Part shown: piece after piece, positions 1-64,000 of the stretch
Position numbering within the stretch: the stretch's first letter is position 1
Layout: every line of letters begins with the position of its first letter
DNA from: Escherichia phage KK4
Length of the DNA stretch: 64,000 nt
Sequence record: OR327750.1
Reading direction: 5' to 3' (one strand)
Translations under genes and position numbers: made by a program
The notes under the pieces: generated by a model
Database searches by the model: none
The model's input: the letters and a program-made list of their open reading frames with translations, nothing else
Told to the model about the DNA's origin: nothing

Positions 1-131
1 CACCCGCATGCACCAATTATACTTAATAACATCATACTTTCCATTCATATGTTGTTTTATCATTAAGTATAATTTATAAACTGATTTACCATCAATGTAT
101 CTTTCACCACCAGCAGGCATGCGGAGTTTAA

Positions 132-470
132 TCATAGCAGAAAATCTAATGTATTAGTTTTTTCACAACGAACAACAGAAGGACGTAAAAGATTTTCGTC
201 AATAGCTTCTGACTGAATTTTTTCAATTATACCCGAAGGAATAAATTTAGCAAATTGAGTTTCAGGAATAGAGTTTTCTTCCAAGAATGCTGTCGTAGCT
301 TCAAGATAACTCATTCCAAACTCTTCTACCATTTTTTCAATAATAAATCCATTTTCTTGACGATCAAGAAGCTTTGCTATTTCATCCTTTTCTTTCTTGA
401 TTGAAAGTTCTTTTTCTGAAAGACCGGTCTCATCGACCGGACGAATGTCATTTAGAGAAAACTGTGTCAT
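132..470 (-). CDS. 33: late transcription co-activator gp33
   Basis: 112-aa product MTQFSLNDIRPVDETGL... matches T4 gp33 from memory; ATG at 468-470 (track ORF begins at upstream TTG). Confidence 0.85.
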   Translation of the reverse strand: MTQFSLNDIRPVDETGLSEKELSIKKEKDEIAKLLDRQENGFIIEKMVEEFGMSYLEATTAFLEENSIPETQFAKFIPSGIIEKIQSEAIDENLLRPSVVRCEKTNTLDFLL

Positions 471-717
471 AAAGTTCAACTACCTCTTCAGTTTCAGCTT
501 CAAACACATCACGGTTATCTTTATGATACAAAGCTAATAGACGATTAAACATCTTACCATCAACGCCAAGTTCATCTTTAGCACGAATTCGAATATCTTT
601 AATCAGTTCATTATAACCGGAAATTTTCAGTTTATGATCAGATGCTTCTTTAATAAATTTAGCCAAGTCTTCGCCATGGATAGCTTCATCAAATTCAACC
701 ATTTCTTTTTTAGCCAT
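448..717 (-). CDS. dsbA: dsDNA-binding protein DsbA (late transcription enhancer)
   Basis: 89 aa, MAKKEMVEFDEAIHGEDLAKF...; position between 33 and rnh as in T4; stop overlaps gene 33 start. Confidence 0.85.
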   Translation of the reverse strand: MAKKEMVEFDEAIHGEDLAKFIKEASDHKLKISGYNELIKDIRIRAKDELGVDGKMFNRLLALYHKDNRDVFEAETEEVVELYDTVFSK

Positions 718-725
718 TATTCACC

Positions 726-1643
726 TCAAAATTCATTAATGCTATTAGTTAATTTAGAAAGACCCGCTTTTACAAAATATGAATAAATTTTGCCACGCGG
801 TGGTAATTTATATGAATTATAGTAATTCACAATGTTTGAAGCAATATTATCAGGAATATAATCAAAATCAATTAGAACTAAATTTTCTTTATAACGATTA
901 TATTCAGATTCTGTGAGAAGCACCTTAGCTTGCTCACGATCATTAGCAATAGCTTCAACGATTGAAGTTTTCATTGAAGGAGTCCGTTCACCTTCAACTT
1001 TGGTAAACCAAAAGTCAGATCGTACTTTAACTGAAGCAACGTTATCCTTTTTGTCGCCTTTAAGGATTTTAGTCATACAGTCAATTTCAGCAGAACCGCT
1101 TTTAATTTTAACCCATTTCTTATGCATCGGTGACCATTGCTTAACATTTGGATATTTGTGAAGCTGTGTAAAGTCACCATCCGATGAAATGATTAAAATC
1201 TTGTGTCCTTCTAAAGAGAACTTTTTAACAAGAACAGCAATGTGGTCATCTGCTTCATACTTATCAATATCCATAACAATATATGGCATATAAGCTTTCA
1301 ATTCATCTATAACTTTATGGCTGGATTCAAAATAACCTTCCCAGTCCCAAGTAGATTCTTCTCGTGCTTTTCCACGGTTTTTCTTATAATAATAAGCGAA
1401 ATCACGACGCCAGTATCCAGATTTCGCGTTATCAATACACAGTACAATTTTAGTGTATCCAAGCGTTTTTGCTTTTTTGACATTAAACTTAATTGAGTTC
1501 AATATCAAATGACGAACCATTGATAAATTAATTTTTTCTTTATCTGGGAAGTTTACCAGAGCAGTTGAAAGAGCAATTTGACTAAAGTCGATAAAGCAAA
1601 TTCCTTCTTTGTAATCTTCATCCAGCATCATTTCTAAATCCAT
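726..1643 (-). CDS. rnh: RNase H / 5'-3' flap exonuclease
   Basis: 305-aa product MDLEMMLDEDYKEGI... recognised as T4 RNase H; true ATG at 1641-1643. Confidence 0.92.
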   Translation of the reverse strand: MDLEMMLDEDYKEGICFIDFSQIALSTALVNFPDKEKINLSMVRHLILNSIKFNVKKAKTLGYTKIVLCIDNAKSGYWRRDFAYYYKKNRGKAREESTWDWEGYFESSHKVIDELKAYMPYIVMDIDKYEADDHIAVLVKKFSLEGHKILIISSDGDFTQLHKYPNVKQWSPMHKKWVKIKSGSAEIDCMTKILKGDKKDNVASVKVRSDFWFTKVEGERTPSMKTSIVEAIANDREQAKVLLTESEYNRYKENLVLIDFDYIPDNIASNIVNYYNSYKLPPRGKIYSYFVKAGLSKLTNSINEF

Positions 1644-1672
1644 ATGAACCTCGTTCAATTAGTGAGATTTCT

Positions 1673-1702
1673 ATTATATACTATCTAAATCTTAAAGTAA
1701 AC
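1673..1702 (-). promoter_or_regulatory. sigma70-type early promoter for rnh (GTTTAC -35, 18-nt spacer, TATAAT -10)
   Basis: revcomp of 1697-1702 is GTTTAC, revcomp of 1673-1678 is TATAAT, about 30 nt upstream of rnh ATG. Confidence 0.5.
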
Positions 1703-1705
1703 AGG

Positions 1706-1713
1706 TATAAATA
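1706..1713 (+). promoter_or_regulatory. T4-type late promoter TATAAATA upstream of gene 34
   Basis: exact TATAAATA 35 nt upstream of gene 34 ATG. Confidence 0.6.
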
Positions 1714-1747
1714 CTTATTATTGAAAACACAATAGGAGCCCGGGAGA

Positions 1748-4700
1748 ATGGCCGAGATTAAAAGAAAGTTCAGAGCAGAAGATGGTCTGGACGCAGGTGG
1801 CGATAAAATAATCAACGTAGCTTTAGCTGATCGTACCGTAGGAACTGACGGTGTTAACGTTGATTACTTAATTCAAGAAAACACAGTTCAGCAATATGAT
1901 CCAACTCGTGGATATTTAAAAGATTTTGTAATCATTTATAATAATCGTTTTTGGGCAGCAACGGATAATATTCCAAAACCTGCTGGAAATTTTAATAGAA
2001 TTCGTTGGAAAGCATTACGTACTGATGCTGTATATACAACCGTATCATCTGGACCATATCAATTAAAATCCGGAGAAGCAATTTCAGTAGATACATCAGT
2101 TGGCAATGACATTGAATTTACTTTACCACCTTCTCCGCTTGATGGAGAAACCGTAATAATTCAAGATATCGGTGGAAAACCTGGCATAAATCAGGTTAAA
2201 ATAAATTCTTCAAATCAGAGTATTGTCAATTTTAGAGGTGAACAGGTACGTTCAGTTTTAATGACTCATCCAAAGTCACAGATGGTATTCATTTTTAATA
2301 ACCGTTTGTGGCAAATGTATATTGCTGATTATAGCAGAGAAGCTGCAATTGTTACTCCATCGACTGCATATCAAGCACAATCTAATGATTTTATCGTACG
2401 TAGATTTACTTCTGCCGCACCGATTAATGTTAAACTTCCAAGATTTGCCAATCATGGAGATATCATTAATTTCGTTGATTTAGATAAATTAAATCCACTT
2501 TATCATACAATTGTTACGACATATGATGAAACGACGTCAGTGCAAGAAGTTGGAACTCATTCCATTGAAGGCCGTACATCGATTGACGGTTTCTTGATGT
2601 TTGACGATAATGAGAAATTGTGGAGATTGTTTGACGGGGATAGTAAAGCACGTTTACGCATTATAACAACTAATTCTAATATTCGTCCAAATGAAGAAGT
2701 CATGGTATTTGGCGCGAATAATGGAACAACCCAAACAATTGAACTTCAGCTTCCGACTGATATTTCTGTTGGTGATACTGTCAAAATTTCCATGAATTAC
2801 ATGAGAAAAGGACAAACAGTTAAAATCAAAGCTGCAGGTGAAGATAAAATTGCTTCTTCAGTTCAATTGCTGCAATTCCCAAAACGCTCAGAATATCCGC
2901 CTGAAGCTGAATGGGTAACAGTTCAAGAATTAGTTTTTAACGGTGAAACTAATTATGTTCCAGTTTTACAACTTGCTTATATAGAAGATTCTGATGGAAA
3001 ATACTGGGTTGTACAGCAAAACGTTCCAACTGTAGAAAGAGTAGACTCTTTAAATGCTTCTACTAGAGCAAGATTAGGCGTAATTGCTTTAGCTACACAA
3101 GCTCAAGCAAATGCTGATTTAGAAAATTCTCCACAAAAAGAATTGGCAATTACTCCAGAAACGTTAGCTAATCGTACTGCTACAGAAACTCGCAGAGGTA
3201 TTGCAAGAATAGCAACTACTGCTCAAGTGAATCAGAACACCACATTCTCTTTTGCAGATGACCTTATCATCACTCCTAAAAAGCTGAATGAAAGAACTGC
3301 TACAGAAACTCGTAGAGGTGTCGCTGAAATTGCTACGCAGCAGGAAACTAATACAGGTACTGATGATACTACAATCATTACTCCTAAAAAGCTTCAAGCT
3401 CGCCAAGGTTCTGAATCATTATCTGGTATTGTAACTTTTGTATCTACTGCAGGAGCTACTCCAGCTTCTAGCCGTGAATTAAATGGTACGAATGTTTATA
3501 ATAAAAACACTAATAATTTAGTTGTTTCACCTAAAGCTTTGGATCAGTATAAAGCTACTCCAACGCAACAAGGCGCAGTAATTTTAGCAGTTGAAAGTGA
3601 AGTAATTGCTGGACAAAGCCAAGAAGGATGGGCAAATGCGGTTGTAACGCCAGAAACGTTACATAAAAAGACATCAACTGATGCAAGAATTGGTTTAATT
3701 GAAATTGCTACACAAAGTGAAGTTAATACAGGAACTGATTATACTCGTGCAGTCACTCCTAAAACTTTAAATGACCGTAGAGCAACTGAAAGTTTAAGTG
3801 GTATAGCTGAAATTGCTACACAGGTTGAATTCGACGCAGGCGTCGACGATACTCGTATCTCTACACCATTAAAAATTAAAACCAGATTTAATAGTACTGA
3901 TCGTACTTCTGTTGTTGCTCTATCTGGATTAGTTGAATCAGGAACTCTCTGGGACCATTATACCCTTAATATTCTTGAAGCAAACGAGACACAACGTGGT
4001 ACACTTCGTGTAGCTACACAGGTCGAAGCTGCCGCAGGAACATTAGATAATGTTTTAATAACTCCTAAAAAGCTTTTAGGTACTAAATCTACTGAAGCAC
4101 AGGAAGGTGTTATTAAAGTTGCAACTCAGTCTGAAACTGTGACTGGAACATCAGCAAATACTGCTGTATCTCCAAAAAATTTAAAGTGGATTGTGCAGAG
4201 TGAACCAACTTGGGCAGCAACTACTCTGATAAGAGGGTTTGTTAAAACTTCATCTGGTTCAATTACATTCGTTGGTAATGATACGGTAGGTTCAACACAA
4301 CCATTAGAATCATATGAGAAAAATGGTTATGCAGTATCACCATATGAATTAAATCGCGTATTAGCAAATTATTTGCCATTAAAAGCAAAAGCTGTAGATA
4401 GTAATTTATTAGATGGTCTAGATTCGCTCCAGTTCATTCGTAGGGACATTGCACAAACAGTTAATGGTTCACTAACCTTAACCCAACAAACGAATCTGAG
4501 TGCCCCTCTTGTATCATCTAGTACTGCTACATTCGGTGGATCAGTTTCAGCAAATAGTACATTAACTATTTCTAATACTGGAACGGCAACTCGTCTGATT
4601 TTTGAGAAAGGACCTCAAACTGGAACAAACCCGGCTCAAACGATGACTGTCAGAGTGTGGGGAAATCAATTTAGTGGGGAATCAGACACAACACGTTCTA

Positions 4701-5617
4701 CCGTATTTGAAGTTAGTGATGAAACGTCTAGTCATTTTTATTCTCAGCGTAATAAAGCTGGAAATATAACATTTAATATCAACGGTACAGTAACACCGAT
4801 AAATGTTAATGCTTCAGGAACATTGAATGCAAATGGTGTAGCAACATTTGGTAATTCAGTCACTGCAACTGGTGAAATTATTTCTCGAAGCGCAAATGCT
4901 TTCCGTGCTATTAACGGAAATTATGGTTTCATTGTTCGCAATGATGGATCAGTAACGAATTTTATGCTTACTGCATCGGGTGATCAAACCGGCGGATTTA
5001 ATGGATTGCGTCCTTTAGCTATTAATAATGCATCTGGCCAAGTAACGATTGGTGAAAGCTTAATCATTGCAAAAGGTGCTACTATAAGTTCAGGCGGTTT
5101 AACTGTTAACTCGAGAATTCGTTCTCAAGGTGTTAAAACATCTGATTTATATACTCGTGCGCCAACATCTGATACAGTAGGATTCTGGTCAATTGATATT
5201 AACGATTCAGCCACTTATAATCAATTCCCTGGTTATTTTAAAATGGTTGAAAAAACTAATGAAGTGACTGGACTTCCATATTTAGAACGCGGTGAAGAAG
5301 TTAAATCTCCTGGTACATTGACTCAGTTTGGTAACACACTTGATTCGCTTTATCAAGATTGGATTACTTATCCAACGACCCCAGAAGCACGTACCACTCG
5401 CTGGACGCGTACATGGCAGAAAACTAAAAATTCTTGGTCAAGTTTTGTTCAGGTATTCGATGGAGGTAACCCTCCTCAACCTTCTGATATAGGAGCAATC
5501 CCATCTGATAATGGAATAATAGGTAATCTTACTATTCGTGATTTCTTACGAATTGGTAATGTTCGCATTATTCCTGACCCAGTGAATAAAACTGTTAAAT
5601 TTGAATGGGTTGAATAA
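1748..5617 (+). CDS. 34: long tail fiber proximal subunit gp34
   Basis: 1289 aa, same length as T4 gp34; repeated TPETLANRTATETRRG-type fiber motifs; first gene of late LTF operon. Confidence 0.92.
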   Translation: MAEIKRKFRAEDGLDAGGDKIINVALADRTVGTDGVNVDYLIQENTVQQYDPTRGYLKDFVIIYNNRFWAATDNIPKPAGNFNRIRWKALRTDAVYTTVSSGPYQLKSGEAISVDTSVGNDIEFTLPPSPLDGETVIIQDIGGKPGINQVKINSSNQSIVNFRGEQVRSVLMTHPKSQMVFIFNNRLWQMYIADYSREAAIVTPSTAYQAQSNDFIVRRFTSAAPINVKLPRFANHGDIINFVDLDKLNPLYHTIVTTYDETTSVQEVGTHSIEGRTSIDGFLMFDDNEKLWRLFDGDSKARLRIITTNSNIRPNEEVMVFGANNGTTQTIELQLPTDISVGDTVKISMNYMRKGQTVKIKAAGEDKIASSVQLLQFPKRSEYPPEAEWVTVQELVFNGETNYVPVLQLAYIEDSDGKYWVVQQNVPTVERVDSLNASTRARLGVIALATQAQANADLENSPQKELAITPETLANRTATETRRGIARIATTAQVNQNTTFSFADDLIITPKKLNERTATETRRGVAEIATQQETNTGTDDTTIITPKKLQARQGSESLSGIVTFVSTAGATPASSRELNGTNVYNKNTNNLVVSPKALDQYKATPTQQGAVILAVESEVIAGQSQEGWANAVVTPETLHKKTSTDARIGLIEIATQSEVNTGTDYTRAVTPKTLNDRRATESLSGIAEIATQVEFDAGVDDTRISTPLKIKTRFNSTDRTSVVALSGLVESGTLWDHYTLNILEANETQRGTLRVATQVEAAAGTLDNVLITPKKLLGTKSTEAQEGVIKVATQSETVTGTSANTAVSPKNLKWIVQSEPTWAATTLIRGFVKTSSGSITFVGNDTVGSTQPLESYEKNGYAVSPYELNRVLANYLPLKAKAVDSNLLDGLDSLQFIRRDIAQTVNGSLTLTQQTNLSAPLVSSSTATFGGSVSANSTLTISNTGTATRLIFEKGPQTGTNPAQTMTVRVWGNQFSGESDTTRSTVFEVSDETSSHFYSQRNKAGNITFNINGTVTPINVNASGTLNANGVATFGNSVTATGEIISRSANAFRAINGNYGFIVRNDGSVTNFMLTASGDQTGGFNGLRPLAINNASGQVTIGESLIIAKGATISSGGLTVNSRIRSQGVKTSDLYTRAPTSDTVGFWSIDINDSATYNQFPGYFKMVEKTNEVTGLPYLERGEEVKSPGTLTQFGNTLDSLYQDWITYPTTPEARTTRWTRTWQKTKNSWSSFVQVFDGGNPPQPSDIGAIPSDNGIIGNLTIRDFLRIGNVRIIPDPVNKTVKFEWVE

Positions 5618-5625
5618 GAGGTATT

Positions 5626-6741
5626 ATGGAAAAATTTATGGCAGAGTTTGGACAAGGATATGTCCAAACGCCATTTTTATCGGAAAGCAATTCAGTAAGA
5701 TATAAAATAAGCATAGCGGGTTCTTGCCCGCTTTCTACTGCGGGGCCATATGTTAAATTTCAGGATAATCCCGTTGGAAATCAAACATTTAGTGCAGGTC
5801 TTCATTTAAGAGTTTTTGACCCTTCTACGGGAGCATTAGTTGATAGTAAGTCATATGCTTTTTCTGCTTCAAACAATACAACATCTGCCGCTTTTGTCAG
5901 TTTCATGAATTCTTTGTCAAACAATAAACTTGTTGCTATATTAACTAGCGGAAAGGTTAATTTTCCTCCTGAAGTGGTATCTTGGTTAAGGGGAGCAGGA
6001 ACTTCAGTTTTTCCATCAGATTCAGTATTGTCAAGATTTGACGTGTCATATGCTGCTTTTTACACTTCTTCTAAAAGAGCTATCGCATTAGAGCATGTTA
6101 AACTAAGTAATAGAAAAAGCACAGATGACTATCAAACTATGTTAGATGTTGTATTTGATAGTTTAGAAGACGTTGGAGCGACAGGATTTCCAAAAAGAAC
6201 TTATGAAAGCGTTGAACAATTTATGTCTGCGGTTGGAGGAACTAATAATGAAATTGCGCGATTGCCAACTTCAGCTGCTATAAGTAAACTTTCTGACTAC
6301 AATTTAATTCCTGGTGATGTTCTTTATCTTAAAGCACAGTTATATGCTGATGCTGATTTACTTGATCTTGGAACTTCAAATATATCTATTCGTTTTTATG
6401 ATGCATCAAATGGATATATTTCCTCGACCCAAGCTGAGTTTACTGGGCAAGCTGGGTCTTGGGAATTAAAAGAAGATTATGTAGTTGTTCCTGAAAATGC
6501 AGTAGGATTTACGATATATGCACAGAGAACTGCACAAGCTGGTCAAGGCGGAATGAGGAATTTAAGCTTTTCTGAAGTATCAAGAAATGGCGGCATTTCA
6601 AAACCTGCCGAATTTGGCGTCAACGGTATTCGCGTTAATTATGTCTGTGAATCGGCTTCACCTCCAGATATAATGGTACTTCCTACACAGGCATCGTCTA
6701 AAACTGGTAAAGTGTTTGGACAGGAATTTAGAGAAGTTTAA
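5626..6741 (+). CDS. 35: long tail fiber hinge connector gp35
   Basis: 371 aa, MEKFMAEFGQGYVQTPF...; synteny 34-35-36-37. Confidence 0.9.
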   Translation: MEKFMAEFGQGYVQTPFLSESNSVRYKISIAGSCPLSTAGPYVKFQDNPVGNQTFSAGLHLRVFDPSTGALVDSKSYAFSASNNTTSAAFVSFMNSLSNNKLVAILTSGKVNFPPEVVSWLRGAGTSVFPSDSVLSRFDVSYAAFYTSSKRAIALEHVKLSNRKSTDDYQTMLDVVFDSLEDVGATGFPKRTYESVEQFMSAVGGTNNEIARLPTSAAISKLSDYNLIPGDVLYLKAQLYADADLLDLGTSNISIRFYDASNGYISSTQAEFTGQAGSWELKEDYVVVPENAVGFTIYAQRTAQAGQGGMRNLSFSEVSRNGGISKPAEFGVNGIRVNYVCESASPPDIMVLPTQASSKTGKVFGQEFREV

Positions 6742-6745
6742 ACTG

Positions 6746-6770
6746 AGGGAGCCTTCGGGTTCCTTTTTTC
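6746..6770 (+). terminator. intrinsic terminator after gene 35 (UUCG-loop hairpin plus U6)
   Basis: GGAGCC-TTCG-GGTTCC followed by TTTTTTC. Confidence 0.6.
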
Positions 6771-6772
6771 TT

Positions 6773-6780
6773 TATAAATA
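6773..6780 (+). promoter_or_regulatory. T4-type late promoter TATAAATA for genes 36-37
   Basis: exact TATAAATA 24 nt upstream of gene 36 ATG. Confidence 0.6.
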
Positions 6781-6803
6781 ATATTAAAATAAAGGGGCAT
6801 ACA

Positions 6804-7454
6804 ATGGCTGATTTAAAAGTAGGTTCAACTGTAGGTGGATCTGTCATTTGGCATCAAGGAAATTTTCCGTTGAATTCAGCCGGTGACGATGTACTCTACA
6901 AATCATTTAAAATATATTCAGAATATAATAAACCACAGGCAGCTGATAATGATTTCGTTTCTAAATCTACTGGTGGTACTTACACAGGCCCAGTTACTAT
7001 TAATTATGGTGTAAATAGTTATCTTCAATTAAGTAATAATGAAACCCCCATCCGAATTCGTTCTGGTGGCGGCACTGGTAATACTCTTGTAGTTGGTGGC
7101 TCTTCTGGCGGTATTAGTTTTAGACCAGCAGGTAGTGAAATCACTACTGGACAAATTACTATTACGCCAGAAGGTTTGACAACATTTACCAAAGCTGTAA
7201 CGGCTCCATCTGTAACTGTTACATCTACTCCTTCCGCAGCATCAGATGCTACTCGTAAAGATTATGTTGATGGAGCAATAAATACTGTTACTGCAAATGC
7301 AAACTCTAGGGTATTACGCTCTGGAGACACTATGACAGGAAATTTAACTGCGCCAAACCTTTTTTCGCAGAATCCTGCATCTCAACCTTCACACGTTCCA
7401 CGATTTGACCAAATCGTAATTAAGGATTCTGTTCAAGATTTCGGCTATTATTAA
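6804..7454 (+). CDS. 36: long tail fiber distal connector gp36
   Basis: 216 aa; [23 protein letters not shown]...; synteny. Confidence 0.88.
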
Positions 7455-7462
7455 GAGGACTT

Positions 7463-10429
7463 ATGGCTACTTTAAAACAAATACAATTTAAAAGAAGCAA
7501 AACTGCAGGTCAACTTCCTGCTGCTTCAGTATTAGCCGAAGGTGAATTGGCTATTAATTTAAAAGATAAAACAATTTTCACAAAAGATGACTCAGGCAAT
7601 GTTATAGAATTAGGTTTAAAATATGGAGGAACAATTGATGGTTCTTTAACTGTTAATGGAAATATAATTGGAAATTTAACAGGTAACGCTGCAACTGCAA
7701 CGAAATTAAAAACAGCACGAAAAATTAATGGTATATCCTTTGATGGGTCAAAGGATATCACGCTAACTCCATCTGACATAAATGTCAATAGCACAACATT
7801 TATAAAAAATAATGGCGAATTACCTGTTGATGCTAATTTAGATGAGTATGGGCCTGTTGAAGAATATCTTGGAGTTTGGTCGAAAGCAACTTCAACCAAC
7901 GCTCAACCAGCAAATAAATTTCCAGAACAAAATGCTGTAGGTGTGCTAGAAGTATTTGTGGCCGGTCAATTTGCTGGTACTCAGAGATATACAACTAGAT
8001 ACGGAAATGTTTATATTCGTTCCTTGACTGCTACATGGAACGGAGTAAACGGTCCGTGGAGTGCGTGGCGAAATATTCAATCTGGTACTCGTTCACTGTC
8101 AACAACAATTGATCTTAATGATCTAGGAGGCGCTGAACACCTTGGTTTGTGGCGAAATAGTTCAAATTCCATTGCTACCTTTGACAGAAATTTCCCAGAA
8201 GAGGGGTCGTCAGCTCAAGGTCTTTTGGAAGTATATGAAGGTGGAAACTATTCTCGCACACAGAGATATACAACCAGATTTGGTGTTGTTTATACTCGTT
8301 GTCTTACTGCTGCGTGGGATGCTTCTGCGCCTAAATGGGGACCGTGGCAACAAGTCGGTAATGTCACACCAGCGACTTTCTATGACGGAGATCTGAATGA
8401 TTTTAAAACTCCTGGGTTATATAATATTTTAGGCACTGATGCCGTTATTAACTGTCCTACAGGTGAAGGTTTGCCGACTGTTATTGTTGGTTTGCTGGAA
8501 GTTAAACAGCGTGCTTCTGGCGGTGCTATTTTCCAAAAATTTACTACTGCCGGAACAGGTGCAACTACACGCGATCGTATTTTTGAGCGTGCATATACTG
8601 GTGGTGTGTGGGGTACATGGAACGAAGTATATACATCTTACTCTCTTCCAATTACTTTGGGTATGGGTGGTATTAAATCTAACTTAGCAGAGTTAGACTG
8701 GCAAGCATTTGATTTTGTTCCTGGTAGTATGTTTAGCGTTCCTTTGAACAAAATAAAGAACATGCCATCAAATATGGATTGGGGTACGATTGACGGAAAC
8801 CTGGTTATGTTTTCTGTTGGTCCTAGCGAGCACACCAGCACAGGACGTACTGTTCAGGTTTGGCGTGGAACTGTATCCCAGACAAACTATCGTTATTTTG
8901 TCGTTCGTGTATTCGGTAATCCAGGGAGTAGAACATGTACAGTTCGACGCGTTGTTCTTGAAGACGGATCACATACTTGGACTGCTAAACAAGATTTTAA
9001 TGGCGCAGTTAACTTTAACTCTACTGTTAACCTTAATAACACTACCACATTTAAAACAGAAGTTAAATTCCGCTCGTTGAATGCATTCCGTATGTATGGC
9101 GGAAAATTTGGTACATTTTTACGTAATGATGGAGAGAGTCTTTATATTCTTTCCACCGACGAAGATGATCAAAATGGAAACTTTAATACAAATAGACCTT
9201 TCCGTTATGAATTAAGAACTGGTGATGTTACTTTGGGTGGTGTTAGTGGTGCTAACGTTTTAAAATTAAAACGTGATTCTCTCACCGCATTTTTTGGCGG
9301 TGATATTAACATTAAAGGCACGATGACTTTTGACGCCGGACGTTTAGGATCACGAGATTATTTTAAATTTAACCATTGGGGTGATAGCAATAACGCTCGT
9401 GATAACATCATCCAGTTAGAAGATAGTCAAGGCGCCCATTTTTCCACTGAACGTACTTTAGCGACAGGTGCAATTAAGACTAAATTTTTTGGTGAAATTG
9501 AATCCGATGGTAAATTGGTTATTAAACGTCCGGGTGATTCTATTGTATTATCAACAACTGCTAGTAATTCTTTGCATATTCGCGGTGATATAGACGGGAC
9601 TGGTAACTGGTATATTGGTAAAGGTGGTGCTGATAATGGATTAGCGTTCTATAGTTATGCTACTAATGCTGGTGTATACATTACAAACGCAGGAGATATC
9701 TCGCTAAGTCCAAAGGGTGCCGAAATGGCTCAGGTCAATAACGTTCGATTATATGTTCATGGTGAACGTTGGACCGCTAGTCAACCAGGTGATTGGGGCA
9801 GTCAGTGGCAAGTGGAAGCGCCAATATTCGTCGATCATGGTTATGTTTCACAGGATTGTTATTATCCAATTATTAAAGGAAGAAGTGTAATCACCAATCA
9901 AGGGTTTGTAACTGCCGTCGATCTTGGTATTCGTCGTGTCCCTAACAATTGGGGGCAAGCAATTATTCGTGTTGGATCTGCAGAGGCATCGCCAGCGGCT
10001 GGACACCCTAACGCGGTATTTGAATTTCATTACGACGGTACTTTCTATTCTCCTGGTAATGGTAACTTTAACGATGTGTATATTCGTTCCGATGGTCGTC
10101 TTAAGATTAATAAAAAAGAGCTAGAAAACGGAGCACTTGAAAAAGTATGCCGACTGAAAGTTTATACATACGATAAGGTTAAGTCTATTAAAGATCGTAG
10201 TGTTATTAAACGTGAAGTTGGTATTATTGCTCAGGATCTTGAAAAAGAATTACCGGAAGCTGTGTCTAAAGTTGAAGTTGATGGATCTGATGTTCTGACA
10301 ATTTCTAACTCCGCTGTGAATGCTCTTTTAATTAAGGCTATCCAAGAAATGAGCGAAGAAATTAAAGAATTAAAAACGCCTTTCTTCACTAAAATTGCTC
10401 GCAAAATTAGTAAATATTTTAAATTCTAA
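7463..10429 (+). CDS. 37: long tail fiber distal subunit gp37 with C-terminal intramolecular chaperone (S74-like) domain
   Basis: 988 aa; N-term [22 protein letters not shown]...; C-terminal [16 protein letters not shown] autoproteolysis motif. Confidence 0.88.
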
Positions 10430-10436
10430 CAACAAG

Positions 10437-10452
10437 GGGCAACGCCCCCTTT
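10437..10452 (+). other. GC hairpin between genes 37 and 38
   Basis: GGGGC-AAC-GCCCC immediately after gp37 stop; no strong U tract. Confidence 0.35.
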
Positions 10453-10463
10453 GGAGATAAATT

Positions 10464-11246
10464 ATGGCAGTAGTTGGTGTTCCTGGTTGGATTGGTAGTT
10501 CATCCGTAAATGAAACAGGACAACGATGGATGAGTCAAGCGGCTGGTCAATTAAGATTGGGTGTTCCTTGCTGGATGAGTCAATTTGCAGGTCGCTCACG
10601 AGAAATTATTCATACACTTGGAGCAGACCATAACTTCAATGGTCAATGGTTCCGAGATAGATGTTTTGAGGCCGGTAGTGCACCTATAGTGTTTAATATT
10701 ACAGGTGATTTAGTATCATATTCTAAAGATGTTCCTTTATTCTTCATGTACGGGGATACACCAAATGAATATGTTCAGTTAAATATACATGGCGTAACGA
10801 TGTATGGACGTGGCGGTAATGGTGGTAGCAATAGTCCTGGCTCAGCTGGAGGTCATTGTATTCAAAACGATATTGGTGGGAGACTAAGAATTAATAATGG
10901 TGGAGCTATTGCTGGCGGCGGTGGCGGCGGTGGCGGCGGATATTATTCTCCTTTTTCACAAATGAGATTAACCTTTGGCGGTGGTGGTGGGCGTCCGTTT
11001 GGTGCACCTGGCGGATCTATTGATATGCAATCAGGCGCAACTGCTGGTACTATTTCTGCACCTGGCTCAGGATCCGTGAATGGTATCTATAATGGTGGAA
11101 ACGGTGGTGAAGTAGGTTCCGCGGGAGGTAGATGCAATATTCGCGGTCAAGGATCTGAATATAATGGCGGCGCTGCTGGTTATGCTGTCATAGGGTCTGC
11201 TCCAACGTGGCAAAATGTTGGAGCAATATATGGTCCAAGAGTATAA
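10464..11246 (+). CDS. 38: receptor-recognising tail fiber adhesin gp38 (T2/T6 type, glycine-rich motifs)
   Basis: 260 aa; [13 protein letters not shown]... N-terminus; runs GGGGGGGGG and GGGGG; not the 183-aa T4 chaperone type. Confidence 0.88.
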
Positions 11247-11276
11247 TGTGAATAAATACCCTTAAAAGGAGGGTCT

Positions 11277-11933
11277 ATGGCAGCACCTAGAATATCATTT
11301 TCGCCCTCTGATATTCTGTTTGGTGTTCTAGATCGCTTGTTCAAAGATAACGCTACCGGGAAGGTTCTTGCTTCCCGAGTAGCTGTCGTAATTCTTTTAT
11401 TTATGATGGCGATTGTTTGGTATAGGGGAGATAGTTTCTTTGAGTACTATAAGCAATCAAAGTATGAAACATACAGTGAAATTATTGAAAAGGAAAGAAA
11501 TGCACGCTTTGAATCTGTCGCCCTGGAACAACTCCAGATAGTTCATATATCATCTGAGGCAGACTTTAGTGCGGTGTATTCTTTCCGCCCTAAAAACTTA
11601 AACTATTTTGTTGATATTATAGCATATGAAGGAAAATTACCTTCAACAATAAGTGAAAAATCACTTGGAGGATATCCTGTTGATAAAACTATGGATGAAT
11701 ATACAGTTCATTTAAATGGACGTCATTATTATTCCGACTCAAAATTTGCTTTTTTACCAACTAAAAAGCCTACTCCCGAAATAAACTACATGTACAGTTG
11801 TCCATATTTTAATTTGGATAATATCTATGCTGGAACGATAACCATGTACTGGTATAGAAATGATCATATAAGTAATGACCGCCTTGAATCAATATGTGCT
11901 CAGGCGGCCAGAATATTAGGAAGGGCTAAATAA
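11277..11933 (+). CDS. t: holin T
   Basis: 218 aa MAAPRISFSPSDILFGVLDRLF... recognised as T4 holin; one N-terminal TM segment. Confidence 0.92.
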   Translation: MAAPRISFSPSDILFGVLDRLFKDNATGKVLASRVAVVILLFMMAIVWYRGDSFFEYYKQSKYETYSEIIEKERNARFESVALEQLQIVHISSEADFSAVYSFRPKNLNYFVDIIAYEGKLPSTISEKSLGGYPVDKTMDEYTVHLNGRHYYSDSKFAFLPTKKPTPEINYMYSCPYFNLDNIYAGTITMYWYRNDHISNDRLESICAQAARILGRAK

Positions 11934-12206
11934 TTATTTGTTCGTATACATTTCTAGATATCGATATACACCCTCAAAACCCTCGTTGAATTCATCGATG
12001 AGGGTTTTCTTATCTTCTTGGGTTAATTCAGAAACAATTTTACGGAATAAATTCTGATTTAATTTTCTACCTTCATGCGTTACTCCAATCTCATTCAGAA
12101 ATGCAATAAAATTAGCACGATTTTCAACAATATCTTCTCTGGAAAATTTAATCAAAATAGATGCAACAGTAATAATTTCACGAACTGTATCAATGTTTTT
12201 ATTCAT
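11934..12206 (-). CDS. asiA: anti-sigma70 factor AsiA
   Basis: 90 aa MNKNIDTVREIITVASILIKF...; stop codon abuts holin stop (TAATTA). Confidence 0.92.
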   Translation of the reverse strand: MNKNIDTVREIITVASILIKFSREDIVENRANFIAFLNEIGVTHEGRKLNQNLFRKIVSELTQEDKKTLIDEFNEGFEGVYRYLEMYTNK

Positions 12207-12218
12207 TAACTATACCAC

Positions 12219-12371
12219 TCAATTAGTTGACTTTGTTATAATATCATCAGACACTTGATTTGTAAACTGGTCTGTGTTATTTTCTTCAAAAATTTTTTCT
12301 ACGAATTCCTTGAACGACTCACGTTCCTGAGCTGCATTATGCTCGATTACCATTTCAAGATTATGACTCAT
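12219..12371 (-). CDS. small acidic protein (50 aa) between asiA and arn
   Basis: hand-translated MSHNLEMVIEHNAAQERESFKEF...; ATG overlaps arn stop (ATGA). Confidence 0.45.
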   Translation of the reverse strand: MSHNLEMVIEHNAAQERESFKEFVEKIFEENNTDQFTNQVSDDIITKSTN

Positions 12372-12646
12372 TCGAAATAATCTTCAATTTCGTAATCATG
12401 GACATAAATCATTATAGTTTCTAATACATCATCAATACTTTTTCCTGGAACTGGAATTACGTAAAAATATCCTGCTTTTGAGAGGTCTTTATAAGTTCCA
12501 ATCAAGAAATCGTTATTCTCAAGATGTAGTTCTTCAACTAATTCATTAACAATTGAATGGTATAAATTTGGTAGAAACTTATATAGCTTTTCTAGAATAT
12601 CAATTTTGATTGTATATTGAACCACAGATTGAGAATCAATAATCAT
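12368..12646 (-). CDS. arn: anti-restriction nuclease Arn (McrBC inhibitor)
   Basis: 92 aa MIIDSQSVVQYT...; position next to asiA as in T4. Confidence 0.8.
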   Translation of the reverse strand: MIIDSQSVVQYTIKIDILEKLYKFLPNLYHSIVNELVEELHLENNDFLIGTYKDLSKAGYFYVIPVPGKSIDDVLETIMIYVHDYEIEDYFE

Positions 12647-12729
12647 AGACCTTCCCCTTATGTTTCTGTTTGCGATTAGATTCTTTAAACGCTTTCTTCT
12701 TATCCTTATGAACAGAAGCTTTATTAAAA

Positions 12730-12948
12730 TTATGTTTTGCGACTAAATTGTTCATAGTGCTGAATTACCTCTCTCAAACATTTGCATGTGAATGAAAACT
12801 TTTTAGCTACACCACATTCAAATATATGTTCTCTTAAATCACGTGTGTCAGTATATCCCATCTCAACAATAAAATGTCGTATTAGATTTTTATCTTTATC
12901 ATTGAGAGAATTAAAATAATCGGATTTTGAATTAATTTCCCTGGCCAA
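12730..12948 (-). CDS. hypothetical protein (72 aa), TTG start
   Basis: track ORF; start codon is TTG with AGGTGA SD 6 nt upstream. Confidence 0.45.
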   Translation of the reverse strand: MAREINSKSDYFNSLNDKDKNLIRHFIVEMGYTDTRDLREHIFECGVAKKFSFTCKCLREVIQHYEQFSRKT

Positions 12949-13228
12949 ATTGAATCACCTTCAGTTGACGTTTTAGTTCTTTTATCATTTCTTCATTCAT
13001 CGCAATATAAAGATCGCGTAAAGCGGGTTTTAACATTCCATTTACTGGAGAACTAAATGGACATACATAATCTTTTCCTACGAGCTTTTTAGTGAATTCC
13101 ATATTACAGAACTGAAATGCCGGTTCATTAGCATAAATTCCCCAATTGGTTGACATCATTTTATTGGCATATTCCAATGCTTGGATTTGATTAGTAATTC
13201 CATCAATTTGAAACTTTTTAATATTCAT
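12932..13228 (-). CDS. hypothetical protein (98 aa)
   Basis: track ORF with ATG start; arn-motA interval. Confidence 0.55.
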   Translation of the reverse strand: MNIKKFQIDGITNQIQALEYANKMMSTNWGIYANEPAFQFCNMEFTKKLVGKDYVCPFSSPVNGMLKPALRDLYIAMNEEMIKELKRQLKVIQFGQGN

Positions 13229-13695
13229 TAGTAAAGGTCCTCGGAGTAAAGTTCTTTTTCACTACCACCACGTTCAATACGCACTTGTCCAGCGTAAGTT
13301 GCAATAATCATTGCTTCTTCACGTGTCCAGTAATTGCTATACTGGTCAATAAATCCTTGGTCTTCACCACAAACATGGTCTGATACAAGTTTATCACTTA
13401 CCTGGTCAAGAACTTCAGCCATATCTTTAGAATAATGACGAGCACCAGGAATAACCAGAGTCCCACCATCTTTTAACTTAAAGCGGTTGGCTGCACACAC
13501 AATTCGACGTTGATATTTTTCATTATTGTTCCAATGAGCTACTTGCCAACAGATTTCAGGAACCTCTTCTAAAACATCCTCTTCCGTATATTCGGTGTAG
13601 TCGCCATAGGCCTGTAATTTAGCTGCTAGACTTTCTGGAGTTTCACGTAATAAAGCCAGGTCTAATAATTCAAGACGCTCTTTGAAGGTTTTCAT
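13228..13695 (-). CDS. hypothetical protein (155 aa)
   Basis: track ORF, ATG start, stop overlaps next start. Confidence 0.6.
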
Positions 13696-13847
13696 TTGGT
13701 TTCCTCAACACTTTTAATTTTTATAGCTTGTTTAGAACTTTCAAAGCATTGACAATATACTCTTACCGCATCAAACTGGTTGGCCGCTTTAAGATGGACT
13801 ACACCTTCGTCGTTATAAAATTCTACGACAATTTTAAATGTTTTCAT
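13692..13847 (-). CDS. small protein (51 aa)
   Basis: hand-translated [25 protein letters not shown]...; ATGA overlaps at both ends. Confidence 0.4.
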
Positions 13848-14173
13848 TTAAACCATCCTTTAATACGTTGCCATAAAGTTTTCTGTTGAGCTTTGTTAAC
13901 ACCAATTGAACGAATAACTGGTTGAGATTCCTGAAATTCTTTATAATCAGCAAGGTAAATTTCGTAAGCTGCATCCGTAAATGAACTTATCGCTGCCATA
14001 AAATTATTGCGAATACCTACTGGAGCATCTTTACTTTCACGAATAATCATGTATTTACCAGTCTTAATCTTTACGATAGTTCCAAGATAAGCTCCATGGT
14101 ACCAGATGTCCCAACCCTCTTGAGTAGGTTCTACACAACGACGAAGTTCATTGACAATTTCTAACTTGTTCAT
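13844..14173 (-). CDS. hypothetical protein (109 aa)
   Basis: track ORF, ATG start. Confidence 0.55.
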   Translation of the reverse strand: MNKLEIVNELRRCVEPTQEGWDIWYHGAYLGTIVKIKTGKYMIIRESKDAPVGIRNNFMAAISSFTDAAYEIYLADYKEFQESQPVIRSIGVNKAQQKTLWQRIKGWFK

Positions 14174-14183
14174 TATTTATTCC

Positions 14184-14819
14184 TCACAGTTCAGATGCTA
14201 CAGTGATTACAGCTTCAATGTTTTCTGCCGAGCGTTTAATGTCAAGATACACATTACCGTTTTTAGCGATTTTACATGACATTCCGATATCAGTAAATTT
14301 CTGAATATGATGTTCCATCATTTTGTATCCAAAAATTCGCATATTTCCATTATTGTTAATTTCAAAATTACGAATTCCGTGAGTGCGTTTTTCTAAAATG
14401 GCAAGATAATTACTACGATAAGTTTCAACCTTTTTAAGAACAAATCCATTTTCATCTAAAAGTTTTAACATGAGGTCTTTATCTTCTTCCATATCAGAAG
14501 TAATCTCACGAGCTTTACGAGTTGCTCGTTTTTTCAGTAGTTCCGGAGCATTTTCTTGCGCGTATAAAGTTGCTGCATTTGAAATAATATCCTGAGCTTC
14601 ACCAGTAATGATTAATCCATCACCAGATTTCTCCACCAGGCCTTTTTTAATCAATACCCCAATATTACTATTAACTACTGCGTTACCTAAATCTGGATGC
14701 ACCTCACGAACTTCTGCAGCTGTAATGAAATCTTTCTTAGCAATAGTAATTAAAATCGCAGCAGTTTTTTCATTCAGAACATCGTTAGAAGCTTTGATGA
14801 TGTAAGTTACTTTAGACAT
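14184..14819 (-). CDS. motA: middle-transcription activator MotA
   Basis: 211 aa MSKVTYIIKASNDVLNEKTAAILITIAKKDFITAAEV... Confidence 0.92.
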   Translation of the reverse strand: MSKVTYIIKASNDVLNEKTAAILITIAKKDFITAAEVREVHPDLGNAVVNSNIGVLIKKGLVEKSGDGLIITGEAQDIISNAATLYAQENAPELLKKRATRKAREITSDMEEDKDLMLKLLDENGFVLKKVETYRSNYLAILEKRTHGIRNFEINNNGNMRIFGYKMMEHHIQKFTDIGMSCKIAKNGNVYLDIKRSAENIEAVITVASEL

Positions 14820-14856
14820 TTTAATCTCCGTTTCAGTTCATTTATTTGATAGGTCT

Positions 14857-14885
14857 ATAGTATCATGTTTAAAGCAGAAGTAAAC
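14857..14885 (-). promoter_or_regulatory. early promoter cassette (copy of repeated promoter-stem-loop element)
   Basis: revcomp GTTTAC at 14880-14885 and TACTAT at 14857-14862; shared motif with 15201, 18853, 46635. Confidence 0.5.
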
Positions 14886-14924
14886 ACTTTTTTGCACTCT
14901 TTTTCAAGAGCTCTAATAAAGTAC

Positions 14925-15152
14925 TTACTTAATGTTCAGATTACGAACTTCGATTTCGTCTTCATGGGCAAAATCAAACTGTTTGAATTCTGTGCCACCT
15001 TTAAATTTAAAAATCATTGTGAAGAAAGTCAGAACACCAGGTTTTTCTTCACGAACTCCACAGATATCATATTCAATACCATCTACAACCAGTTTGTTAG
15101 CAGTCAGAGCATTTTTAGCTTTAACGATTTCGTTTTCGATTTTAAATTTCAT
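14925..15152 (-). CDS. hypothetical protein (75 aa), motA.1 position
   Basis: track ORF, ATG start. Confidence 0.5.
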   Translation of the reverse strand: MKFKIENEIVKAKNALTANKLVVDGIEYDICGVREEKPGVLTFFTMIFKFKGGTEFKQFDFAHEDEIEVRNLNIK

Positions 15153-15200
15153 TTTTGTATCTCCGGGTTGTTTGTTTCAGTTCATTTATTTGATAGTTGT

Positions 15201-15230
15201 ATAGTACCATAAAGCTTTATGCTTGTAAAC
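15201..15230 (-). promoter_or_regulatory. early promoter cassette with palindrome in spacer
   Basis: revcomp GTTTAC 15225-15230, TACTAT 15201-15206, CATAAAGCTTTATG palindrome between. Confidence 0.5.
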
Positions 15231-15261
15231 CGTTTTGTGAAAAAAATTTTAAAATAAAAAA

Positions 15262-15281
15262 GGGAGAGCCGAGGCTCTCCC
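15262..15281. terminator. GC-rich hairpin flanked by A/T runs (possible bidirectional terminator)
   Basis: GGGAGAGCC-GA-GGCTCTCCC flanked by A-rich and T-rich tracts. Confidence 0.4.
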
Positions 15282-15286
15282 TAAAA

Positions 15287-15436
15287 TTACTGCATGACTG
15301 TGATAACTGTCATGATAACACGTTGAATTCCGAACGCAAGAAGACCTCCTGCTACGGCTGGAACAACGCCTAAACCCGTCAGTAAAATGCTACCAGATAC
15401 TAATGCAGCGCTTGTAATACCAATGAATGGACTCAT
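15287..15436 (-). CDS. small hydrophobic membrane protein (49 aa)
   Basis: hand-translated MSPFIGITSAALVSGSILLTGLGVVPAVAGG...; ATG overlaps gene 52 stop. Confidence 0.45.
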   Translation of the reverse strand: MSPFIGITSAALVSGSILLTGLGVVPAVAGGLLAFGIQRVIMTVITVMQ

Positions 15437-16761
15437 TTGATTTCCTCTAAATCTTTGGTGTATTCGGTAACTACATCAGTAGTTTTCCAATATTCGTTTT
15501 CTTCTTTTTTAGCTTTAGCTTCTTCAGCAAGTTTCTTTGCTTCGTCGGAAGTCATATGAAAAATATTCATTCCGACTAGTTTATCAACATAAGAAGAATA
15601 CATATCAATTTTAGAAAGTTCTTCGGTCAGTTCTTTGCGAGTTTTACCCTGCACAACAATTTCACCTGAAATTACTTTCTTAATGAAATGTGCCTTGGCA
15701 AAGGCTAAACGAAATGCTGATTCAGTTTCTTTGATTTTGTTATCAATTCGTTTTTGGACATAAGTTTTACGAACTTCAACAAAGTCTTTAATTAAATCAA
15801 CTACGTTATCGTAAACTTGCAGCTTTCCTTTCTCATTAATGACTGTAATATTCTGAGAACGACGCTCAATCAGTCCGAAGTCTTTCATAATTTTTGCATG
15901 GCGTTCTTCTTCATTATCGCTCAAAGAGTATTCTTTTCGGAATTTAACTTTGAATCCAAAACCATGCTCACCACAAGCATCATCCCATGTAATGAAGCCT
16001 TTATCTTCAAGTGGGTCTAAGATTTTACTCACATAAGTTTCACGATCATACTTATACGGAATCTCAGTGATATGCATTTGAGTTCGTGAAGTAAACTTAT
16101 ATGTTCCACGAATTTCATATTGCCCATCAATTTCAACGACTTCACCACGAAATTCTGGGAATTCTACCTTCGGTTTAGTTACTTTCTTTCCTTGAAGAGC
16201 TTGCAGTACAGCTTTCTTAACAGAAGAAACACTATGAGGAAGAATGTAAGTTGCATAACCAGTTGCAATACCGGAAACGCCATTAAGAAGAACAGTAGGA
16301 ATAACAGGCAAATAGAAAGCAGGCGGAATGTGTTCTTTATCTTGATGTACCGGAGCATATTCAGTATCTTTATATACGTTATAGAAATTTTTACTTACAC
16401 GAGCAAAAATATAACGACTTGCTGCTGCCTTTTGGACAGTACGAGAACCAAAGTTTCCTTGACCGTCTAACAGAGGAAAGTTATTATTCCAAGTGTTAGC
16501 CATCAAAGCACCTGCGTCTTGCGCAGAGTTTTCACCATGATGATATCCAAGGTCCGCTACACCACCTGCGATAGAAGCGAGCTTATGAAACTTATCTTTA
16601 TTTCCTCGTGCCAAATCAAGAGCTCGAGCAATAACAAATCGTTGAACTGGCTTAAATCCGTCAATCATATTTGGAATGGCACGATTTTCAACCGTGTACA
16701 TAGCATAAGCCAATGCTTCATTATCAATGATACTTTTTAAATCACGATTATTCAGTTGCAT
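15433..16761 (-). CDS. 52: DNA topoisomerase II medium subunit gp52
   Basis: 442 aa MQLNNRDLKSIIDNEALAYAMYTVENRAIP... Confidence 0.93.
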   Translation of the reverse strand: MQLNNRDLKSIIDNEALAYAMYTVENRAIPNMIDGFKPVQRFVIARALDLARGNKDKFHKLASIAGGVADLGYHHGENSAQDAGALMANTWNNNFPLLDGQGNFGSRTVQKAAASRYIFARVSKNFYNVYKDTEYAPVHQDKEHIPPAFYLPVIPTVLLNGVSGIATGYATYILPHSVSSVKKAVLQALQGKKVTKPKVEFPEFRGEVVEIDGQYEIRGTYKFTSRTQMHITEIPYKYDRETYVSKILDPLEDKGFITWDDACGEHGFGFKVKFRKEYSLSDNEEERHAKIMKDFGLIERRSQNITVINEKGKLQVYDNVVDLIKDFVEVRKTYVQKRIDNKIKETESAFRLAFAKAHFIKKVISGEIVVQGKTRKELTEELSKIDMYSSYVDKLVGMNIFHMTSDEAKKLAEEAKAKKEENEYWKTTDVVTEYTKDLEEIK

Positions 16762-16765
16762 AAAT

Positions 16766-16906
16766 TTACCATACTAGTGAATGTAGTGCCATAATAACAT
16801 CAGAAATGAAAAGCACGACTTGAATTAATCCGAACATTATTCCGTAATATAATGCTATCAATAAAATAGCAAGGGCTAATGAATAGCCCAAGATTTTCTT
16901 AATCAT
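16766..16906 (-). CDS. small membrane protein (46 aa), 52.1 position
   Basis: hand-translated MIKKILGYSLALAILLIALYYGIMFGL... Confidence 0.4.
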   Translation of the reverse strand: MIKKILGYSLALAILLIALYYGIMFGLIQVVLFISDVIMALHSLVW

Positions 16907-17057
16907 TAGTAGATAACAACACAAATGTTAAATATGCACACATACCCTGAGCTAAAGCTTGCGAAAACACACTGCTGGCATCAATACAGATAGTTAAAAC
17001 ACATGCTACTATCCAACAAATAAATGAAATAACTCCTAATAATTTTGCGATATTCAT
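16899..17057 (-). CDS. ac: small membrane protein (52 aa), probable ac (acridine sensitivity) homologue
   Basis: hand-translated MNIAKLLGVISFICWIVACVLTICID...; position between 52 and stp as in T4. Confidence 0.45.
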   Translation of the reverse strand: MNIAKLLGVISFICWIVACVLTICIDASSVFSQALAQGMCAYLTFVLLSTND

Positions 17058-17064
17058 ATTTTCC

Positions 17065-17145
17065 TCACTGGCGTCCGAAGACGCCTTTAGTTTTAAGATT
17101 ATTACGATAGAACTGCATCACATGTTCGTTATGGAAATTACTCAT
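17065..17145 (-). CDS. stp: Stp peptide (26 aa; activator of PrrC/EcoprrI anticodon nuclease)
   Basis: hand-translated [26 protein letters not shown], identical to T4 Stp as I recall it; ATG overlaps ndd stop; GGCGUCUUCGGACGCC hairpin inside 3' end. Confidence 0.85.
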
Positions 17146-17603
17146 TAATATGCCTGCAAAACAAATTTAAAGTTATCAGCCAACATACGGTTCATTTCTT
17201 CAAGTGTTTGATACTCAGAATGATGATTACGAGTAAACGCTAAAGCTAACTGTCCTTTTCCAAATCCCGTCGTCAGAGGTTTCATCTTAGAAGCAGGCAG
17301 ATAAAATACTGTGTATACCATATTGTTATTTGCAATAGTACGTGCAAGCTGAGACCGACGTTGACGAATATGACTTAGAACTGCACTGAATCCTTGCTTA
17401 GAACGCTGATTACCTACATAAAATCGTGCAGACACACATGGATTACTAAATGGACGACCATCTAATTTACTTACTAAAAAATAAAATCCAGGTTTAGATA
17501 AAATATCTTTATGCGGAGTTCCCAAAAACCACTCACCACCCTTGATTGTACCAATAACAGTAGCGCCTGCATTATTCAGATCAGTAACAGTCATGTATTT
17601 CAT
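17145..17603 (-). CDS. ndd: nucleoid disruption protein Ndd
   Basis: [26 protein letters not shown]...; ATG at 17601-17603 (track ORF starts upstream). Confidence 0.9.
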
Positions 17604-17661
17604 ATTAATTTCCTCTAAATTATTTTCTACTCCAAGGCCACATGAATACGCGGCCATTAAA

Positions 17662-17877
17662 TTAATCGTCGCAGTCGACGCTCAATTCCCAAAACTCTTC
17701 TACTGTATAAGTTTCAGTATCATTTTCAATACAGAAACGTTCATTACTATTATTTGCTAAAGTAGCATTAACTGTCGGTTTCTCGCTAGTGCTCTTAAGA
17801 GGTGAAATACGAATTAACTGATCACCGTTATCTAAACAGAAAATTTCACCAACTTTTACATCTTTAAAACTTTTCAT
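17662..17877 (-). CDS. hypothetical protein (71 aa), ndd.1 position
   Basis: track ORF, ATG start. Confidence 0.5.
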
Positions 17878-17992
17878 AATTCACCTCAAGGAGTATAAAA
17901 TCCAAATGCAGTTGTTGACCATCCCATCCAATATGGGAAATTTGCACCAATGTAAAACATGAGAATATAAAACCAACCACTCAGCAAATTCA

Positions 17993-18190
17993 TCATTTTA
18001 CACCATTCCAAATTGTTTCAACCACAGATTTTAAACCATTTTGATGAATATCCATTCCGACTACCGCCATCAAATAGATTCCAACTACAACTGAACCTAA
18101 GGCAAAAATCAGCATGAAAATGAATAAAGCCGGAAAAATATTATCGAAAAACCATTCAATAAATGTAAAAGCACTGCGTTTACGCTTCAT
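17993..18190 (-). CDS. small membrane protein (65 aa)
   Basis: ATG at 18188-18190 with GAGGAAA SD; track ORF extends to upstream alt start; one TM helix. Confidence 0.5.
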   Translation of the reverse strand: MKRKRSAFTFIEWFFDNIFPALFIFMLIFALGSVVVGIYLMAVVGMDIHQNGLKSVVETIWNGVK

Positions 18191-18197
18191 ATTTTCC

Positions 18198-18311
18198 TCA
18201 CATAAATCCAAAGTAAACGTTTAATACATCAATCATTAAAACGATTGGGAATATGCTCAAAACTATTAGTATTATAACTACATTCCATATAGCTTTAATA
18301 ATCTTTTTCAT
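18198..18311 (-). CDS. small membrane protein (37 aa)
   Basis: ATG at 18309-18311 with GGAGGA SD; MKKIIKAIWNVVIILIVLSIFPIVLM...; 82-aa track ORF starts at TTG. Confidence 0.4.
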   Translation of the reverse strand: MKKIIKAIWNVVIILIVLSIFPIVLMIDVLNVYFGFM

Positions 18312-18339
18312 TTTCTGTTCCTCCGTAGTTGATAGGGTA

Positions 18340-18369
18340 ATAGTACCACGGAAGAACAGTCTTGTAAAC
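18340..18369 (-). promoter_or_regulatory. early promoter cassette
   Basis: revcomp GTTTAC 18364-18369, TACTATT 18340-18346. Confidence 0.45.
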
Positions 18370-18554
18370 AACTTTTTTAAAAATATTCGTAATAAATGTG
18401 AATACCAACTACTACCGCTGAAACCTGTGCAACCCACCACGCACAAGCAATAAGTACAGAATTTAAAATTTTCATAATAACCTCATTACAAAAGTAAATG
18501 TTAAACAAATTACTGGAATACTAATTAACCAAACAAAACACCACCATAGTGAAC

Positions 18555-18818
18555 TCATAGTTCAATCTCAGCGATTTTCATTTCATTACTATTAATAGCC
18601 TCTTTAAGACTATCTGAAAGAATTACATTCCAGTGGTCATTCATATGACCATTAACTAAGCGTGTAATTTCTTCAGGAGTTGAAAAATAAGGCTGATCGG
18701 ACTCCCAATGCGATAATCCTAAGCGAGTATAAATCATGCCTTCATCATCGCTAGAATATTCAACTGACACAAACTCATCAGTTATTTTATGCTTAGCATA
18801 ATAAAATTTAAATTTCAT
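18555..18818 (-). CDS. hypothetical protein (87 aa)
   Basis: ATG at 18816-18818 preceded by GGAG SD. Confidence 0.5.
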   Translation of the reverse strand: MKFKFYYAKHKITDEFVSVEYSSDDEGMIYTRLGLSHWESDQPYFSTPEEITRLVNGHMNDHWNVILSDSLKEAINSNEMKIAEIEL

Positions 18819-18852
18819 TTTACTCTCCAAATCCGTATCAGTTGATAGTTGT

Positions 18853-18882
18853 ATAGTACCACGGTCCTTGTGGTATGTAAAC
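18853..18882 (-). promoter_or_regulatory. early promoter cassette with stem-loop in spacer
   Basis: revcomp GTTTAC 18877-18882, TACTAT 18853-18858, TACCAC..GTGGTA stem between; near-identical to 46605-46690. Confidence 0.5.
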
Positions 18883-18903
18883 CGTTTTGTGAAAAAATTT
18901 TTT

Positions 18904-19461
18904 TTAAATGGAAAGATACCATCCGTTGTAGTTGCTTTTTCTTACAACCTTACGAAGGTCTTCTCTGTCACCGATGAACTTCGGAGTGTACTGGATGACA
19001 CCTGGATGAATTTCTTTAGTGTTGAATATAATTATACAGTCAGCGACTTGATGATTTAGAATGGGCCCTAGATTTATTCCAGAACCATATGGATACTCTC
19101 CGCTGCATCCTGTTGTCACCGAAATCCAACGTGAGTCAGTTTGATGTGTCTTAACTTCTACACGAAGCCCGCAGTATCTTGGATGCGCCAATACATCCCA
19201 TGCATATGTGTACGGATCATCGACATCTTCTTGACCTTTATTAACATACCCGCTTAGCCAATCTGCTACAAAAAACTCTGCGTATACAGCAATACGACAT
19301 CTTTCAATAACTTCTGCTTTATCCTGGTTCGGGTTTTGTTTTAAAGAGTATCTTGCAGTATCAGCAATTTTGACCTTCATTTCACTAGTCAAGTCACTGT
19401 TCGATAGGGTAAATGTCGGAATCTGAAATAGTCTCTGTAAACCCGGATTCGTTTTCTGCAT
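18904..19461 (-). CDS. denB: endonuclease IV DenB
   Basis: 185 aa MQKTNPGLQRLFQIPTFTLSNSDL...; position next to rIIB. Confidence 0.9.
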   Translation of the reverse strand: MQKTNPGLQRLFQIPTFTLSNSDLTSEMKVKIADTARYSLKQNPNQDKAEVIERCRIAVYAEFFVADWLSGYVNKGQEDVDDPYTYAWDVLAHPRYCGLRVEVKTHQTDSRWISVTTGCSGEYPYGSGINLGPILNHQVADCIIIFNTKEIHPGVIQYTPKFIGDREDLRKVVRKSNYNGWYLSI

Positions 19462-19528
19462 TTAGACTTTCCTTTTATGTCTGAATCACTGGTATTCATA
19501 TAATAAATCATAATTTCTCTTAAAACAA

Positions 19529-19544
19529 AAGGGCCGAAGCCCTT
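19529..19544 (-). terminator. CUUCGG hairpin with U tract downstream of the 64-aa ORF
   Basis: on - strand AAGGGC-UUCG-GCCCUU then UUUGUUUU. Confidence 0.55.
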
Positions 19545-19547
19545 ATT

Positions 19548-19742
19548 TTATTTGAATTGTGCAATTCTTTTCTCTAGACATTCAGCATAAGATTTCATTG
19601 AGATAAACTGCGAAAGTAACAGTTCTTGCTCAACTGCATTAACTGTTAGAAACTTTGCGCTTTCTAAAAATTTGCTCAGTGCATTAATTTTGAGCATTAA
19701 TTGATCGTATTCTTCTTTTACTCGTGCTTGATAACCTAACAT
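19548..19742 (-). CDS. hypothetical protein (64 aa), denB.1 position
   Basis: track ORF; GAGGAAA SD. Confidence 0.5.
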   Translation of the reverse strand: MLGYQARVKEEYDQLMLKINALSKFLESAKFLTVNAVEQELLLSQFISMKSYAECLEKRIAQFK

Positions 19743-19758
19743 AATTTTCCTCAGTTAA

Positions 19759-19770
19759 GGGCCGAAGCCC
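19759..19770 (-). other. intercistronic CUUCGG RNA hairpin between rIIB stop and next SD
   Basis: GGGCUUCGGCCC directly after rIIB UAA, no U tract. Confidence 0.5.
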
Positions 19771-20709
19771 TTATTTAAATTGTTCAGTAACGTCTTCAAC
19801 TACTTCGTATTGGCAGGTACGCATTTTAGCGTCGTTGTAATCAATCGGAATTGATACCACATCGCGAGGATGCACTTTAACTTTTACAACTCGACTAGTT
19901 GAACTGCCAAAGTGACGAATATAAGATTTAGAACACACATGCAGACCACGAGAACAAGTTTGTGTATCATCGTCATTCACACGAGTACGTGGCATTTTAA
20001 CTACTTTACCCGGACTGTTATCAAAGGTGTTTGAGTGACAGTCAAAGTAGTTGTCACGAACTACTTTCCAAGCATAGAAGTAACCATCTTCTGTAATTTC
20101 AATATCATTTGCTACCAAGAAATCAAAGAGTCGAGATACCGCTTTTTGGCTTGGGTTTTCCAGCAGATTTTCCAAGAACGGAAAATAAAATTCAAAGTTT
20201 TCACCTTTTTCCATCGAATCGAGAATACGATCAACCAGACCAGACCGTAATTCGATATTTTGATAGAACAAGCTTCCACCTTCAATTCGAACATCGCCGG
20301 AAATATATTTTTCAACAGCGCGACGAACATTAATTTTTTGTGCCGCTTCTTCCAACTTATCCGCTACAAGCAGATTAAGAATTTCCTGGAAGTTTGAATG
20401 AGTATTAGGAGTTGCGTTATAAGTTACACCGTCAACAGTAATTGAAATGAATTTTTTAGATGCATTCCAAATAATGTCAGATTTAGCAACTGGAGCAATA
20501 ACTGCATCGCTATTAACTTTAACTGTAATATCACCACTAATAGTAACTTTAGGGCGTTTAGCTTCTTCAGCATTTTTCAAAACACGACGGATTGTGTCAA
20601 CCGATACACCTTGCCAATCAGCCAATTCCTGTTGGGTGTAATTACCACTTGAATACAGCTTAACAATTTCAGCTTGTTCGTTTTTGGTCAGGCATTTAAT
20701 ATTGTACAT
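19771..20709 (-). CDS. rIIB: rapid-lysis/RexAB-exclusion protein rIIB
   Basis: 312 aa; downstream of and coupled to rIIA. Confidence 0.92.
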   Translation of the reverse strand: MYNIKCLTKNEQAEIVKLYSSGNYTQQELADWQGVSVDTIRRVLKNAEEAKRPKVTISGDITVKVNSDAVIAPVAKSDIIWNASKKFISITVDGVTYNATPNTHSNFQEILNLLVADKLEEAAQKINVRRAVEKYISGDVRIEGGSLFYQNIELRSGLVDRILDSMEKGENFEFYFPFLENLLENPSQKAVSRLFDFLVANDIEITEDGYFYAWKVVRDNYFDCHSNTFDNSPGKVVKMPRTRVNDDDTQTCSRGLHVCSKSYIRHFGSSTSRVVKVKVHPRDVVSIPIDYNDAKMRTCQYEVVEDVTEQFK

Positions 20710-20720
20710 AATTTTCCTTA

Positions 20721-22898
20721 TTAGGCCGCAAGGGCCTTCATAGTTTTAGCGATTTGGGAAACTTCATCATCACTCAAAGAGTTACGATAACCGATGAAGT
20801 CGGAAACAATACGGAATTTCTTGGTAAACTCAGCAACCATTTTATCACTATTTTTTGAAGCATTACGTGATAATTCATCAAAGAGATTAGTTACTGTCCA
20901 GATGTCATGACCGATGGTATCTTTTCCACCATTAAAATATACACCGCGCAATGAACTAACTATATTAGCGAGTCGTGTATATTCTTCAGAAACTTCATCT
21001 GTACTGAAGTACTTCATCATAAAATCTAGTTCAGGATACTTGATAATTTTATCAATATATCGTTGAGCTGAACTTGAATAACCTACGTACTTATCATAAT
21101 CTACATCATCAAAAGCATCTACATATAAATCACGCAGAGTTTCAAAAATACATTGGCACTGACCGAGTTCTTTTACCTTTTTCTGCAAAAGCGGACGAAT
21201 AACATAAAACTCATTAATGCCAATAAGATTAGCCATACGAATCAAAATATTCATAGATGGATGACAAAGAGATGTAGTACCATCCATAGAGAAAATATCA
21301 GAACGATGCATATACGCTACATACCCAGTAATTTCATCTGCTTCTGATGTGAGCGTAAATAATTCCTCTTTTTCCCAGCGCCCGTCTTTAATTTCAAACT
21401 TAAATGCTGTAGCAGCTTTAGGACGAGGAGCTTTACTTTTAACTACCTTTGGAATATAGCTTTTAACTAAAGCTTCGATTTCTGACAAATAATGAATGTT
21501 AACTTCATCACTTTCAAACATCGCCATAATATCAGGAAGCAAATCAATCTGCGATTCTACTTCTGGATTAATAAACAGAAGGCGTTCGTTGTGATGAATA
21601 TTCAAAGTGTTATTAAATTCACTATCATCTAACGCATGTGCTAATCCACGGACAATATTAACACGATTTTTAATATTATCAATAACGATATTAATTTTTG
21701 TTGCATTAATACCAAACAGACGATAACTTGATGCAACGGCTGAAGTTTCATGACTTTGCTTAATGCGCTTCAGTCGAGGGTCAAGATTTACTTCATACAC
21801 AACTCCTGCATTACATAACTTATTGTCAGGTTCAAACATGCTCTGCATCTTTTTATATGACAGATTTTTAGTCGTGAATTTGACTGAATTACTAATCATA
21901 TAATCTCGAGCAGAATATCCCATCTTCATCAATTCACGATATGTGTGACGAGGAGATGTAGATTCTTTAAATCGTTTTACATCTTCATTAAATGCTTTCT
22001 CACTGAGTTCTTTAACACGCTCAATAATATTTTTACGAGTACGATCATCTAGTGAAAGAGCTTCGCGTGATGGAGCAATATCAAGCGAACCCATTGGAAA
22101 CTTAATGTAATTCACTTCATTACGAATGCTTAGCCAGTTACGGTCTTTAATAACACCATCGATAGGATAAACAATACCGCCATAGATAGCATATAATCCA
22201 CCACGATCAGGCCAGTATCTTTCTGGATTTATGCCGTAATAATCATCAAAATCCGGAAAATAATCAATTTCGCGGTCAAGACCATTAATGATAGCCAAAT
22301 CTTTGAATGGTCGCATGATATAAGAAACTTCATAAGCAAAGTTTCTAAAGTCTTTTTCTTCAACTGGAACTACGATTTCAATACCAGTTTTATCATCTGG
22401 ACCCATTTCTTTTACGAATGTAGGTTTAATCTGTGGACCATCACCATCCATGTAAGCTACATAACCACGAATTTCACCTTTATGATACGAAGTAATACTA
22501 AATGTATCAGTATAACTAAACGGAGATTTAGAACCTAAACCAAACCCGCCAATAAAGTCATTAGATTCAGCCTTAGATGAACTGAAGTATGAATTATATA
22601 ACCCAGGAGAATTATCATCACCCTGAATATCAAAATCACTCATACCCGGACCAAAATCTCGACAAACAAATCGCGGATCTAATCGTCCTGGAACTTGTAT
22701 GATAAATTTTTCAGGATTTCCATTAAGTGCATGGGCATCAATCATATTAGTAATTAATTCACGGACTACTGCACGAATCTTGTTTGTATACAAATCAGAT
22801 GACAGAATTTTAAATACTTTAGGAGATGCTGTGATGCTAAATGCTTTTGATTTAGAACCATTGCCAAGAATTGTTTCTTTTTCAGTGGTGATAATCAT
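20721..22898 (-). CDS. rIIA: rIIA protein
   Basis: 725 aa [30 protein letters not shown]... Confidence 0.92.
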
Positions 22899-22908
22899 AA
22901 TTTCCTCA

Positions 22909-23112
22909 TTAATTCATATTACGCTTAATAACTTCAGCAACTTCTAGTAGTTCATCTTTAGTTGCAGTGTCGGATTGAATTTTATCTCTAATATCTTTAA
23001 AGCGGTTTTTAAATTCTTCGGCTTCTCCCATATCGAAAAAGCGTTGAATGATTCTATATTCTCGATGAACTGCTTTATCAAAAAGTTCTAAATTTACTTT
23101 ATATGATTTCAT
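22909..23112 (-). CDS. hypothetical protein (67 aa), rIIA.1 position
   Basis: track ORF, ATG start. Confidence 0.55.
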
Positions 23113-23130
23113 TTCAATATCCTCATTTGC

Positions 23131-23167
23131 CCAATTAATTATACCACATCCTTGTGGTAAAGTAAAC
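23131..23167 (-). promoter_or_regulatory. early promoter with stem-loop in spacer upstream of rIIA.1-rIIA
   Basis: revcomp GTTTAC 23162-23167, TATAAT 23131-23136, ACCAC..GTGGT stem. Confidence 0.45.
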
Positions 23168-24984
23168 TACTGGCTCATCCATTCTTTACGAAGGTCAGCA
23201 TTATCTCCCATGAGCATTTCAAAAAGCTCTTTCCAGTTCTCAGGAAGTTTAACAACATCATATACTGGATTTTGAATCATCTCACGATATTCAGATTTTT
23301 CCAAAGAGCCAAGTCCTTTAATATAACGGATGCTATGTTTAGGTAGAGCATCTTTGGCACTCTCATATTCAGCGACTGTATAAAACCATTCTTGTTTTTT
23401 ACCGACCTGAGCGATGATTACAGGAGTTTTGACAAAGCGAATTCTTCCTTGCTCAAACAATTCTGGCCAATTACTAAAAAATCCGAGCAGAGAAGGATAA
23501 ATGCTTCCTAGACCATCATGGTCAGCATCAGTCATAATAGCGATATTATGATAATTCAAGTTTTCGGCTTTTTCACCAAGAACTAATCCAGTGATTGCGC
23601 AAATATCAAACAGTTCTTTGTTTTTAAGCATATCAGCATATGACATACCCCAGCTGTTAAGAACTTTACCGCGTAATGGATAACCACCATGAAGTTCTTT
23701 ATCACGAACATCAATAAGATATCCGATAGCCGAATCACCCTCAGTTAAGAATAATGTAGTATCAGCATCTTTACCGCAAAGATTCGCTTTGATATGTTTA
23801 TGAACCTTAGCTTTAGAAGCCTTTTTAGCTGCTTTAGTTTCTGCTGCTTTTTCTGCCGCCAATTTACGAGCCAAAGCAGCTTCAATAATCGGCATTAGAA
23901 TTGCTTCATTATTTAGAATAGCACGTGAAATCTTTTTAGCATCAAGCTGAATATGACTACGGATTTCACCAAATGGAGAAGTCAAACGCTCTTTAGTTTG
24001 AGAATCAAATCGCATGTTTTTCATATCACGGACAAACATAACGATAGTCAAACATTCTTTAACGCGTGCTTTAGTCACATCAATTTTGAACTTACGTTTG
24101 ATTTGTGGAATAAGGTCTTCACAAATATCATCCATAACACAGTCAATGTGATGGCCACCATTCTTAGTGTGAATGTTATTAACATAAGTTAATTGACGAA
24201 AACCATCCGGTGAACGACCAACCGCAATAGAACAATTTTCTTGTTCTTGAACAATAGCATGTTCATCATACTGTCGTGCATATTTCTTAAAATTGCCCTG
24301 AACCTTTTTACCATTAAAGGTAAATTGAATATCAGGATAAACTACCGCAAGTGTCTGGAGACGATCTAGTGTAATGTCAAGATAAACTTGGGACAGCTCA
24401 TTAGTTTCAAATGACATAAAATCAGGAATGAAAGTAACACGAGTTCCTTTCCATTTTCCAGGAATATCTTCCCATGATTTATTTTCCATGCCGTTTGAAC
24501 AACGAACTACAATATTATTTTGACCATCGCCAGTTTCACCGACAAACATCACAGAAAAAATGTTAGTTAAACTAGAACCAACACCATTCATACCGCCAGT
24601 GACGCGCTCTTTGTCATCACCAAAGTTACCACCTGCTTTTGGAATAGTCCACGCAGCAACAGGACCAGGAATTTCTTCACCGGTAGGTGTCTTAACCATC
24701 GCTTGTGGAATACCACGACCGTTATCTTCAACTGTTACTTGATTGTTTTTAATAGTAACATTAATTTTATTTGCGAATTTAAACTTAGTACGAATACCTT
24801 CATCTACTGAGTTATCGATAATTTCATCAATAAGCTTAACAAGACCAGGTACATACTGAACACTTTCCCATTTACCAAACAGAAAGCGCTCATGCATTTC
24901 ATTAGCTGAAGAGCCAATGTACATGCCGCTACGCTTTTTGATATGTTCAATATCGCTCAGAATTTTAATTTCATTCTTAATCAT
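23167..24984 (-). CDS. 39: DNA topoisomerase II large subunit, uninterrupted gene 39 (39+60 equivalent)
   Basis: 605 aa single ORF MIKNEIKILSDIEHIKKRSGMYIGSS... through the C-terminal region that T4 encodes in gene 60. Confidence 0.92.
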   Translation of the reverse strand: MIKNEIKILSDIEHIKKRSGMYIGSSANEMHERFLFGKWESVQYVPGLVKLIDEIIDNSVDEGIRTKFKFANKINVTIKNNQVTVEDNGRGIPQAMVKTPTGEEIPGPVAAWTIPKAGGNFGDDKERVTGGMNGVGSSLTNIFSVMFVGETGDGQNNIVVRCSNGMENKSWEDIPGKWKGTRVTFIPDFMSFETNELSQVYLDITLDRLQTLAVVYPDIQFTFNGKKVQGNFKKYARQYDEHAIVQEQENCSIAVGRSPDGFRQLTYVNNIHTKNGGHHIDCVMDDICEDLIPQIKRKFKIDVTKARVKECLTIVMFVRDMKNMRFDSQTKERLTSPFGEIRSHIQLDAKKISRAILNNEAILMPIIEAALARKLAAEKAAETKAAKKASKAKVHKHIKANLCGKDADTTLFLTEGDSAIGYLIDVRDKELHGGYPLRGKVLNSWGMSYADMLKNKELFDICAITGLVLGEKAENLNYHNIAIMTDADHDGLGSIYPSLLGFFSNWPELFEQGRIRFVKTPVIIAQVGKKQEWFYTVAEYESAKDALPKHSIRYIKGLGSLEKSEYREMIQNPVYDVVKLPENWKELFEMLMGDNADLRKEWMSQ

Positions 24985-25037
24985 CACTTATCCTCGTTTG
25001 GTTTCGGGAATATTATACTCCGGTAATCATAAAGCTA

Positions 25038-25055
25038 AAGGCCCGAAGGCCTTTT
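25038..25055 (-). other. CUUCGG RNA hairpin upstream of gene 39
   Basis: AAAGGCC-UUCG-GGCCUUU overlapping stop of lipoprotein ORF. Confidence 0.45.
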
Positions 25056-25314
25056 ATTTAAAACGGATAGTCGAATCCTTAAAGAACAGCCCAGAACACA
25101 CGGTTCCTTCTACTTTCTGCCCGGTAGGTCCAATAGCACGAAATCCAGTATGTTGGAAATCATTTTCAGAGCAACCGAACCAGTTATATCCAGTGATTTC
25201 AATATTAGTAAAACCACTTGAAGACAAAACTTTGGTTGCATTATCAGCATCAGTACATCCTACTAAAGACACTACTAATACTAATGCTGCGATAGAACGA
25301 TTAATATATTTCAT
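25054..25314 (-). CDS. putative lipoprotein (86 aa)
   Basis: signal peptide with lipobox LVGC (MKYINRSIAALVLVVSLVGC). Confidence 0.55.
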   Translation of the reverse strand: MKYINRSIAALVLVVSLVGCTDADNATKVLSSSGFTNIEITGYNWFGCSENDFQHTGFRAIGPTGQKVEGTVCSGLFFKDSTIRFK

Positions 25315-25318
25315 AATT

Positions 25319-25690
25319 TCACTTAAATTTAATGGCTTGAAGGAGACTAATAATTCTCAAGCGACTTCCTTCATCTTTAACTGTAAAAGAAAGAGGGTCA
25401 CCAGATTTCATAGTGATAGTGCATTCAAAAGCAAAACCTTCGGGAACTTCTTCGAAGAAGTCAAATTCTTCATCATAAATTAGAACATTACTCTGAAAAC
25501 TGTGAAGAATTTTTCCGTCATTTCCAGATGCTGTACTAATCATTGTAACATTATTACCTTTCATATCTTCAACGATAAATTCGCTTGTAGATATTACAGC
25601 ATTAATAGAACCATTCCTATAAATAGCAGAAAATAGATATTTCTTTTCTTCACCTTCGCGAATGCGATATTTCTTACCGATTTTAAACAT
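25319..25690 (-). CDS. hypothetical protein (123 aa)
   Basis: track ORF, ATG start. Confidence 0.5.
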   Translation of the reverse strand: MFKIGKKYRIREGEEKKYLFSAIYRNGSINAVISTSEFIVEDMKGNNVTMISTASGNDGKILHSFQSNVLIYDEEFDFFEEVPEGFAFECTITMKSGDPLSFTVKDEGSRLRIISLLQAIKFK

Positions 25691-25692
25691 AA

Positions 25693-25869
25693 TTACCCTT
25701 TAAGTAAGTCGTAAAATCCACCATTCACATGCTTAGGAGCGGAAACTAACCGAATAGCAATCCGATGACAATCAGGACATACATCAGTATCCCTTTCAGA
25801 AATTTTCTTGATTTTTTCGTATTCTTTTGCACAGTCTTTGGATTGGCATTTATAATCATAAAGCGGCAT
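25693..25869 (-). CDS. FmdB-like zinc-ribbon protein (58 aa)
   Basis: hand-translated MPLYDYKCQSKDCAKEYEKIKKISERDTDVCPDCHR...; two CxxC pairs. Confidence 0.45.
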   Translation of the reverse strand: MPLYDYKCQSKDCAKEYEKIKKISERDTDVCPDCHRIAIRLVSAPKHVNGGFYDLLKG

Positions 25870-25871
25870 AA

Positions 25872-26120
25872 TTATTCCTTAAAGTGAGCTTTCAACATCT
25901 GATACAAGGACCATGCCTGTTCATTATTTTCAATAGTAACTTTCATGACCGGGAATTCTGTGAAATCTTCTATTTGTTCTTGCTCTTCCGGCTCTTCAGC
26001 TGTCTGGTATAAAGTTTCCACTTCATCAAAGAACCCAGCTTCACTTTTTGAAAGCCAAATAAAGTCTTCATCCAAAACATCTTTATCAGGAGATAGTACT
26101 AAATTTCCAGTAGATGACAA
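25872..26120 (-). CDS. acidic hypothetical protein (82 aa), start uncertain
   Basis: track ORF begins at TTG without SD. Confidence 0.4.
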
Positions 26121-26287
26121 AATTTTAGATGTGGACGCCCAAGAGCGTCCACATCTAAAATTTTAAAAGGTTCCATACCTAAACGCCGCGCATAGATTCC
26201 GTTATCAGTATGGTCTTTAATAAAAGATTCTTGAGCTTGTTTATTTTTGAATTGATACCATTTATTAACTTCAAATTTAATAGCCAT
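26099..26287 (-). CDS. hypothetical protein (62 aa)
   Basis: ATG with AGGAAA SD; 3' end contains 28-bp palindrome. Confidence 0.45.
26133..26160. repeat. perfect 11-bp-arm inverted repeat (hairpin) GATGTGGACGC-CCAAGA-GCGTCCACATC
   Basis: read directly; followed by T/A-rich tract on both strands. Confidence 0.6.
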
Positions 26288-26502
26288 TAATAAATTTCCT
26301 TCCAGTAAGTTGTGCCATCTTCAGTAATTTCACGAAATACACCGTAAATTGGCTGTTTATCGCCAACCTTTTCATACACATAAACCGAAGTCAAGTGAGT
26401 AAACTTAACGGTGTGTTCCTTTTGAACTACTACCAAATCTGGATCGAATAATACATCTTCAAATTCGTCATTAGTGCAATTCTGAACAATTTTACGTTTC
26501 AT
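26287..26502 (-). CDS. hypothetical protein (71 aa)
   Basis: track ORF, ATG start. Confidence 0.45.
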
Positions 26503-26515
26503 TACAATTTCCTCA

Positions 26516-26785
26516 TTAATTGAACAGTGGAGCGATGCGTTTCAGAAGAGTAGCAGCACCTTTAGCGAATTTTACATCATGAAAAACGGTTTCTTCTTCC
26601 GTTACAACACGAGCTTTAATGTTTTCACAATCCCAATTTTTACGAACAATCTTCAAAAGCTGCAGTAAATCTTTGCATTCAGCAATATCGATAACACATC
26701 CACGAGAATCTTCCATTATCGCACGATAACCGTAAGCCATACCGTAATCGTTGAAAGATTGTTCGATGATAATTAAGTTTTCCAT
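26516..26785 (-). CDS. hypothetical protein (89 aa)
   Basis: ATG at 26783-26785 with GGAGA SD. Confidence 0.5.
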   Translation of the reverse strand: MENLIIIEQSFNDYGMAYGYRAIMEDSRGCVIDIAECKDLLQLLKIVRKNWDCENIKARVVTEEETVFHDVKFAKGAATLLKRIAPLFN

Positions 26786-26882
26786 TTTATTCTCCAAGTT
26801 GTTTTCTGTATCAGTAGTTGATATTGATATAGTACCATAATCAACTACTGATGTATATAGTTTTATGAAAAAAATTTAAACT

Positions 26883-27380
26883 TTATGCATAGCGGGCTTT
26901 ACTATAGTGTTTAATCCAACTTTCAGGAATGACTTTGTATGTTCCTAAAAATACTGCGTTGTACAACTTAACGCCATCTTCTACCCACTGATCAGTAATG
27001 TATGCACACATAGCGCGAGTATGGTATTTTTGAACAACCCCTTCCTCATCTTCAGTAAATTCGAATTCATAAGGAGCAACGAACTTAATAGCTTGACCGA
27101 GTTTCCACTTAAAGTCTACGCCTACATGCGAAGTATCAATCGTTTCAATTCCTTTAGCAGGAACAGCTTTCAAAAACGCAGACTCAAGAAATTTCGCACG
27201 AACATAGCCAAACTGGGGTTTAGACTTTCCATCTTTAGGAATGATACGCACTTTTACTTCAGAATCTTCATCTTTAACACCGTGTTTAAGCTGAATGCTT
27301 ACAATTTCAACCAATTTTCCTGCTGCTTTAGAACGGGATTTATCAGATACACGAGCAATTTCACCAATATTAATAATCAT
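26883..27380 (-). CDS. hypothetical protein (165 aa), paralogue of 27457-27996; possibly the MotB homologue
   Basis: C-terminal ITDQWVEDGVKLYNAVFLG...VIP shared with next gene. Confidence 0.55.
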   Translation of the reverse strand: MIINIGEIARVSDKSRSKAAGKLVEIVSIQLKHGVKDEDSEVKVRIIPKDGKSKPQFGYVRAKFLESAFLKAVPAKGIETIDTSHVGVDFKWKLGQAIKFVAPYEFEFTEDEEGVVQKYHTRAMCAYITDQWVEDGVKLYNAVFLGTYKVIPESWIKHYSKARYA

Positions 27381-27424
27381 AGTTATCTCTCACTTGTTAA
27401 AAAGATTTTATACTCCACAGGACC

Positions 27425-27454
27425 ATTATACTCTGGTCCCAAGAGTTTGTAAAC
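27425..27454 (-). promoter_or_regulatory. early promoter with stem-loop in spacer
   Basis: revcomp GTTTAC 27449-27454, TATAAT 27425-27430, GGACCA..TGGTCC stem. Confidence 0.5.
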
Positions 27455-27456
27455 TA

Positions 27457-27996
27457 TTAATTCAAAATAGCTACTACTGCACTACGAGGTACTACGCTAA
27501 AATCACCTGCATGAACAACGTTCAGGAGTTCAACGCCATCTTCAATCCACTGGTCTGTTACCCAACCACAGACCGAAATAAATGGTGTCTTGATAGCTAC
27601 TGCACGAGTCAAAAGGTCAGTAGGATCAACTTCTTTGAAGAGGATAAGCTCTGCTTCAAAGACTATAGTTTTAATTACTTCATCATTATCTAAGCGATGT
27701 GCTCGAATCACGTAAGCTTTATTCTTATCATACCAATTACTTTTTGAAAAACTTTTAACCACAAACTCGCCTTCACCAAAAACACTAGTCAATGCTTTAT
27801 AACCCAAATCTAGTTCAGTAGTTTTAATTTCAGTTTCAACCAGTTTGTAGATTTTGCCGATTTCAATAGCGGTAGTCATAGTAGGTTCCTTAATTTCCAG
27901 TGGTTTAACAGGGCATACATAAGTGCTTACAACATCAAAATCAATCAGTTTAGCTACCGGATTTGGTGTGTATTCAGGATTATAATTAAATTTCAT
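27457..27996 (-). CDS. hypothetical protein (179 aa), paralogue of 26883-27380
   Basis: C-terminal VTDQWIEDGVELLNVVHAGDFSVVP. Confidence 0.55.
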   Translation of the reverse strand: MKFNYNPEYTPNPVAKLIDFDVVSTYVCPVKPLEIKEPTMTTAIEIGKIYKLVETEIKTTELDLGYKALTSVFGEGEFVVKSFSKSNWYDKNKAYVIRAHRLDNDEVIKTIVFEAELILFKEVDPTDLLTRAVAIKTPFISVCGWVTDQWIEDGVELLNVVHAGDFSVVPRSAVVAILN

Positions 27997-27999
27997 AAT

Positions 28000-28499
28000 T
28001 ATCTCATTTCAATAAAATCTATAAGTTCAGCATGGGATTTACGGAACATTACTTGATGTCCGCCAATGATAACTTGGTCATCTGGCACTTCGTATACAGC
28101 AAGATAAAATCCTTTAGAAGATAATTCTTCACGCTCTTCTCGTGTGAACCATCTCATCATATCATATTCACTAGCGAAAGCAAAATGATAAAGAGCTATA
28201 AACCATCCTGGAATATGATATTCTACTCCAACATAATCTTTCTTGAACTTAGTATTAATTACTATATTAGCGTTTTTAACTAACAGTTTATCTTCATGTG
28301 GTACAGGAATTCTTTTATTATCATCACTATGATGCATAAAATTAGGTCTACTATAACCTACCCGTAATAGCCACTCTTCGCTCCATGAATCTATTATACT
28401 CCTGTACGGCGTTATTTGAACACAAAGATTTCGACGTATTGTTATAGCATCTTCATAATTAAGAATACTAAAAGATGATTCAACACGATAAATTTTCAT
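28000..28499 (-). CDS. hypothetical protein (166 aa)
   Basis: ATG at 28497-28499 with GAGGA SD. Confidence 0.5.
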
Positions 28500-28526
28500 T
28501 TTATTATCCTCAGTAGCTATGGTGTT

Positions 28527-28556
28527 ATAATACCACAACTAACCGAGGAAGTAAAC
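28527..28556 (-). promoter_or_regulatory. early promoter
   Basis: revcomp GTTTAC 28551-28556, TATTAT 28527-28532. Confidence 0.45.
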
Positions 28557-28562
28557 AACTTT

Positions 28563-29246
28563 TTATCGTTTTGTTGGAAGAGATAGAGGATCGCAATCTT
28601 CCTCTGATGGAGCATCTTCAAGACCCATAGCATATCGCAAAGCGTACTTCATCATCAGGATGTCTTTCGCACAGTCATGAATAGAATCATGCGCAACGAA
28701 TCCATCTAAAGTTCCTTTTGGAAGAGGACACGTGGTCATATCACGAACAAGCAGAAGTGCTTCAATTCTGGTACGAATATCACGCTGATTCCAGAATTTA
28801 CATGGTTCTAACTTAAATGTGTCAAGTTCATTCTCAGAAACACCATTAAGACGTTGAATATCACGAATGAGATCGACTAAAATTGGAAAATCAAACGACA
28901 TTCCACGGCACCAGCCTTGAGATTTCCAAGGATCGATATTATGTGCATTGATGTAATCATTAAATTTCGCAATACCGTCGATAGTGCTTACATCTTCATC
29001 GGACGGTGCAATATTTTTTCGAGCTTCAGGAGACTGATTTTTCCACCATTCGATAGTGCTTTTAGTAAAAAGACGATGTCCTTTTTGGCTTTTTAAATCA
29101 AATTTGATTTTAATGCCGCGTGAAACTAATTCATCAAATGTTTCAACTACTTCTGGGTTAGGGTCAAAAGCAATTACAGCTAAATCAATAACAGCTGCTT
29201 TTTCACCACTTCCCATTGTTTCAAAATCTATAATAAAATCAAACAT
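28563..29246 (-). CDS. dexA: exonuclease A DexA
   Basis: 227 aa MFDFIIDFETMGSGEKAAVIDLAVIAFD... Confidence 0.9.
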   Translation of the reverse strand: MFDFIIDFETMGSGEKAAVIDLAVIAFDPNPEVVETFDELVSRGIKIKFDLKSQKGHRLFTKSTIEWWKNQSPEARKNIAPSDEDVSTIDGIAKFNDYINAHNIDPWKSQGWCRGMSFDFPILVDLIRDIQRLNGVSENELDTFKLEPCKFWNQRDIRTRIEALLLVRDMTTCPLPKGTLDGFVAHDSIHDCAKDILMMKYALRYAMGLEDAPSEEDCDPLSLPTKR

Positions 29247-29521
29247 TAAATTTTCCTCGCTAAATCGCGAATTTGGCCTACAGTATAGTCTTGAATATAA
29301 ACTTTATTAATAGGTTCATCAATAAATTTTGCCATAGATTCAATATCTTTTTGCATCTCTTCAAGACTGTATATTATCTTTAAAGCTTTTTCGCGAATAG
29401 TAATATTTTCAGGACCAGAATTTTTCTCAATGACAGCTTTAACATTTGTCATAAGAGATTTAAACTGACACCAACTTAATTCAATCATTAATAATCGCCT
29501 TATAAAGATAGCTAATTTCAC
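29246..29521 (-). CDS. hypothetical protein (about 80-91 aa), start uncertain
   Basis: track ORF begins at GTG; internal ATG at 29488. Confidence 0.4.
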   Translation of the reverse strand: MKLAIFIRRLLMIELSWCQFKSLMTNVKAVIEKNSGPENITIREKALKIIYSLEEMQKDIESMAKFIDEPINKVYIQDYTVGQIRDLARKI

Positions 29522-29741
29522 CTAAAACATAATCACTGATTGTGACAGTTTTCACTTCACCACAAAAGAATTCTAACGCAATTAAATCTCGTTCAATTTC
29601 TTCTAATTGAAGCATCAACTTACTAGATTCAATTTTTACAGTTTCACGATTTTTACTATAAGCTATTTCATAAATTTCGCTCACTTTATCTTGAAGCAGA
29701 TAAAACTGGTCTTTAGTTATTTCCACGAATAGCTTCCTCAA
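29481..29741 (-). CDS. hypothetical protein (86 aa), start uncertain
   Basis: track ORF begins at TTG, no clear SD. Confidence 0.35.
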   Translation of the reverse strand: MRKLFVEITKDQFYLLQDKVSEIYEIAYSKNRETVKIESSKLMLQLEEIERDLIALEFFCGEVKTVTISDYVLGEISYLYKAIIND

Positions 29742-29973
29742 ATTTAATTAGTAATTTACAGACACTTTCATCTAGTGTAATTACCGTATCTGTATTACTG
29801 TGATATGATTGTTTTTCAATTCGTTTAATTGCTAATATAGTATCACTTATAAGATAAAGCTTATGAAGGAGCTCAGCTCCTGTTACCATAACATCGAGAT
29901 TATCTTGCTTATTAGTATGCTTCCTTATACCATCTATTAGACGATTTAAATATTTTGAATTGATGTTAATCAT
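29713..29973 (-). CDS. hypothetical protein (86 aa)
   Basis: ATG with GAGGA SD directly downstream of dda stop. Confidence 0.5.
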   Translation of the reverse strand: MININSKYLNRLIDGIRKHTNKQDNLDVMVTGAELLHKLYLISDTILAIKRIEKQSYHSNTDTVITLDESVCKLLIKFEEAIRGNN

Positions 29974-29979
29974 ATATCC

Positions 29980-31299
29980 TCACACATAAAATACGTCATA
30001 ACGACCACGGGTAACACCAACATAAAGAAGTTGTTGAGCCAATTCAGCATCTGCATAATGAATACAAGGTGTATAGATGAAAGCACGGTCTACAGACATA
30101 CCCTGCGCTTTATGGAATGTTGATGCAGGAAGTGCTTTCACTTTACTAAACTGTGATTTAGCATCCCAAAAATCACTCCATGGAGCTTTTCCACCCTTAT
30201 TCCAGTTTTTATAAGTTTCTGCTGTTTTACCTAAAAATAGGTTAAACTTATATAGCTCTTCATCAGATGAAATTATTTTAATCTTTTCACGATAATATTC
30301 ATCATCGCCGTAAGTTTCTACTGTTAAATCCCAATGACGAATTAAGTATTCTCCAGAAACACCACGAGCTTTAACAAATGTTGATGTATACTCTGCTTCT
30401 ATAATACGAACTAATTGTCCGTTATTAAAAATAATTTCTGACACAGGCTTTCCATCAATTTTATATGTTTTAATTAATGGTTCCTGCATTACAATAATTT
30501 CACCGACAATAAAATCTTTATCAGTTTCAAAAATCTTTTTACGAATAATGCTATTTAACTTGTCAACAGATTTATTCGTAAATGCCATTACGCGATTTTC
30601 AAACAAATCATCTAGAGATTTGACGATTGAAAAATAATTTACCATAAAATCGCGTAAAGCGGTATCACCAGTAAATCCACGTACTCCATGCCCGTCAACA
30701 ACTTTATCATAAATCCACTTACCGTTACGAACGTCAGTAGCTACATCAATAATAGGAGCATTACTGCGTTTAACTTCAGTGAGTTCACACTGATAAAAAT
30801 CTTTATGTGTAAAGAATGGACTGATATAAGCAGTATTTTCTCCTGGATCAACAGGTCTAATTTGCTTATTATCACCTATTCCAATTATAGTACACCAAGG
30901 TGGAATAGTTGAAAGCAGAATTTTAAATAGCTTTCTATCATACATTGACACTTCGTCGCAGATTAATACCCTGCATTTAGCTAAATCTGGTACTTCCTTC
31001 TGTTCAAAAAGAACGTTTTCTTCATACGTAACTGGGTTAATTTTAAGAATACTGTGAATAGTACTCGCTTCTTTCCCCGACAGTTTTGAAAGAATCTTTT
31101 TAGCTGCATGTGTAGGAGCTGCTAAAATAATACCAGTTTCACCCGTAGATATTAAAGCTTCAATGATGAACTTAGTAAGAGTAGTCTTACCAGTACCAGC
31201 AGGTCCATTAATAGTTACATGATGTTTCTTTTCTTTAATAGCCCTCATAACGATGTTAAAGGCATTTTTCTGGCCTTCTGTCAAATCATCAAATGTCAT
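29980..31299 (-). CDS. dda: Dda DNA helicase (SF1B)
   Basis: 439 aa MTFDDLTEGQKNAFNIVM...; Walker A GPAGTGKTT. Confidence 0.93.
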   Translation of the reverse strand: MTFDDLTEGQKNAFNIVMRAIKEKKHHVTINGPAGTGKTTLTKFIIEALISTGETGIILAAPTHAAKKILSKLSGKEASTIHSILKINPVTYEENVLFEQKEVPDLAKCRVLICDEVSMYDRKLFKILLSTIPPWCTIIGIGDNKQIRPVDPGENTAYISPFFTHKDFYQCELTEVKRSNAPIIDVATDVRNGKWIYDKVVDGHGVRGFTGDTALRDFMVNYFSIVKSLDDLFENRVMAFTNKSVDKLNSIIRKKIFETDKDFIVGEIIVMQEPLIKTYKIDGKPVSEIIFNNGQLVRIIEAEYTSTFVKARGVSGEYLIRHWDLTVETYGDDEYYREKIKIISSDEELYKFNLFLGKTAETYKNWNKGGKAPWSDFWDAKSQFSKVKALPASTFHKAQGMSVDRAFIYTPCIHYADAELAQQLLYVGVTRGRYDVFYV

Positions 31300-31607
31300 C
31301 GGAAAGTCCCTGCAATTGGAATACTAACAATACGCCCAGTATCTAGAATTCGTTGATATAATCTTTGTGTATCTACATCAGGCTTAACATGTTTAACTTC
31401 TATTTTATTAAACCAAAACTTGCGTGGAGTCTCAACTAGTCTTGGAATTCCCATACCTAAAGCTAGTTTATATTGGTCTTTGAGAGTAGTAAAAACTCTA
31501 TCAGCAATCTCTCTTTCAAAAAACACAGCAGGACGATGTTCATCAAGTGGAACTGGCGCCGTAAATCCGTCTTTGTCTCGGTAAACTATCGCATACACAT
31601 AAACCAT
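31296..31607 (-). CDS. hypothetical protein (103 aa), dda.1 position
   Basis: track ORF, ATG start overlaps next stop. Confidence 0.55.
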   Translation of the reverse strand: MVYVYAIVYRDKDGFTAPVPLDEHRPAVFFEREIADRVFTTLKDQYKLALGMGIPRLVETPRKFWFNKIEVKHVKPDVDTQRLYQRILDTGRIVSIPIAGTFR

Positions 31608-31608
31608 A

Positions 31609-32355
31609 TTATCCTCGGATAAGTTTAAAAATTGAACAATTTAGCGGGTATCCTCTTTTCAGTTTAAGTTTATCAATAAAAGACAAATTTTGATACCGCT
31701 CTACACCTTGAATAATTTTATCACACATATCATATTGCATTTCTGCTTCTGACAGCTTTTTCACAATTTTCCAATCCGAGCCTTTAAGAAGAACGTTCAA
31801 TTTAACAACTTCAGCGCCTTCTGCTATGCGAGAACCATCAATACGTGCTTTAAGTGCTATAATCCTTAGCTTAATGTCAGAGGTCTGTTTTGATTTAGAA
31901 AGCTGAGAAATGTGTTCAATTCGGTTTTCACGTTTTTTCTGTATAGCTTTAATTTGATTATAAGTCTTTTTGATTTTAGCCCATTTCTTTTCATCTAAAT
32001 TTAGTTTATGAACTTTTTTCGCAGATGAACGACCAATTCGCAAAGCAAATAAATCACGCTTTTCAATCAACTCTTCTAAAGTATAATCAGAACGAAATGT
32101 ATTATACTTTTTCTTTACTGCAATAACATTCCCTTTAATGTATCCAACGTTATTATCAAAACGTTCTAATGATAATTTCTCTCCTTCAATACGATTATCA
32201 AAAGGTTCTCCCGAGTAAGCACAAACTTTTTGATCTAAAATGTTCTTAATGTAATTGAAGTCTAAGTTAAAATCTTTAGAACGTCTTTTTGCAGATGCCT
32301 GAGTATGCTCTAGACGACGTTTAATTTTACGAATTTGGTTATTAGACAGCTTCAT
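31609..32355 (-). CDS. srd: Srd-like protein (248 aa) with degenerate HNH-like segment
   Basis: position between dda.1 and modA; lysine-rich; CAYSGEPFDN...NVIAVKKKYN. Confidence 0.5.
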   Translation of the reverse strand: MKLSNNQIRKIKRRLEHTQASAKRRSKDFNLDFNYIKNILDQKVCAYSGEPFDNRIEGEKLSLERFDNNVGYIKGNVIAVKKKYNTFRSDYTLEELIEKRDLFALRIGRSSAKKVHKLNLDEKKWAKIKKTYNQIKAIQKKRENRIEHISQLSKSKQTSDIKLRIIALKARIDGSRIAEGAEVVKLNVLLKGSDWKIVKKLSEAEMQYDMCDKIIQGVERYQNLSFIDKLKLKRGYPLNCSIFKLIRG

Positions 32356-32391
32356 ATTTTTCTCACATCTTACGGACGGTTAACTACTTAT

Positions 32392-32421
32392 ACTATAACA
32401 TTTTTACCTTAACTTGTAAAC
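32392..32421 (-). promoter_or_regulatory. early promoter upstream of srd-like gene
   Basis: revcomp GTTTAC 32416-32421, TATAGT 32392-32397. Confidence 0.45.
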
Positions 32422-32477
32422 AACTTTATGAAAAATGCTTTAAAACTTTCATGGTATAATGAATCTAAGTCCTTCCA

Positions 32478-33080
32478 TTATAGATTAAATCCTTCAAAAT
32501 CAAGAGTATAGATAGTGTATGTTGAATACTTTTTATACTCGTATCTATCCGCAATTCTAAATACACTTCCAGCTGGTATCATTACTTCTTGTTCATCTGA
32601 AACTAATTCCATATTACGATAGCGATGGCTATCCGGAAACTTAAAACTCGGACTATATTCTTTACAACGTAAAGCTTTTATAGCATACTCCTGGAAATTA
32701 AACACCATAGGAGCTTTGAATTCAAAAATAACTTGTGTGTTGTATTCTAATCCAGAAGCAAAATGTAGAGCTATATTTTTATCATATGAAGCTGATACTA
32801 CTTTATCAAATGTAATAATATCAATTCCTTGATTTAACACCTGTTTAGTCTCAACTGGAACACCTCTCCAAAGAGGTTTATCGTTTGGAACCAAACGAGA
32901 TTTGACTATTTCATTTAACCAAGAATGATCGTCTGGTTTATTAGTAATACAATGAATTAAAAGTTCAATTTCAGATAAATTAAATCCTTCAGAAAGTAAT
33001 TCTTCACGAATAGAAGCACGCACCGATGCATCCATTGATTTGATTTTAAAATCTTTTAATTGCATTGCTGAATATTTCAT
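32478..33080 (-). CDS. modA: ADP-ribosyltransferase ModA
   Basis: 200 aa; R-S-E ART motifs (LWRGV, SAS, E); paralogue of adjacent gene. Confidence 0.8.
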   Translation of the reverse strand: MKYSAMQLKDFKIKSMDASVRASIREELLSEGFNLSEIELLIHCITNKPDDHSWLNEIVKSRLVPNDKPLWRGVPVETKQVLNQGIDIITFDKVVSASYDKNIALHFASGLEYNTQVIFEFKAPMVFNFQEYAIKALRCKEYSPSFKFPDSHRYRNMELVSDEQEVMIPAGSVFRIADRYEYKKYSTYTIYTLDFEGFNL

Positions 33081-33700
33081 TCAACTACCTCAATATCATA
33101 CACTTTAAATGTTCCAAATGAATCGTGTAATTTTTCTTTTGAAATAGAAGTTATTTTATACTTTCCAATTGGAATCATCCATTCTTGTTCACGTACAATC
33201 ATCATTAAGTTATCAGTACGTTCTGAATCTAATCCATCAGTATCTTCATATGTATACTTAAATTCAGTATTAGGAGAAGAAAGTATAATATCGCTGATAT
33301 GGTCAGAATAATTAAAAGCTTTATCAGTTTTTAAGCGAAATATTATTTCAGTGAAATACTCAACATAAGAAAAACCACATGCTGTGTGCAAACTAGTAGT
33401 AAATGAATCTACTCTGTTCGTTGAAAACACTTCTCCGACTTGTAAATCTTTAATGAGTTCTTTTGTCGATTTTGATATACCACGATATAGCTGATAAGGC
33501 GATTTAGTTAAATGCTTTTTAACGATTTTATTCAACTGCCGATGAAGAGCTTCATTCTTTTTGGCTTCCATACACTGCCAAAGAACTGACTGTTCAAAGT
33601 CAGTAAATTTTTCACAGACCTTTTTATACATATCATATTGAAAATCAACGCTTTCAGCTTTTATAGATAACTGTTCAACATCTGCAAGATTAATAATCAT
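33077..33700 (-). CDS. modB: ADP-ribosyltransferase ModB
   Basis: 207 aa; LYRGIS...STN...E; ATGA overlap with modA. Confidence 0.8.
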   Translation of the reverse strand: MIINLADVEQLSIKAESVDFQYDMYKKVCEKFTDFEQSVLWQCMEAKKNEALHRQLNKIVKKHLTKSPYQLYRGISKSTKELIKDLQVGEVFSTNRVDSFTTSLHTACGFSYVEYFTEIIFRLKTDKAFNYSDHISDIILSSPNTEFKYTYEDTDGLDSERTDNLMMIVREQEWMIPIGKYKITSISKEKLHDSFGTFKVYDIEVVE

Positions 33701-33726
33701 GATAGCCTCCGTATACTTCAGAAGCT

Positions 33727-33756
33727 ATCATATCATCGTTAGGAAGGAAAGTAAAC
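33727..33756 (-). promoter_or_regulatory. early promoter upstream of modB
   Basis: revcomp GTTTAC 33751-33756, TATGAT 33727-33732. Confidence 0.5.
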
Positions 33757-33767
33757 AACTTTTTGAA

Positions 33768-33950
33768 TTATTTTGCCCAGGGAGCCCAGGGCGGAGGGTC
33801 AAGATGGTATGAAGCTAGTTCTTCTAGAAGAGCATCTGGGGCTTCAATTCCATAATTCTGTAATACTATACGGTACTCTTTCTTATAATCACTAGAATCA
33901 TTCTGGATATTCGTAGAATGATTATCTTCTAACATCTCAAATAAATCCAT
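33768..33950 (-). CDS. hypothetical protein (60 aa)
   Basis: track ORF, ATG start. Confidence 0.4.
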   Translation of the reverse strand: MDLFEMLEDNHSTNIQNDSSDYKKEYRIVLQNYGIEAPDALLEELASYHLDPPPWAPWAK

Positions 33951-33958
33951 ATTAATTC

Positions 33959-34429
33959 CTAGCGATAAAAACCAAAATAACGATTAGCTTCAATAATCTT
34001 TCTTTCTTCTTCGGACATTCTCCAGCGTAGTCCAACATCAAAATGAGCCCAGACCATCTTAACAAATGCATTTATATCTTTAATATCTTCAATAATGAAT
34101 GATTTACTTTTAGAAGGTTGACTCGCTAATTTAACTTTATCGTCTTCAAACAGGTCAAAAAGACCATATTCATGGGCTCTTTTATAGCCTTTAATAGTTA
34201 AAGCTTCAGAAGAAGAAAAAGGTGAATCAGTATTCTGCAAAATATCTTCAGTATGCTTTATAATTAGAATAACATTTTCTGGATATTTTCTTTCTTTTAT
34301 ATCTTTAATTAAAATATCCGGATTTTCTGCTAAAGGAATAATTAATGAGCATTTTTTACCAAGAGTATTTACTGATTTACCTTCTTTAGACATAAATTCT
34401 ATTGAATAATGTTTTGCTACTTCAATCAT
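33959..34429 (-). CDS. hypothetical protein (156 aa)
   Basis: track ORF, ATG start. Confidence 0.5.
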
Positions 34430-34582
34430 GCGATTTCCTTTTGCCTACTAATGGACCGTCAGGAATTTTGTTTTCCTGGATATATTTCTCATTTTCTTCC
34501 ATCATTTTACTACCGATTTTAAGAAGCAAATCCATTGCTTCATTTGCTTTAGCTTTAGCCTCTTCTAATATCATATCTCTGT

Positions 34583-34786
34583 TCACGATTTATCCCCATA
34601 GATGTCTCTCATTAATTTAAGCGCTGAGCGTTCTAATTTCTTTTCTTTCTCAGCACTAATCATTGATTTCATCCATTCTTCCGATTCGTTCTGCATTTCT
34701 TTATTTGCTTGTTCAACCCAACCATCATCAATATACATCGAGTTTGGTCTATTGAACCATTCAAGCATCTTCTTCAGAGCTTTCAT
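34583..34786 (-). CDS. hypothetical protein (67 aa)
   Basis: track ORF, ATG start. Confidence 0.4.
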
Positions 34787-35246
34787 TTGTTTTACCTAAA
34801 ACAACAGTAGGAGCATCATCAAATTCATGAATTTTGAGCAAATTTGGATGTAAACTATTCCATACAGAAGAAATAAAGTATGATAAAGCATCTTCACTCG
34901 CAATTATAAATTTATTTCCTTTATCTATTTTCCAACTATATACTGAATCGTACGAATAAAAAGATAAAGGTTTATTATTATATTGTTCTGCGCTAACATT
35001 AATGTATTCTGATTTAGTAAATGCTTCAATTGCTCTAAACGGAATATTTGGTACAGTTTCAATAATACCAATCTTTTTAAGTTTTATTTCAGCATCTTCT
35101 GGAACTGGCATTGAAACGAAATTTTCTACGAGATACATTGGGTCACAATAACCCTTATCAATCATTACTGCTACGGTAATTGGAACGTCTTTAGCAAACG
35201 ACATACTATTACTGCTAATATACATTTCAAACAAAATCGCTTCCAT
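34761..35246 (-). CDS. hypothetical protein (161 aa)
   Basis: ATG at 35244-35246 with GAGGAAA SD. Confidence 0.5.
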
Positions 35247-35254
35247 AATTTTCC

Positions 35255-35596
35255 TCAATCACAAGATGTAGATGAACAACTAGAATCACAAGAACTTCCA
35301 CATGAATCGCCTTCCCATACATGAACAGGAACATTAGTATCATATGAATCAGAACTAGACTGTGTATTCTGCGTATTAGATGATGTAGTAGGTGTTGACC
35401 AGCGCCAAGGATTTTTATAATATTCTTGGGCTTCTTCATAAGTCATAGTAACTGCTTCTACTGTTCCATCTCCCATATAAACATACTCAACTACAGTTAA
35501 AGGAAGGTAGTCATTTGAAATAGGAACTACACCTTCCCCAGGAGTCGTAGAGAAAAAATCCGTAAAGAAACTTTTAAACCAATTAAAGATAAACAT
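35255..35596 (-). CDS. hypothetical protein (113 aa) with Cys/Ser-rich C-terminal tail
   Basis: C-terminus [18 protein letters not shown]. Confidence 0.5.
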
Positions 35597-35802
35597 TACA
35601 AAAAGCCTCTCTTGAATTCGACATGCTTTTCACCATAATCATATCGAATCTCTGCATTAAATTCGACAGAACCATCTGCGTACATCATAAATGAATGCAC
35701 AACAACTTCTGTAGACCATGGCTGTAGTTCATATTTCTTCATTACATGCCGTGAAATGATAATATCTAAATCTTCATTTGGTTTAATCCAACGATTTAAC
35801 AT
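35596..35802 (-). CDS. hypothetical protein (68 aa)
   Basis: track ORF, ATG start. Confidence 0.45.
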   Translation of the reverse strand: MLNRWIKPNEDLDIIISRHVMKKYELQPWSTEVVVHSFMMYADGSVEFNAEIRYDYGEKHVEFKRGFL

Positions 35803-35828
35803 AGTGCTCTCCTCTATAAGATAATTCT

Positions 35829-35858
35829 ATTATACCATACTCATTTTGGAAAGTAAAC
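35829..35858 (-). promoter_or_regulatory. early promoter
   Basis: revcomp GTTTAC 35853-35858, TATAAT 35829-35834. Confidence 0.5.
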
Positions 35859-35874
35859 CAGTAAAATGAAAAAG

Positions 35875-35892
35875 GACTCCCGAAGGAGTCCT
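35875..35892 (-). terminator. intrinsic terminator after soc (UUCG hairpin plus U5)
   Basis: GGACUCC-UUCG-GGAGUCC then UUUUUC on - strand. Confidence 0.65.
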
Positions 35893-35897
35893 TGAAT

Positions 35898-36143
35898 TTA
35901 TTCACCAGTTACTTTCCACAAATCTTCATTTGCAGCAATCCATTCAGTACGTTGATTTTCTTCATATACTGTAGAATATGCTGCTTTTTCTGAAGGGAAT
36001 GTCTGGTAATGAGCACCAGAAATTTTGTGAACGTCAGAATAAAGAGGGAAAGCTACGGAAATTTCCTTTCCTTCAATTTTCTTATTTCCATCTAATTTCT
36101 GCTCAAATGTTTTAATATTAACATAACCGCGAGTACTAGCCAT
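35898..36143 (-). CDS. soc: small outer capsid protein Soc
   Basis: 81 aa MASTRGYVNIKTFEQKLDGNKKIEGKEISVAFPLYSDVHKISGAHYQTF... Confidence 0.92.
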   Translation of the reverse strand: MASTRGYVNIKTFEQKLDGNKKIEGKEISVAFPLYSDVHKISGAHYQTFPSEKAAYSTVYEENQRTEWIAANEDLWKVTGE

Positions 36144-36159
36144 GTAATTCTCCTTTTAT

Positions 36160-36369
36160 TTAAATTACATGATTATTTATAATAAATTCTCGCGGAACGT
36201 TAAAATACCCGATTTTAGTTAATATAACAACATCGCCGTTAATAATTACCGGAGAATAATCTTCTGGAGCATTAAATTTCCAATGGGCTCTAATATTATA
36301 TCCATCAGAACCAAATGCTCGAGTAGCTGGTCTCCCAGCTTTTTGCCATGCGTAGAAATCAAATTTCAT
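36160..36369 (-). CDS. hypothetical protein (69 aa), soc.1 position
   Basis: track ORF, ATG start. Confidence 0.5.
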   Translation of the reverse strand: MKFDFYAWQKAGRPATRAFGSDGYNIRAHWKFNAPEDYSPVIINGDVVILTKIGYFNVPREFIINNHVI

Positions 36370-36560
36370 TTTGAATGCTCTATAATTAATTTTAAAGCTT
36401 CTTCACTGACAAAAATTTCGTCAGGACCTTCTATAACTTCAACCATACGAAGTTGATTAGTTAAGAGCTCACATACGAGCTCCTTGTTATAATCTTTAAA
36501 TAGCTGGTCAATACGTTTCTTATGGGCTTTCTTGAGCTGACGTTTATTTAAACGAGCCAT
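36366..36560 (-). CDS. hypothetical protein (64 aa), soc.2 position
   Basis: track ORF; basic N-terminus. Confidence 0.5.
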   Translation of the reverse strand: MARLNKRQLKKAHKKRIDQLFKDYNKELVCELLTNQLRMVEVIEGPDEIFVSEEALKLIIEHSK

Positions 36561-37078
36561 TAATAGCCTCGGTCTTGACGAGCGAAGTTTTCAGCATTTT
36601 TCAGATAATAAAGTTTAAAGATTTCCTCAGCTGACATTCCAAGAGCAATGAATTTATTCATGAAAAAGTGAAATTGATCAATCAGTTCAAATTTAATTTC
36701 AAGTTGATCTTCAGGAGATAAATCTTGAATTTTCTTGGATTGCATTTCAGAATAACGTTTCTTCCAAGGTTTCCATACAGCAGAAGCTTCTTTTTCGCCA
36801 TTACTCATACCGCCAAGAGAAGTATATAACTCGCGGGTTTCATCTGCGATATAATCGTCTTGGTTTCGCAACCAAGCAAGAACTTCTCCTGCAGTTTCAA
36901 GTGAATCAGGATGACGATTTGTTTCTGGTTTATCATTAGCCAAACGAATCTGTAAATGCCGCTGCATGTCAAGCATAACCTGCAGTGGGTCAATATTGTG
37001 CATAATATTCTCAGCATATGCACGATTTGCTTTATCAACACCTTCAATCAAATGAGCACATTCATTAAAGTGAGCCAT
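36560..37078 (-). CDS. 56: dCTPase/dUTPase gp56
   Basis: MAHFNECAHLIEGVDKANRAYAEN...; ATG at 37076-37078. Confidence 0.9.
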   Translation of the reverse strand: MAHFNECAHLIEGVDKANRAYAENIMHNIDPLQVMLDMQRHLQIRLANDKPETNRHPDSLETAGEVLAWLRNQDDYIADETRELYTSLGGMSNGEKEASAVWKPWKKRYSEMQSKKIQDLSPEDQLEIKFELIDQFHFFMNKFIALGMSAEEIFKLYYLKNAENFARQDRGY

Positions 37079-37138
37079 TATTTTTCCTTTCAATTCATTA
37101 ATAAGTTAAATAATTATATCATTTGAATATGTAAGCAA

Positions 37139-38478
<1,340 letters not shown>

Positions 38479-38503
38479 TATATCATCCTCAGCAATTTAT
38501 TTT

Positions 38504-38533
38504 ATAATACCATAACAAGCTGAGAAAGTAAAC
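38504..38533 (-). promoter_or_regulatory. early promoter for the 186-aa gene
   Basis: revcomp GTTTAC 38528-38533, 18-nt spacer, TGgTATTAT extended -10. Confidence 0.55.
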
Positions 38534-38577
38534 AAATTTATGAAATTTGTGATAAATATTAATTTAAAGGAGGACAT

Positions 38578-38778
38578 ATGGCACAAAAATTAATGGCACT
38601 TGTTAATGCCATCAAAGGTAATAAGAAACGTATAGCTTTTACTATTTCTGCTATGGTAGGAATTTTACTCTGGAACTTTATTTTATCACCAATTGCAATT
38701 GCGCATGGTGTTAATATTCCAGTAGTTACTCTTGATACATTCGTAGATCTAGCATTTGCTTTAGTTGGGTTAATTTAA
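38578..38778 (+). CDS. small membrane protein (66 aa) on + strand, divergent from the 186-aa gene
   Basis: AAAGGAGG SD 4-5 nt before ATG; TM helix IAFTISAMVGILLWNFILSPIAIA; ATAAATA 20 nt upstream; 3' end overlaps primase stop by 4 nt. Confidence 0.45.
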   Translation: MAQKLMALVNAIKGNKKRIAFTISAMVGILLWNFILSPIAIAHGVNIPVVTLDTFVDLAFALVGLI

Positions 38779-39803
38779 ATCTTGGCATATTTAGATAACC
38801 GCATTTTAGCCATTAACCCCTGGGCAATATTATTTTTCATATATTCCATAATTTGTTCAGGGGTTGCACCTTCCTTTCTAATCATATCATTAACATCTTT
38901 TGATTTCCAGGGAGATTTATCCCAAAACATAACCCTTTCTCCTGCATCAACTAATTTAGTCATTCGCTTGATAGTGTCAGGGTGACGAGGTTCATTATCT
39001 AAAACCCACACTCGTCTATCTTTAAATGGAACAACTTCTAGGTCTAATTGACCACCCGTAATAGCTATACCATTTTCAATAAAAAGTGAATCTATAGGTC
39101 CTTCTAGAACATATACATCACCATCTTTAACTCGTTCGACTCCATATATTTTTGTTGCCTCAGGATAAGCTTTGATGGTGATATATTTTTGAGGAGCATC
39201 TTTCTTTAATGCACGTCCTTGAAAAGACTCAGCTTTTCCATTAGCATTATAAATTGGAATAACAAGACGAGGCTCAGAAATTTCCTTTTTGTATGTTCCC
39301 GGTGCTATGCTATTAACTAATTTAGGCCATTCGGTTGTAAACCAAAGATATTTCCATTTATCCTTTGGAATACAACGAGCTTTTACATATTTTATAATTG
39401 GATGGTCTTCCGCCAATTTATCTAATCTGATGCATGACGGAAGAGATTTAATTATTTTCTTCTCAGGTTGTTTAGGAAGTTCTTTAGGTTTTTCTACTGG
39501 ACGACTTTTACCTTTTTCTTTTCTTATTTCAAAGATATACTCACGATATAAATCAGGTTCAAACTCCTTTAAATATATTCCGATTGGTGCATGATAGTTA
39601 CAGTTATAACAATGAATATTTCCTTCATTATTATCGCCATAATACCATCCACGGGCTTTATTTTGGTCGGTTTTTGAATCTCCACAAACTGGGCATCTAA
39701 ACCGTAATTTAAAAGTTGAACTATTATTTACTTGTGTGAATTTAGGTAAATGAGCTAATGCACGGTATGCAAACTCATTATCAATCCAAGGTATTGATGA
39801 CAT
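38775..39803 (-). CDS. 61: DNA primase gp61
   Basis: 342 aa; zinc ribbon CPVCGDS...CYNC; TOPRIM region. Confidence 0.92.
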   Translation of the reverse strand: MSSIPWIDNEFAYRALAHLPKFTQVNNSSTFKLRFRCPVCGDSKTDQNKARGWYYGDNNEGNIHCYNCNYHAPIGIYLKEFEPDLYREYIFEIRKEKGKSRPVEKPKELPKQPEKKIIKSLPSCIRLDKLAEDHPIIKYVKARCIPKDKWKYLWFTTEWPKLVNSIAPGTYKKEISEPRLVIPIYNANGKAESFQGRALKKDAPQKYITIKAYPEATKIYGVERVKDGDVYVLEGPIDSLFIENGIAITGGQLDLEVVPFKDRRVWVLDNEPRHPDTIKRMTKLVDAGERVMFWDKSPWKSKDVNDMIRKEGATPEQIMEYMKNNIAQGLMAKMRLSKYAKI

Positions 39804-39806
39804 TTT

Positions 39807-39970
39807 TACTCTTCTTTTTCTTTAGATTCCTCTTTTTTCTTTTTAGGAATCTGTTCAGGACCTTTATTTACTACAGCACCTGATATTGTTCCAGTAGAGA
39901 TATTTTCAGGATTACCACCTGAATCTCCAGCAACCATATCTTCTTTGATAAATTCTTTATATGTTTTCAT
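39807..39970 (-). CDS. small protein (54 aa), 61.1 position
   Basis: hand-translated MKTYKEFIKEDMVAGDSGGNPENISTG... Confidence 0.5.
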
Positions 39971-39971
39971 A

Positions 39972-40328
39972 TTAACCTCTATTCATAAAAGCATTAAAAA
40001 TTTGGTCATCAATAGATGGAATAGCAACCTTTTCGGCATCATTTAGCAAATCATTAATTTCATCAGATAGCATAACACATGTGCCTTTATTTCCTGTAAT
40101 TGTTACTGCACAATTACGAACGTTTTCTTTATCAAATTTTAGGTTAATATTTTCGTAGTGAAAATCCTTTAATGCCGAATATATCTTTAAAATGAAATTG
40201 TCTTTTACTACAATAAACCCAACCTCACTATTAAAACGTGGTTCATGGAAACTGTAATAAACCTTTTCATCTATAAAATCGTATGAAATTTTTTCCATTT
40301 TTAAATATGAAAATTCAGAACTATGCAT
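39972..40328 (-). CDS. hypothetical protein (118 aa), 61.2 position
   Basis: track ORF, ATG start. Confidence 0.55.
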   Translation of the reverse strand: MHSSEFSYLKMEKISYDFIDEKVYYSFHEPRFNSEVGFIVVKDNFILKIYSALKDFHYENINLKFDKENVRNCAVTITGNKGTCVMLSDEINDLLNDAEKVAIPSIDDQIFNAFMNRG

Positions 40329-40340
40329 ACTAACCTCTAA

Positions 40341-40634
40341 TTACTCACCTACCACTTCAGCGATGATATTTTTGTTATTAAAGTTTTTATCGCAATACAG
40401 AACATAATTATACTGCATTACACCACCAGACTTAAGCTGTTTTTGCACTTCAGCTTTCATTTCAGGACGATCGCGCTCAACGATATTCATAATATCTGCT
40501 TCAATTTGGGTTTCAACCTCAGTCTGATCCGCAGTCATAGACCATTCGCACAAATCTTTATCATAACCTGCCATAGCAGGCTGAGCAGCACAAGAAGCTA
40601 AAGCAAAAATTGTGGCAAAGATAAATTTTTTCAT
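40341..40634 (-). CDS. sp: spackle periplasmic protein Sp
   Basis: 97 aa with signal peptide MKKFIFATIFALASCAAQPAMA; position between 61 and dmd. Confidence 0.7.
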   Translation of the reverse strand: MKKFIFATIFALASCAAQPAMAGYDKDLCEWSMTADQTEVETQIEADIMNIVERDRPEMKAEVQKQLKSGGVMQYNYVLYCDKNFNNKNIIAEVVGE

Positions 40635-40662
40635 GATAATCTCCTCAGTAGTTTATGTTTAT

Positions 40663-40692
40663 ATAGTATCTCAATTTCCAACAAAAGTAAAC
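40663..40692 (-). promoter_or_regulatory. early promoter upstream of sp
   Basis: revcomp GTTTAC 40687-40692, TACTAT 40663-40668. Confidence 0.5.
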
Positions 40693-40694
40693 AA

Positions 40695-40952
40695 CTATTT
40701 TAAAACTTTTGCATAATCACATGTTACAAACTGTTTCTCTAGCTTGACGATTTTACGAAAGTATCTTTTGCATTGGCGAATCTGCCGCTTCGTAGGGCGA
40801 ACAGCAAACTTAATAAATTCCACTCGACCAAATGGAGGACTTTCTTCTGCTGGAATATCTAGCACCAATTCCCACGTATCTGCAATAAGTGCTTTGAATT
40901 GTGTATTTTTCCTAACGTTATACGGAGTAGGTTTAAATAAAACAATATGCAT
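40695..40952 (-). CDS. hypothetical protein (85 aa), 61.4 position
   Basis: ATG at 40950-40952 with GAGGA SD. Confidence 0.5.
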   Translation of the reverse strand: MHIVLFKPTPYNVRKNTQFKALIADTWELVLDIPAEESPPFGRVEFIKFAVRPTKRQIRQCKRYFRKIVKLEKQFVTCDYAKVLK

Positions 40953-40953
40953 A

Positions 40954-41136
40954 TTATCCTCGGCAATCCACTTCACACACTTTCTTGTCATCAATGAAAG
41001 CTTTAACTAATGCTTTATTAACTTCAGCATACTGAGTAGTAGCCCATTGAACGTCATCTTTCATCATTGTGGTTTCTTTAGTAAACATGCTTTCATTCTT
41101 AAACCACCCCATAAAAACTACCTTTACCAATTCCAT
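40954..41136 (-). CDS. dmd: Dmd antitoxin (inhibitor of RnlA/LsoA)
   Basis: 60 aa MELVKVVFMGWFKNESMFTKETTMMKDDVQWATTQYAEVNKALVKAFIDDKKVCEVDCRG. Confidence 0.85.
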   Translation of the reverse strand: MELVKVVFMGWFKNESMFTKETTMMKDDVQWATTQYAEVNKALVKAFIDDKKVCEVDCRG

Positions 41137-41165
41137 AACAATCTCCTCATTTAACCAACAAGACT

Positions 41166-41195
41166 ACTATACCATAGTCTTGTCAGCTTGTAAAC
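41166..41195 (-). promoter_or_regulatory. early promoter upstream of dmd, overlapping gene 41 stop
   Basis: revcomp GTTTAC 41190-41195, TATAGT 41166-41171; CAAGACTA..TAGTCTTG palindrome. Confidence 0.45.
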
Positions 41196-42622
41196 TAAAA
41201 TTTTAATTCATTTGCCAAAGCATCTAACTGAGCTCGAGTCGATTCGTTTCTTTGATAGCGATTCTGCTCAGCTTGTATCTGTTGTGAACCTGCTACCTCA
41301 CTCACTTCAGTTGGAGTAGAATCTTGTTCAATTTCTACCCATTTCTGATTTCCTTTTTGAACACCCATCAAAAACTTATTCCATTTATTCTTATCACCAT
41401 ATCGTGATTTGATTTGCTTAATAAGTTGTTGTTCAGCAGCTGCTAACTCCTCGGTTTCAATGACCGCAAGCATAAAATCAGCTGTTGCTGGAAGACCGGC
41501 AGATTCTGCAATATCGCTCATGTTAACATCAGAAGAATCCCAAGCTTGTTTACCAACCTGTGCTGCAGTCCAAAGAACAGTTTCGGTTTCAACAGCAAGA
41601 GCACGTAATTCCTCTGCAATGGCTTTAACAGTTGTGTAACTATTTTCTGAGTAAACTCTAATGCGGCAAGATTTACAAATACCTAGATAGTCGACAATAA
41701 TGATTGTTGGAACAAAATTCTTCTTGAGCTTTAATTCGTTTAAAAGCGATCGAAATGTATTAGCATCTGCTCCACCAGTAGGATACTGTTTAACTATTAA
41801 ACGACCGAGAGTAGATTTCTCGCGCCATTTTTCCATTTTTCCTTTATACTCAGCGTAAGAAATATGCCCGTCATCAATGTCATCAAGAGAAACATCAAGC
41901 ATATTAGCATCAATACGTTTAGCACAGACTTCTTCTGCCATTTCCATGGAGATATAAAGAACGTTATGACCAAGCTGTAAATAATCCGCTGCTAATGAAC
42001 AAAGTCCTAATGATTTACCAACGTTAACACCAGCCATTAAAACGTTCAGTGTTCCTGTCTCAGCTCCGCCTTTAGTAATTTTGTTTAGAATTCTGAGTTT
42101 AAATGGAACTTTACGAGCTTTATTCATATAAGATAGCCAGCGTGCTTCGTAGTCATCCATCCAATCATGACCAACGTAGCTATCAAATGAAATTGATAAT
42201 GCTTGACGCATGATATCAGGAATAGCACCTACATCTGGCATTTTCTTATTTCGTTTTTCCGGAGGAAGCTCAGCATTAGTTTGAATTTCGATTATTTTAG
42301 ACGTAGCATTAAACATCGCCCTTTGCTGAACATATTTTTCTGTTTCTTTTACTAACCAACTGTGGTCTTCTGGAGAATCGGCTAGTTTTGAAATAAGTGT
42401 TTTTACACCAGAATATTCTGTTTCAGTAAATGAACTATTTTCTAATGCAACATTTAACGCATTAATAGATGGAACGCTATGGTACTCATTAACATGAGAT
42501 TTAATTAATTTGAACGTATTTTTAGCTGGACCACTTTCAAAATATTCTGAATCCATATATGGCCAAACTTTTGAAAAATAAGCTTGATCAAATATGAGAT
42601 GAGAAAGAATAATTTCTACCAC
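41195..42622 (-). CDS. 41: replicative DNA helicase gp41 (DnaB-like), GTG start
   Basis: 475 aa MVEIILSHLIFDQAYFSKVWP...; initiation codon is GTG. Confidence 0.92.
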   Translation of the reverse strand: MVEIILSHLIFDQAYFSKVWPYMDSEYFESGPAKNTFKLIKSHVNEYHSVPSINALNVALENSSFTETEYSGVKTLISKLADSPEDHSWLVKETEKYVQQRAMFNATSKIIEIQTNAELPPEKRNKKMPDVGAIPDIMRQALSISFDSYVGHDWMDDYEARWLSYMNKARKVPFKLRILNKITKGGAETGTLNVLMAGVNVGKSLGLCSLAADYLQLGHNVLYISMEMAEEVCAKRIDANMLDVSLDDIDDGHISYAEYKGKMEKWREKSTLGRLIVKQYPTGGADANTFRSLLNELKLKKNFVPTIIIVDYLGICKSCRIRVYSENSYTTVKAIAEELRALAVETETVLWTAAQVGKQAWDSSDVNMSDIAESAGLPATADFMLAVIETEELAAAEQQLIKQIKSRYGDKNKWNKFLMGVQKGNQKWVEIEQDSTPTEVSEVAGSQQIQAEQNRYQRNESTRAQLDALANELKF

Positions 42623-42631
42623 ACTTACTCC

Positions 42632-42976
42632 TTAAAAGAATTTAAACTTTTTCTTTGACCTTTTATTAAATGCATCTTGTAGTTGCATTGTAATACATTT
42701 TTCTACATGAGGAGCTAACTCAGCTTTTCTTTCTTGGTCAAGAACAGCAAAGTCCATTACGACTTTTCCATCAACCCAATCTAATTTTGTCACATACACA
42801 ATGTGTGTAGAACCATCTTCTAGTTTAATGACAATCTCCTGGATAACATTTTCCATGGCAGATTTAATTATCTTAAGAGACTCATTAAAAAGACGTTCTT
42901 TTCTTTCTTCTTCCCCCTCCGAAGAGGGGGATTCGTCGATAATTTCTAGATCTAAATCTAAATCATCTTTATTCAT
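42632..42976 (-). CDS. 40: head vertex assembly chaperone gp40
   Basis: 114 aa from ATG at 42974-42976; position between uvsX and 41. Confidence 0.75.
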   Translation of the reverse strand: MNKDDLDLDLEIIDESPSSEGEEERKERLFNESLKIIKSAMENVIQEIVIKLEDGSTHIVYVTKLDWVDGKVVMDFAVLDQERKAELAPHVEKCITMQLQDAFNKRSKKKFKFF

Positions 42977-44150
42977 TAAATTCTTCCATATCACTTAACT
43001 GTTCGAGGTCAGTTTCTAAATCAGCAGCTGATTTACTTTTACTTTCTGGAGATTTAAATTTTTCAACCTTTGAGTTAATCAATTCATCAACTTCAGCTTC
43101 AACAATTTCATTACTATCAATAGCACCTAACTGATAAGCACGTTTAATAGCATCTCGGAATGGTTGATGCTTAAATAAAGGACCCCAGAATGTAGTGCAG
43201 TTGGTATCTTTTGCACGCCAAGATTTTTCTTCGCGAATCATCTCGCCGGTTTCTTCATCAAGAAATTCACGAGCATACCAACCATTTTTAGGTTTTACTA
43301 CAAATCCTAATTCTAGAGCCATATCTAACAATCCAGAATAAGGATCAATACCACCGTCAAATTTAACATCAATAAAGAATTTACTTTTTTCTTTAACGGT
43401 ACGAGATTTTTCTACATTTAGAACAAATTGATACCCCTGAAGATCAGAACCATCTTTAATCTGACGCTTACCGATAATGAATACAGTATCAGCCGAATAC
43501 ATTACGCCTGTACCACCTGTCATCACGGTTTTACTAAACATTTCAATTGTTTCAATTGTATGGTTAACCGCAACACATGGAATATTTTTAATGCTAAAGT
43601 AAGGAGTAACAATACGGAATAATGACTTCAGTGATTTAGCACGAGTCATATCTGCCACAGATTTTTCATTCAAGGCATCTTCCGTTTCTTTCTTAGAAGC
43701 CATATTACCGATTGAGTCGATGAATACAATAACTTTTTCACCGCGCTCAATAGCTTCAAGCTGATTCACCATATCAATTTTTAGCTGTTCAACTGACTGA
43801 ATTGGCGTATGAATTACTCGTTCTGGGTCAACCCCCATGGATCGCAAATAAGCTGGAGTAATACCAAATTCGCTATCATAGAATAGACAAACCGCGTCAG
43901 GATATTTGTTCAAATATGCCGCAACCATAGTCAAAGACATATTTGATTTAAAGTGTTTAGAAGGCCCTGCGAAAATAGTTAAACCAGACTGCATACCGCC
44001 ATCAATCGCACCAGAAATAGCAATATTAAGCATTGGAATTTTTGTACGAATTACATCCTTTTCATTAAAGAATTTAGATGTAGTCAGTTCAGCAGTCATT
44101 TTAGAAGTGGAAGCTTTAATCAAACGGGATTTTAAATCTGCAATAGACAT
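42969..44150 (-). CDS. uvsX: UvsX recombinase (RecA-like)
   Basis: 393 aa MSIADLKSRLIKASTSK...; Walker A GPSKHFKS; acidic C-terminus. Confidence 0.92.
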   Translation of the reverse strand: MSIADLKSRLIKASTSKMTAELTTSKFFNEKDVIRTKIPMLNIAISGAIDGGMQSGLTIFAGPSKHFKSNMSLTMVAAYLNKYPDAVCLFYDSEFGITPAYLRSMGVDPERVIHTPIQSVEQLKIDMVNQLEAIERGEKVIVFIDSIGNMASKKETEDALNEKSVADMTRAKSLKSLFRIVTPYFSIKNIPCVAVNHTIETIEMFSKTVMTGGTGVMYSADTVFIIGKRQIKDGSDLQGYQFVLNVEKSRTVKEKSKFFIDVKFDGGIDPYSGLLDMALELGFVVKPKNGWYAREFLDEETGEMIREEKSWRAKDTNCTTFWGPLFKHQPFRDAIKRAYQLGAIDSNEIVEAEVDELINSKVEKFKSPESKSKSAADLETDLEQLSDMEEFNE

Positions 44151-44227
44151 TCATTTTTTCCATAGGCATCATTATATTTTCCTCACTGGTTAAAGATAGA
44201 GTAATTATAACACAATAAATTTAGGCA

Positions 44228-45070
44228 TTAATCAACTGCTATTGGATGAATAGCATTAAACTTATGAAATGCTTCTGATTTTTCTTTACGCGAAACGCAC
44301 ATGCGAAGAACCTTTAATGGCTCGTCTTCTTCACCCAACGATTTTCGTTTTTCAATATTAGAAGTTTTCCAACGAGCTTGCTCTGGAAACTCTCTATTGA
44401 TTTGCTCAAGCGCTCTATTATGTTTAGAATTACTACGAATTGAACTACATCCACCGGGAGCGTGTGATTTTCCAGATACAACTAGATATTTGAACAATGC
44501 CAAATGCGGATAACCTTGATTAATTAAATTGAGAAATGCATACATATCTTCGCATAAATCAATTTTTCCATACCCAATTTGTTCTGTCGTAAGTTTTCCG
44601 AGGTCATACCATGTATTCGTGAATCCATATGAGTTTTCACGATAATTACCCCAAGATGAAGTAATTTTAAAAATTGGTAGACGAGCATGACCGTGATAAT
44701 ACCCGCAATCCATGGCATCTTCAACATATTGAATCAATTCATAGAACTGTTCACGAGTTAATTGATTAATTTTATCTACACGCCGTTTATCGTCTCTCTT
44801 TCGTATTGAACTCATACGAATAGTAGTATCATCATCAATCATCCAGATTCGTTGACCTGCATACATATCAGTAATTGCTTTACGAGTTCCAGCAATTCCG
44901 TTTACATCATCAGGAATAGTTATAATTTTAGCTCTAAACCCATAGGCATCATAATAAGCTTTTTCTTCATGTTCACGCACTACAATATGCGGTTCATAAT
45001 CAGTCGGAAACATATCAAGGGCAGAAACTGCCCCGACACGCTGATAACTTGGAATTACGAATTGAATCAT
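44228..45070 (-). CDS. putative GT-A glycosyltransferase at the beta-gt locus (candidate beta-glucosyl-HMC-alpha-glucosyltransferase)
   Basis: 280 aa; DxD-type motif WMIDDDTTI; not the 351-aa T4 beta-gt; ATG overlaps gene 42 stop. Confidence 0.55.
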   Translation of the reverse strand: MIQFVIPSYQRVGAVSALDMFPTDYEPHIVVREHEEKAYYDAYGFRAKIITIPDDVNGIAGTRKAITDMYAGQRIWMIDDDTTIRMSSIRKRDDKRRVDKINQLTREQFYELIQYVEDAMDCGYYHGHARLPIFKITSSWGNYRENSYGFTNTWYDLGKLTTEQIGYGKIDLCEDMYAFLNLINQGYPHLALFKYLVVSGKSHAPGGCSSIRSNSKHNRALEQINREFPEQARWKTSNIEKRKSLGEEDEPLKVLRMCVSRKEKSEAFHKFNAIHPIAVD

Positions 45071-45807
45071 TTCCACTCACCGTTATAATCTTTTTTCACA
45101 ATATGAGTTTCGCCAGTATTCCACCAATGATCAACCAAGTAAAAATGACGAGAATATACATGAAGACTTCCAACATTCCATATAATAGAACCTGCTTTAT
45201 ACTGACGAGTTGAATCGCCTGCATTCAAATCAGATACTAATTTATCTAGTACGTATTTTTGCCATGCATAATCATTGCGGAATCCGAAGACCACATCATT
45301 TGAGCGCATGCTTACTACTGCATTGACTTTCTTATCACGAATCAGGTACTGTACTGTATTAGTACACATGAAATCTGACATACCATCTTTATTGTAGTCA
45401 AATTGCATGGATGGACGAGTATAAATCATGATACCACGTCGAGAATCAGGATTTTGACCAAGTTCAGCTAAACACATATCATACTGGGCATAGTTATCTT
45501 CTGACCAAATAGCCCAACCATAATTCGAGTTAATTTCACCTTTAGAAGATGCTACTTGTTGCCAAATCTTCGGTGTTTCACCTGGAATATCTTTAACAAA
45601 CAAGCTTTTAGATTTATACCATTCAAGTTCACGCTGAATGTATTCATCATTAAGAGCGCCAAAAATAAACGGTTCATCTGCTACAAATGATGCGCCAATA
45701 ATTTCAATAGTTTTAACGCCAGTTTTATCAACTACGAAATCTTTTTCTTTTAATGCAAGCCCCAAATGAAGACGGATTTCTTCAACTGTCATAGAGTCAC
45801 TAATCAT
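45067..45807 (-). CDS. 42: dCMP hydroxymethylase gp42
   Basis: 246 aa MISDSMTVEEIRLHLGLALKEKDFVVDKTG... Confidence 0.93.
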   Translation of the reverse strand: MISDSMTVEEIRLHLGLALKEKDFVVDKTGVKTIEIIGASFVADEPFIFGALNDEYIQRELEWYKSKSLFVKDIPGETPKIWQQVASSKGEINSNYGWAIWSEDNYAQYDMCLAELGQNPDSRRGIMIYTRPSMQFDYNKDGMSDFMCTNTVQYLIRDKKVNAVVSMRSNDVVFGFRNDYAWQKYVLDKLVSDLNAGDSTRQYKAGSIIWNVGSLHVYSRHFYLVDHWWNTGETHIVKKDYNGEWK

Positions 45808-45814
45808 TTAAACC

Positions 45815-45964
45815 TCAATTGATACATTCATATTTAACTTGTAACAGTAATAAACCCCAACCTAAAATAATAGTTGGAATCATAAGAGGAACCGTTACAC
45901 TATAGTATATACTTATTATAACCATCAAGATTAAAAGCAATGCTGCTATAATTTTGCTTTTCAT
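45815..45964 (-). CDS. small membrane protein (49 aa) between 42 and imm
   Basis: hand-translated MKSKIIAALLLILMVIISIYYSVTVPLMIP...; ATGA overlap with imm stop. Confidence 0.4.
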   Translation of the reverse strand: MKSKIIAALLLILMVIISIYYSVTVPLMIPTIILGWGLLLLQVKYECIN

Positions 45965-46212
45965 TCCTTCTCTCTGATGATAATTACCTGATTTGGCTGT
46001 GCAGACTTTTTGGTTTCACCCGCAATTGACCAAATAAATGTAATAAACCAACCAATAATTGACCAGTTAAACAGCAAAGATGTGAAAAAGATTCCTACTG
46101 TCGATTTTGACCCACGCATCAAGGCGATAAACCATGGAAGCATGTATATAATAATAGCCAACACACCTGAAACTAAAACCATAAAAATTGAACCTGCTAC
46201 TAAAGTTTCCAT
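45961..46212 (-). CDS. imm: superinfection immunity protein Imm
   Basis: 83 aa METLVAGSIFMVLVSGVLAIIIYMLPWFIALMRG... Confidence 0.9.
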   Translation of the reverse strand: METLVAGSIFMVLVSGVLAIIIYMLPWFIALMRGSKSTVGIFFTSLLFNWSIIGWFITFIWSIAGETKKSAQPNQVIIIREKE

Positions 46213-46219
46213 GTTTTCC

Positions 46220-46600
46220 TCACTTAGTCAAATTTTTTACACATGAATTATAAGAATTCACTACATACTCCATCGGAGCATTTTTACCTGTACGCCACTG
46301 GTAATTATTAGCCCAATTTGCCCAAAGCTCGGCACAGTAGTTTTCAATTTTTTCTTCGCGCGTAATTACATCAGAATTACGATATGCTTGAGCAGATTCA
46401 TCTGGACGAATAGCTTCGTCAAAATTCGCCTGCATTTGTTCTACTGTTTGCTTTGGAGCTTCTTTATAACACTTGACATTAGGATTATAAAATTTGCTTG
46501 AACAGTTTACAATTTTTCCTACATCAGACTGATTTACTACCGGTCCTTGAGCTACACAACCAGTAAGACCTAATGCAATAACCAAAATAGCGATTTTCAT
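46220..46600 (-). CDS. putative lipoprotein (126 aa)
   Basis: ATG at 46598-46600 with GGAG SD; lipobox LTGC. Confidence 0.55.
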   Translation of the reverse strand: MKIAILVIALGLTGCVAQGPVVNQSDVGKIVNCSSKFYNPNVKCYKEAPKQTVEQMQANFDEAIRPDESAQAYRNSDVITREEKIENYCAELWANWANNYQWRTGKNAPMEYVVNSYNSCVKNLTK

Positions 46601-46634
46601 TTCATTCTCCAAATCCGTATCAGTTGATAGTTGT

Positions 46635-46664
46635 ATAGTACCATGGAAGAACATGGATGTAAAC
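46635..46664 (-). promoter_or_regulatory. early promoter cassette with stem-loop
   Basis: revcomp GTTTAC 46659-46664, TACTAT 46635-46640, CCATG..CATGG stem. Confidence 0.5.
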
Positions 46665-46752
46665 AGTTTTGTGAAAAAATTTTTAGGGAATTCTAAAGGT
46701 CCAGAATCATCTGTTTTTCATAAGTATAGATTTATATTACTTGTATGAAAAA

Positions 46753-46770
46753 AGGGACCCGGAGGTCCCT
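46753..46770 (-). terminator. intrinsic terminator after gene 43
   Basis: GGGACC-UCCG-GGUCCC then UUUUUU on - strand, 12 nt after gp43 stop. Confidence 0.65.
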
Positions 46771-46782
46771 AGATTTATTCTA

Positions 46783-49479
46783 TCAACCAAACAGGAAGTC
46801 TAACGAAGCTTTTTCTTCATAGTCCATACCTGCCGATTCACACATGCCTGCAAGCGGTTTAACAAACGATTTTTGGAACAAAGTTGAGTAGTCAATCCAA
46901 GATAGTACATCAGAACGAATTTCTTTTGGAAGTTCTGTGCCCGACGGCCAAGCAATACACTTGTCACCAAATGGATTTCCTTCACGTAATGGAAGAACCA
47001 TTACTTTATTTCCATCCAAAATTGGAGCTACACCTAGACCACTAACAGCTCGACGATAAGTTAGCACACCGCGAATATGGAACGGGCATTTAAATCCTGG
47101 CCAACCTTTATCATCATATTTCGCTATATCGTTCGCAGTTTTTACTTCAGCAATAACTTTATAGTCGAGTTGACGATATTCTTTCTCGAAGTTCTTGTAA
47201 TATTCTTGGACAGACTCTTCACCTTCCTGAAGAATACGACGAATACTTTCTTCGAGAGCTTCTTGCACCGCCTTTGGTGTTGAACTCTGCTGAGTTTCCA
47301 TACCCATGATTTTTAGATGCGGTTCAGCAAATCGCTTATCTTCCATATCATAAACGTTCAGAGCATAACGCTTTTTCGCTTTCCAAAATCCACCAACACC
47401 CTTTGAACCAAGCGGAGGGCAAGAAATAGCTTCACGGTCCATATGCATCAGATGCTCGCGGTTATTCATATAATCACATAACTCACGATATGCAACATCA
47501 ATCATAGGTTCCATCTTTTTCTTACCGAACTGATTCATGAATTCAACTAAATCGTTCTGCTCTTTGAATCGGTCAAGACCAACTTTTTCAATAACTTTAT
47601 CTACACAAACATATACCGAATCAGTATCACCTGCTGCAATGAAATCTTCATCATTAGTTCCGCATACTTTATTCAGATATTCATTAATTTTACGAGCAAT
47701 CCACTGAATACCAACTTGGCCGAAAATTGTGATAGCAGTAGCATTTCGCAAATCATAGTAACGAAAATGAATATTACCAAGAGCACCATAAAGACTGTTA
47801 ATAAGAATTTTACGGTTCAACTGATTTGTGTTAGCAAGTGTAGCTGCTTTTTCACATTCCTCAATCAGACTATTGAGAACAGATTCAGTATAATTCGATA
47901 GTTCATTTAAGAAATCATCACTGAACTTAACATATCGTTCAACTTCTGGTTTAGTTGAACAAGACCCTGCACCTTTCATAATAATCTTTTTAATAGCTTC
48001 GGCATTCATTTCTTCAGCGAACATTTTCTTTTTCCAATCTTTACGCTGGAAAAATACTTTAGCGATTTCCTTTGGAATGATACCTTCTTGATGCTTATCA
48101 TACATCCATCCATTCGGAGAACAAGAATATTCATCACTCGGTTTAGGAGCTGTTCCTGCGATATATTCATGAATTGGATGAACTTTAAACTGACCACGAA
48201 TAGTCTCAGGACTAATGTTAACCTGACGAATAATGCTCGGATACAGAGACGTCAAGTCAAAACTCATAATGTATCGACGAGCAATTGGTTTAGGTTCAAA
48301 CACAAATGCACCCGGAAAACTCTGTTTAACGTGCGAACCTTGTTGAGGAATAACCTTATGTTCACCTTTCAATGAGTTAAAAATAATAGCATCCCAAGTT
48401 TTAATAGGACTCATTACACCGGAAAAAGGCATTTTAGCGTAATAAGACATACTTAAAACTAGATCGATAAACCCACGAATTTTATCAATTGCTTGAACTG
48501 ATTCTACGTCAATGATGTTATAACTAATGTATCGTTGATGATTAGTCTCACGAAGTTTATTAATAGGACCGTCGTATGGTAATTTACCTTTTTTGGTTTC
48601 ATGTTGAGCAACTGATTCCAAAGAGAATGACGGCAAATTAGTAAATGCGAATTTCTTATACAAATCTAAATAATCAAGAATAGATACGCCATCAATAGAA
48701 TAAATTTCTTTGCTACCGTACATATTTTGAATTAGTTTAGATTTTACCCGACCGATTGGAGAGAAGCGTTTCATACTACGTTCGCCCAGAATCATTTTAA
48801 CACGATTCATGATATACGGAACGTCAAACCCCTCAATATTCCAACCGGTAAAAATAGCAGGTCGTTTCTGTTCCCAGAGATTGATATATTCCATGAGCAT
48901 ATCACGCTCATTATCGAATGGCATATAAATTACTCTGTCAAGAATTTCTTGAGGAACTTCATCACCACCTTCACAGTCAAGCTTAGCAGCTAACTTTGCA
49001 TCCCATTTTGATACTGAACCATACATTGAATTCAAAAGGTCGAAAACATAAAAACGATCATCAATTGAATCATAATGAGTGATAGCATCAATTTCATATT
49101 CTGCTTTCATTGGGTCAGGAAATTTATCGCCAGTAACCTCAATGTCACAGTTAGCTACACGAACAAATTTTCGGTCATAAACAATTTCTGAACCATATGT
49201 ATCACTGATATAAGCGAGTTTAAAATCGTTCATACCGAGAGCTTCGAGACCGATGTCTTCCATTCGCTTCATCCAATCTCGTGCATCTTTCATTGATGGA
49301 AATTTTTGAGGAGCGCAGTTTTTACCGTAAATGTCTTTGTATTTTGATTCTTCCTTACAATGTCTAAACATAGTCGGAAGATATTCTACTTCGCGAGTAC
49401 GTTCCTTTCCATTTTCATCAATATAACGTTCAACAATATTATTTCCGACTGTTTCGATAGAGATATAAAATTCTTTCAT
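46783..49479 (-). CDS. 43: DNA polymerase gp43 (family B)
   Basis: 898 aa MKEFYISIETVGNNIVERYIDENGKERTREVEY... Confidence 0.95.
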   Translation of the reverse strand: MKEFYISIETVGNNIVERYIDENGKERTREVEYLPTMFRHCKEESKYKDIYGKNCAPQKFPSMKDARDWMKRMEDIGLEALGMNDFKLAYISDTYGSEIVYDRKFVRVANCDIEVTGDKFPDPMKAEYEIDAITHYDSIDDRFYVFDLLNSMYGSVSKWDAKLAAKLDCEGGDEVPQEILDRVIYMPFDNERDMLMEYINLWEQKRPAIFTGWNIEGFDVPYIMNRVKMILGERSMKRFSPIGRVKSKLIQNMYGSKEIYSIDGVSILDYLDLYKKFAFTNLPSFSLESVAQHETKKGKLPYDGPINKLRETNHQRYISYNIIDVESVQAIDKIRGFIDLVLSMSYYAKMPFSGVMSPIKTWDAIIFNSLKGEHKVIPQQGSHVKQSFPGAFVFEPKPIARRYIMSFDLTSLYPSIIRQVNISPETIRGQFKVHPIHEYIAGTAPKPSDEYSCSPNGWMYDKHQEGIIPKEIAKVFFQRKDWKKKMFAEEMNAEAIKKIIMKGAGSCSTKPEVERYVKFSDDFLNELSNYTESVLNSLIEECEKAATLANTNQLNRKILINSLYGALGNIHFRYYDLRNATAITIFGQVGIQWIARKINEYLNKVCGTNDEDFIAAGDTDSVYVCVDKVIEKVGLDRFKEQNDLVEFMNQFGKKKMEPMIDVAYRELCDYMNNREHLMHMDREAISCPPLGSKGVGGFWKAKKRYALNVYDMEDKRFAEPHLKIMGMETQQSSTPKAVQEALEESIRRILQEGEESVQEYYKNFEKEYRQLDYKVIAEVKTANDIAKYDDKGWPGFKCPFHIRGVLTYRRAVSGLGVAPILDGNKVMVLPLREGNPFGDKCIAWPSGTELPKEIRSDVLSWIDYSTLFQKSFVKPLAGMCESAGMDYEEKASLDFLFG

Positions 49480-49538
49480 AGATATTCCTTAGTTTATAGC
49501 CCGAGTTATTAGGCTCTTGATATATTATACTCCAAATA

Positions 49539-49556
49539 AGGGGCCGAAGCCCCTTG
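49539..49556 (-). other. CUUCGG RNA hairpin upstream of gene 43 operator region
   Basis: AAGGGGC-UUCG-GCCCCUU about 60 nt upstream of gp43 ATG. Confidence 0.5.
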
Positions 49557-49781
49557 CTTAAATTAAGTACTATTTGTCGGGTGAAAATTGTCAATCCATC
49601 TGCATTAATTGACTTAACGACTGCAGTAAAGTGTTTTTGTTCTGGGTGAATTAATTTTTGAAATTCTACCTGAAATTTTAGTTGAAGGTTTTCTGGTAAA
49701 TCGAAAAGTGTTTCTGTTGCAGAAAGATTATATTTTTCTTTAAGAGACGCCATGTATTCTTGTGGAGTTATAGCAGTCATA

Positions 49782-50150
49782 TTAATTACCAATCGTATAT
49801 TTAGGAACGAGTTTCCATTCATGTTTTTGTTTAAAAGAAATAACTCGGAAGTTATTAGTTAAATCTTTCATAAAAGTTCTTTGACCGGGAACGATTTCAA
49901 TCAGTCCCCAATCTTCTAACAACCATGCAATCGAATCACGACGAACTTCATCTTCTTCTGTCATTTCAACTTGGCGACCATCCATACGAAGCATTTCTTT
50001 AAAATGAACGATATAGTATAGTCCTTTTTTCTGAAGAATATGACAGGACTGATACAGAACTTTATCTTTATTATTAGCAATTCCCATACGAGTCAAAGTT
50101 TCTTTTACTTTCAGAAAATCTTCAGGTTTTTTAAGAGTAATTTCAATCAT
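49782..50150 (-). CDS. regA: translational repressor RegA
   Basis: 122 aa MIEITLKKPEDFLKVKETLTRMGIANNKDKVLYQSCHILQKKGLYYIVHFKEM... Confidence 0.9.
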   Translation of the reverse strand: MIEITLKKPEDFLKVKETLTRMGIANNKDKVLYQSCHILQKKGLYYIVHFKEMLRMDGRQVEMTEEDEVRRDSIAWLLEDWGLIEIVPGQRTFMKDLTNNFRVISFKQKHEWKLVPKYTIGN

Positions 50151-50151
50151 T

Positions 50152-50715
50152 TTACCATTCCAATGCTAGTTTTTTGAGTTGTTTCTGTTCTTTTACGTTC
50201 TTAGTCACTTCTTTCAAAAAATCATCCGTGACTAAACCTTTTAGTTCTTTTAATACTAAAGGAAGTTTTCCATTTTTATTAAGAATTGATTTATAGTTAA
50301 TTGCATCATTTGTATTAACTTGATACCGTTTAGCAAGTAACTTAATAATCAATACTTCGGTAGAATCTTCAACCAGTTTTGCCCATTTACCATATCTTTT
50401 ACCCCGAGGAACAGCAGCCATTAGATAATTAAAATGAGCTTCATCGCTTAAGCCTGATCCAATTAAATTCATAGCATATACAGCTGGCATGCACTCTGGA
50501 AATTGTGATAATGCATTCTCAACCATGAATTTTGAATAATCTTTTTGAGCAATAGAGCATTTAGTTTTATTATTAATAGCTCCAATTATTTCAAAAAACT
50601 CGTTTTCAGCTTTTTCTTTAAAAGAATCAGCAGCGGATTGGACAGCTGTCCAATCTTTTGAATACCAAGCAACTTGATGCTCGTTTAATTGAATATCATC
50701 TTCAAATAAGCTCAT
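50152..50715 (-). CDS. 62: clamp loader small subunit gp62
   Basis: 187 aa from ATG at 50713-50715 ([22 protein letters not shown]...). Confidence 0.9.
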
Positions 50716-50716
50716 A

Positions 50717-51676
50717 TCACTTCCACTGCATTTCACATGCTAACTGAATGAAAAGATAAGCTAGATGCAATTCAGTATTAGCTGCAATACCATGATACTG
50801 ATTATTTTCGCCGACAATTTCGTACATACGAATAATACTTTGTGGAGTTACACGTGAATAGATTTCTTCGGCAAGTTTACCAACGAACCACGAATAATCA
50901 GCTGCATATTTTGGTGCTAAAGCTCTGAGTTGTTTAACATCTTTATTTTTGAGAGACTCAAGAACATCATCAATAGCACCACGATCGTTAGTAACCAGTG
51001 ATAAAATACCAGCATCCAAAACACCTTTAGATGAATAACTATCGAGCTCGCCAATAGTTTTACGAAAATCAGGAAAATTCTTTTTAACCAAAGCTGCTAC
51101 AACTTTCATATCAGCTATAGCAATTCCTTCATGCTTACAGATTTCAGTCAATCGACGAATCATCTGCTTCATCATTTCAATTTTATCTTCATCGGTCGGT
51201 TGACCGAATGTAATAACTCGGCAGCGTGACTGAAGCGGTTTAATAATACCATCAATATTGTTAGCAGTAATAATAATACTACAGTTTGAACTATAAGCTT
51301 CCATAAAGGAACGAAGATGTCGCTGAGACTCTGCTAACCCTGAGCGGTCAAATTCATCAATAACGATTACTTTTTGACGACCATCAAATGAAGCGGCGCT
51401 GGCAAAATTAGTCAAAGGACCACGAACGAAATCAATTTTACAATCTGATCCATTCACAAACATCATATCAGCATTTACATCATGACACAATGCTTTTGCT
51501 ACAGTTGTTTTACCTGTTCCTGGAGAAGGAGAATGAAGAATAATATGTGGAATCTTACCTTTACTTGTAATAGATTTAAAGGTTTCTTTATCAAAGGCGG
51601 GAAGAATACATTCATCGATAGTAGATGGACGATATTTTTGTTCAAGAATGTGTTCTTTTTCATTTACGGTAATCAT
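50717..51676 (-). CDS. 44: clamp loader ATPase subunit gp44
   Basis: 319 aa [26 protein letters not shown]...; Walker [11 protein letters not shown]. Confidence 0.92.
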
Positions 51677-51710
51677 AATTTCCTCATTCAAGTTTTAGTG
51701 TAAATTATAA

Positions 51711-51724
51711 AGGGCCGAAGCCCT
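51711..51724 (-). other. intercistronic CUUCGG hairpin between gene 45 and gene 44
   Basis: AGGGC-UUCG-GCCCU between gp45 stop and gp44 SD. Confidence 0.5.
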
Positions 51725-51727
51725 CTA

Positions 51728-52414
51728 TTAAAAATCGTGGGTAGAATCAGCTTCAAGAGCTACTACATAATTCGCATGTTCACCTTCAAATTTAGCAGCA
51801 CCTTGTTTACCTTTTGCCCAGAGCAGAAGTTTATAATTTCCTGGTTGCATTTTCATATTTGCCATATTGATAATGAAATTAAATGTATTTTCACCATCAT
51901 AATCACCAAGAGTCAAAGAATATTTAACACGAGTCAAAGCAGAATCTTCTACTTTATTAAAACCGTTAATTACGATTTTACCTTCTTTTACCGTGATAGC
52001 AATTGTATCAATTTGCAGACCACGAGATACACGCAACAGTTGTTGAAGGTCTTCAGCTTTAATTTCGGTAACAACAGATGCTACCGGGAATGGAATTGGT
52101 TTATTAGGAGCAACTACTGTACTCGGATCGGCTGCTGGCCAAAAAATTGTTGAGCGGGCATCAGCAATTTTAATATTTCCATCTTCTGACTGGGAAATTT
52201 CTGCATCATCATTAACTAGAGACAGAATACCGAGAAAACCGTTCAAATCGTAAATTGCTACATCAAAATCAATAACGTCAGAAATATTTGCTTCCGCATA
52301 AGTTGTACCATTAACTGCGCGAGTCATAATAAATTGACCGGATTTAAGCATAATACCAGAGTTAATAGTAGCGAAATTTTTAAGCAGAGCAGTAGTATCT
52401 TTAGACAGTTTCAT
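51728..52414 (-). CDS. 45: sliding clamp gp45
   Basis: 228 aa MKLSKDTTALLKNFATINSGIMLKSGQFIMTRAVNGTTYAEANISDVIDFDVAIYDLNGFLGILSLVNDDAEISQSEDGNIKIADARSTIFWPAADPSTVVAP... Confidence 0.92.
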   Translation of the reverse strand: MKLSKDTTALLKNFATINSGIMLKSGQFIMTRAVNGTTYAEANISDVIDFDVAIYDLNGFLGILSLVNDDAEISQSEDGNIKIADARSTIFWPAADPSTVVAPNKPIPFPVASVVTEIKAEDLQQLLRVSRGLQIDTIAITVKEGKIVINGFNKVEDSALTRVKYSLTLGDYDGENTFNFIINMANMKMQPGNYKLLLWAKGKQGAAKFEGEHANYVVALEADSTHDF

Positions 52415-52469
52415 GTAATTTCCTTCAATTCAAATGAGATTTAATTTTATAACTAATTTAATAAAGCAA

Positions 52470-52859
52470 TTAACGATTAAAATCAGCTGCGATTGTTTCG
52501 GCAACAATTTGAGCGGCAACAATCAGACGTTCATCTGCATTGCCACAATATTCATCTTCAAGGCGTTCACCACATGAAGTCATAATAAATTTAGCACCAG
52601 CGTTTAGGGATTCTGTAGTATGTTTGCGCATCAGTTCAATCCATTTATCACTCACTTCACGATCGATAGCTTCATAATACGCATGACGAGCAGGTGCAGA
52701 TTTAATTTTGCTCTGAATAACTTCCATCGCGTTATCAGAAAGAGACAAAACCCATGCTCGACGAATTTTATTTTGGTTTTGTGGATTTGATTCAGAACGC
52801 ACGTATTTTGGCTGAATATCTTTTACATCAACAGTATAATTCACAGTAATTTTAGTCAT
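52470..52859 (-). CDS. rpbA: RNA polymerase-binding protein RpbA
   Basis: 129 aa; position between 45 and 46. Confidence 0.8.
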
Positions 52860-52868
52860 AATACACCT

Positions 52869-53057
52869 TTAGTCATAATAATCAGTAACAGTCCAAGCTT
52901 CATTCCTGTTGGACATTATTTTCGTATATTCTGATTTAAATGCATTCTTAAGCATAGATTCAGTAACTATATGCTCTTCATTAGAAAAATTATTTCTCAG
53001 AATATATCGTTTTATTTCAGGAATAGTTAATAGATGCTGTCCAGTTGAATATTCCAT
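52869..53057 (-). CDS. hypothetical protein (62 aa), 45.2 position
   Basis: track ORF, ATG start. Confidence 0.5.
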   Translation of the reverse strand: MEYSTGQHLLTIPEIKRYILRNNFSNEEHIVTESMLKNAFKSEYTKIMSNRNEAWTVTDYYD

Positions 53058-53112
53058 GTTTTTCCTCCATAGAGATTATACTCTAATAAATTAAAGCATA
53101 ATCTCTTATAAA

Positions 53113-54795
53113 TTAAACCATTACAGTAAATCGACCAACTTTCTTCATTTGAAGATGCTGACCGTATGCTTGCGGGTCATGGTCTCTATGCGAAATAACA
53201 AAAACGTTAGTATTTTTTAAACTATCTAAAATAGTTGAAATAGCTTTTACACCTTCAACGTCGGTCGCTGAATCAAAAACTTCATCAAGAATTAGTGTGT
53301 TTATTTTAACACCTGAAACTTTTTCAGCAATATCACGCCAAGTAAATAAAAGAGCAATATCAATTCGTGCTTTTTCACCTTGACTGAATGAAGCATAACT
53401 AAAATCTTCACGACCACGGGATTTAATTGTCTCATTAAATTCTTCATCTAATGTAAACACATAATCCGCTTCCATTATTTTAAGATAATGGTTAATCTGC
53501 TTATTAAATAATGGAATGTACTTTTTAATAATAGCACCTTTAATACCAGAATCTTTGAGCATATCAGTCAAAATTCCTCGGTGGTATTTTTCCATTACTA
53601 AATTAGTTTTTGTCTTAACAATTTTATCAAGTTCTTCTTGAAGCAGTGCTATTTCATCAGCATGGTCAATAAACTCAGAAGATGCTTTTTCTATAGCTGC
53701 TTTAACTTTTTTGGCTTTATCTACCGTCGTGATTAGAGATTGCTTTTTATTGCGAATATCATTTGCCAACGACTGTTGGGTTTTAATATTATCTCGGTAT
53801 TCATCAACAAGAACTTTTAAATTATCACGGTGTGTTGAAAGCTGTTCAAACGAATGCGTACATTCAGAAACTTTATCTTTAATTTTAGAAACAACTTTAT
53901 CACCGGAACTTAATTGTGACAAGCAGGTTGGACATAATCCACCTTCGTGATACATATTAATGACTTTATTATACGAGTCAATTTTTGATTTAATTAAAAC
54001 TGCTTCTTGACCGATTTTATTAAATGCATCAGTCGGGTCTTCGTCTAAAACAATATTAACTAATCTTTCATTAGCTTCTTCTATTTCCGATTTTAGCGTT
54101 CTAGCTTCTTTTGCCAAATCATCATACATATTTTGCAGACGAGTAAGGTTGTCACCCGTTAATTTTTTCTGGCGTTCAACGTTATCATTATATATTTTAA
54201 TTTGTTGGATAATACTATCTTTTTTAACATCAAGCACTTGGTTTTGTGAATTTAATTCGCGTATTAGTGCTTTATTAAGCTTATCCATTTCAGCTAATGT
54301 TCCTACCTCAAGCAAGTCTTCCACAAGCTTTCTTCGCGCAGGGGTCGACAAACCCATGAAAGGGGTATACCCTGCTGTACCAAGGACAACAATCTGCTTG
54401 AAACTGGCATATGACATTCCGATAAGCTGTTCAAATTCTGCTTGGAAATCTTTACTGCTGGCAGATTCATTAAGACGTGTACCGTTAACGGTGATTTCGA
54501 AAACGTTCGGTTTTTGTCCTCTTTTGATATAGTACTTTTTCTCATCATATTCCATCCACAGTTCAACTAAAAGTTCTTTCTTATTTGTGCTGTTTATTAA
54601 TTGACCTTTCTTTACATCACGAAATGGCTTGCCAAAAAGCCCAAATGTGATGGCTTCTAGCATAGTAGACTTACCACCGCCATTTCGTCCAGTAATAAGA
54701 GTTTTTTGAACCTTATCTAATTGAATGTCAATAGGATTTCCACCTACTGACATTATATTTTGATACCTAACTCGGTTTAGTTTAAAATTCTTCAC
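53113..54795 (-). CDS. 46: recombination endonuclease subunit gp46 (Rad50/SbcC-like), GTG start
   Basis: 560 aa MKNFKLNRVRYQNIMSVGG...; Walker A GRNGGGKST; CPTC zinc hook; initiation codon GTG. Confidence 0.9.
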   Translation of the reverse strand: MKNFKLNRVRYQNIMSVGGNPIDIQLDKVQKTLITGRNGGGKSTMLEAITFGLFGKPFRDVKKGQLINSTNKKELLVELWMEYDEKKYYIKRGQKPNVFEITVNGTRLNESASSKDFQAEFEQLIGMSYASFKQIVVLGTAGYTPFMGLSTPARRKLVEDLLEVGTLAEMDKLNKALIRELNSQNQVLDVKKDSIIQQIKIYNDNVERQKKLTGDNLTRLQNMYDDLAKEARTLKSEIEEANERLVNIVLDEDPTDAFNKIGQEAVLIKSKIDSYNKVINMYHEGGLCPTCLSQLSSGDKVVSKIKDKVSECTHSFEQLSTHRDNLKVLVDEYRDNIKTQQSLANDIRNKKQSLITTVDKAKKVKAAIEKASSEFIDHADEIALLQEELDKIVKTKTNLVMEKYHRGILTDMLKDSGIKGAIIKKYIPLFNKQINHYLKIMEADYVFTLDEEFNETIKSRGREDFSYASFSQGEKARIDIALLFTWRDIAEKVSGVKINTLILDEVFDSATDVEGVKAISTILDSLKNTNVFVISHRDHDPQAYGQHLQMKKVGRFTVMV

Positions 54796-55007
54796 AAAAG
54801 ATTCCTTTTAATGTATCTTTTAGACCATTCTATCATATCATCATAATCTAAAAAGTATTCATCAAATTCAGCCATGCAAACAACACCTTGTGCTGTTTTT
54901 GATGTAATATAAATTATTCCAACATATCTAGAATCTTCTTCGGTATAATCAATGTTTGCTATGAATTCATCATTAATGTCAAATGTCGAAAACTTCACAG
55001 TATGCAT
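54792..55007 (-). CDS. hypothetical protein (71 aa), 46.1 position, start uncertain
   Basis: ATG at 55005-55007; track ORF extends upstream. Confidence 0.4.
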   Translation of the reverse strand: MHTVKFSTFDINDEFIANIDYTEEDSRYVGIIYITSKTAQGVVCMAEFDEYFLDYDDMIEWSKRYIKRNLL

Positions 55008-55242
55008 CCTTAATACAAGATACGGCCATATCTCGCAATGATTTAGGTGTGTCATTATCTAAAATGTTGAAGTTAAAAGATACAGCCCAATCTGTACAGA
55101 CCGTAACTTTTTTAATACAATTATCTTCAACCTCTAGCGGTTCAAACCAATATTCAATAATTTCTTTATGCCCAATATCATCTTTTACTTCACATTCAAA
55201 ATGCTGACTCATCATAACATTTTTAAATTCATCAAAAGTCAT
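54979..55242 (-). CDS. hypothetical protein (87 aa), 46.2 position
   Basis: ATG overlaps gp47 stop (ATGA). Confidence 0.5.
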   Translation of the reverse strand: MTFDEFKNVMMSQHFECEVKDDIGHKEIIEYWFEPLEVEDNCIKKVTVCTDWAVSFNFNILDNDTPKSLRDMAVSCIKDAYCEVFDI

Positions 55243-56258
55243 TGTGTTGCCTCTACATATAGCTGATTCGCATATTGAATAAGTGCTTCACGGTCAGAAT
55301 CAGTGATGTCTGGAATTGCATTAATGTATTCTTCCATCAACGTCTGAAGAGATTGAACTTCAACTTCTTCACTGTCATCTGACTCGACAGAGTTATCAAT
55401 CTTTGACACAACTCGTAATGAATGCACAACTTTTTCTAGTTCAGATTCGAACTTCGTTAGATTTTTGTCTACTTCAGTTACTATAACACGTACTGATAGA
55501 TTTGTAAAATCTTTATAGTCAATTTTTCCTTTAAATGGATAATGAATTCTACGATGCCAGGTAGTGTTGTTTGGAATAAATTCCATTCGTTCTGTTTCTG
55601 TATCAAACATCCAGAACCCACGAGGGTCATTCTCGTCACCTGCAGTTAGTGTCCATGGTGTCCCAATATATCTGACGTTAGCAGCCTCAGAGATAGTATG
55701 GAAGTGACCAGACCACACCTCTTTATAAGTCTTAAGGAAATCAGGTTCAAGACCGTGAGATTTCATTCCTTTATAAAAATAAAATCCATTCAGTTCCCAG
55801 TGACCGACGCAAAAAGAAGCAGATGAAGTTTTGATGTGCTCAAGAATTTCACCAGTATTTTCTTCACACATCCAAGGAATTAAATCAATTAAACATCCGT
55901 CAAAATCTACTGTAGTAGGCTTATCATATACTTTAACATTAGGATATTTAGCCAAAAGCTCAGTAGAGGCATTTGGAGTTAAAGTATTTTTAAAGTGCAT
56001 ATCATGGTTTCCTACAACAGTATGTAGGGTAATACCAGCATCATCAAGCATTTGAACTATTTCACGAGCGAACTCCATAGTTTTGTGTGTGATTGCTTTT
56101 CGCACATCAAAAATATCACCGTATTGAATCCAGGTAGTAATTCCATTTTTCTTAGAATATTCTATTGCTTGTTTAATTCCATCCAACTGAATGGATTGAA
56201 CCCACTCATCATCGGCTTTAACGCCTAAATGCCAATCACCTAAATTTAAAATTTTCAT
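55239..56258 (-). CDS. 47: recombination nuclease subunit gp47 (Mre11/SbcD-like)
   Basis: 339 aa MKILNLGDWHLGVKADDEW...; phosphoesterase motifs GDxHD, GNHD. Confidence 0.9.
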   Translation of the reverse strand: MKILNLGDWHLGVKADDEWVQSIQLDGIKQAIEYSKKNGITTWIQYGDIFDVRKAITHKTMEFAREIVQMLDDAGITLHTVVGNHDMHFKNTLTPNASTELLAKYPNVKVYDKPTTVDFDGCLIDLIPWMCEENTGEILEHIKTSSASFCVGHWELNGFYFYKGMKSHGLEPDFLKTYKEVWSGHFHTISEAANVRYIGTPWTLTAGDENDPRGFWMFDTETERMEFIPNNTTWHRRIHYPFKGKIDYKDFTNLSVRVIVTEVDKNLTKFESELEKVVHSLRVVSKIDNSVESDDSEEVEVQSLQTLMEEYINAIPDITDSDREALIQYANQLYVEATQ

Positions 56259-56395
56259 ATATCAAGAACCGTCATTGAAATGCAAAATAAAATTATTGAA
56301 ATAAACCCATCTGGCGTGCTAAAGAACCCAATCCAACATGCTCTAGTGAATAGATAAAATGCAAGAAAAAGTATCACATATCCAAGAAATATCAT
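56255..56395 (-). CDS. small membrane protein (46 aa) between a-gt and 47
   Basis: hand-translated MIFLGYVILFLAFYLFTRACWIGFF...; ATGA overlap with gp47 start. Confidence 0.4.
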   Translation of the reverse strand: MIFLGYVILFLAFYLFTRACWIGFFSTPDGFISIILFCISMTVLDI

Positions 56396-56418
56396 TATAT
56401 CAAACTCCGTATAAAGCT

Positions 56419-56434
56419 AAAGGGCCGAAGCCCT
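56419..56434 (-). other. CUUCGG RNA hairpin immediately after a-gt stop
   Basis: AAAGGGC-UUCG-GCCCUUU. Confidence 0.5.
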
Positions 56435-57637
56435 TTATTTTGTAATAATGTCAAACTGTTCTTTAAAGCAGAAGCTTGAATCTTGATGCTGATACAAAAA
56501 TTCATATGCTTTTTCTCGCTCACGGTCATAAAGAGCTCGATCAGATGACAATTCTTTAATACGTTCAAATGTTGATTCCATGTCATTTTCATCAAACCAA
56601 ATGATACCGCTATCATGCGAGGTCAAAGGAGTATTATCAACGCGGAATTTCAAATTATCACCCGTTGATTTCCAGAAAACAGGAATTGTACCACAAGCAC
56701 CTAATTCAAGATGAGTATATTCGAGTGAGCGTTGTAAGTATTTCTGGTTAAGTTTACTCAACTGATATCCAAAGCCAGATTTACTCATTCGTTCAAGCAT
56801 TTCACTATTAATATAACAATCTAGGATTTGTGCCGGTTGATTCGGCGCGAGATTCATTTTATCAATCTCACGATTACCGTAATATTCATACGGAATACCT
56901 TTTTCCTTAATTGCAATAAAAGCAGGGGAACGTTCAAGACCTTCCATTACAGTGGATTTACCGGCAGGTTTTAAGAATTTTTCGTGAAAATCAAACATCT
57001 GGTAAAAACCTTTCCATGTAGTCGTACGACCAATCCAACGGTTGATGTTCATGTTAATTTCAGAAACATCTTTCCAATAAGTTGACCGAACCTTCACAAT
57101 ATCCATAGGAGGCTGAAAGTTATATACTGTCGGTGCTTCTTCAATATCATCAAACAGAGAAACAGTTTCTGGATACCATTCTTTCATCAGAACTTTATTA
57201 AAATCACCATTATCAGAATGGCTAAAAATAACATCAGCTCGACGAACAGTTTCTTCTAATCCCAAATTTCGACGCAAAGAAAGAACAGAATGATCATGCT
57301 GATAAACTACAACACGAATAGAAGGTTTAATATTATCTAAAAGTTTTTTATAGTTATTAATCGTGGCTTCTTGAACGGAAGTAGCAGGAACAGAATTAAT
57401 AATTAAAATATCACAATCATTAATCAGTTTAAGTGCTTTATCGTATTCTTTAGCTAAAATAACTGGAATTGAAAATGATTTGTGGTCATGAGAACTTGTA
57501 CGAGTAAATGATTTATCTTTAGCATAAACCAAAGTTACTTCATGACCATTTTTAATAAACCAATCACGCTGCTCAAGAGAAAATTTAGTTACACCGCAAC
57601 CTTCAAGACCCCGAGCCATAAAAATACATACTTTCAT
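56435..57637 (-). CDS. a-gt: DNA alpha-glucosyltransferase
   Basis: 400 aa MKVCIFMARGLEGCGVTKFSLEQRDWFIKNGHEVTLVYAKDK... Confidence 0.93.
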   Translation of the reverse strand: MKVCIFMARGLEGCGVTKFSLEQRDWFIKNGHEVTLVYAKDKSFTRTSSHDHKSFSIPVILAKEYDKALKLINDCDILIINSVPATSVQEATINNYKKLLDNIKPSIRVVVYQHDHSVLSLRRNLGLEETVRRADVIFSHSDNGDFNKVLMKEWYPETVSLFDDIEEAPTVYNFQPPMDIVKVRSTYWKDVSEINMNINRWIGRTTTWKGFYQMFDFHEKFLKPAGKSTVMEGLERSPAFIAIKEKGIPYEYYGNREIDKMNLAPNQPAQILDCYINSEMLERMSKSGFGYQLSKLNQKYLQRSLEYTHLELGACGTIPVFWKSTGDNLKFRVDNTPLTSHDSGIIWFDENDMESTFERIKELSSDRALYDREREKAYEFLYQHQDSSFCFKEQFDIITK

Positions 57638-57705
57638 TTAATATCCTCATTGTTTTGGTTTATTTTATCAAAAATTTATAAAGCAATATAGGAGCCGAAG
57701 CTCCT

Positions 57706-57877
57706 ATCCGCATAATACGCCATACAAAGGCTCATTAGAACTTTTAAATTTTATGCGCTTATATGTTATAGTTCCTTCTGCTTTAGCTTTATCATGAGAC
57801 GCTTTAAAGAGTCTCATCATTTCCTCTTTAGAGGAACGAATTTTATTATAATCTATTTCAGAAGTCTGGATGTTCAT
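57706..57877 (-). CDS. small protein (57 aa)
   Basis: hand-translated MNIQTSEIDYNKIRSSKEEMMRLFKASHDKAKAEG... Confidence 0.35.
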
Positions 57878-57880
57878 CTT

Positions 57881-58084
57881 TCACAGTTGCCACCATTTTT
57901 TGACTTGATAAGAATCAACCCACACTTTCATATTAGGGTCTGCTCTTACAATAGGAGGATTAACTTCTTTAATTGAACTATCATGGTATTCTTTTTCAGA
58001 AATTTTCACACAAAGATGACCATTCAAAGATTCAGTAAATCCTGCATTAATTTTAAGACGCTTGAATTTTACGTGTGTAAGCAT
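57881..58084 (-). CDS. hypothetical protein (67 aa)
   Basis: ATG at 58082-58084. Confidence 0.45.
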   Translation of the reverse strand: MLTHVKFKRLKINAGFTESLNGHLCVKISEKEYHDSSIKEVNPPIVRADPNMKVWVDSYQVKKWWQL

Positions 58085-58370
58085 CAATCATATCCTCAAT
58101 CTGCGATCTAGTAGTCTTCCAAAGAATACTGATGAGTTCATCGTTATATGGCTGTTTTAGAATATCCCGACTTTTCTTGATAGCATATTCGTATTGAGCA
58201 AAATTATTATTTTCAGCCGCAATCTGAGCATGCTTATAAAGACGATTCAGTTCGCGTTTGTTTTTAGACAATAACTTATTTGCTTTTCTTTCTGCTTCAA
58301 GACGGTTCTTTTCTTCAATAGAAGAAATAAGCTTTTCCACTTCATCATTAATTTCGGGTTTATCAGTCAT
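58053..58370 (-). CDS. hypothetical protein (105 aa)
   Basis: track ORF, ATG start. Confidence 0.5.
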   Translation of the reverse strand: MTDKPEINDEVEKLISSIEEKNRLEAERKANKLLSKNKRELNRLYKHAQIAAENNNFAQYEYAIKKSRDILKQPYNDELISILWKTTRSQIEDMIDAYTRKIQAS

Positions 58371-58371
58371 A

Positions 58372-58590
58372 TTATTTCTCTAATATAAAATAAAAATCAT
58401 CATCTGTTAAATGATACCGATAGTTTAATTCTACACCATTAGATTTAAAAGCGGTATCATACGGATTTTCTGGATCAATATCAATGTCAAGAGCTAAAAC
58501 TTCCCTGAGATACATTTTAAGTAAATAGGGAATAGCTTCAACTTCAGGTATTTCTTCCAAGAATCCGGAGAGGTTAATCGTTAGCCTCAT
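58372..58590 (-). CDS. hypothetical protein (72 aa)
   Basis: track ORF, ATG start. Confidence 0.5.
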
Positions 58591-59131
58591 ATAAAAAATC
58601 CAAACTAGGAGAATCGTCTACAACACTTTTCTTTTCAGCCCCCGGTGTTCTATAGGTTGATTCTTCGTAATGCGTCATTTTATCGTAGATGTCTTGAATA
58701 AAAGTTTCATCTACTAACGCAACCATATCGTCGTCACGACTGTCATAGACATTGTGAACGAAGTAACTATATTTCTTTGCAACTTCCTTACGTTCTTTTT
58801 TAATACGTTGGACGAATGCATTAAAACAAGCTTGAGTTATATACGCATGTGGGTTTTTATATTTCGTTTCATCAAAATTGTGAAGCCCCTTAATAGAAGC
58901 TTCTATACCATCTGCAATCATTTCTTGTTTCCAAGACTGGGTGTATCCTGAAAAGTTGAAACGTTTAGATAAGCCTTCTGCAATAAGCATAATGGCTAAT
59001 CCGATAGTATCATTCTGACGAACTACTTTATTTGGGTCTTTATTATTTGCTAATTCTGTTTTCCAATCAATAATAGCTTGTAAAAGCTCTTTATTGTTTA
59101 CGTAATTATATTTAGGCTTAGTTTCTGACAT
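58574..59131 (-). CDS. 55: late sigma factor gp55
   Basis: 185 aa [36 protein letters not shown]... Confidence 0.9.
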
Positions 59132-59211
59132 TTTCACCTCTTAGCTCAATTCATAGATCTATTATATCATAATATTTGAAGATCTATCTTAAAGCATAGA
59201 GGATGAATCAG

Positions 59212-59481
59212 TTATCTAAGTAAACAGTATGCTTGGAACACTTTCTCCATCATCTTTTTAAATTCATGAATATCTATATAATGACTAGTTAGATCAGCAT
59301 GATATAAAAAGTCTAAAAACTTTTCATGTGTATTAACATATTCACTTTCATTTAATTCAGAAACATGACTTTCCCAATATCCAACACCAGTCTTATTTGG
59401 GAAAAATGAAATTTTCATGCATTGATCAACATAGAAAATGCCATAATTTTCAATAGTAATAGAAATATTAATAAATTTCAT
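59212..59481 (-). CDS. hypothetical protein (89 aa)
   Basis: track ORF, ATG start. Confidence 0.5.
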   Translation of the reverse strand: MKFINISITIENYGIFYVDQCMKISFFPNKTGVGYWESHVSELNESEYVNTHEKFLDFLYHADLTSHYIDIHEFKKMMEKVFQAYCLLR

Positions 59482-59693
59482 ACATTCATCAACTTAGCCG
59501 CTTCAAGAGCTGCATCTAGTGAATCAAATTGGTCAACATATTCAATCAATTCGCCGTAATTGGCATATAACCACCATTGGCTAAATTCATACTCAAGGAT
59601 GAATCCGTTTCCTTCAATTTGAGTTAAACCAATGCCATTTGTATTTACTTCATATCCAGCAAGACGTAAATCGTTAATAAGAGCTTCGTTCAT
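59478..59693 (-). CDS. hypothetical protein (71 aa)
   Basis: track ORF, ATG start. Confidence 0.5.
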   Translation of the reverse strand: MNEALINDLRLAGYEVNTNGIGLTQIEGNGFILEYEFSQWWLYANYGELIEYVDQFDSLDAALEAAKLMNV

Positions 59694-59695
59694 AA

Positions 59696-60022
59696 TTATA
59701 CCTTAGTAATTTTCAGGTCTGCAAATTTTTTCTTGCGTTGATTTTTCATGCGACGAATAGTTTTATCGGAAATTTCATGCTTTTGATAAGCTTTAGATTC
59801 TACACCAAAAGCTTTAACATCAAATTCTGACAAGATATATTGAACCAACAATTCACGGACAGTATTGCGTCCAATCTTCTGATCATTCTGTTTCATCGTC
59901 TGATGAAGCTCTTTTTCCCATTTATCCAAAATTTGAGGAGTTACAATATCGCCTTTTTCTAGCAAAGAAACTACTTTATCATATGCGTAAGAATTGATGG
60001 CGTTTTTAATTTGAATAGTCAT
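59696..60022 (-). CDS. hypothetical protein (108 aa)
   Basis: track ORF, ATG start. Confidence 0.5.
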   Translation of the reverse strand: MTIQIKNAINSYAYDKVVSLLEKGDIVTPQILDKWEKELHQTMKQNDQKIGRNTVRELLVQYILSEFDVKAFGVESKAYQKHEISDKTIRRMKNQRKKKFADLKITKV

Positions 60023-60062
60023 ACATTATCCTCAATTACGTTAAAATTTTATTATCCAAAAA

Positions 60063-60078
60063 AGGGCCGAAGCCCTTA
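60063..60078 (-). other. CUUCGG RNA hairpin overlapping stop of 66-aa ORF
   Basis: AAGGGC-UUCG-GCCCUU. Confidence 0.45.
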
Positions 60079-60276
60079 ACTAAACTTTTTGGCGCCCTTC
60101 CAGCCTTCATACATCATTGCGGCTGATATTAATATTGCTCCTGAGCAACTTGAATATTTGTGATTCCAAAACCAGTTCAGAAAAACTTCGTCATCAATAC
60201 CTTGGGCTATCATATTTTCAAAGAACTGACGACGAGCTTCGGCAATTCGCTGCGATAATTTAGATTCAGGATTCAT
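60076..60276 (-). CDS. hypothetical protein (66 aa)
   Basis: track ORF, ATG start. Confidence 0.5.
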   Translation of the reverse strand: MNPESKLSQRIAEARRQFFENMIAQGIDDEVFLNWFWNHKYSSCSGAILISAAMMYEGWKGAKKFS

Positions 60277-60408
60277 TTAAATTTCCCAATTGCCATTTTC
60301 ATCAATAAATTTAATCCAGTCATTTACTGACCACTTAGTTGTATCGCCTTTTGGAGTAACATTTAAAGTATATAGCCCTTGCTTAAAAAGCATTCGTTTG
60401 ATATTCAT
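60277..60408 (-). CDS. small protein (43 aa)
   Basis: ATG at 60406-60408 with GAGGAAA SD. Confidence 0.35.
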   Translation of the reverse strand: MNIKRMLFKQGLYTLNVTPKGDTTKWSVNDWIKFIDENGNWEI

Positions 60409-60415
60409 ATTTTCC

Positions 60416-60709
60416 TCAGCTGTAACGATAACACTCGTTTGATTTACGTTTAGCAACTCGTTGAGAAGTATTATAATCAAAATCATCGTCAATGTAAACA
60501 GATTTTTTCAACTTTCTTACTTCACCACGTAATTGACGATTTAGCTCATCTTTAATTTCTGAATCAATGCCTTTCATTCTACGCCATTTATCTGAGCGAA
60601 AAATGTTTTCAACCATATCTTTATGACTTACACCATCAGGAGCTTTACGCTTTCCGAAATAGTCATAATCACGCACTTTTAAGTCTTTACGACGATACGT
60701 TTTACCCAT
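60416..60709 (-). CDS. basic hypothetical protein (97 aa)
   Basis: ATG at 60707-60709; Lys/Arg-rich. Confidence 0.45.
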   Translation of the reverse strand: MGKTYRRKDLKVRDYDYFGKRKAPDGVSHKDMVENIFRSDKWRRMKGIDSEIKDELNRQLRGEVRKLKKSVYIDDDFDYNTSQRVAKRKSNECYRYS

Positions 60710-60884
60710 GGAGTTTAATTTCCTTAGCAACTGAACTAAATACAGCACGATCACAAATCATACGTTTATGTAACTTGAGTATAAGATAGTAAACATCAAA
60801 ACCATTTACATAAGTAACACGAACAACATTACCATTCACGAGATAATACTGTCCCTTTTTAATTTCTTTATCAACCACAACCAT
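60702..60884 (-). CDS. hypothetical protein (60 aa)
   Basis: track ORF, ATG start. Confidence 0.45.
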   Translation of the reverse strand: MVVVDKEIKKGQYYLVNGNVVRVTYVNGFDVYYLILKLHKRMICDRAVFSSVAKEIKLHG

Positions 60885-60912
60885 ATCAATTCCTCAAAGG
60901 TAATTCATATGT

Positions 60913-60944
60913 TAATAATACCACGGTTTGAACTTGTTGTAAAC
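60913..60944 (-). promoter_or_regulatory. early promoter cassette
   Basis: revcomp GTTTAC 60939-60944; upstream element shared with 46671-46690. Confidence 0.45.
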
Positions 60945-61042
60945 AACTTTGTGAAAAATATTTTAGGGAATGATAAGAAAGGAACGATAGCTTAGAATGG
61001 TAATATACAGAATGTGAGAAAGAAGGACCCAGAGGGCCCGTC

Positions 61043-61366
61043 TTAGTCTTCTATGATATCTCTATCATATCCAAGTGAAATGAGAGTTTCTTTGAAATGT
61101 TTAATGTTCTTTTGTCTAGAATCATTAATGAAAATGACTGGATAACGAATGTTAAGAGATGTGAATCCGGCGCGTTTAGCAAGAGATACAATCAGTGGAC
61201 GATCATACTCAATCTTACCATTATTTGTAAGAACTTTATAGAAAGTAAAAGGAGCATTGAGCTCCTTTAGAAGTTTTGTAACTGATTGACATCCAGGACA
61301 ACGACCTACTTCTTCGGGGATGCCATAGATTTCAATCTTATTCTTTAAGTTCGAGTTTTGTTCCAC
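61043..61366 (-). CDS. nrdH: glutaredoxin-like protein (NrdH-type), GTG start
   Basis: CPGC active site (IEIYGIPEEVGRCPGCQ); no in-frame ATG; GTG at 61364-61366 with AAGGAA SD. Confidence 0.6.
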   Translation of the reverse strand: MEQNSNLKNKIEIYGIPEEVGRCPGCQSVTKLLKELNAPFTFYKVLTNNGKIEYDRPLIVSLAKRAGFTSLNIRYPVIFINDSRQKNIKHFKETLISLGYDRDIIED

Positions 61367-61649
61367 GAGAAATAATTCCTTGATAAGCCCAGTATGGCGG
61401 GTTAACAGAATCCTCACCAGAGTTTTCTTCAGGAAAATAAACCTGGATAACGAAGCCGGATTCATCAAAGGTGAAATAAGTAGTAGGCAGTTCACCTAAC
61501 AAATCGGCACGAGCGTTGATTTCTTCGAGGTCTTGTTCACGTCCAGCCCAGAAGCTTGGGTTCAGACTACATTCATAGAAATAATAGTCATTACCGAACA
61601 TATCAAAACCATTCCAACTCTCTACTACATACCGCTCAAAACTAATCAT
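61338..61649 (-). CDS. acidic hypothetical protein (103 aa)
   Basis: track ORF, ATG start; 3' end overlaps glutaredoxin start. Confidence 0.5.
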   Translation of the reverse strand: MISFERYVVESWNGFDMFGNDYYFYECSLNPSFWAGREQDLEEINARADLLGELPTTYFTFDESGFVIQVYFPEENSGEDSVNPPYWAYQGIISRGTKLELKE

Positions 61650-61651
61650 AA

Positions 61652-61867
61652 TTAAGCCTTTTTATCAAGAACAGCATTCAGCTTGTTAGTAATTTTATCC
61701 AGACGCTCATTAAACTCACTAGAAGATAATCCCTTTTCTGGAGAAATTAAACTAATCACGAAAAATATAGCAATAAAAGGAATAAGGAAAATAGCTCCAA
61801 CTGCCATAAACAGAAAGAATGTTACAGTTGTAAGAAAATCAGCTAAACCTTTACGAAATTTATACAT
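61652..61867 (-). CDS. membrane protein (71 aa)
   Basis: two hydrophobic segments. Confidence 0.5.
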   Translation of the reverse strand: MYKFRKGLADFLTTVTFFLFMAVGAIFLIPFIAIFFVISLISPEKGLSSSEFNERLDKITNKLNAVLDKKA

Positions 61868-61982
61868 ATTTTACCCTTAATTAATTAACCAAGCATTGAT
61901 AAGCACTAAACTATATTGGGAATAAAATTCTGGACCAAAATGAAAAATTATATCATTTATAGTATCTATAATGTAATTCAGT

Positions 61983-62453
61983 TTAATCATGTTTCCACAC
62001 CCCATCGGTATTTGACCAAAGTCGCTGATTATCTGATCCTCGCCACAGCTTTTTAGTCGGAAGATTTTTCTCATACTTCCCATCAATAATAACATCAACA
62101 TATTTAAGCATTTCTAGCTGTTTAATATCTTCAAACTTATATCCTGTCCACAACCAAATGCTTTTATTGGGATAAAGATTTTTAATAGTTTGAACCACAG
62201 AGTGAATCACGTCTCTGTTATCAGGATAAAGAGGGTCTCCTCCAGTTATAGTTAATCCTTCTATATAATCATTATTCAAACATTCAATTAATTGTTCCAG
62301 TGTTTCACCAGTGAATGGAACGCCATTTCTAGCATTCCACGTTGATTTATTATAACACCCTTCACATTTATGCAAACAACCTGTAACGAAAAGAACGGTC
62401 CTGCATCCAGGGCCATTCACAAAGCAGCACGGGTATATTCTGTCATAATTCAT
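61983..62453 (-). CDS. nrdG: anaerobic ribonucleotide reductase activase NrdG (radical SAM)
   Basis: 156 aa MNYDRIYPCCFVNGPGCRTVLFVTGCLHKCEGCYN... Confidence 0.92.
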   Translation of the reverse strand: MNYDRIYPCCFVNGPGCRTVLFVTGCLHKCEGCYNKSTWNARNGVPFTGETLEQLIECLNNDYIEGLTITGGDPLYPDNRDVIHSVVQTIKNLYPNKSIWLWTGYKFEDIKQLEMLKYVDVIIDGKYEKNLPTKKLWRGSDNQRLWSNTDGVWKHD

Positions 62454-63282
62454 TTATATATTTCCAATTATAGCCTTCAACACTTTTACGTTCGCCATTT
62501 AAACATTTTAAAATATTTCCTTTGCTAGAAATATTAAAATATTTTGCTGCGTCTGGTATATAATTAAATGTTTTTAAAAGAACACCATCTTTATATGCGC
62601 CAAATAAATTAAGAGTATATTTTTCTCGAAGACGTTGATGTTTCCTTTTCATAACCTCAGGATTTGCATACGCCAACCTCAATGAATTTCTATGTTTTTC
62701 TTTTACTTCAGGTTTTTGCATTGCTAACTTAGTTAGCCTGGAAATTTTATTTCTAACTTCGTCAGTTTTCATTGCATTTGACAAATTTAATAAAGTTTTA
62801 TTTCTAACTTCAGGTTTTTGCATTGCTAACTTAGTTAGTTCTCTATGTCTTTTTCTAAAATCGTCATCCTTCCATATATTTTTCGATAATTTTGACATAG
62901 AGCGGTGAAATAATTCCTTTTCACTGGAATACAATTTAAGAATTTCATCCAATTCATTTGTATTAAATCTATCGGTATTCGAGTTTATCATTCTATGAAA
63001 GGCATAACACATTTTACTATTACTTGTTTTAGCTAAATAGTAATGAGCTAACGCGTGGTCATAATATGACAAATTAACAATATTCCATTTATCTGTTTTA
63101 TATTCAGGAAATATAGATTTGGGAAGCACGTGATGTGCTTCCGTTTTTCCTTTTATTTTAGGATTATTATAATTTTTTGTTATCAAATCAACATATGACA
63201 ATAGTAAATCATTATTTTCTTCAAATATTAAAGATAATTTATCATTCACAAAATCACAGGGATAAAATCTATCATAATTCAT
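62443..63282 (-). CDS. free-standing HNH homing endonuclease (mob-like, possibly mobC-type)
   Basis: 279 aa; HNH core EAHHVLPKS...NIVNLSYYDHALAH; tandem repeat LTKLAMQKPEV; first 13 codons mimic nrdG start. Confidence 0.8.
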   Translation of the reverse strand: MNYDRFYPCDFVNDKLSLIFEENNDLLLSYVDLITKNYNNPKIKGKTEAHHVLPKSIFPEYKTDKWNIVNLSYYDHALAHYYLAKTSNSKMCYAFHRMINSNTDRFNTNELDEILKLYSSEKELFHRSMSKLSKNIWKDDDFRKRHRELTKLAMQKPEVRNKTLLNLSNAMKTDEVRNKISRLTKLAMQKPEVKEKHRNSLRLAYANPEVMKRKHQRLREKYTLNLFGAYKDGVLLKTFNYIPDAAKYFNISSKGNILKCLNGERKSVEGYNWKYINEL

Positions 63283-64000
63283 TGGTGTTTAACCCTATGC
63301 ATGATTTCTTTATTTTTGCCGAGATTAAATCCACGTTCGTTCGGATTTCCCAAATAACCACAAGTTCTTCTTATTGTGTTCATCTTTTTAGGATCAGTTT
63401 CTCCACAAATAGAACAAACAAACCCGTTTTCAGTAGGAGTCATTTCATGGGTACTTCCACACGTAAAACATTTATCTACTGGCATGTTAACACCAAAATA
63501 ATCTAAATGTTGTGCAGCATAATCCCAGACAGCCTCAAGACCTTTTAGGTTATTTTTCATATCAGGAAGTTCAACATAAGAAATGTGACCACCTGTCGCA
63601 ATGAAATGATATGGCGCTTCACGAGAAATTTTTTCAAACGGAGTAATATTTTCTTCTACTGAAACGTGGAAACTATTAGTGTACCAGCCTTTATCGGTAA
63701 CATCTTTTACACTTCCATATTTTTCTGTATCAAGTTTACAGAAGCGATAACAAAGGTTTTCAGCAGGAGTCGAATATAAACTAAAAGCAAATCCAGTTCT
63801 TTCAGTCCACTGTTTAAGATGAGCATTCATTTTAGTTAAAATTTCTTGTCCAATATCACGACCGACAAGAATATTCAATTCGTGAATACCAATGTATCCT
63901 AGGGACACTGAACTTCTACCATTTTTAAATAACTCAATTATATCGTCATCAGGTTTAAGACGAACCCCGAATGCACCTTCTTGGTAAAGAATAGGAGCAA
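63279..64000 (-). CDS. nrdD: anaerobic ribonucleotide reductase NrdD, C-terminal part (gene continues beyond window)
   Basis: frame open to window edge; glycyl-radical motif RTCGYLG near C-terminus; Cys cluster CFTCGS..CSICG. Confidence 0.9.
   Translation of the reverse strand, partial: APILYQEGAFGVRLKPDDDIIELFKNGRSSVSLGYIGIHELNILVGRDIGQEILTKMNAHLKQWTERTGFAFSLYSTPAENLCYRFCKLDTEKYGSVKDVTDKGWYTNSFHVSVEENITPFEKISREAPYHFIATGGHISYVELPDMKNNLKGLEAVWDYAAQHLDYFGVNMPVDKCFTCGSTHEMTPTENGFVCSICGETDPKKMNTIRRTCGYLGNPNERGFNLGKNKEIMHRVKHQ

Follow-up and report, generated by a model that had tools for sequence, protein, structure and literature searches.

What kind of receptor-binding tip does the long tail fibre locus of Escherichia phage KK4 encode, and is the run of glycine codons in its adhesin gene a place where that tip changes? 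A preliminary description of this DNA had proposed a gp37 with a C-terminal autoproteolytic domain, followed by a glycine-rich gp38 carrying a potential slippage or recombination hotspot. Our analysis of the window, by which we mean the whole stretch of 64,000 nucleotides, indicates that the locus very probably encodes a T6-type long tail fibre tip, in which a self-cleaving gp37 is capped by gp38, Tsx is the probable receptor, and the tract occasionally slips or recombines. The closest known system is the Tsx-binding tip of T6 and its relatives RB5, RB3, fPS-65, FL23 and GADU22. The stretch is 100% identical in GADU22, with an identical gp38; this phage, the closest database match, was isolated from the urine of a UTI patient.

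Gene order and transcription

The features of the locus are collected in Table 1. The order g36-g37-g38-t is shared with T6, and g37-g38-t is common to T4 and T6. A T4-type late promoter motif upstream of gene 36 probably starts a g36-g37-g38 late transcript; we take its promoter function from the known T4 late-promoter consensus, and such motifs are no more numerous in the window than chance would give. A second copy of the motif precedes gp34, at 1706-1713. Across 6700-12000, neither sigma-70-like promoters nor terminator-like sites exceed what shuffling predicts, and a G+C-rich hairpin between gp37 and gp38 (10435-10450) was not counted as part of the locus because its folding does not surpass that of shuffled sequence (z -0.49). 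The gp38 start (10464) lies 34 nt beyond the gp37 stop (10429), and this arrangement with a chaperone-bearing gp37 is repeated in related loci.

Table 1. Positions of the fibre-tip features and neighbouring genes in the window
Feature	Positions	Strand	Basis
T4-type late promoter motif TATAAATA, upstream of gene 36	6773-6780	+	Exact motif match
gp36, short distal fibre subunit joining gp35 to gp37	6804-7454	+	ORF; Pfam Phage_T4_gp36, 28.2 bits; GADU22 annotation
gp37, long tail fibre distal subunit, 988-aa precursor	7463-10429	+	ORF; matches GADU22 GenBank CDS
DVYIR, aa 871-875; predicted mature gp37 end and gp38 docking surface	10073-10087	+	Conservation; fPS analogy
SDGRLK, aa 876-881; predicted auto-cleavage Arg875/Ser876	10088-10105	+	Coordinates, alignment
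Intramolecular chaperone/Peptidase_S74 domain, 113 aa	10088-10426	+	Pfam PF13884; match to 6F45_A
gp38 adhesin, 260 aa, monomeric fibre cap	10464-11246	+	ORF, Pfam, PDB matches, AF2 model; GADU22 CDS
gp38 N-terminal attachment domain, aa 1-42, Trp9/Trp22/Trp37	10464-10589	+	Pfam Gp38_N
Gly9 tract, matching polyglycine-II helix 3	10914-10940	+	Alignment to S16; 9-bp x3 repeat
Hypervariable segment, 12 residues, aa 160-171, positional match of receptor-binding loop B	10941-10976	+	Homologue variability, model, alignment
Gly5 tract, next polyglycine helix	10977-10991	+	Sequence; G173-G176 invariant (50 homologues)
Holin t, downstream neighbour of gp38	11277-11933	+	Pfam Phage_holin_T, E 1.9e-117

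A cleavable chaperone domain predicted at the end of gp37

The gp37 of 988 aa that the preliminary description had read from the sequence is present as an open reading frame, and the SDGRLK signature lies exactly where it had been placed. Pfam identifies Peptidase_S74 (PF13884) at aa 876-934 with 45.3 bits (cut-off 22; E 1.1e-11), covering profile positions 1-57 of 58, and the C-terminus matches S16 gp37 (6F45_A) at E 1.9e-5; matches to the MYRF auto-cleaving domain are weak. The domain sits at the extreme C-terminus, running from aa 876 through the last residue, 988, and thus measures 113 aa rather than the roughly 105 aa first given. Pfam, the PDB and 13 related loci together settle the S74 assignment. 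Ser876 stands at the domain boundary with Lys881 five residues on, in an S-D-x-R-x-K pattern that aligns with SDRRIK of S16 and SDERLK of the 8jov tail fibre. A serine and a lysine have an established catalytic role in family S74, and Ser876 and Lys881 form the putative catalytic pair of gp37.

Under the T6-type reading, gp37 would first be made as a 988-aa precursor, whose last 113 residues would help three chains fold into a trimer. By analogy with related fibres, the S74 domain is predicted to be shed after trimerisation, excising itself between Arg875 and Ser876 by means of this pair. The cut would bare a DVYIR tip, on which one gp38 monomer could dock via its N-terminal helical three-Trp domain. 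The motif has been read likewise, as gp37 tip and gp38 docking surface, in the fPS phages, for which the cleavage site DVYIR^SDGRLKI has been predicted (PMC7917993). (D/N)VY(I/V)RSDxRxK is conserved in related loci; its first part, (D/N)VY(I/V)R, is kept across them, and the sequence immediately upstream is mosaic. S16 gp37 removes its own last 113 residues, at a site quoted in the fPS study (PMC7917993), and in T2 and T6 gp37 is cleaved before gp38 caps the fibre (PMC3157838). By analogy, this T2/T6 literature effectively answers the two observations that the preliminary description had named as evidence against itself, an uncleaved gp37 and a gp38 absent from the virion (PMC3157838).

Comparison with better-known fibres places the domain more closely. 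The S-D-x-R-x-K start and the 113 C-terminal residues are alike in S16 (PDB 6F45; Dunne et al. 2018), but the sequence just before the cleavage site is unrelated except for its last few residues (PMC7917993). The endosialidase-type S74 domains (K1F endoNF, T5 pb1, MYRF) also belong to PF13884, are C-terminal on a trimeric fibre and have the same Ser-then-Lys spacing; their cargo, however, is a tailspike, whereas here it is a T-even fibre shaft, and release of the domain would here also make the docking site for the adhesin, as in S16 (PMC7917993). T6 gp37, which is 90% identical and 6 aa longer, carries the S74 domain in Pfam. T4 gp37 has none, as had been claimed, and ends instead in Collar and fibre-repeat needle domains; it is closely similar only over the N-terminal 66 aa of gp37 (79% identity), and both proteins contain a gp34-like trimerisation module.

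gp38 as a predicted fibre-tip adhesin

The proposal that gp38 is a 260-aa adhesin of the T2/T6 type is supported by family profiles, sequence matches and fold. Pfam matches it to PF05268 (GP38, 243.5 bits) and PF21721 (Gp38_N, 70.3 bits), both against cut-offs of 25; its sequence matches 9V85 at E 5e-79 and 6F45_D at E 3e-50 in the PDB, and it is 94% identical to T6 gp38. An AF2 model (pLDDT 87.7) superposes on 9V85 (TM 0.88) and 6F45_D (TM 0.77) in Foldseek, and these entries, the former with two chains, are its only matches in the PDB library at E <= 0.001. The fold in this model is a beta-helix with a polyglycine-II sandwich. The best structural match is PP01 gp38 (PDB 9V85; PMC12892980), with an rmsd of 2.4 Å, 66% identity and a like scaffold; it differs in its hypervariable loops, with YSQANNWAGKYV as loop B, in its 8 glycines and in binding O157 OmpC. 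S16 gp38 (6F45_D), 44% identical to the model in the Foldseek alignment, has the same three-domain architecture, polyglycine-II sandwich and aligned poly-Gly helix 3, but this helix has 8 Gly against 9 here, and the S16 receptor is Salmonella OmpC.

Conservation follows the same division. Among 50 gp38 homologues, W9 and W22 of the N-terminal domain are invariant and W37 is the majority residue but less than 90% conserved; what the three Trp prongs do is known from the structure of S16 (PMC6851490). Most of the invariant columns are glycines of the glycine-rich motifs, and the intervening segments have no consensus. In solved structures such motifs are polyglycine-II helices and the hypervariable segments are distal loops (PMC6851490, PMC12892980). 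The C-terminal half of gp38 would likewise form a polyglycine-II sandwich, in which the glycine-rich motifs, Gly9 included, make up the rigid core and the intervening hypervariable segments are receptor-binding loops. In T6 gp38, no viable phage was obtained when glycine-rich motifs (2, 3 and 4) or three hypervariable segments were deleted whole (PMC3157838).

The genome position of gp38 is that of T4 gene 38, and the label "distal long tail fiber assembly catalyst" is still attached to T6 gp38 in some records, which might suggest that the protein is an assembly chaperone only, absent from the virion, with gp37 binding the receptor. We regard this as extremely improbable. T4 gp38 is probably an unrelated chaperone; it has no Pfam match and is described as differing strongly from adhesin-type gp38 in sequence as well as function (PMC6851490), whereas gp38 here matches both gp38-adhesin families and resembles the virion-tip adhesins of 6F45 and 9V85 not only in sequence but also in fold. 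The gp37 tip, moreover, lacks the T4 needle domains, Collar and Phage_fiber being matched by T4 gp37 alone.

Tsx as the likely receptor

Among T6-type relatives the Gly9 and Gly5 runs and a YYSPF-type loop B are held in common, and sequence similarity makes Tsx the most likely receptor of this adhesin on E. coli K-12. Two relatives with near-identical adhesins use Tsx: FL23 (PMC12032242), whose gp38 differs by two residues from residue 51 onward, and RB5 (PMC3157838), whose gp38 differs by five. T6 gp38 differs at 15 residues, including S165P in loop B and, downstream, D187N, A194G, A199S and N234D. The gp38 of fPS-65 differs only at residues 14 and 15, and this phage requires the LPS inner-core heptose on Yersinia (PMC7917993); Tsx may therefore not be the sole receptor.

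The Gly9 tract as scaffold beside loop B

An uninterrupted (GGC/GGT)9 tract had been placed at about 10912-10940, within the receptor-binding loops. Both glycine runs are present in gp38 as described (GGGGGGGGG at aa 151-159 and GGGGG at aa 172-176), and there are nine glycine codons, but the tract starts at 10914 and its ninth codon is GGA (GGC GGC GGT GGC GGC GGT GGC GGC GGA, that is, eight GGY and GGA). TRF reports 10913-10939, inside the coding region, as a perfect tandem repeat of 9 bp x 3.0 with 100% match. On both strands of the 64-kb window, runs of at least four GGN codons occur only at the Gly9 and Gly5 tracts, and against a G+C content of 34.8%, 27-nt windows with 22 or more G+C occur only at 10909-10916; the two codon runs exceed chance. 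Over 14 nt, the Gly5 tract shares 86% identity with the repeat unit of Gly9.

The placement of Gly9 within the loops did not hold. The run aligns with the S16 poly-Gly run 151-GGGGGGGG-158, which is helix 3, the polyglycine-II helix at the centre of the scaffold (PMC6851490), and G152-G156 are invariant in the 50 homologues. Loop B is better matched by the flanking segment, aa 160-171, which varies among homologues, forms a beta-hairpin in the AF2 model, where its pLDDT is the lowest of the binding domain, and aligns with the PP01 segment holding loop B, Q161-V170. By alignment, then, the Gly9 run is predicted to be structural scaffold and the loop to be the hypervariable segment that follows it.

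Natural length variants at the glycine tracts

Glycine-rich motifs have already been published as recombination hotspots. In KK4 the 9-bp x3 repeat would occasionally slip, gaining or losing units, and Gly9 may recombine with the nearby Gly5, so that loop B is duplicated or deleted. In close relatives, recent indels concentrate at these two tracts. PYps14T has 12 Gly (four units) and its sibling PYps15T 9 Gly (three units), with 0 substitutions across gp38, PYps15T additionally having an Asn210 deletion; AV121 also has four 9-bp units and 12 Gly codons, and PYps32T reaches 12 Gly codons against another synonymous background. PYps47T, separated from PYps32T by 1 substitution in gp38, carries a 54-nt duplication covering glycines and loop B, and in D5505 Gly5 is reduced to Gly4. 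Deletions bounded by the Gly9 and Gly5 tracts occur in P0021 and P0023. The suggested hotspot thus finds limited support, in unit-number variants and in Gly-bounded duplications and deletions between near-identical relatives, and the same limited support extends to the view that, among sister phages, the Gly9 repeat now and then changes its number of units.

Are these variants real? A GC-rich tract of low complexity could instead have misled sequencing or assembly, the repeat being simply the codon pattern of a structurally fixed Gly9 helix. Contractions to 7, 6 and 4 Gly each come from a single automated Logan assembly and are possibly errors, as the loop-B deletions, also single Logan contigs, may be. 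We compared these contracted and deleted Logan alleles (P0021, P0023, P0026, P0052, P0112, P0160, P0162) at the DNA level where possible; they are indistinguishable from assembly or minority-read artefacts, and we rejected them. One Logan contig of this set has a half-length gp37. The RefSeq gp38 of HP3 (P0129, 187 aa) has a frameshift inside the tract, which we take as a probable sequencing error since the GenBank record of HP3 is flagged UNVERIFIED (KY608967). The length difference of HP3.2 gp38 comes from 11 nt missing in the linker region, outside the Gly tract. Length 9 also predominates throughout GenBank, metagenome and IMG/VR matches: in pattern scans for YYSP-type alleles of 5-15 codons, all four in JGI metagenomes and all three in IMG/VR had 9 codons. 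The expansions, however, are exactly one repeat unit and exactly in frame, the phages that carry them were cultured in two laboratories, one in Germany (PYps14T, PYps32T) and one in Denmark (AV121), and have complete genomes, and gp38 length differences of the PYps phages have been independently reported (PMC8762354). We consider it very unlikely that artefacts account for the tract-length variants as a whole.

If some of the variants are real, how much do they matter? One turn of a polyglycine-II helix comprises three glycines. Were the repeat a contingency locus, frequent change of unit number would lengthen or shorten helix 3 in steps of three glycines, move loop B and adjust the host range within phage populations. 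The repeat is a perfect 9-bp x3 array, the allele with one added unit is found in two different synonymous backgrounds, and siblings with 0-1 gp38 substitutions differ by tract-associated indels. These siblings also differ in host range, PYps14T lysing 78/128 strains against 85/128 for PYps15T, and PYps32T 87 against 52 for PYps47T (PMC8762354), but these are correlations between genomes that possibly differ elsewhere, and PYps15T has the Asn210 deletion too. An array of three units, moreover, is very short to sustain high rates of slippage. The 12-codon allele occurs in 3/127 full-coverage GenBank records (~2%), and nearly all T6-type gp38 proteins have 9 Gly, a length that is stable within lineages. 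An effect of tract length on host range through frequent switching thus appears quite unlikely to us. A related and slightly less doubtful idea, still rather unlikely in our judgement, is that the Gly9 repeat and Gly5 together act as a built-in indel generator, faster than point substitution, offering a rapid route to altered loop presentation and host range; the repeat in question, perfect and of the GGCGGCGGT type (9 bp x3), encodes helix 3, and its slippage step leads from 9 to 12 Gly. Our preferred reading remains the T6-type tip whose tract slips or recombines from time to time.

Significance

The tip module of KK4 is an ordinary one that is already known, and the published record covers almost all of it: the architecture and mechanism are established for T2, T6, S16, PP01 and the fPS phages, and there is accordingly no new biology in them. 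The natural variants add modestly to this record by supporting the slippage idea. They also carry a practical caution, in that gp38 assemblies and annotations are error-prone at the Gly tract. Viable phages already carry 12-Gly and loop-B-duplicated alleles, which offers a cheap and testable route to loop-length variants. Since the tip module decides which bacteria are attacked, it is a natural handle for predicting and engineering host range in phage therapy.

A T6-type host-range module

The stretch 7463-11246, encoding gp37 and gp38 of the long tail fiber tip, forms a host-range module of the T6 type that is ordinary and well understood, in a phage already in GenBank. A nucleotide search matched the stretch to 656 phage records. 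One of them, Escherichia phage GADU22 (OQ944321.1), a Tequatrovirus from the urine of a UTI patient, agrees with it at 100% identity and has the same two CDSs annotated. T6 is 88.9% identical at the nucleotide level. Aligning the proteins with T6 and S16, as the preliminary description had proposed, gave 90% overall identity to T6 gp37 and 94% to T6 gp38, and both proteins matched the S16 structure 6F45. The gp38 sequence is identical to those of GADU22 and KK4.

From gp34 to holin t, the + strand of the window holds the standard T-even long-tail-fiber block. A motif search found the T4-type late promoter motif TATAAATA before gp34 and before gp36; given the latter, gp36, gp37 and gp38 are probably expressed as one late transcript. 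Directly after gp35 lies a terminator-like hairpin with a T run, which, together with the promoter motif that follows, suggests a transcript boundary within the fiber gene block. A small G+C-rich hairpin (AGGGG-CAACGC-CCCCU) separates the gp37 stop from the ribosome-binding site of gp38. A "terminator" is annotated under the matching region in the fPS-65 record, but the hairpin folds no better than shuffled sequence (z -0.49).

Coordinates of genes and sequence features in and around the fiber tip module
Feature	Position (nt)	Strand	Remarks
Late promoter motif	1706		before gp34
gp34	1748-5617	+	1289 aa
gp35	5626-6741	+	371 aa
Terminator-like hairpin	6745-6766		after gp35
Late promoter motif	6773-6780		before gp36
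gp36	6804-7454	+	216 aa
gp37	7463-10429	+	988 aa
SDGRLK	10088-10105		gp37 aa 876-881
Small hairpin	10435-10450		gp37-gp38 junction
gp38	10464-11246	+	260 aa
WMSQ direct repeat	10527-10548, 10572-10593		22 nt, imperfect, 45 nt apart
Gly9 tract	10914-10940		gp38 aa 151-159
9-bp repeat	10913-10939		perfect, 3.0 copies (Tandem Repeats Finder)
Gly5 tract			gp38 aa 172-176
Holin t	11277-11933	+	218 aa

The chaperone domain of gp37

Pfam places a Peptidase_S74 ("chaperone of endosialidase") domain at gp37 residues 876-934 (45.3 bits, cut-off 22) and a gp34-like trimerization module at residues 519-581. SDGRLK lies exactly where the preliminary description had put it, and the C-terminal S74 domain is indeed present, although the segment from Ser876 to the C-terminus measures 113 residues rather than about 105. 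The last 140 residues match the S16 gp37 chain of 6F45 (E 1.9e-5; SDGRLK opposite SDRRIK), and the phage tail fiber 8jov (SDERLK); the match to the auto-cleaving domain of MYRF is weak. T6 gp37 has the same S74 domain, whereas T4 gp37, as had been stated, lacks it and ends in Collar and fiber-repeat domains, sharing closely only its N-terminal 66 residues with the window's protein. Among the gp37 C-termini of 13 related IMG/VR loci, 12 keep (D/N)VY(I/V)RSDxRxK and the thirteenth (L011) is disrupted at this point; immediately before the motif, different lineages have unrelated sequences. In S16, the last 113 residues of gp37 are auto-cleaved at DLNVS^SDRRIKK, and in the fPS phages cleavage is predicted at DVYIR^SDGRLKI, exposing the gp38 docking surface (Salem et al., PMC7917993). 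Judged from sequence, the C-terminal pattern of the window's gp37 matches this description exactly, with self-cleavage predicted before Ser876. Among the references of Salem et al. is a 1986 paper by Drexler on how T2 gp37 is proteolytically processed.

The translated shaft also contains an internal triplication, three diverged copies of a roughly 45-residue motif (approximately residues 160-200, 253-295 and 343-390; G(V/L)LEV...TQRYTTR(Y/F)G.VY.R.L.A.W...W). A T-even Logan contig (L017, SRR30543803, 29.5 kb; 2033-4217) encodes a gp37 of only 477 residues that retains S74, and a gp38 without loop B, the variable segment between the two glycine tracts, which are joined there at a common GGCGGT; this is either a real short-fiber variant or an assembly collapse.

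The gp38 adhesin and its likely receptor

The description of gp38 as a 260-residue T2/T6-type adhesin is borne out by Pfam (GP38, 243.5 bits; Gp38_N, 70.3 bits) and by near full-length matches to the receptor-binding domain of PP01 gp38 (9V85, E 5e-79) and to S16 gp38 (6F45_D, E 3e-50). An AlphaFold2 model from an alignment of 50 homologs (mean pLDDT 87.7) matched only these two entries of the PDB library at E <= 0.001 (TM 0.88, rmsd 2.4 Å, and TM 0.77, respectively). The protein is 24% glycine. In the attachment domain of S16 gp38, three tryptophans form prongs (PMC6851490); their counterparts in the window's attachment domain are Trp9, Trp22 and Trp37, of which the first two are invariant among the 50 homologs.

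Both WMSQ motifs of this domain are encoded by a direct repeat, and a Logan variant (P0160) misses exactly the 15 residues between them, consistent with a repeat-mediated deletion. Just past the domain, the laboratory-evolved phage HP3.2 (L027, OP978391.1, 401-1172) has a frame-shifting 11-nt deletion in the linker (window approx. 10620-10635), its record annotating only an internal-start CDS; either the sequence is wrong here, or the adhesin of this evolved phage is split or disabled. Adhesins of the gp38 family that share about 58% identity with the window's protein (258 aa, with an NRGRLVF-type loop B) occur on large bacterial contigs (L019, Logan ERR689735, 60.7 kb, 318-1079; P0103, 391 kb; P0111, 281 kb; P0106, E. 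fergusonii). In L018 and L019 a 73-residue ORF, not a T-even gp37, precedes the gene, which suggests that gp38-type adhesins also occur outside T-even phages, in prophages or elsewhere. The cluster that contains the window's gp38 is represented by P0001 (PJZ22119.1), whose name, "receptor-recognizing protein [Bacillus cereus]", almost certainly stems from phage contamination of a bacterial assembly; a 303-residue protein with both S74 and GP38 domains (P0034) is probably a gene-call fusion over the gp37-gp38 junction.

From residue 51 onward, gp38 differs at two residues from that of FL23, for which a Tsx requirement was demonstrated experimentally (PMC12032242), and over the whole protein at five from that of RB5, whose receptor is also Tsx (PMC3157838). 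Two positions, 14 and 15, are all that separate the window's gp38 from the fPS-65 protein; with Yersinia pseudotuberculosis as host, fPS-65 needs LPS inner-core heptose (PMC7917993). For E. coli K-12, Tsx would be the best inference from these similarities.

The glycine tracts as scaffold and as sites of indels

The window has 34.8% G+C, and on both strands the Gly9 and Gly5 tracts are its sole (GGN) runs of at least four codons. A (GGC/GGT)9 tract had been reported at about 10912-10940; the nine glycine codons are there, but they start at 10914 and end in GGA (two units of GGC GGC GGT, then GGC GGC GGA). The sole real error of the preliminary description was to put this run in the receptor-binding loops. 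Gly9 aligns with the poly-Gly run of S16 gp38 (151-GGGGGGGG-158). In the published description that run is helix 3, a polyglycine-II helix at the center of a three-layer sandwich, and receptor binding is proposed for the distal loops, which the hypervariable segments form (PMC6851490). Loop B of PP01 (Q161-V170) falls within the segment directly after the Gly run (PMC12892980), and in our model residues 160-171 form a beta-hairpin, of lowest confidence in the binding domain, with Gly5 next. By both alignments and the model, Gly9 is thus scaffold beside loop B and not itself a loop.

The same description saw the tract as a potential slippage or recombination hotspot. That glycine-rich motifs are hotspots of recombination is an old idea, traced to Tetart et al. 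1998 by PMC12032242 and PMC3157838. When slippage was checked against natural variation, the length of the run proved characteristic of each lineage and highly stable. Among 120 listed cluster representatives, nine glycines occur in 52, eight in 38 (IAY-type loop B), seven in 14, six in eight, five in two and four in one, with five outside the pattern used. Nearly all T6-type members have nine, a count that remains while third-codon positions differ among relatives.

In-frame variants nevertheless occur, and precisely at these tracts. Four 9-bp units (12 Gly) are present in PYps14T and AV121; PYps32T has 12 codons, one mutated to GTC, on the synonymous background of PYps47T, which itself carries a 54-nt tandem duplication of Gly and loop B limited by the two tracts. 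D5505 has Gly5 reduced to Gly4, and single Logan contigs show seven, six or four glycines or the reciprocal loop B deletion. Across 71 distinct proteins with 80% or more identity to the gp38 of the window, recent indels cluster in both tracts, which together account for 5% of the length. PYps14T (12 Gly) and PYps15T (nine) have no substitution between them in gp38, PYps32T and PYps47T (nine plus the duplication) have one, and the two pairs, on different backgrounds, are 20-22 substitutions apart. By these counts indels outpaced point changes in the PYps lineages, and they probably arose more than once.

Against a strong hotspot stand the rarity of the 12-codon allele (3 of 127 GenBank records with full coverage), the nine glycines in all seven metagenome and IMG/VR matches, and the failure of whole-motif deletions in T6 gp38 to give viable phage (PMC3157838). 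The HP3 RefSeq gp38 (P0129, YP_010278715.1, 187 aa) has eight glycines and then a frameshift within the tract; the GenBank record is flagged UNVERIFIED with an odd Rosemountvirus taxonomy line, and the frameshift is probably a sequencing error, making the tract an annotation hazard.

Hammerl et al. (PMC8762354) saw the gp38 indels in PYps phages and suggested a link to host range, giving no mechanism. Of 128 strains, PYps14T lysed 78 and PYps15T 85, and PYps32T 87 and PYps47T 52; these sibling differences are a correlation only. A programmed role of the tract in tuning host range seems unlikely. The tract is best regarded as a polyglycine helix under structural constraint that is also, with Gly5, a preferred site of rare in-frame indels because its coding sequence is repetitive.

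Follow-up and report, generated by a model that had tools for sequence, protein, structure and literature searches.

The analysed window is a 64,000-nt stretch of Escherichia phage KK4 (OR327750.1). It is 100% identical to phage GADU22, a Tequatrovirus, and its motA-denB region is ~96% identical to that of T4. Within this region, four minus-strand promoter-leader cassettes (c1 to c4) precede motA, ORF75, ndd.4 and ORF87, at the places where a preliminary description had put them:

14817-14912, minus strand: c1, directly 5′ of motA; GTTTAC 14885-14880, TACTAT 14862-14857, predicted +1 A 14850, GGAG 14829-14826, motA ATG 14819-14817
14925-15152, minus strand: ORF75 (phrog_10955), bracketed by c2 and c1; 75 aa, no hydrophobic segment
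15150-15260, minus strand: c2, 5′ of ORF75; GTTTAC 15230-15225, TGG-TACTAT with TACTAT at 15206-15201, predicted +1 A 15194, GGAG 15164-15161, ORF75 ATG 15152-15150
18309-18395, minus strand: c3, 5′ of ndd.4; GTTTAC 18369-18364, TGG-TACTAT with TACTAT at 18345-18340, predicted +1 A 18333, GGAGG 18324-18320 (GGAG 18324-18321), ndd.4 ATG 18311-18309
18377-18475, minus strand: ndd.5, 32 aa, hydrophobic, between c4 and c3
18472-18558, minus strand: ndd.6, 28 aa, hydrophobic, between c4 and c3
18555-18818, minus strand: ORF87 (phrog_2390, PST ORF268), first gene after c4; 87 aa, acidic, no hydrophobic segment
18816-18910, minus strand: c4, 5′ of ORF87; GTTTAC 18882-18877, TGG-TACTAT with TACTAT at 18858-18853, predicted +1 A 18846, GGAG 18828-18825, ORF87 ATG 18818-18816

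The GTTTAC, TACTAT −10 and GGAG Shine-Dalgarno (SD) motifs reported earlier were thus located by coordinate in all four cassettes. GTTTAC is followed after a 17-18 nt gap by TGn-TACTAT, with TG directly 5′ of the −10 in 4/4 copies, and then by a leader of 29-47 nt carrying the SD. In c1 the gap is 17 nt (16 nt counted from TTTACT) and TGA precedes TACTAT. The leaders of c1 (ATCAAATAAATGAACTGAAAC) and c2 are of type B, and that of c4 (ATCAACTGATACGGATTT) is of type A. The A/T-rich upstream element that had been ascribed to every copy holds for c2, c3 and c4 and fails for c1. Scored against the E. coli UP-element consensus, reportedly due to Estrem et al. in 1998, c2 is near consensus (14/17), c4 likewise reaches 14/17, c3 13/17 and c1 9/17; scores of at least 14 occur at 0.0001 of background positions. 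The c1 promoter is a weak match altogether, with 8/12 to the sigma70 hexamers at 16-nt spacing from TTTACT, and in T4 the site is occupied by another promoter allele. The c2 sequence is that of the T4 motA promoter from the A/T-rich tract through GTTTACAA, except for a one-base shift in the A/T runs. Cassettes c3 and c4 have orthologs in T4, the sequences 5′ of ndd.4 and ndd.6, to which they are >90% identical. The c3 cassette is kept in T4 and in 8/8 relatives, and no indel lies beside it in these eight sampled relatives.

These four cassettes are a local cluster inside a window-wide family rather than a unique set. Searching for GTTTAC-N16-18-TAYHAT gave 15 minus-strand matches and none on the plus strand, far beyond chance, since dinucleotide shuffles gave a mean of 0.185 and a maximum of 2. 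Cassettes c1 to c4 all fit into 4.1 kb, whereas the window as a whole averages one motif per 4.3 kb, and the 95-bp c4 cassette matches ~5-6 places per Tequatrovirus genome. Among the members outside the cluster is:

46598-46700, minus strand: c5, between gene 43 (DNA polymerase) and an imm.1-like gene

Leaders vary widely among the 15 promoters, yet c1 and c2 share 23 nt exactly and c4 and c5 share 38 nt exactly, the latter covering the −10, +1 and leader (TGGTACTATACAACTATCAACTGATACGGATTTGGAGA). The similarity within the cluster is lower than had been described. More than 30 consecutive identical bases were claimed between 15165-15250 and 18835-18905; in fact no exact run exceeds 22 nt (TTTTTTCACAAAACGGTTTACA), with 82% identity over 61 nt. 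Calling the copies near-identical was likewise an overstatement because c3 is only 64% identical to c2 over the same stretch.

The most probable reading, to which we assign a probability of about 0.85, is that each copy joins a strong early promoter for host sigma70 to a short leader and a ribosome-binding site (RBS) containing GGAG, and that PeSL (promoter-early stem-loop) shuffling between c2 and c1 is a side effect. The anatomy agrees with the published consensus for T4 early promoters, namely GTTTAC at −36 to −31, A-rich sequence at −40 to −44 and GT-rich sequence 5′ of −12 (PMC1524935), described elsewhere as 'UP/-35/TGn/-10' (PMC2988021), and with the T4/PST PeSL promoter TTTACW-N17-TAYWAT (PMC4122927). 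Accordingly, the core of the preliminary description, T4-type early promoters and leaders fitting the PeSL concept (PMC2839356, PMC4122927), was borne out. The UP element would recruit the RNA polymerase alpha C-terminal domains, with GTTTAC(A/T) forming the −35 region and TGn-TACTAT an extended −10, and transcription would start at the A 7 nt downstream of the −10 (14850, 15194, 18333 and 18846). T4 counterparts of these predicted starts are at about 163637, 166771 and 167050. Firing would need no phage protein and is expected during the first minute of infection; T4 motA RNA and protein are seen at 1 min (PMC9697503). In this arrangement c1 would serve motA, c2 ORF75, c3 the run from ndd.4 to motA.1, and c4 the run ORF87-ndd.6-ndd.5. 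RegB cleaves GGAG in early ribosome-binding sites, with the consensus GGAGRAYARAA (PMC3014915). The leaders match this consensus at 8-10/11 positions, with 10/11 in the SD context of c1, and their GGAG SD makes them plausible RegB/S1 cleavage targets through which expression could be shut off.

Gene content between the copies, which had been proposed as a check on the cassettes, is not invariant across relatives: it differs at ORF75, at ORF87 and in phage a48. ORF75 is absent from T4, 7/8 sampled relatives and a48, and is found in ~137 of ~520 Tequatrovirus-level records. Its flanking cassettes contain a 37-nt direct repeat with arms spaced 344 nt apart, a putative recombination substrate for ORF75 loss:

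14830-14866, minus strand: downstream arm; the arms share 92% identity and an exact 23-nt core, CTATCAAATAAATGAACTGAAAC
15174-15210, minus strand: upstream arm, spanning the −10, +1 and leader of c2

A synthetic 112-nt chimera, with c2 upstream and c1 downstream, matches a48 at 100% in one piece. The a48 order is gp52, motA.1, a single promoter and motA. Relative to the window, a48 is identical at 1273/1273 positions down to 15174 and restarts at 14866; it aligns to both repeat arms with a clean 344-bp loss between them that includes ORF75, and the crossover lies within the 23 nt that c2 and c1 share exactly. On this alignment, a48 has the exact chimeric promoter expected from c2 × c1 recombination. 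It is the only recombinant of the predicted type among ~900 records, and its junction may have originated in assembly or laboratory passage. The majority T4-type motA promoter does not come from a simple c2 × c1 exchange: its spacer differs and its leader is of type A.

ORF75 homologs in Jiaodavirus, Gelderlandvirus and Karamvirus each lie behind their own early-promoter cassette. The Jiaodavirus homolog adjoins a tRNA cluster, not motA, and those of Gelderlandvirus and Karamvirus are found among unnamed genes with a second cassette directly 3′ of the gene. Subsets of cassettes share 20-40 nt of identity beyond what promoter function needs, and so could act as dispersed, same-orientation homology patches. 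Rare homologous recombination between copies would then delete the intervening gene and the reverse would insert it, always leaving a working promoter and RBS. The junctions and allelic states are direct observations, from which we infer the direction and mechanism of each event. At the sequence level, PeSL modular shuffling is shown at this locus for the c2/c1 pair around ORF75.

The slot 3′ of denB behaves differently. It occurs in four states: no gene in T4, ORF87 in GADU22, ORF68 plus ORF87 in VIPECOOM01 and PST, and ORF68 in RB6 and G157lw. ORF87 is present in ~268 Tequatrovirus-level records and reduced to an 8-codon remnant in T4; ORF68, which is PST ORF269, is absent from the window. 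One border of the indels beside c4 is an SD-ATG microhomology of 8-10 nt, and the other is the end of a gene. Cassette-bounded indels, proposed earlier as something to look for, are found at c2/c1, around ORF75, and not at c4, where two promoter copies are not the bounds. Gene gain and loss through this microhomology would constitute a second route.

These junctions speak for the rival reading that the copies are plain early promoters only, their similarity reflecting selection on polymerase signals and gene turnover reflecting generic microhomology or illegitimate recombination. The T4 ORF87 deletion and the ORF68 indel are both joined at the SD-ATG microhomology rather than at two promoters, and no c4 × c3 chimera was seen among the best database matches. 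Three of the five indel sites of at least 12 bp in eight relatives touch a cassette; the other two, at 17441 within ndd and at 17052 in PST, have none adjoining. With only 3 copies in 64 kb, the SD-ATG motif does not qualify as a dispersed repeat, and spacer hairpins are at chance level. Nonetheless, this explanation is unlikely. The a48 junction falls exactly in the 23-nt c2/c1 repeat, with flanks 100% identical, and ORF75 homologs follow a cassette in three other genera, away from motA in Jiaodavirus. Furthermore, the 23-nt and 38-nt identical leader stretches occur in subsets only and at freely varying positions, which argues for common descent or gene conversion and against convergence.

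The proposal that the cassettes bracket small, poorly conserved membrane-protein genes proved largely wrong: the variable genes look soluble and the membrane mini-genes are conserved. Variation between relatives affects ORF75, ORF87 and ORF68; no hydrophobic segment was found in the first two, and ORF68 was judged soluble-looking by eye from its charged sequence. The TM-like motA.1, 52.1, ndd.2a/3, ndd.4, ndd.5 and ndd.6 show 91-100% amino acid identity across the sampled Tequatroviruses (93-100% for ndd.6 and ndd.5). The sole exception among the TM-like mini-genes is ac, with a second allele 38-43% identical in RB68 and G157lw.

A stem-loop can be supported statistically in only one of the four cassettes:

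15261-15282, minus strand: intrinsic terminator, 3′ of motA.1 and immediately 5′ of c2; AGGGAGAGCC-TCGG-CTCTCCCT, then TTTTTTATTTT

Its stem has 9 pairs, 6 of them G-C, followed by a T run, and the 97-nt stretch that includes it folds at −21.4 kcal/mol (z −2.97; 1/200 shuffles as good). The inverted repeat described in each spacer folds no better than shuffled spacers (z −0.03, −0.15, +1.35 and −1.43 for c1 to c4; Stouffer Z −0.27 across all 15 promoters), the palindrome CATAAAGCTTTATG in the c2 spacer included. These results bear on a stricter PeSL model, in which each cassette is a composite promoter-terminator whose stem-loop attenuates upstream read-through and insulates mini-operons. The strong terminator before c2 fits such a model, as does a 6-bp c4 spacer hairpin (TACCAC-aaggacc-GTGGTA, −6.7 kcal/mol). 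Terminator activity was reported for one RB49/phi1 PeSL stem-loop, and spacer stem-loops were allowed (Arbiol 2010, PMC2839356). However, the c4 hairpin reaches a z of only −1.1 to −1.4, the weak c1 hairpin (GCTCTT-GAAA-AAGAGT, 14911-14896) has a z of +0.48, and neither is followed by a T run. Whole-cassette folds are no better than shuffles in c1 (+0.48), c3 (+1.21) and c4 (−0.45), and c3 has no stem-loop (z +1.21 and +1.04). In c3 the UP element shares sequence with the 3′ end of ndd.5, stop codon included, and in c4 it begins at the denB stop codon, so upstream read-through is expected. The stricter model is therefore decidedly doubtful. A dedicated site-specific system mobilising the cassettes like integron attC sites is highly improbable: single-gene units with their own promoter and RBS do occur across genera, at a non-motA site at least in Jiaodavirus, and the introduction of PMC4122927 states that Arbiol 2010 left site-specific recombination open, but no recombinase gene was found at the locus and no conserved structured core in the cassettes, the denB-slot junctions differ in sequence, and the a48 crossover could lie anywhere in the 23-nt identical run, as homologous recombination predicts.

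Early promoters with occasional homologous exchange, our preferred reading, place the finding in a class that is real but already known, since PeSL cassettes have been described. Both T4 early promoters and PeSL cassettes are in the literature, and the denB-ndd locus itself has been treated there for T4 versus PST (Comeau 2014, PMC4122927). The T4 early promoter consensus (Liebig & Rueger 1989, Wilkens & Rueger 1994 and Miller et al. 2003, relayed by Hinton 2010, PMC2988021, and Nolan 2006, PMC1524935) is matched in its GTTTAC at −36 to −31, TGn extended −10, TA(C/T)(A/T)AT and A/T-rich UP-like element, and in its position 5′ of early genes on the early-transcribed strand with a GGAG SD. There is no difference in kind; c1 with ORF75 is an allele missing from T4, whose motA promoter differs in its spacer and has a type-A leader.

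The T4/PST PeSLs (PMC4122927) share the TTTACW-N17-TAYWAT promoter, an AT-rich upstream region, a 3′ SD plus ATG, and hyperplastic regions beside differential ORFs, and Fig. 6A of that paper deals with the same denB-ndd locus. They differ in that a stem-loop is demonstrable in only one of the four cassettes here. PST retains both ndd.5 and ndd.6, so its difference from T4 at denB-ndd is not a swap of ndd genes but an indel joined at SD-ATG microhomology. Integron gene cassettes are a functional analogy only, being small single-gene units gained or lost at defined intergenic joints; no integrase or attC structure is present here, each unit has its own promoter, and recombination appears to be homology-driven.

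A further close parallel is the excision model for ORF192 of RB49/phi1 (PMC2839356), in which an ORF between two cassettes in one phage gives way to one chimeric cassette in a near relative. The RB49/phi1 PeSLs have near-perfect TTGACA/TATAAT promoters and G-rich/C-rich stem-loops with shown terminator activity, and their crossover lies in the AT-rich region, unlike the c2/c1 crossover in the −10/leader repeat. Their mini-circles were shown physically. GADU22 and a48 nonetheless reproduce at ORF75 the exact topology of the ORF192 model.

The region from 14500 to 19300 matches Escherichia phage GADU22 (OQ944321, a Tequatrovirus) at 100% identity and several hundred T4-like phages at 94–98%. All of its genes are carried on the minus strand, in the order motA, ORF75 (75 aa), motA.1, gene 52, 52.1, ac, stp, ndd, ndd.1–ndd.6, ORF87 (87 aa) and denB. 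The region is collinear with T4 (NC_000866) at ∼96% identity, with two exceptions: a 344-bp segment with ORF75 and a 226-bp segment that makes up most of ORF87 are extra in the window. Four minus-strand cassettes, each with a promoter, a leader and a Shine–Dalgarno (SD) sequence, lie where a preliminary description had placed them, and the 3-kb interval between the second and third includes topoisomerase subunit gene 52. These copies (c1–c4), a fifth cassette (c5) and a gene remnant discussed below are as follows.

14817–14912, minus strand: c1, cassette upstream of motA; predicted transcription start at 14850
15150–15260, minus strand: c2, cassette upstream of ORF75 (14925–15152); predicted transcription start at 15194
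18309–18395, minus strand: c3, cassette upstream of ndd.4; predicted transcription start at 18333
18816–18910, minus strand: c4, cassette upstream of ORF87 (18555–18818); predicted transcription start at 18846
46598–46700, minus strand: c5, cassette between gene 43 (DNA polymerase) and an imm.1-like gene
18555–18587 plus 18813–18824, minus strand: ORF87 remnant junction; in T4, ∼166994–167020 of NC_000866 (L001)

In predicted function, c1–c4 are T4 early promoters. The E. coli UP-element consensus used to score their upstream regions is reportedly that of Estrem and colleagues from 1998. An A/T-rich upstream element had been claimed for every copy; this holds for the UP-like stretches of c2 (14/17), c3 (13/17) and c4 (14/17) and only weakly for c1 (9/17), scores of at least 14 being reached at a background frequency of 1e-4 of positions. 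The rest of the expected anatomy was found in all four. GTTTAC is exact in each and lies 17–18 nt from TACTAT; the extended −10 element, which in this promoter class is TGn and then TA(C/T)(A/T)AT ∼17 nt from the −35 hexamer, is TGG-TACTAT with a 17-nt spacer in c2–c4 and TGA-TACTAT with a 16-nt spacer, counted from TTTACT, in c1. CTATCAA is conserved around the predicted start, and the predicted leaders (22–42 nt from +1 to ATG) end in a GGAG SD 5–7 nt before the ATG. Each cassette precedes a gene on the strand that is transcribed early, to which it supplies a short leader and an SD. T4 early promoters share this anatomy, with GTTTAC at −36 to −31, an A-rich UP-like stretch, a GT-rich segment before −12 and an extended −10 element (PMC1524935), and those of the ‘UP/-35/TGn/-10’ type out-compete host promoters (Hinton review, PMC2988021). 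With its poor UP score and shorter spacer, c1 is weaker than the other copies; it lies directly upstream of motA, in T4 an early gene whose RNA and protein are present at 1 min (PMC9697503). Both c3 and c4 are orthologs of T4 sequences, upstream of ndd.4 and ndd.6, respectively, and c2 matches the T4 motA promoter from the upstream A/T-rich tract through GTTTACAA, save for a one-base shift in A/T runs. Public T4 dRNA-seq data are available under GEO GSE255091. The GGAG SDs of the leaders agree with the RegB/S1 cleavage consensus GGAGRAYARAA (PMC3014915) at 8–10 of 11 positions, and RegB could plausibly shut off these leaders. An Rfam search of 14000–20000 with E up to 1 yielded no match close to a gathering score; the conserved leaders correspond to no RNA family described in Rfam.

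The four cassettes are members of a window-wide family. Across the 64-kb window, GTTTAC-N16-18-TAYHAT has 15 matches on the minus strand and none on the plus strand, against a mean of 0.185 and a maximum of 2 matches in dinucleotide-preserving shuffles; the motif is real, and c1–c4 form a denser patch of it (four in 4.1 kb versus one per 4.3 kb overall). Only a T4-specific consensus separates signal from noise here; a generic sigma70 scan of 14000–20000 gave an uninformative 22 sites versus 23.5 expected. The copies had been called near-identical, which overstates their likeness: c2 and c4 are 82% identical over 61 nt and c3 reaches merely 64% over the same stretch. Likewise, the run of more than 30 identical consecutive bases reported between 15165–15250 and 18835–18905 shrinks to 22 nt at its longest. 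A closer pair is formed by c5 and c4, which share 38 identical consecutive bases covering the −10 element, the start and the leader up to GGAGA, more than any pair among c1–c4. This identity suggests gene conversion or duplication of promoter–leader modules across 28 kb.

The short inverted repeat thought to occupy each spacer did not survive comparison with randomized sequence. Folding was assessed against whole-sequence shuffles and spacer-only shuffles across all 15 promoters, and spacer inverted repeats were not enriched (combined Stouffer Z −0.27); the spacer-only z values were −0.03 for c1, −0.15 for c2, +1.35 for c3 and −1.43 for c4. The single robust stem-loop among the four cassettes is an intrinsic terminator at 15261–15282, just upstream of c2 (fold z −2.97). 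Promoter-early stem-loop (PeSL) cassettes are expected to carry a stable stem-loop in or next to the promoter, able to serve as terminator or attenuator; such a feature is convincing for one cassette of four, and c1, c3 and c4 fold no better than shuffles.

Gene content between the copies, which the preliminary description had held up as a check, varies across relatives. The c2/c1 pair provides the strongest evidence for cassette-mediated shuffling. The two cassettes lie on either side of ORF75, and a 37-nt direct repeat (−10 element, start and leader; 92% identical, with a 23-nt exact core) is common to them at a spacing of 344 bp. When a synthetic c2/c1 recombinant sequence of 112 nt was searched against the phage collection, phage a48 (OQ067375) matched it in one piece at 112/112 nt (100%). 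In a48, gene 52 and motA.1 are followed by one promoter and motA, and ORF75 is missing; the sequence is identical to the window at 1273/1273 positions as far as 15174 and picks up again at 14866, a clean 344-bp deletion whose crossover falls within the 23-nt exact run. In place of two copies with an ORF between them, a48 has one chimeric cassette and lacks that ORF, as the PeSL model has it. Excision of ORF75 by this route would yield a circle with a c1-upstream/c2-downstream junction (...GTTTACTTCTGCTTTAAACATGATACTATAGACCTATCAAATAAATGAACTGAAACAAACAACCCGGAG...). ORF75 is present at ≥95% identity in ∼137 of ∼520 Tequatrovirus-level records. Distant homologs occur in Jiaodavirus, Gelderlandvirus and Karamvirus, each behind an early-promoter cassette of its own that ends in GGAGAATAAAATG; a second cassette lies directly 3′ of the homolog in Gelderlandvirus and Karamvirus, and the Jiaodavirus homolog adjoins a tRNA cluster instead of motA. 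At motA, the majority T4-type promoter represents a third allele, in which both spacer and leader are different. Derivation of T4 from GADU22 by simple loss of ORF75 was rejected because the T4 promoter departs from the c2/c1 chimera in both of these parts, and the T4-type motA promoter is not a simple deletion product.

The slot downstream of denB behaves differently from the c2/c1 pair. Directly after c4, T4 has nothing; GADU22, vB_Eco_CP and RB68 have ORF87; VIPECOOM01, JLBYU24 and Yersinia phage PST have ORF87 together with ORF68, a small gene absent from the window; and RB6 and G157lw have ORF68 alone. The states in T4, GADU22, PST and RB6 therefore represent all four ORF68/ORF87 combinations. 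The junctions in this slot are 8–10 nt microhomologies at an SD/start-codon module (GAGTAAAATGAAA), not two promoter copies. T4 retains an unannotated in-frame 8-codon remnant of ORF87 (ATGAAAATCGCTGAGATTGAACTATGA, MKIAEIEL) whose stop overlaps the ndd.6 ATG (ATGA); RB6 and G157lw carry this remnant as well, behind ORF68, and it may keep ndd.6 translationally coupled. In PST, ORF268 and ORF269 are the ORF87 and ORF68 genes. The published comparison of T4 with PST describes an ‘exchange of ndd.4/.5 for ORF268/269’ (Comeau 2014, Fig. 6A legend, PMC4122927). Both ndd.5 and ndd.6 remain encoded in PST (100% by tblastn; unannotated, L014 3738–3916), so this exchange looks like a plain indel.

Indels of at least 12 bp fall at five sites among eight relatives. 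Three touch a cassette; the two away from any cassette are a 15-bp indel within ndd and a 166-bp indel adjoining ac in PST. No indel lies beside c3 in these relatives. Nor was a natural c4 × c3 recombinant, lacking ORF87, ndd.6 and ndd.5, present among the best database matches, as these were all two-piece and spanned ∼600 bp. It is conceivable, though we consider it unlikely, that the joint for small-gene gain and loss here is the translation-initiation module itself (GGAG/GAG, 1–2 nt, TAAAATG(AAA)) and not the promoter or stem-loop, with deletions selected in frame and MKIAEIEL a functional leader ORF in T4. If so, in-frame deletions through the module would keep translational coupling to the next gene, and the PeSL model at the T4/PST denB–ndd locus would shift from promoter-mediated exchange to microhomology-mediated indels. 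As a general joint the module is a weak idea, because the SD–ATG motif, with only 3 copies in 64 kb, is not a dispersed repeat.

The cassettes had also been said to bracket poorly conserved membrane-protein genes. This claim is unsupported because the variable ORFs are non-membrane and the mini-genes with transmembrane (TM)-like segments, save ac, are conserved. ORF75 and ORF87 are without a hydrophobic segment, and ORF68 is charged and soluble-looking in translation, as judged by eye; motA.1, 52.1, ndd.2a/3, ndd.4, ndd.5 and ndd.6 show 91–100% aa identity in the sampled Tequatroviruses. Pfam yielded no family for ORF75, ORF87, ndd.4, ndd.5, ndd.6 or motA.1; PHROGs places ORF75 and ORF87 in unknown-function families and otherwise gives merely unknown-function or name-only labels. 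The exception, ac (16899–17057), exists as a second allele of 38–43% aa identity in RB68 (L006) and G157lw (L008), while the flanking 52.1 and stp remain 93–100% identical; one mini-gene alone has been replaced by another allele here, and no promoter cassette adjoins it. PST (L014) has a second, T4-like, unannotated ac copy at 2100–2252, which matches the 166-bp insertion at window position 17052. In T4, ndd.3 (26 aa) and ndd.2a (40 aa) appear to be a split version of one gene: the window and all eight other sampled relatives (PST by tblastn only) have a single TM-like ORF of 65 aa in their place (window 17993–18190, minus strand).

Other repeats and hairpins were seen in the region. Two 26-nt copies of a G+C-rich hairpin (AAGGGCCGAAGCCCTT), 92% identical and with T runs on either strand, lie at 19529–19554 and 19757–19782 and bracket the 64-aa denB.1 between rIIB and denB; here a lone small gene is flanked by a repeat of a second kind. 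The plus strand carries a terminator-like hairpin (GGCGTCCGAAGACGCC) at 17065–17085, within the 26-codon stp; its tail is T-rich, and it runs antisense to the early genes. Of practical note, several GenBank annotations carry seemingly spurious ORFs over the early promoters. A ‘hypothetical protein’ spans c4 (18815–18922, minus strand), with ORFs of 33–35 aa in GADU22 and vB_Eco_CP (L004 4278–4379), and the downstream gene is started at an in-frame ATG upstream of the c4 promoter in RB68 (120 aa; L006 4002–4364) and JLBYU24 (101 aa; L005 4288–4593). ORFs annotated over c4, or from upstream of it, look like annotation artefacts.

Catalogues of T4 early promoters date back to the late 1980s. Papers of 2010 and 2014 set out the PeSL shuffling model and take in the denB–ndd locus of T4 and PST (PMC2839356, PMC4122927), which serves as an example in the T4/PST comparison (Comeau 2014, PMC4122927). 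The cassettes match the T4/PST PeSL promoter consensus TTTACW-N17-TAYWAT (Comeau 2014, PMC4122927), with a sigma70-like early promoter, an AT-rich upstream region and a 3′ SD and start codon, and they lie in a hyperplastic region, with ORF75 between c2 and c1 and ORF87 and ORF68 right after c4. In their evolutionary behaviour the cassettes fit PeSL in every feature tested save the stem-loop, convincing in one of four. The preliminary likening to PeSL elements stands at its core and is unsupported for most stem-loops and for the membrane genes; the observation is real and its details overstated. As the promoters and the PeSL model are already in the literature, the phenomenon is a described one and carries little weight for discovery; the a48 chimeric promoter and the denB-slot microhomology junctions add a little to it and do not amount to a new type of element. 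Three points make up this modest gain. Spacer stem-loops lack statistical support as part of these T4-type cassettes, and neighbouring indels use SD–ATG microhomology, not promoter pairs. Finally, GADU22 and a48 differ at ORF75 in the same topology as proposed for ORF192 in RB49 versus phi1 (Arbiol 2010, PMC2839356), and their comparison appears to supply a clean natural chimeric-promoter excision product in the T-even subgroup.

Follow-up and report, generated by a model that had tools for sequence, protein, structure and literature searches.

In phage T4 the region between the recombinase gene uvsX and gene 42 has the order uvsX - segA (221 aa) - b-gt (351 aa) - 42. Phages T2 and T6 have no b-gt; in these phages alpha-glucosyl-hmC receives another glucose, in beta linkage, from a second transferase and so becomes gentiobiosyl-hmC (PMC13160076, PMC11078745). 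The DNA of T2 contains ~70% alpha-glucosyl-hmC and ~5% gentiobiosyl-hmC and that of T6 ~3% and ~72%, respectively, with ~25% of the hmC left bare in both phages (PMC13160076, PMC11078745). Deletion of the T6 gene (ba-gt or g-gt) resulted in DNA with alpha-glucosyl-hmC only (PMC11078745, PMC13160076). The combination of an alpha-glucosyltransferase (alpha-GT) with a TAGT enzyme is the common pairing and the alpha-GT plus beta-GT of T4 the rare one (PMC13216743). Tequatrovirus phages of the Durham Collection carry alpha-GT and TAGT, the latter syntenic with the beta-GT of T4, and phages with this pair but no beta-GT contained hmC, alpha-glucosyl-hmC and gentiobiosyl-hmC and no beta-glucosyl-hmC according to HPLC/MS (PMC13390438).

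The DNA analyzed here is a stretch of 64,000 nucleotides from Escherichia phage KK4 (OR327750.1), to which we refer as the window. A sequence-only reading had described a single 280-aa ORF between uvsX and gene 42, with a WMIDDDTTI motif of the DxD type and the features of a GT-A glycosyltransferase; it had further noted the lack of a T4-like beta-gt sequence and of segA, and the presence of an intact a-gt gene elsewhere in the window. These claims held. The ORF lies on the minus strand between flanking genes that were identified with Pfam, the motif was found in its translation, and the a-gt gene is complete (Table 1). The reading frame is open from a GTG at 45076 and has an ATG at 45070 and its stop codon at 44228-44230; translation from the ATG gives a 280-aa protein with the N-terminus MIQFVIPSYQR....

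Table 1. Features of the ggt locus and of related genes in the window.
Feature	Position	Strand	Basis and remarks
dCTP pyrophosphatase (gp56 equivalent)	36560..37078	-	GADU22 annotation only (record 70376-70894, offset 33816)
dam-type adenine methyltransferase	37142-37918	-	100% amino-acid identity to Geo-group gene
Restriction-enzyme-like gene, 186 aa, directly after dam	37921-38478	-	100% identical to Geo_034
uvsX recombinase, downstream flank of ggt	42969..44150	-	Pfam T4_UVSX_C and RecA
Segment of 946 nt lacking T4 homology	44139..45084	.	blastn vs T4; T4 has a 1,941-nt segA + b-gt segment here
ggt-uvsX spacer, 77 nt	44151..44227	-	Alignment; same as the spacer of T2, no T4 counterpart
ggt / ba-gt / TAGT, beta-glucosyl-HMC-alpha-glucosyltransferase	44228..45070	-	ORF call; 280 aa plus stop codon
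WMIDDDTTI, residues 76-84	44819-44845	-	Located in ggt translation
D79-D80-D81 codons, DxD-type motif	44828..44836	-	Inside WMIDDDTTI, right after model strand beta-4
ATGA overlap of ggt start and gene 42 stop codons	45067..45070	-	Sequence; same in T2 and T6
Gene 42, dCMP hydroxymethylase	45067..45807	-	Pfam Thymidylat_synt, E 1.1e-15; so named in T2, T4 and T6
a-gt, DNA alpha-glucosyltransferase, 400 aa, intact	56435..57637	-	Pfam PF11440, 859.8 bits

The ORF very probably is the Tequatrovirus ggt gene (ba-gt, TAGT), the product of which attaches a second glucose to alpha-glucosyl-hmC to form gentiobiosyl-hmC. The surrounding 5 kb are 100% identical to the genome of Escherichia phage GADU22 (OQ944321.1), a Tequatrovirus obtained from the urine of a patient with a UTI, and the protein itself is 100% identical to GADU22 WIL00053.1, which is annotated as beta-glucosyl-HMC-alpha-glucosyl-transferase. 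A tblastn search of phage records with the protein gave homologs in 688 records, near full length in 684 of these. Over all 280 residues the identity is 96.8% to the T2 enzyme and ~96% to the T6 ortholog; both genes encode 280 aa, occupy the same position between uvsX and gene 42 and share the ATGA overlap with gene 42. Winkler and Rüger reportedly cloned the genes of T2 and T6 and determined their sequences in the early 1990s. The protein matched PHROG 842 (beta-glucosyl-HMC-alpha-glucosyltransferase) with an E-value of 5.9e-87, and scored 38.6 bits against Pfam PF20691 TAGT (gathering cut-off 27.5) over profile positions 2-205 of 205. PF20691 represents the TET-associated glycosyltransferases, and nine of the 11 homologs found carry a precomputed match to it. 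The setting is that of a ggt ortholog, i.e. placement between gene 42 and uvsX with an alpha-gt present and a beta-gt absent. What the present analysis shows directly is the identity of the gene, its family and synteny, the conservation of the motif and the class of fold. The gene as such is already known: it is annotated under the same name in GADU22, the same inference has been published, and the annotation is routine.

The genes that T4 has at this locus were searched for throughout the 64 kb. Searches by tblastn with the T4 b-gt and segA products gave only chance-level matches over the whole window (best E-values of 1.2 and 2.3, respectively). A direct blastp comparison of the ggt protein with T4 b-gt returned nothing better than E 4.2, and the PF09198 (T4 beta-glucosyltransferase) profile did not match the ggt protein at E ≤ 1. 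A segA-like ORF was not found between uvsX and gene 42, where ggt and uvsX are only 77 nt apart; in T4, segA abuts uvsX. In a blastn alignment with T4 the homology stops at window position 44138 (T4 locus 4556), 12 nt inside uvsX, and restarts at 45085 (T4 locus 6498), in the last 18 nt of gene 42. The b-gt gene of T4 (PF09198) thus sits where ggt does, between gene 42 and uvsX, and both enzymes use UDP-glucose as the donor to place a beta-linked glucose on modified phage DNA (PMC13216743). They differ in fold, which is GT-B for T4 b-gt and GT-A for ggt (model; PMC13216743), and in acceptor, which is bare hmC for the T4 enzyme and the glucose of alpha-glucosyl-hmC for ggt. Moreover, b-gt is accompanied by segA, a GIY-YIG homing endonuclease, whereas ggt of the window is not.

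Conserved residues were identified from an alignment of the ggt protein with nine to 10 homologs, ranging from 97% down to 28% identity. Down to 28% identity, all homologs in the alignment have D79, D80 and D81, and likewise I6, P7, S8, Y9 and R11 of the first strand and the G206-G207 pair, and the enzyme of the window retains every family-invariant residue, R11 included. An AlphaFold2 model built from the homolog alignment was of moderate confidence (mean pLDDT 69.7, pTM 0.71), with good scores for residues 1-80 (pLDDT 84-95) and poor ones (pLDDT < 50) for residues 126-151 and 194-211. In the model the DDD sequence at 79-81 directly follows strand 74-77 (beta-4), the place of the conserved DxD in GT-A enzymes, and the model matches their single Rossmann-like nucleotide-diphospho-sugar transferase fold. 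Foldseek matches of the model were modest, with E-values of 7e-4 or weaker and TM scores of 0.2-0.4. Our model agrees independently with a published AF3 model of T6 TAGT, for which a GT-A fold and a position as sister group of GT2 were described (PMC13216743). GT2-type GT-A enzymes such as TarS and TarP of S. aureus, BcsA, RmlT and GlfT2 share 9-16% sequence identity with ggt and act on teichoic acid or polysaccharide, unlike ggt with its DNA-linked glucose acceptor; the poorly modelled C-terminal half of ggt is without clear counterpart in these enzymes. A sequence search of the PDB with the ggt protein yielded chance matches only (E 1.5 or worse). Because no structure of the family is detectable by sequence, the roles of the DDD residues in binding metal and UDP-glucose are inferred from general GT-A enzymology. 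By the same analogy the enzyme presumably is metal-dependent and inverting, the latter fitting a beta-linked product. GT2-like GT-A enzymes are generally inverting.

These properties suggest the following pathway for DNA modification in this phage. The gp42 enzyme would make hm-dCMP, after which hmC would be built into the DNA. The putative dCTP pyrophosphatase, known from annotation, is part of the hmC pathway and excludes unmodified dCTP from phage DNA. The alpha-gt enzyme would add an alpha-linked glucose to approximately three quarters of the hmC, and ggt, judging from its orthologs, would transfer a second glucose from UDP-glucose onto the first one through a beta-1,6 linkage, giving gentiobiosyl-hmC. 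Since the phage is without beta-gt, no beta-glucosyl-hmC would be expected and about a quarter of the hmC should remain without glucose. Product chemistry and knockout phenotype are carried over from published orthologs that are 96-99% identical and should apply here by analogy.

It is highly improbable that ggt acts as a functional stand-in for T4 beta-gt, with direct beta-glucosylation of bare hmC and T4-like DNA as the outcome. The gene sits exactly at the T4 b-gt position, and a beta product would be expected either way from an enzyme of the generally inverting GT2-like GT-A type. The replacement reading is already contradicted, however, by published nucleoside analyses: phages with a 99.3% identical enzyme have no beta-glucosyl-hmC according to HPLC/MS and leave ~20-33% of their hmC bare (PMC13390438), and deletion of the T6 ortholog converts gentiobiosyl-hmC to alpha-glucosyl-hmC and not to bare hmC (PMC11078745, PMC13160076). 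The lack of sequence similarity between ggt and T4 b-gt also argues against it. The T2/T6-style modification that the sequence-only reading had predicted, with alpha-glucosyl and gentiobiosyl groups, is supported, both through orthology with the T2 gene and by analogy with the phages analyzed by HPLC/MS.

The ATGA overlap suggests translational coupling and co-transcription of ggt with gene 42, in which case ggt would be read from the gene 42 transcript. Scans of positions 43900-46300 for sigma-70 promoters (11 sites, 10.5 expected) and intrinsic terminators (one found, 1.2 expected) were at chance level, with no promoter above chance upstream of ggt; they give no grounds for a promoter or terminator dedicated to ggt. 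A hairpin at 45018-45034 was dismissed as it lies within coding sequence. The spacer between ggt and uvsX contains, just past the ggt stop codon, the sequence TGCCTAA followed after 11 nt by TATAAT. This resembles the T4 middle-promoter consensus and we take it to be a candidate MotA-type middle promoter for uvsX, a promoter type outside the scope of the sigma-70 scan.

Two further observations concern the other side of gene 42. Between gene 42 and imm there is a very hydrophobic 49-aa ORF (MKSKIIAALLLILMVIISIYY..., minus strand, 45815-45964) without a Pfam match. It is annotated in GADU22, Geo, Solly, EL, CP, TB37 and BGP, and the T2, T4 and T6 records have a gap of ~153 nt at its position. 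The ORF at 46220-46654 (minus strand) encodes 144 aa from its first ATG, compared to the 381-nt (126-aa) imm.1 in the GADU22, T2 and T6 records; the discrepancy is only a matter of start-codon choice.

The extent of gentiobiosylation was addressed by comparing the allele of the window with those of T2, T6 and six phages of the Durham Collection whose composition has been measured, nine sequences in total (Table 2). The Durham phages represent six of the 10 Tequatrovirus phages in that collection, the other four being NR1, QOTSP, Some and EH2.

Table 2. Residues of ggt at six positions, other allele features and published DNA composition.
Phage	Residues 89, 95, 97, 101, 202, 203	Other features	Composition
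Window	I K R I S H	Private S45F	
Geo, EL, BGP	I K R I S H	No private changes; all V50	hmC : alpha-glc : gentiobiosyl ~1:2:2
Solly, TB37	M R C V A Q	No private changes	~One third hmC, two thirds gentiobiosyl, trace alpha-glc
CP	M R C V A Q	V30A	As Solly
T6	M R C V A Q	TAG at codon 10, Y40N, D55G, R106H	72% gentiobiosyl
T2	M R C V A Q	R11H, P251S	5% gentiobiosyl

Gentiobiosyl-hmC contents anywhere between 5% and 72% fall under the term T2/T6-style, and the allele found here matches the intermediate Geo group. The TAGT enzymes of Geo, EL and BGP (OZ034685.1, OZ034682.1 and OZ035849.1) are 99.3% identical to that of the window and have the same haplotype; the window enzyme differs from them at two variable positions only (F45 instead of S and I50 instead of V). 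The S45F change is private to the window allele, and column 45 is variable in the family. The locus is laid out as in the window in all three phages, with the 150-nt ORF following gene 42. The ~1:2:2 ratio of hmC, alpha-glucosyl-hmC and gentiobiosyl-hmC was measured in their DNA (PMC13390438). The T2 and T6 genes have the M/R/C/V/A/Q haplotype, in contrast to I89/K95/R97/I101/S202/H203 in the window, which also is without the R11H of T2 and without the TAG at codon 10 in the T6 record. Since the window has the six-residue haplotype of the Geo group, our best guess is that gentiobiosylation would be partial and Geo-like (~40%, at ~1:2:2), rather than as in T2 (5%) or T6 (72%).

The dam-type gene upstream of ggt and the 186-aa gene that follows it are also those of Geo, EL and BGP. 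A dam gene together with a restriction enzyme-like gene marks the Geo group, the latter being exclusive to Geo, EL and BGP (PMC13390438). The 186-aa protein gave sub-threshold Pfam matches to two restriction endonucleases, DpnII (16.8 bits, cut-off 23) and BanI, and the two genes may form a phage-borne GATC methylase/nuclease pair. The label 'head outer capsid protein' given to the 186-aa gene in GADU22 looks like a mis-annotation.

Near-full conversion of alpha-glucosyl-hmC, as in T6 or Solly with gentiobiosylation of about two thirds of the cytosines, is possible though in our view rather unlikely. The window alpha-gt is 99% identical to those of T6 and Geo and 92% to that of Solly, the ggt enzyme is 96-97.5% identical to those of T6, Solly, CP and TB37, and the extent of modification may hinge on expression or timing and not on the six haplotype residues. 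However, the full haplotype is common to the window and the partial-conversion group and occurs in none of the full-conversion phages, and the dam and restriction-enzyme-like genes of the partial-conversion group are present in the window at 100% amino-acid identity. Clearly less probable is that ggt is as weakly active here as in T2, which would give DNA with essentially alpha-glucosyl-hmC and bare hmC. T2 has only ~5% gentiobiosyl-hmC with a full-length ggt, so an intact ORF is no guarantee of high modification (PMC13160076, PMC11078745), and the private S45F change would fit a reduced activity. Against this, all family-invariant residues are kept, R11 too, with H11 occurring only in T2 among the nine sequences, and the enzyme just two variable positions away supports ~40% gentiobiosyl-hmC in Geo, EL and BGP (PMC13390438). 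Partial, Geo-like conversion thus stays the composition that we predict.

Among the phages compared, the I89/K95/R97/I101/S202/H203 haplotype (Geo, EL and BGP, and also in the window) goes with partial conversion and M89/R95/C97/V101/A202/Q203 (Solly, CP, TB37 and T6) with near-complete conversion. Residues 89-101 form a hairpin just past the DDD sequence and residues 202-203 are in a flexible loop beside the invariant G206-G207; either region could plausibly contact the acceptor or the DNA. In the T2 record (MH751506.1) position 11 is H; it is R in the window, in T6, in the six Durham phages and in homologs down to 28% identity. The R11H change may relate to the low gentiobiosyl-hmC content of T2. 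We propose, with considerable doubt, that natural TAGT alleles set how much alpha-glucosyl-hmC becomes gentiobiosyl-hmC, with R11H perhaps behind the ~5% level of T2. Geo, EL and BGP share ~98.5% identity with one another, and the correlation between allele and composition is effectively one lineage versus several; other linked differences could be responsible.

The T6 record MH550421.1 has TAG at codon 10 of ggt; this codon is CAG in the window and CAA in T2. In this record the gene is annotated as a 261-aa ORF starting from M20, which is without the invariant N-terminal strand (I6-P7-S8-Y9-R11). The TAG may reflect a mutation in the stock or an error in sequencing, or it may be an amber codon that can be suppressed, with T6 being classically 72% gentiobiosylated. 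M20 as the true start of ggt was rejected: codon 10 is CAG or CAA in the window, T2 and the six Durham phages, and residues 1-11 at the N-terminus are the most conserved part of the family.

The host defences to which a T-even phage is open depend on the sugars on its hmC. The sequence-only reading had expected the modification type to affect sensitivity to glucose-dependent defences, and such effects are documented for Brig1, BapA/Brig3 and GmrSD/BrxU. In vitro, Brig1 excises alpha-glucosyl-hmC and does not excise gentiobiosyl-hmC. Gentiobiose cannot be stripped by BapA, Brig3 attacks the bare hmC that is left by phages without beta-gt, and GmrSD and BrxU cut DNA with any of these forms (PMC11078745, PMC13160076, PMC13216743, PMC13390438). 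Deletion of the T6 gene made the phage more sensitive to the Brig1 glycosylase and turned its DNA into a substrate of the BapA glucosidase (PMC11078745, PMC13160076). GADU22, which comes from a UTI, is cited in reviews of phage therapy, and a modification type that can be read from the genome is practically useful. The correlation between allele and extent of gentiobiosylation, together with the R11H change of T2, is the only part of this analysis that could lead to a new experiment.

Follow-up and report, generated by a model that had tools for sequence, protein, structure and literature searches.

The junction between nrdD and nrdG has been known as a hotspot for homing endonuclease genes since 2005. 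Its described occupants are T4 mobC (NP_049689), which is listed as "activity not determined" (PMC2988022), and segH, a gene for a free-standing GIY-YIG homing endonuclease that replaces mobC at this site according to Sandegren et al. (2005), as summarized in PMC2988022. One Mob protein, the free-standing HNH homing endonuclease MobE, has been shown experimentally to be active, and its target is a different ribonucleotide reductase gene (PMC2790892; PMC2988022). Endonuclease insertions may also restructure their host genes, as described for mobA with T4 gene 60/39 and for mobE, which splits nrdA in Aeromonas phage Aeh1 (PMC3045599; bioRxiv 10.1101/2022.08.31.505936).

Here we analyzed a 64,000-nt stretch of Escherichia phage KK4 DNA (the window), which is 100% identical to Escherichia phage GADU22, a T4-like Tequatrovirus, and which carries a 279-aa ORF at the nrdD-nrdG junction. 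The kind of element (a Mob-type free-standing HNH endonuclease gene), the hotspot and the homing-endonuclease label in GenBank were already known, and the new detail is the anatomy of the insertion. Like T4 mobC, the gene occupies the nrdD-nrdG site in the same orientation, with an ATGA overlap with nrdD and an 11-nt overlap with nrdG. In mobC, too, the first codons are those of the local nrdG (MNYDRIY in T4, MNFDRIY in Klebsiella phage Wolf_ER13), and the two proteins have in common an HNH core, a C-terminal NUMOD-like domain and a ..GYxWKYxxEL* ending. In contrast, the proteins (279 aa here, 210 aa in T4) show 38% identity over 60 aa only, the genes lack DNA similarity, and fusion to nrdG occurs after 13 codons here compared to about 7 in mobC, which has its own distinct replacement nrdG 5' end. 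Moreover, T4-type mobC comes with roughly 300 nt of linked foreign sequence in nrdG, which the present cassette lacks. No T4 record was among the 31 DNA matches to the endonuclease body, and the T4 mobC body did not match GADU22-type endonuclease loci among the matches listed. By these comparisons the present gene is not an orthologue of T4 mobC, and its annotation as "mobC" in phage PST is misleading. MobB and MobE differ again in having their own start codons and intergenic positions. The mobA/gene 60/39 and mobE/nrdA arrangements resemble this locus in that a cassette lies in a coding gene and the host gene stays functional through a workaround; here the workaround is a recoded duplicate of the 5' end, which supplies a new start codon, and not a split protein or translational bypassing.

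Table 1. Features of the nrdD-nrdG region, in window coordinates
Feature	Position	Strand	Basis
nrdG, anaerobic ribonucleotide reductase activase, target and host gene	61983..62453	-	Pfam Fer4_12 9e-49, Radical_SAM 9e-8
Mobile cassette of 829 bp, made up of the endonuclease body (codon 14 onward) and the replacement nrdG 5' end	62414..63242	-	Junction alignments, repeat spacing
Cassette-borne replacement nrdG 5' end, "CC" allele encoding MNYDRIYPCCFVN, start of functional nrdG	62414..62453	-	
Endonuclease ORF, 279 aa	62443..63282	-	Labelled "putative homing endonuclease" WIL00090.1 in GADU22
C-terminal NUMOD1/I-HmuI-NUMOD-like putative DNA-binding domain, residues ~235-272	62467..62580	-	
Four 17-aa NUMOD3-like helical modules, residues ~141-210, pattern x6-L-x6-PEV-R/K	62653..62862	-	Repeat families, homology
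Second copy, in the coding direction, of the internal direct repeat, encoding LTKLAMQKPEV (aa 183-193)	62705..62736	-	
First copy, in the coding direction, of the internal direct repeat, encoding LTKLAMQKPEV (aa 149-159)	62807..62838	-	
HNH (beta-beta-alpha-Me) nuclease core, residues ~45-85, KTEAHHVLPKS...WNIVNLSYYDHALAHYYL	63028..63150	-	Invariant motif residues
Resident nrdG 5' end (nt 1-40), endonuclease codons 1-13, sole ATG start	63243..63282	-	
ATGA overlap, nrdD stop/endonuclease start	63279..63282	-	Same junction couples nrdD-nrdG in insert-less phages
nrdD, 3' part; gene leaves the window	63279..64000	-	Pfam NRDD 7.5e-63, Gly_radical 2.2e-26, GADU22 annotation

Results

A Mob-type HNH endonuclease gene

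The coding frame of the 279-aa ORF was confirmed, and the ORF is real, intact and under strong purifying selection. It is undisrupted in all seven cassette-bearing sequences compared, and the E. coli-phage and Klebsiella-phage copies gave a dN/dS of 0.08 with a dS of 0.9. The E. coli-phage copies of the cassette are 97-100% identical to one another. From the ORF structure, the ATG at 63282 is the likely endonuclease start; the second Met of the ORF comes only at residue 91. The N-terminal peptide expected from the predicted start is MNYDRFYPCDFVNDK.

The protein's best match in a characterized family is T4 MobB (BLASTP 4e-14, 27% identity over 250 aa that cover the HNH core, linker and C-terminal NUMOD1-like domain), and it also matched T4 MobC (BLASTP 1e-7), PHROG 655 "homing endonuclease" (2.5e-36) and PHROG 12434 "HNH endonuclease" (4.2e-15). 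Homology to Mob proteins thus extends across the HNH and DNA-binding modules. These matches, together with the presence and absence of the gene among phages described below, bore out the original prediction of a Mob-type HNH endonuclease gene that occurs sporadically at this junction, and on sequence grounds we assign the 279-aa protein to the Mob-type free-standing HNH endonucleases. The protein would be expected to cleave DNA and to home; a literature search found no published cleavage, nicking or homing data for it or for T4 MobC.

A clear HNH core had been claimed for the protein, which held for the motif and its homology but not for the Pfam HNH models. Residues H50, H51, P54, N67, H76 and H80 are unchanged in 41 homologues and give the HH..N..H..H pattern, the conserved His-His...Asn...His...His catalytic/metal-binding motif of the HNH superfamily. 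An AF2 model predicts a strand (47-51), a second strand (68-72) and a helix (73-84) in this core, each with pLDDT >90, and a family profile matched the HNH motifs of McrA, IscB and Cas8-HNH with E values of 0.05-0.25. PF01844 was matched by five relatives of the endonuclease, and T4 MobB and MobC pass its cut-off. By contrast, the Pfam HNH, HNH_3 and HNH_5 models did not match the 279-aa protein at E <= 1, an NCBIfam search of the ORF returned no HNH match, phmmer returned no match to PDB sequences, and searches by fold gave nothing informative. Comparison with the Pfam HNH_3 and NUMOD profiles was therefore negative or sub-threshold for this protein, which in this respect differs from the I-HmuI-like Mob family in falling below the HNH, NUMOD1 and NUMOD3 cut-offs.

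Between the core and the C-terminal domain lie the NUMOD3-like modules, each of which is predicted to form one helix in the structure model. The LTKLAMQKPEV module was found twice, as originally noted. However, the underlying repeat, placed before at 36 nt with one copy at 62800-62835, is an exact match of 32 nt between 62705-62736 and 62807-62838 (E = 9e-11); at 90% identity it reaches 42 nt (62695-62736 and 62797-62838). Its copies are spaced 102 nt (34 aa) apart, and repeat families D1 and D3 have periods of 51 and 102 nt. Lineage-specific synonymous variants are common to both copies, and in a natural variant (L042) exactly 102 nt are deleted between them. A 102-nt duplication probably gave rise to two of the four modules. 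Pfam NUMOD3 did not match the 279-aa protein but matched 21 of 41 relatives; relative P0007 exceeds the NUMOD3 cut-off at residues 152-169 and passes NUMOD1 too. The C-terminal domain scored below threshold with PF22083 (I-HmuI_NUMOD-like; 21.1 bits, cut-off 27) and with NUMOD1 (17.4 bits, cut-off 22.8). This domain aligns to the NUMOD1 domain of T4 MobB and has a dN/dS of 0.03; AF2 confidence is low there. Because relatives pass the Pfam cut-offs and the 279-aa protein does not, we call the modules NUMOD-like by homology only. The position of the repeated modules in the NUMOD3-like region of the family, as defined by the Pfam matches of relatives, agrees with the earlier suggestion that they are of a DNA-binding type, which they would be by homology. 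We consider the resulting architecture of an N-terminal HNH nuclease, four NUMOD3-like modules and a C-terminal NUMOD1-like domain probable, jointly with the explanation of the whole cassette given in the Discussion.

Anatomy of the insertion

The endonuclease begins with MNYDRFYPCDFVN and NrdG with MNYDRIYPCCFVN. As claimed originally, about 40 nt are duplicated: a direct repeat of 41 nt (63243-63283 and 62414-62454) has 78% identity, with agreement at 31/40 bases over nrdG nt 1-40 and a longest identical stretch of 11 nt. The start codon sits exactly at both repeat copies, and within the 64-kb window the duplication was recovered with E values of 0.013 (BLASTN) and 0.004 (TBLASTN). Junction comparison with insert-less phages defined the insertion site. 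The match spans 1272 nt in these phages compared to 2101 nt here, and the difference is the 829-nt spacing of the copies. These alignments point to duplication of the nrdG 5' end by an insertion that, as had been supposed, is precise to the base, with cassette boundaries that are ambiguous by up to 10 nt, since TTTGTGAATG stands at both junctions. In insert-less genomes, nrdD runs straight into nrdG via ATGA. ATGA coupling had been predicted on both sides of the endonuclease gene. An ATGA overlap with nrdD was found upstream, but not one with nrdG downstream, where the stop codon of the ORF (TGA, 62443-62445) falls within codons 3-4 of nrdG and the real arrangement is an 11-nt overlap.

Allele polarity

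We read which copy is resident from seven cassette-bearing sequences (GADU22, PST, Ec_MI-02, TB004, L042 and Klebsiella phages SmallBear and KP01). In 7/7 of these, from two lineages, the endonuclease-fused copy equals the nrdG allele native to the lineage (MNYDRFYPCDFVN or MNFDRIYPSDFVN), and in 7/7, in both lineages, the copy attached to nrdG is one and the same CC allele. Fused copies differ at 0-3/40 positions from insert-less relatives: 2/40 relative to G29, 0/40 for the Klebsiella-phage copy relative to L022 and L031, and identity between the PST copy and L006. The CC allele and the native nrdG allele of the lineage disagree at 8-10/40 positions. Relative to G29, nrdG has 8/40 differences in the CC part and 5/431 in the remainder (Fisher p = 1.3e-6); nrdG is lineage-typical past nt ~40, which fits a break near the insertion point. 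The CC allele encodes Asp10->Cys in NrdG. Its E. coli-phage and Klebsiella-phage versions have 5 differences, all synonymous, implying that the replacement nrdG start is translated.

These allele comparisons indicate that the fused copy is the resident nrdG 5' end and that the nrdG-attached copy is an imported variant, which puts the cassette inside nrdG after nt 40, without a start codon of its own. Three parts of the original prediction were not supported. The insertion had been placed between nrdD and nrdG, and nrdG had been thought to retain its 5' end, whereas the polarity is the opposite; and the event had been called recent, which the dS of 0.9 between E. coli-phage and Klebsiella-phage cassettes does not support. 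The 22% gap between the 40-nt copies reflects two different alleles and not time since duplication. The change Asp10->Cys was otherwise unseen in NrdG.

Distribution of the cassette and of the CC allele

The endonuclease body was found in 31 phage records, out of about 843 with an nrdD-nrdG junction (~4%); T4 mobC occupies the site in ~32 records and segH in ~71. The nrdG 5' end and the site occupant were read in about 40 of the ~843 genomes. Tequatrovirus and Jiaodavirus phages have the same cassette junctions, and presence of the cassette in two genera-level lineages with lineage-typical flanks implies horizontal movement. The gene thus combines sporadic presence at one precise site with evidence of lateral transfer, as homing endonuclease genes do. 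What travels with the cassette is only the 40-nt recoded nrdG 5' end, and flanks beyond nt ~40 are lineage-typical. A long T4-like co-conversion tract in SmallBear was considered and rejected: the bulk of the nrdG gene in this phage is of the native Klebsiella-lineage type, and the short T4-like patch is missing from the sister phage KP01. Cassettes have been swapped at the nrdD-nrdG site in SHFML-11, which indicates continuing competition among endonuclease genes.

An Rfam scan of the region detected no intron or other RNA family at E <= 0.2, and the duplicated 5' end, not splicing, restores nrdG. The gene is in this sense free-standing, with the caveat that the cassette is not strictly intergenic but lies within the first 40 nt of nrdG. 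Promoter and terminator scans of the region gave nothing above shuffled expectation, and the region has no exact T4 late promoter.

The CC allele also occurs downstream of the unrelated segH cassette in RB10 and in three empty sites (ESh24, U5 and ERS-1), the only 3 among ~580 records with the full junction. These occurrences overturned an indication from IMG/VR that the allele is absent from insert-less genomes, and they make its role as this enzyme's immunity allele only putative. The ESh24 flanks did not distinguish cassette loss from allele spread, and searching IMG/VR for the exact pattern of the fusion junction yielded 0 matches. Besides sharing the site and being followed by the CC allele, segH resembles the present gene in having a recoded flank (a variant nrdD 3' end). 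It differs in its GIY-YIG family and in its ORF, which appears to start within the nrdD 3' end and finishes with an ATGA overlap on nrdG. In phage PP01, segH is annotated.

Discussion

The explanation that we favor, and consider probable, is integration of a free-standing Mob-kind HNH homing-endonuclease cassette inside the nrdG 5' end. The cassette would be fused in frame after nt 40 of resident nrdG, so that translation of the endonuclease would begin at the ATG of nrdG and pass through its first 13 codons. The ATGA translational coupling of nrdG to nrdD would thereby be taken over by the endonuclease gene in E. coli phages, and coupling to a small upstream ORF in Klebsiella phages. The 3' end of the cassette, a recoded nrdG nt 1-40, would make nrdG whole again, with its ATG 11 nt ahead of the endonuclease stop. 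When phages infect together, the enzyme may nick or cut cassette-free nrdD-nrdG alleles near nrdG nt 40, and repair templated by the cassette-bearing genome would copy the cassette in. The recoded 5' end, including Asp10->Cys, may shield the carrier from its own enzyme, and divergence of the 40-nt copies may guard the cassette against recombinational deletion. SegH reportedly cuts its own genome also; if this is correct, phage homing endonuclease genes can do without immunity.

Two of the alternatives concern where the shared 5' end came from. Because the repeat begins at ATG position -1, the sequence can formally be parsed as a recent intergenic insertion just before the nrdG ATG, in which the endonuclease brought or made a copy of the 5' end and nrdG kept the original, and the 97-100% identity among E. 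coli-phage copies would suit such an event. We nevertheless consider this improbable, as the fused copy follows the local lineage (0-3/40), the nrdG copy is foreign in both lineages (8-10/40) and the cassette family has a dS of 0.9 between lineages. The N-terminus could instead be a Mob family trait, with a native MNYxxIY start that resembles NrdG MNYDRIY by chance. T4 MobB does start with MNYLNIYNLLIEKG (MNYLNIY), where ATGAATTAT is identical to the first 9 nt of nrdG, and T4 MobC (MNYDRIYSNLVNS) shares 7 residues only, so part of the likeness could be native. However, the match here runs through PCDFVN (13 aa, 40 nt) and equals the local nrdG allele base for base, including lineage-specific variants, and in a Klebsiella phage even T4 mobC has MNF in place of MNY. 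An nrdG-like N-terminus is absent from homologues at other loci: P0004, P0005, P0007 and P0008 start unrelated, and the closest relatives begin MKDLL.., MKNFKLD.., MEENG.. and MFINY... The possibility that this N-terminus is ancestral, raised with the original prediction, thus did not refute it, and the family-trait reading, to which we give very little credence, was rejected for the 279-aa ORF.

The other alternatives concern what the element does. Group I introns often carry an ORF fused in frame to the upstream exon, and such introns are present in T4 nrdD, nrdB and td. With an intron in nrdG, splicing would connect nt 40 of the first copy with nt 41 past the second, but the Rfam scan detected no such RNA, and a complete second nrdG start that is translated, as its synonymous-only differences imply, would be redundant under splicing; we consider this reading very improbable. 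It is also unlikely, although not implausible, that the element is a domesticated or defunct relic that no longer homes and is kept for the nrdG translation signals or for marker exclusion, degradation of competitor DNA or regulation. Strong purifying selection in a gene carried by only ~4% of related phages would be consistent with a relic, as would the location of the nrdG ATG and its upstream context within the cassette, and embedded signals favor keeping T4 mob and seg genes (Edgell review). Against this reading, the identical cassette at the identical site in two lineages with native flanks implies transfer, swapping as in SHFML-11 implies ongoing competition among endonuclease genes, and marker exclusion and homing are compatible with each other.

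The hotspot might illustrate a general "5'-end swap" strategy of homing endonuclease genes, a reading that we put forward tentatively and regard as somewhat less likely than not. Entry would occur a few codons into the target, and the target's own start and coupling would be used, which would allow expression in any invaded lineage without a promoter or ribosome-binding site of the cassette's own. A recoded 5' end would be carried as a repair and immunity allele. The strategy would be common to two or more unrelated HNH cassettes, among them the present one and T4 mobC, which would compete and recombine with segH, and the empty CC sites would be their footprints.

The present gene is a third distinct occupant of the nrdD-nrdG site, and at least one annotation mistakes it for T4 mobC. 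A phage survey reported no interrupted nrdG genes (PMC3653736), and insertions of this type escape gene-level surveys. The recoded 40 nt, above all Asp10->Cys, offer a concrete guess at a putative recognition site. Finally, the junction comparison suggests how promoter-less cassettes may be expressed and kept harmless, through the target's start and a recoded replacement, and the same logic may apply to T4 mobC.

Identity of the 279-aa protein

We conclude that the predicted feature is real and was correctly spotted, and that its endonuclease gene, which lies in a known hotspot, already carries a homing endonuclease annotation. Pfam detected no HNH domain in the 279-aa protein; the matches it gave, to I-HmuI-NUMOD-like and NUMOD1 at the C-terminus, all fell below threshold. 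Likewise, an NCBIfam search and a PDB sequence search with this protein returned no matches. The predicted HNH core was supported instead by PHROG 655 "homing endonuclease" (2.5e-36) and PHROG 12434 "HNH endonuclease" (4e-15), and by BLASTP matches to T4 MobB (4e-14 across 250 residues) and to the HNH core of T4 MobC (1e-7), both of which score above the Pfam HNH cut-off. Moreover, an alignment of 41 relatives shows no variation at H50, H51, P54, N67, H76, or H80; Pfam identified NUMOD3 in 21 of these relatives and the I-HmuI NUMOD-like domain in 7. Searched against the PDB, the profile of this alignment matched HNH motifs of McrA, IscB, and Cas8-HNH, at E values of 0.05-0.25 only. The homology evidence is strong despite the absent Pfam HNH match. 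The ORF was intact in all 7 sequences read, and comparison of the copy from E. coli phages with that from Klebsiella phages gave a dN/dS of 0.08 (dS 0.9), which indicates strong purifying selection. A perfect 9-bp hairpin coincides exactly with the codons for the catalytic motif EAHHVLP; on the antisense strand it scored as terminator-like, and it may be incidental.

Features of the nrdD-nrdG region in the window
Feature	Position	Strand	Identification
nrdD 3' end	ends at 63279	-	Pfam NrdD 7.5e-63
279-aa ORF	63282 down to 62443	-	ORF between nrdD and nrdG
nrdG	62453 down to 61983	-	Pfam Fer4_12, 9e-49
nrdG codon 10	62424-62426		Asp10 to Cys
Internal repeat, one copy	62705-62736		32 nt, exact
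Internal repeat, other copy	62807-62838		32 nt, exact
Hairpin	63122-63142		GGAAGCACGTGATGTGCTTCC

Internal repeats

An internal direct repeat is present as predicted, with a length of 32 nt rather than 36 nt and a slightly different position for the second copy; the spacing is 102 nt. Residues 141 to 210 form four 17-aa modules, each closing with PEV(R/K), and the middle two derive from a 102-nt duplication. Within each lineage both repeat copies carry identical synonymous variants, which suggests conversion between copies. A metagenome variant (L042) lacks precisely one unit of 34 aa from between the repeats. The proposed likeness to DNA-binding modules was borne out in the aligned relatives, which match NUMOD3 at the module positions, whereas the 279-aa protein itself falls below threshold.

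Position of the cassette within nrdG

The gene order on the minus strand is nrdD, 279-aa ORF, nrdG. The predicted ATGA coupling holds upstream, where the nrdD stop and ORF start overlap; downstream, the ORF instead stops 11 nt inside nrdG. The ORF begins MNYDRFYPCDFVN and NrdG begins MNYDRIYPCCFVN, and behind these shared N-termini lies a direct repeat of 41 nt (78% identity), its copies 829 nt apart. The flanks also match in phages that lack the ORF, over a span exactly 829 nt shorter. We compared 7 cassette-bearing junctions (PST, Ec_MI-02, TB004, L042, Klebsiella phages SmallBear and KP01, and Escherichia phage GADU22, a Tequatrovirus to which the region is 100% identical) with 22 insert-less ones; the endonuclease-fused copy proved to be the nrdG allele native to each lineage. 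In phages of the E. coli type, this copy encodes MNYDRFYPCDFVN and differs from insert-less G29 at 2 of 40 positions, and that of PST is identical to L006. In Klebsiella phages, it encodes MNFDRIYPSDFVN, with 0/40 differences from insert-less L022 and L031. By contrast, the nrdG-attached copy is a single variant (MNYDRIYPCCFVN), here called the CC allele, across both lineages, and is 8-10/40 positions off the local allele. The remainder of nrdG shows 5/431 differences between GADU22 and G29 (Fisher p = 1.3e-6 for the contrast with the 5' end). Between E. coli phages and Klebsiella phages the CC copies differ at five positions, always synonymously, implying that this copy is translated and constrained.

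Since the fused copy is the local allele and the nrdG copy is foreign, the cassette is placed within nrdG, following nt 40. Thus, the original prediction was correct that the nrdG 5' end is duplicated, but reversed the roles of the two copies and placed the insertion between the genes; its description of the event as recent found no support. TTTGTGAATG occurs at both cassette junctions, and the nrdG ATG is the sole Met of the endonuclease ORF before residue 91. As read from these junctions, the endonuclease would use the ATG of nrdG, and the cassette gives nrdG a new 5' end.

An NrdG-like N-terminus ancestral to all relatives was a possible alternative; however, relatives located elsewhere (P0004; P0005, between T4 genes 47 and 46; P0007; P0008) have N-termini unrelated to NrdG. 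Mob proteins natively begin MNYxxIY (MobB starts MNYLNIY), and part of the NrdG likeness of T4 MobC could be native in this way. For the 279-aa ORF, a native Mob start was excluded by the match through PCDFVN and by base-for-base identity to the local allele.

Several variations were observed around this locus. A 2-nt TA insertion just upstream of the nrdG ATG in KP01 and L042, two otherwise different cassette lineages, makes the endonuclease ORF stop at TAA (..WKYI*) and abolishes the 11-nt overlap. Klebsiella-lineage phages (L004, L036, L022, and L031) have a small ORF (~77 aa) lying between nrdD and nrdG and overlapping each; in cassette-bearing members it is this ORF, not nrdD, to which the start of the endonuclease is coupled. 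GADU22 nrdD (6826-8643; part in the window, 63279-64000) is annotated as an uninterrupted gene of 1818 nt that lacks the I-TevII intron, yet PST has the same cassette and I-TevII. These two mobile elements of one operon assort independently.

Occupants of the nrdD-nrdG hotspot

The nrdD-nrdG site, a known hotspot, has three types of occupant. In a rough census of the phage collection, ~843 records contained the junction: 31 carried this cassette type (21 E. coli/Shigella/Yersinia/Salmonella phages and 10 Klebsiella phages), ~32 T4-type mobC, and ~71 segH, a GIY-YIG gene (as in RB10, RB3, and PP01); the site was empty in the remainder. A review (PMC2988022) describes T4 mobC as a free-standing gene of the HNH type at nrdG/nrdD and gives its activity as not determined; for seg and mob genes targeting nrdD/nrdG, it refers to Sandegren et al. 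(2005). T4 mobC shares the position of the 279-aa gene and its overlaps with nrdD and nrdG, but is a distinct gene (38% identity over 60 aa, no DNA similarity). Its start also follows the local nrdG (MNYDRIY in T4, MNFDRIY in Klebsiella phage Wolf_ER13), and beyond this start the two genes are 100% identical.

T4, Elenatom, and SHFML-11, the three E. coli/Shigella phages compared that carry T4-type mobC, all have an nrdG whose nt 60-300 are 90-100% identical to Klebsiella-lineage nrdG and only 46-76% identical to other E. coli phages; this nrdG reverts to the E. coli type beyond nt ~300. This tract is missing from phages without T4-type mobC and looks like a co-conversion footprint of mobC homing.

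The Asp10 to Cys change (GAT to TGC, three adjacent bases), seen in the window and in L004, L034-L037, L041, and L044, marks every genome read with this cassette or segH, as well as the empty sites of ESh24, U5, and ERS-1; Asp10 is kept in all other T4-like NrdG sequences read. The CC allele is not exclusive to this cassette: it is present in these three empty sites and 3' of segH in RB10. The SHFML-11 site is chimeric, with a segH-type nrdD 3' variant, then T4-type mobC, then the CC allele, implying that one endonuclease cassette replaced another; evidently, cassettes replace one another at this site.

Annotation problems were met in the RB10, RB3, UTI-K1, and PST records. RB10 segH (1448-2270) is mislabelled "segD", and its ORF probably starts upstream, at ATGCATAGG in the nrdD 3' end, which would restore the GIY-YIG motif; the start of RB10 nrdG is called at an internal codon. 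In UTI-K1, the endonuclease is labelled as NrdG activase, and the PST gene is labelled mobC, though not orthologous to T4 mobC.

Proposed mechanism

The presence/absence polymorphism is precise, and the cassette occurs laterally, in two lineages each with native flanks. Searches of the cassette region found neither an intron (Rfam) nor a promoter of the endonuclease gene's own. The endonuclease would be translated via nrdG's start, coupled to nrdD. The enzyme would cleave cassette-free alleles close to nrdG nt 40, because the co-converted flank is very short, and the recoded nrdG 5' end would confer immunity, with Asp10 to Cys as the prime candidate change. The cassette would also be shielded against deletion, as the longest run of identical bases common to the two copies is 11. 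T4 mobC has the same anatomy of start capture and 5'-end replacement.
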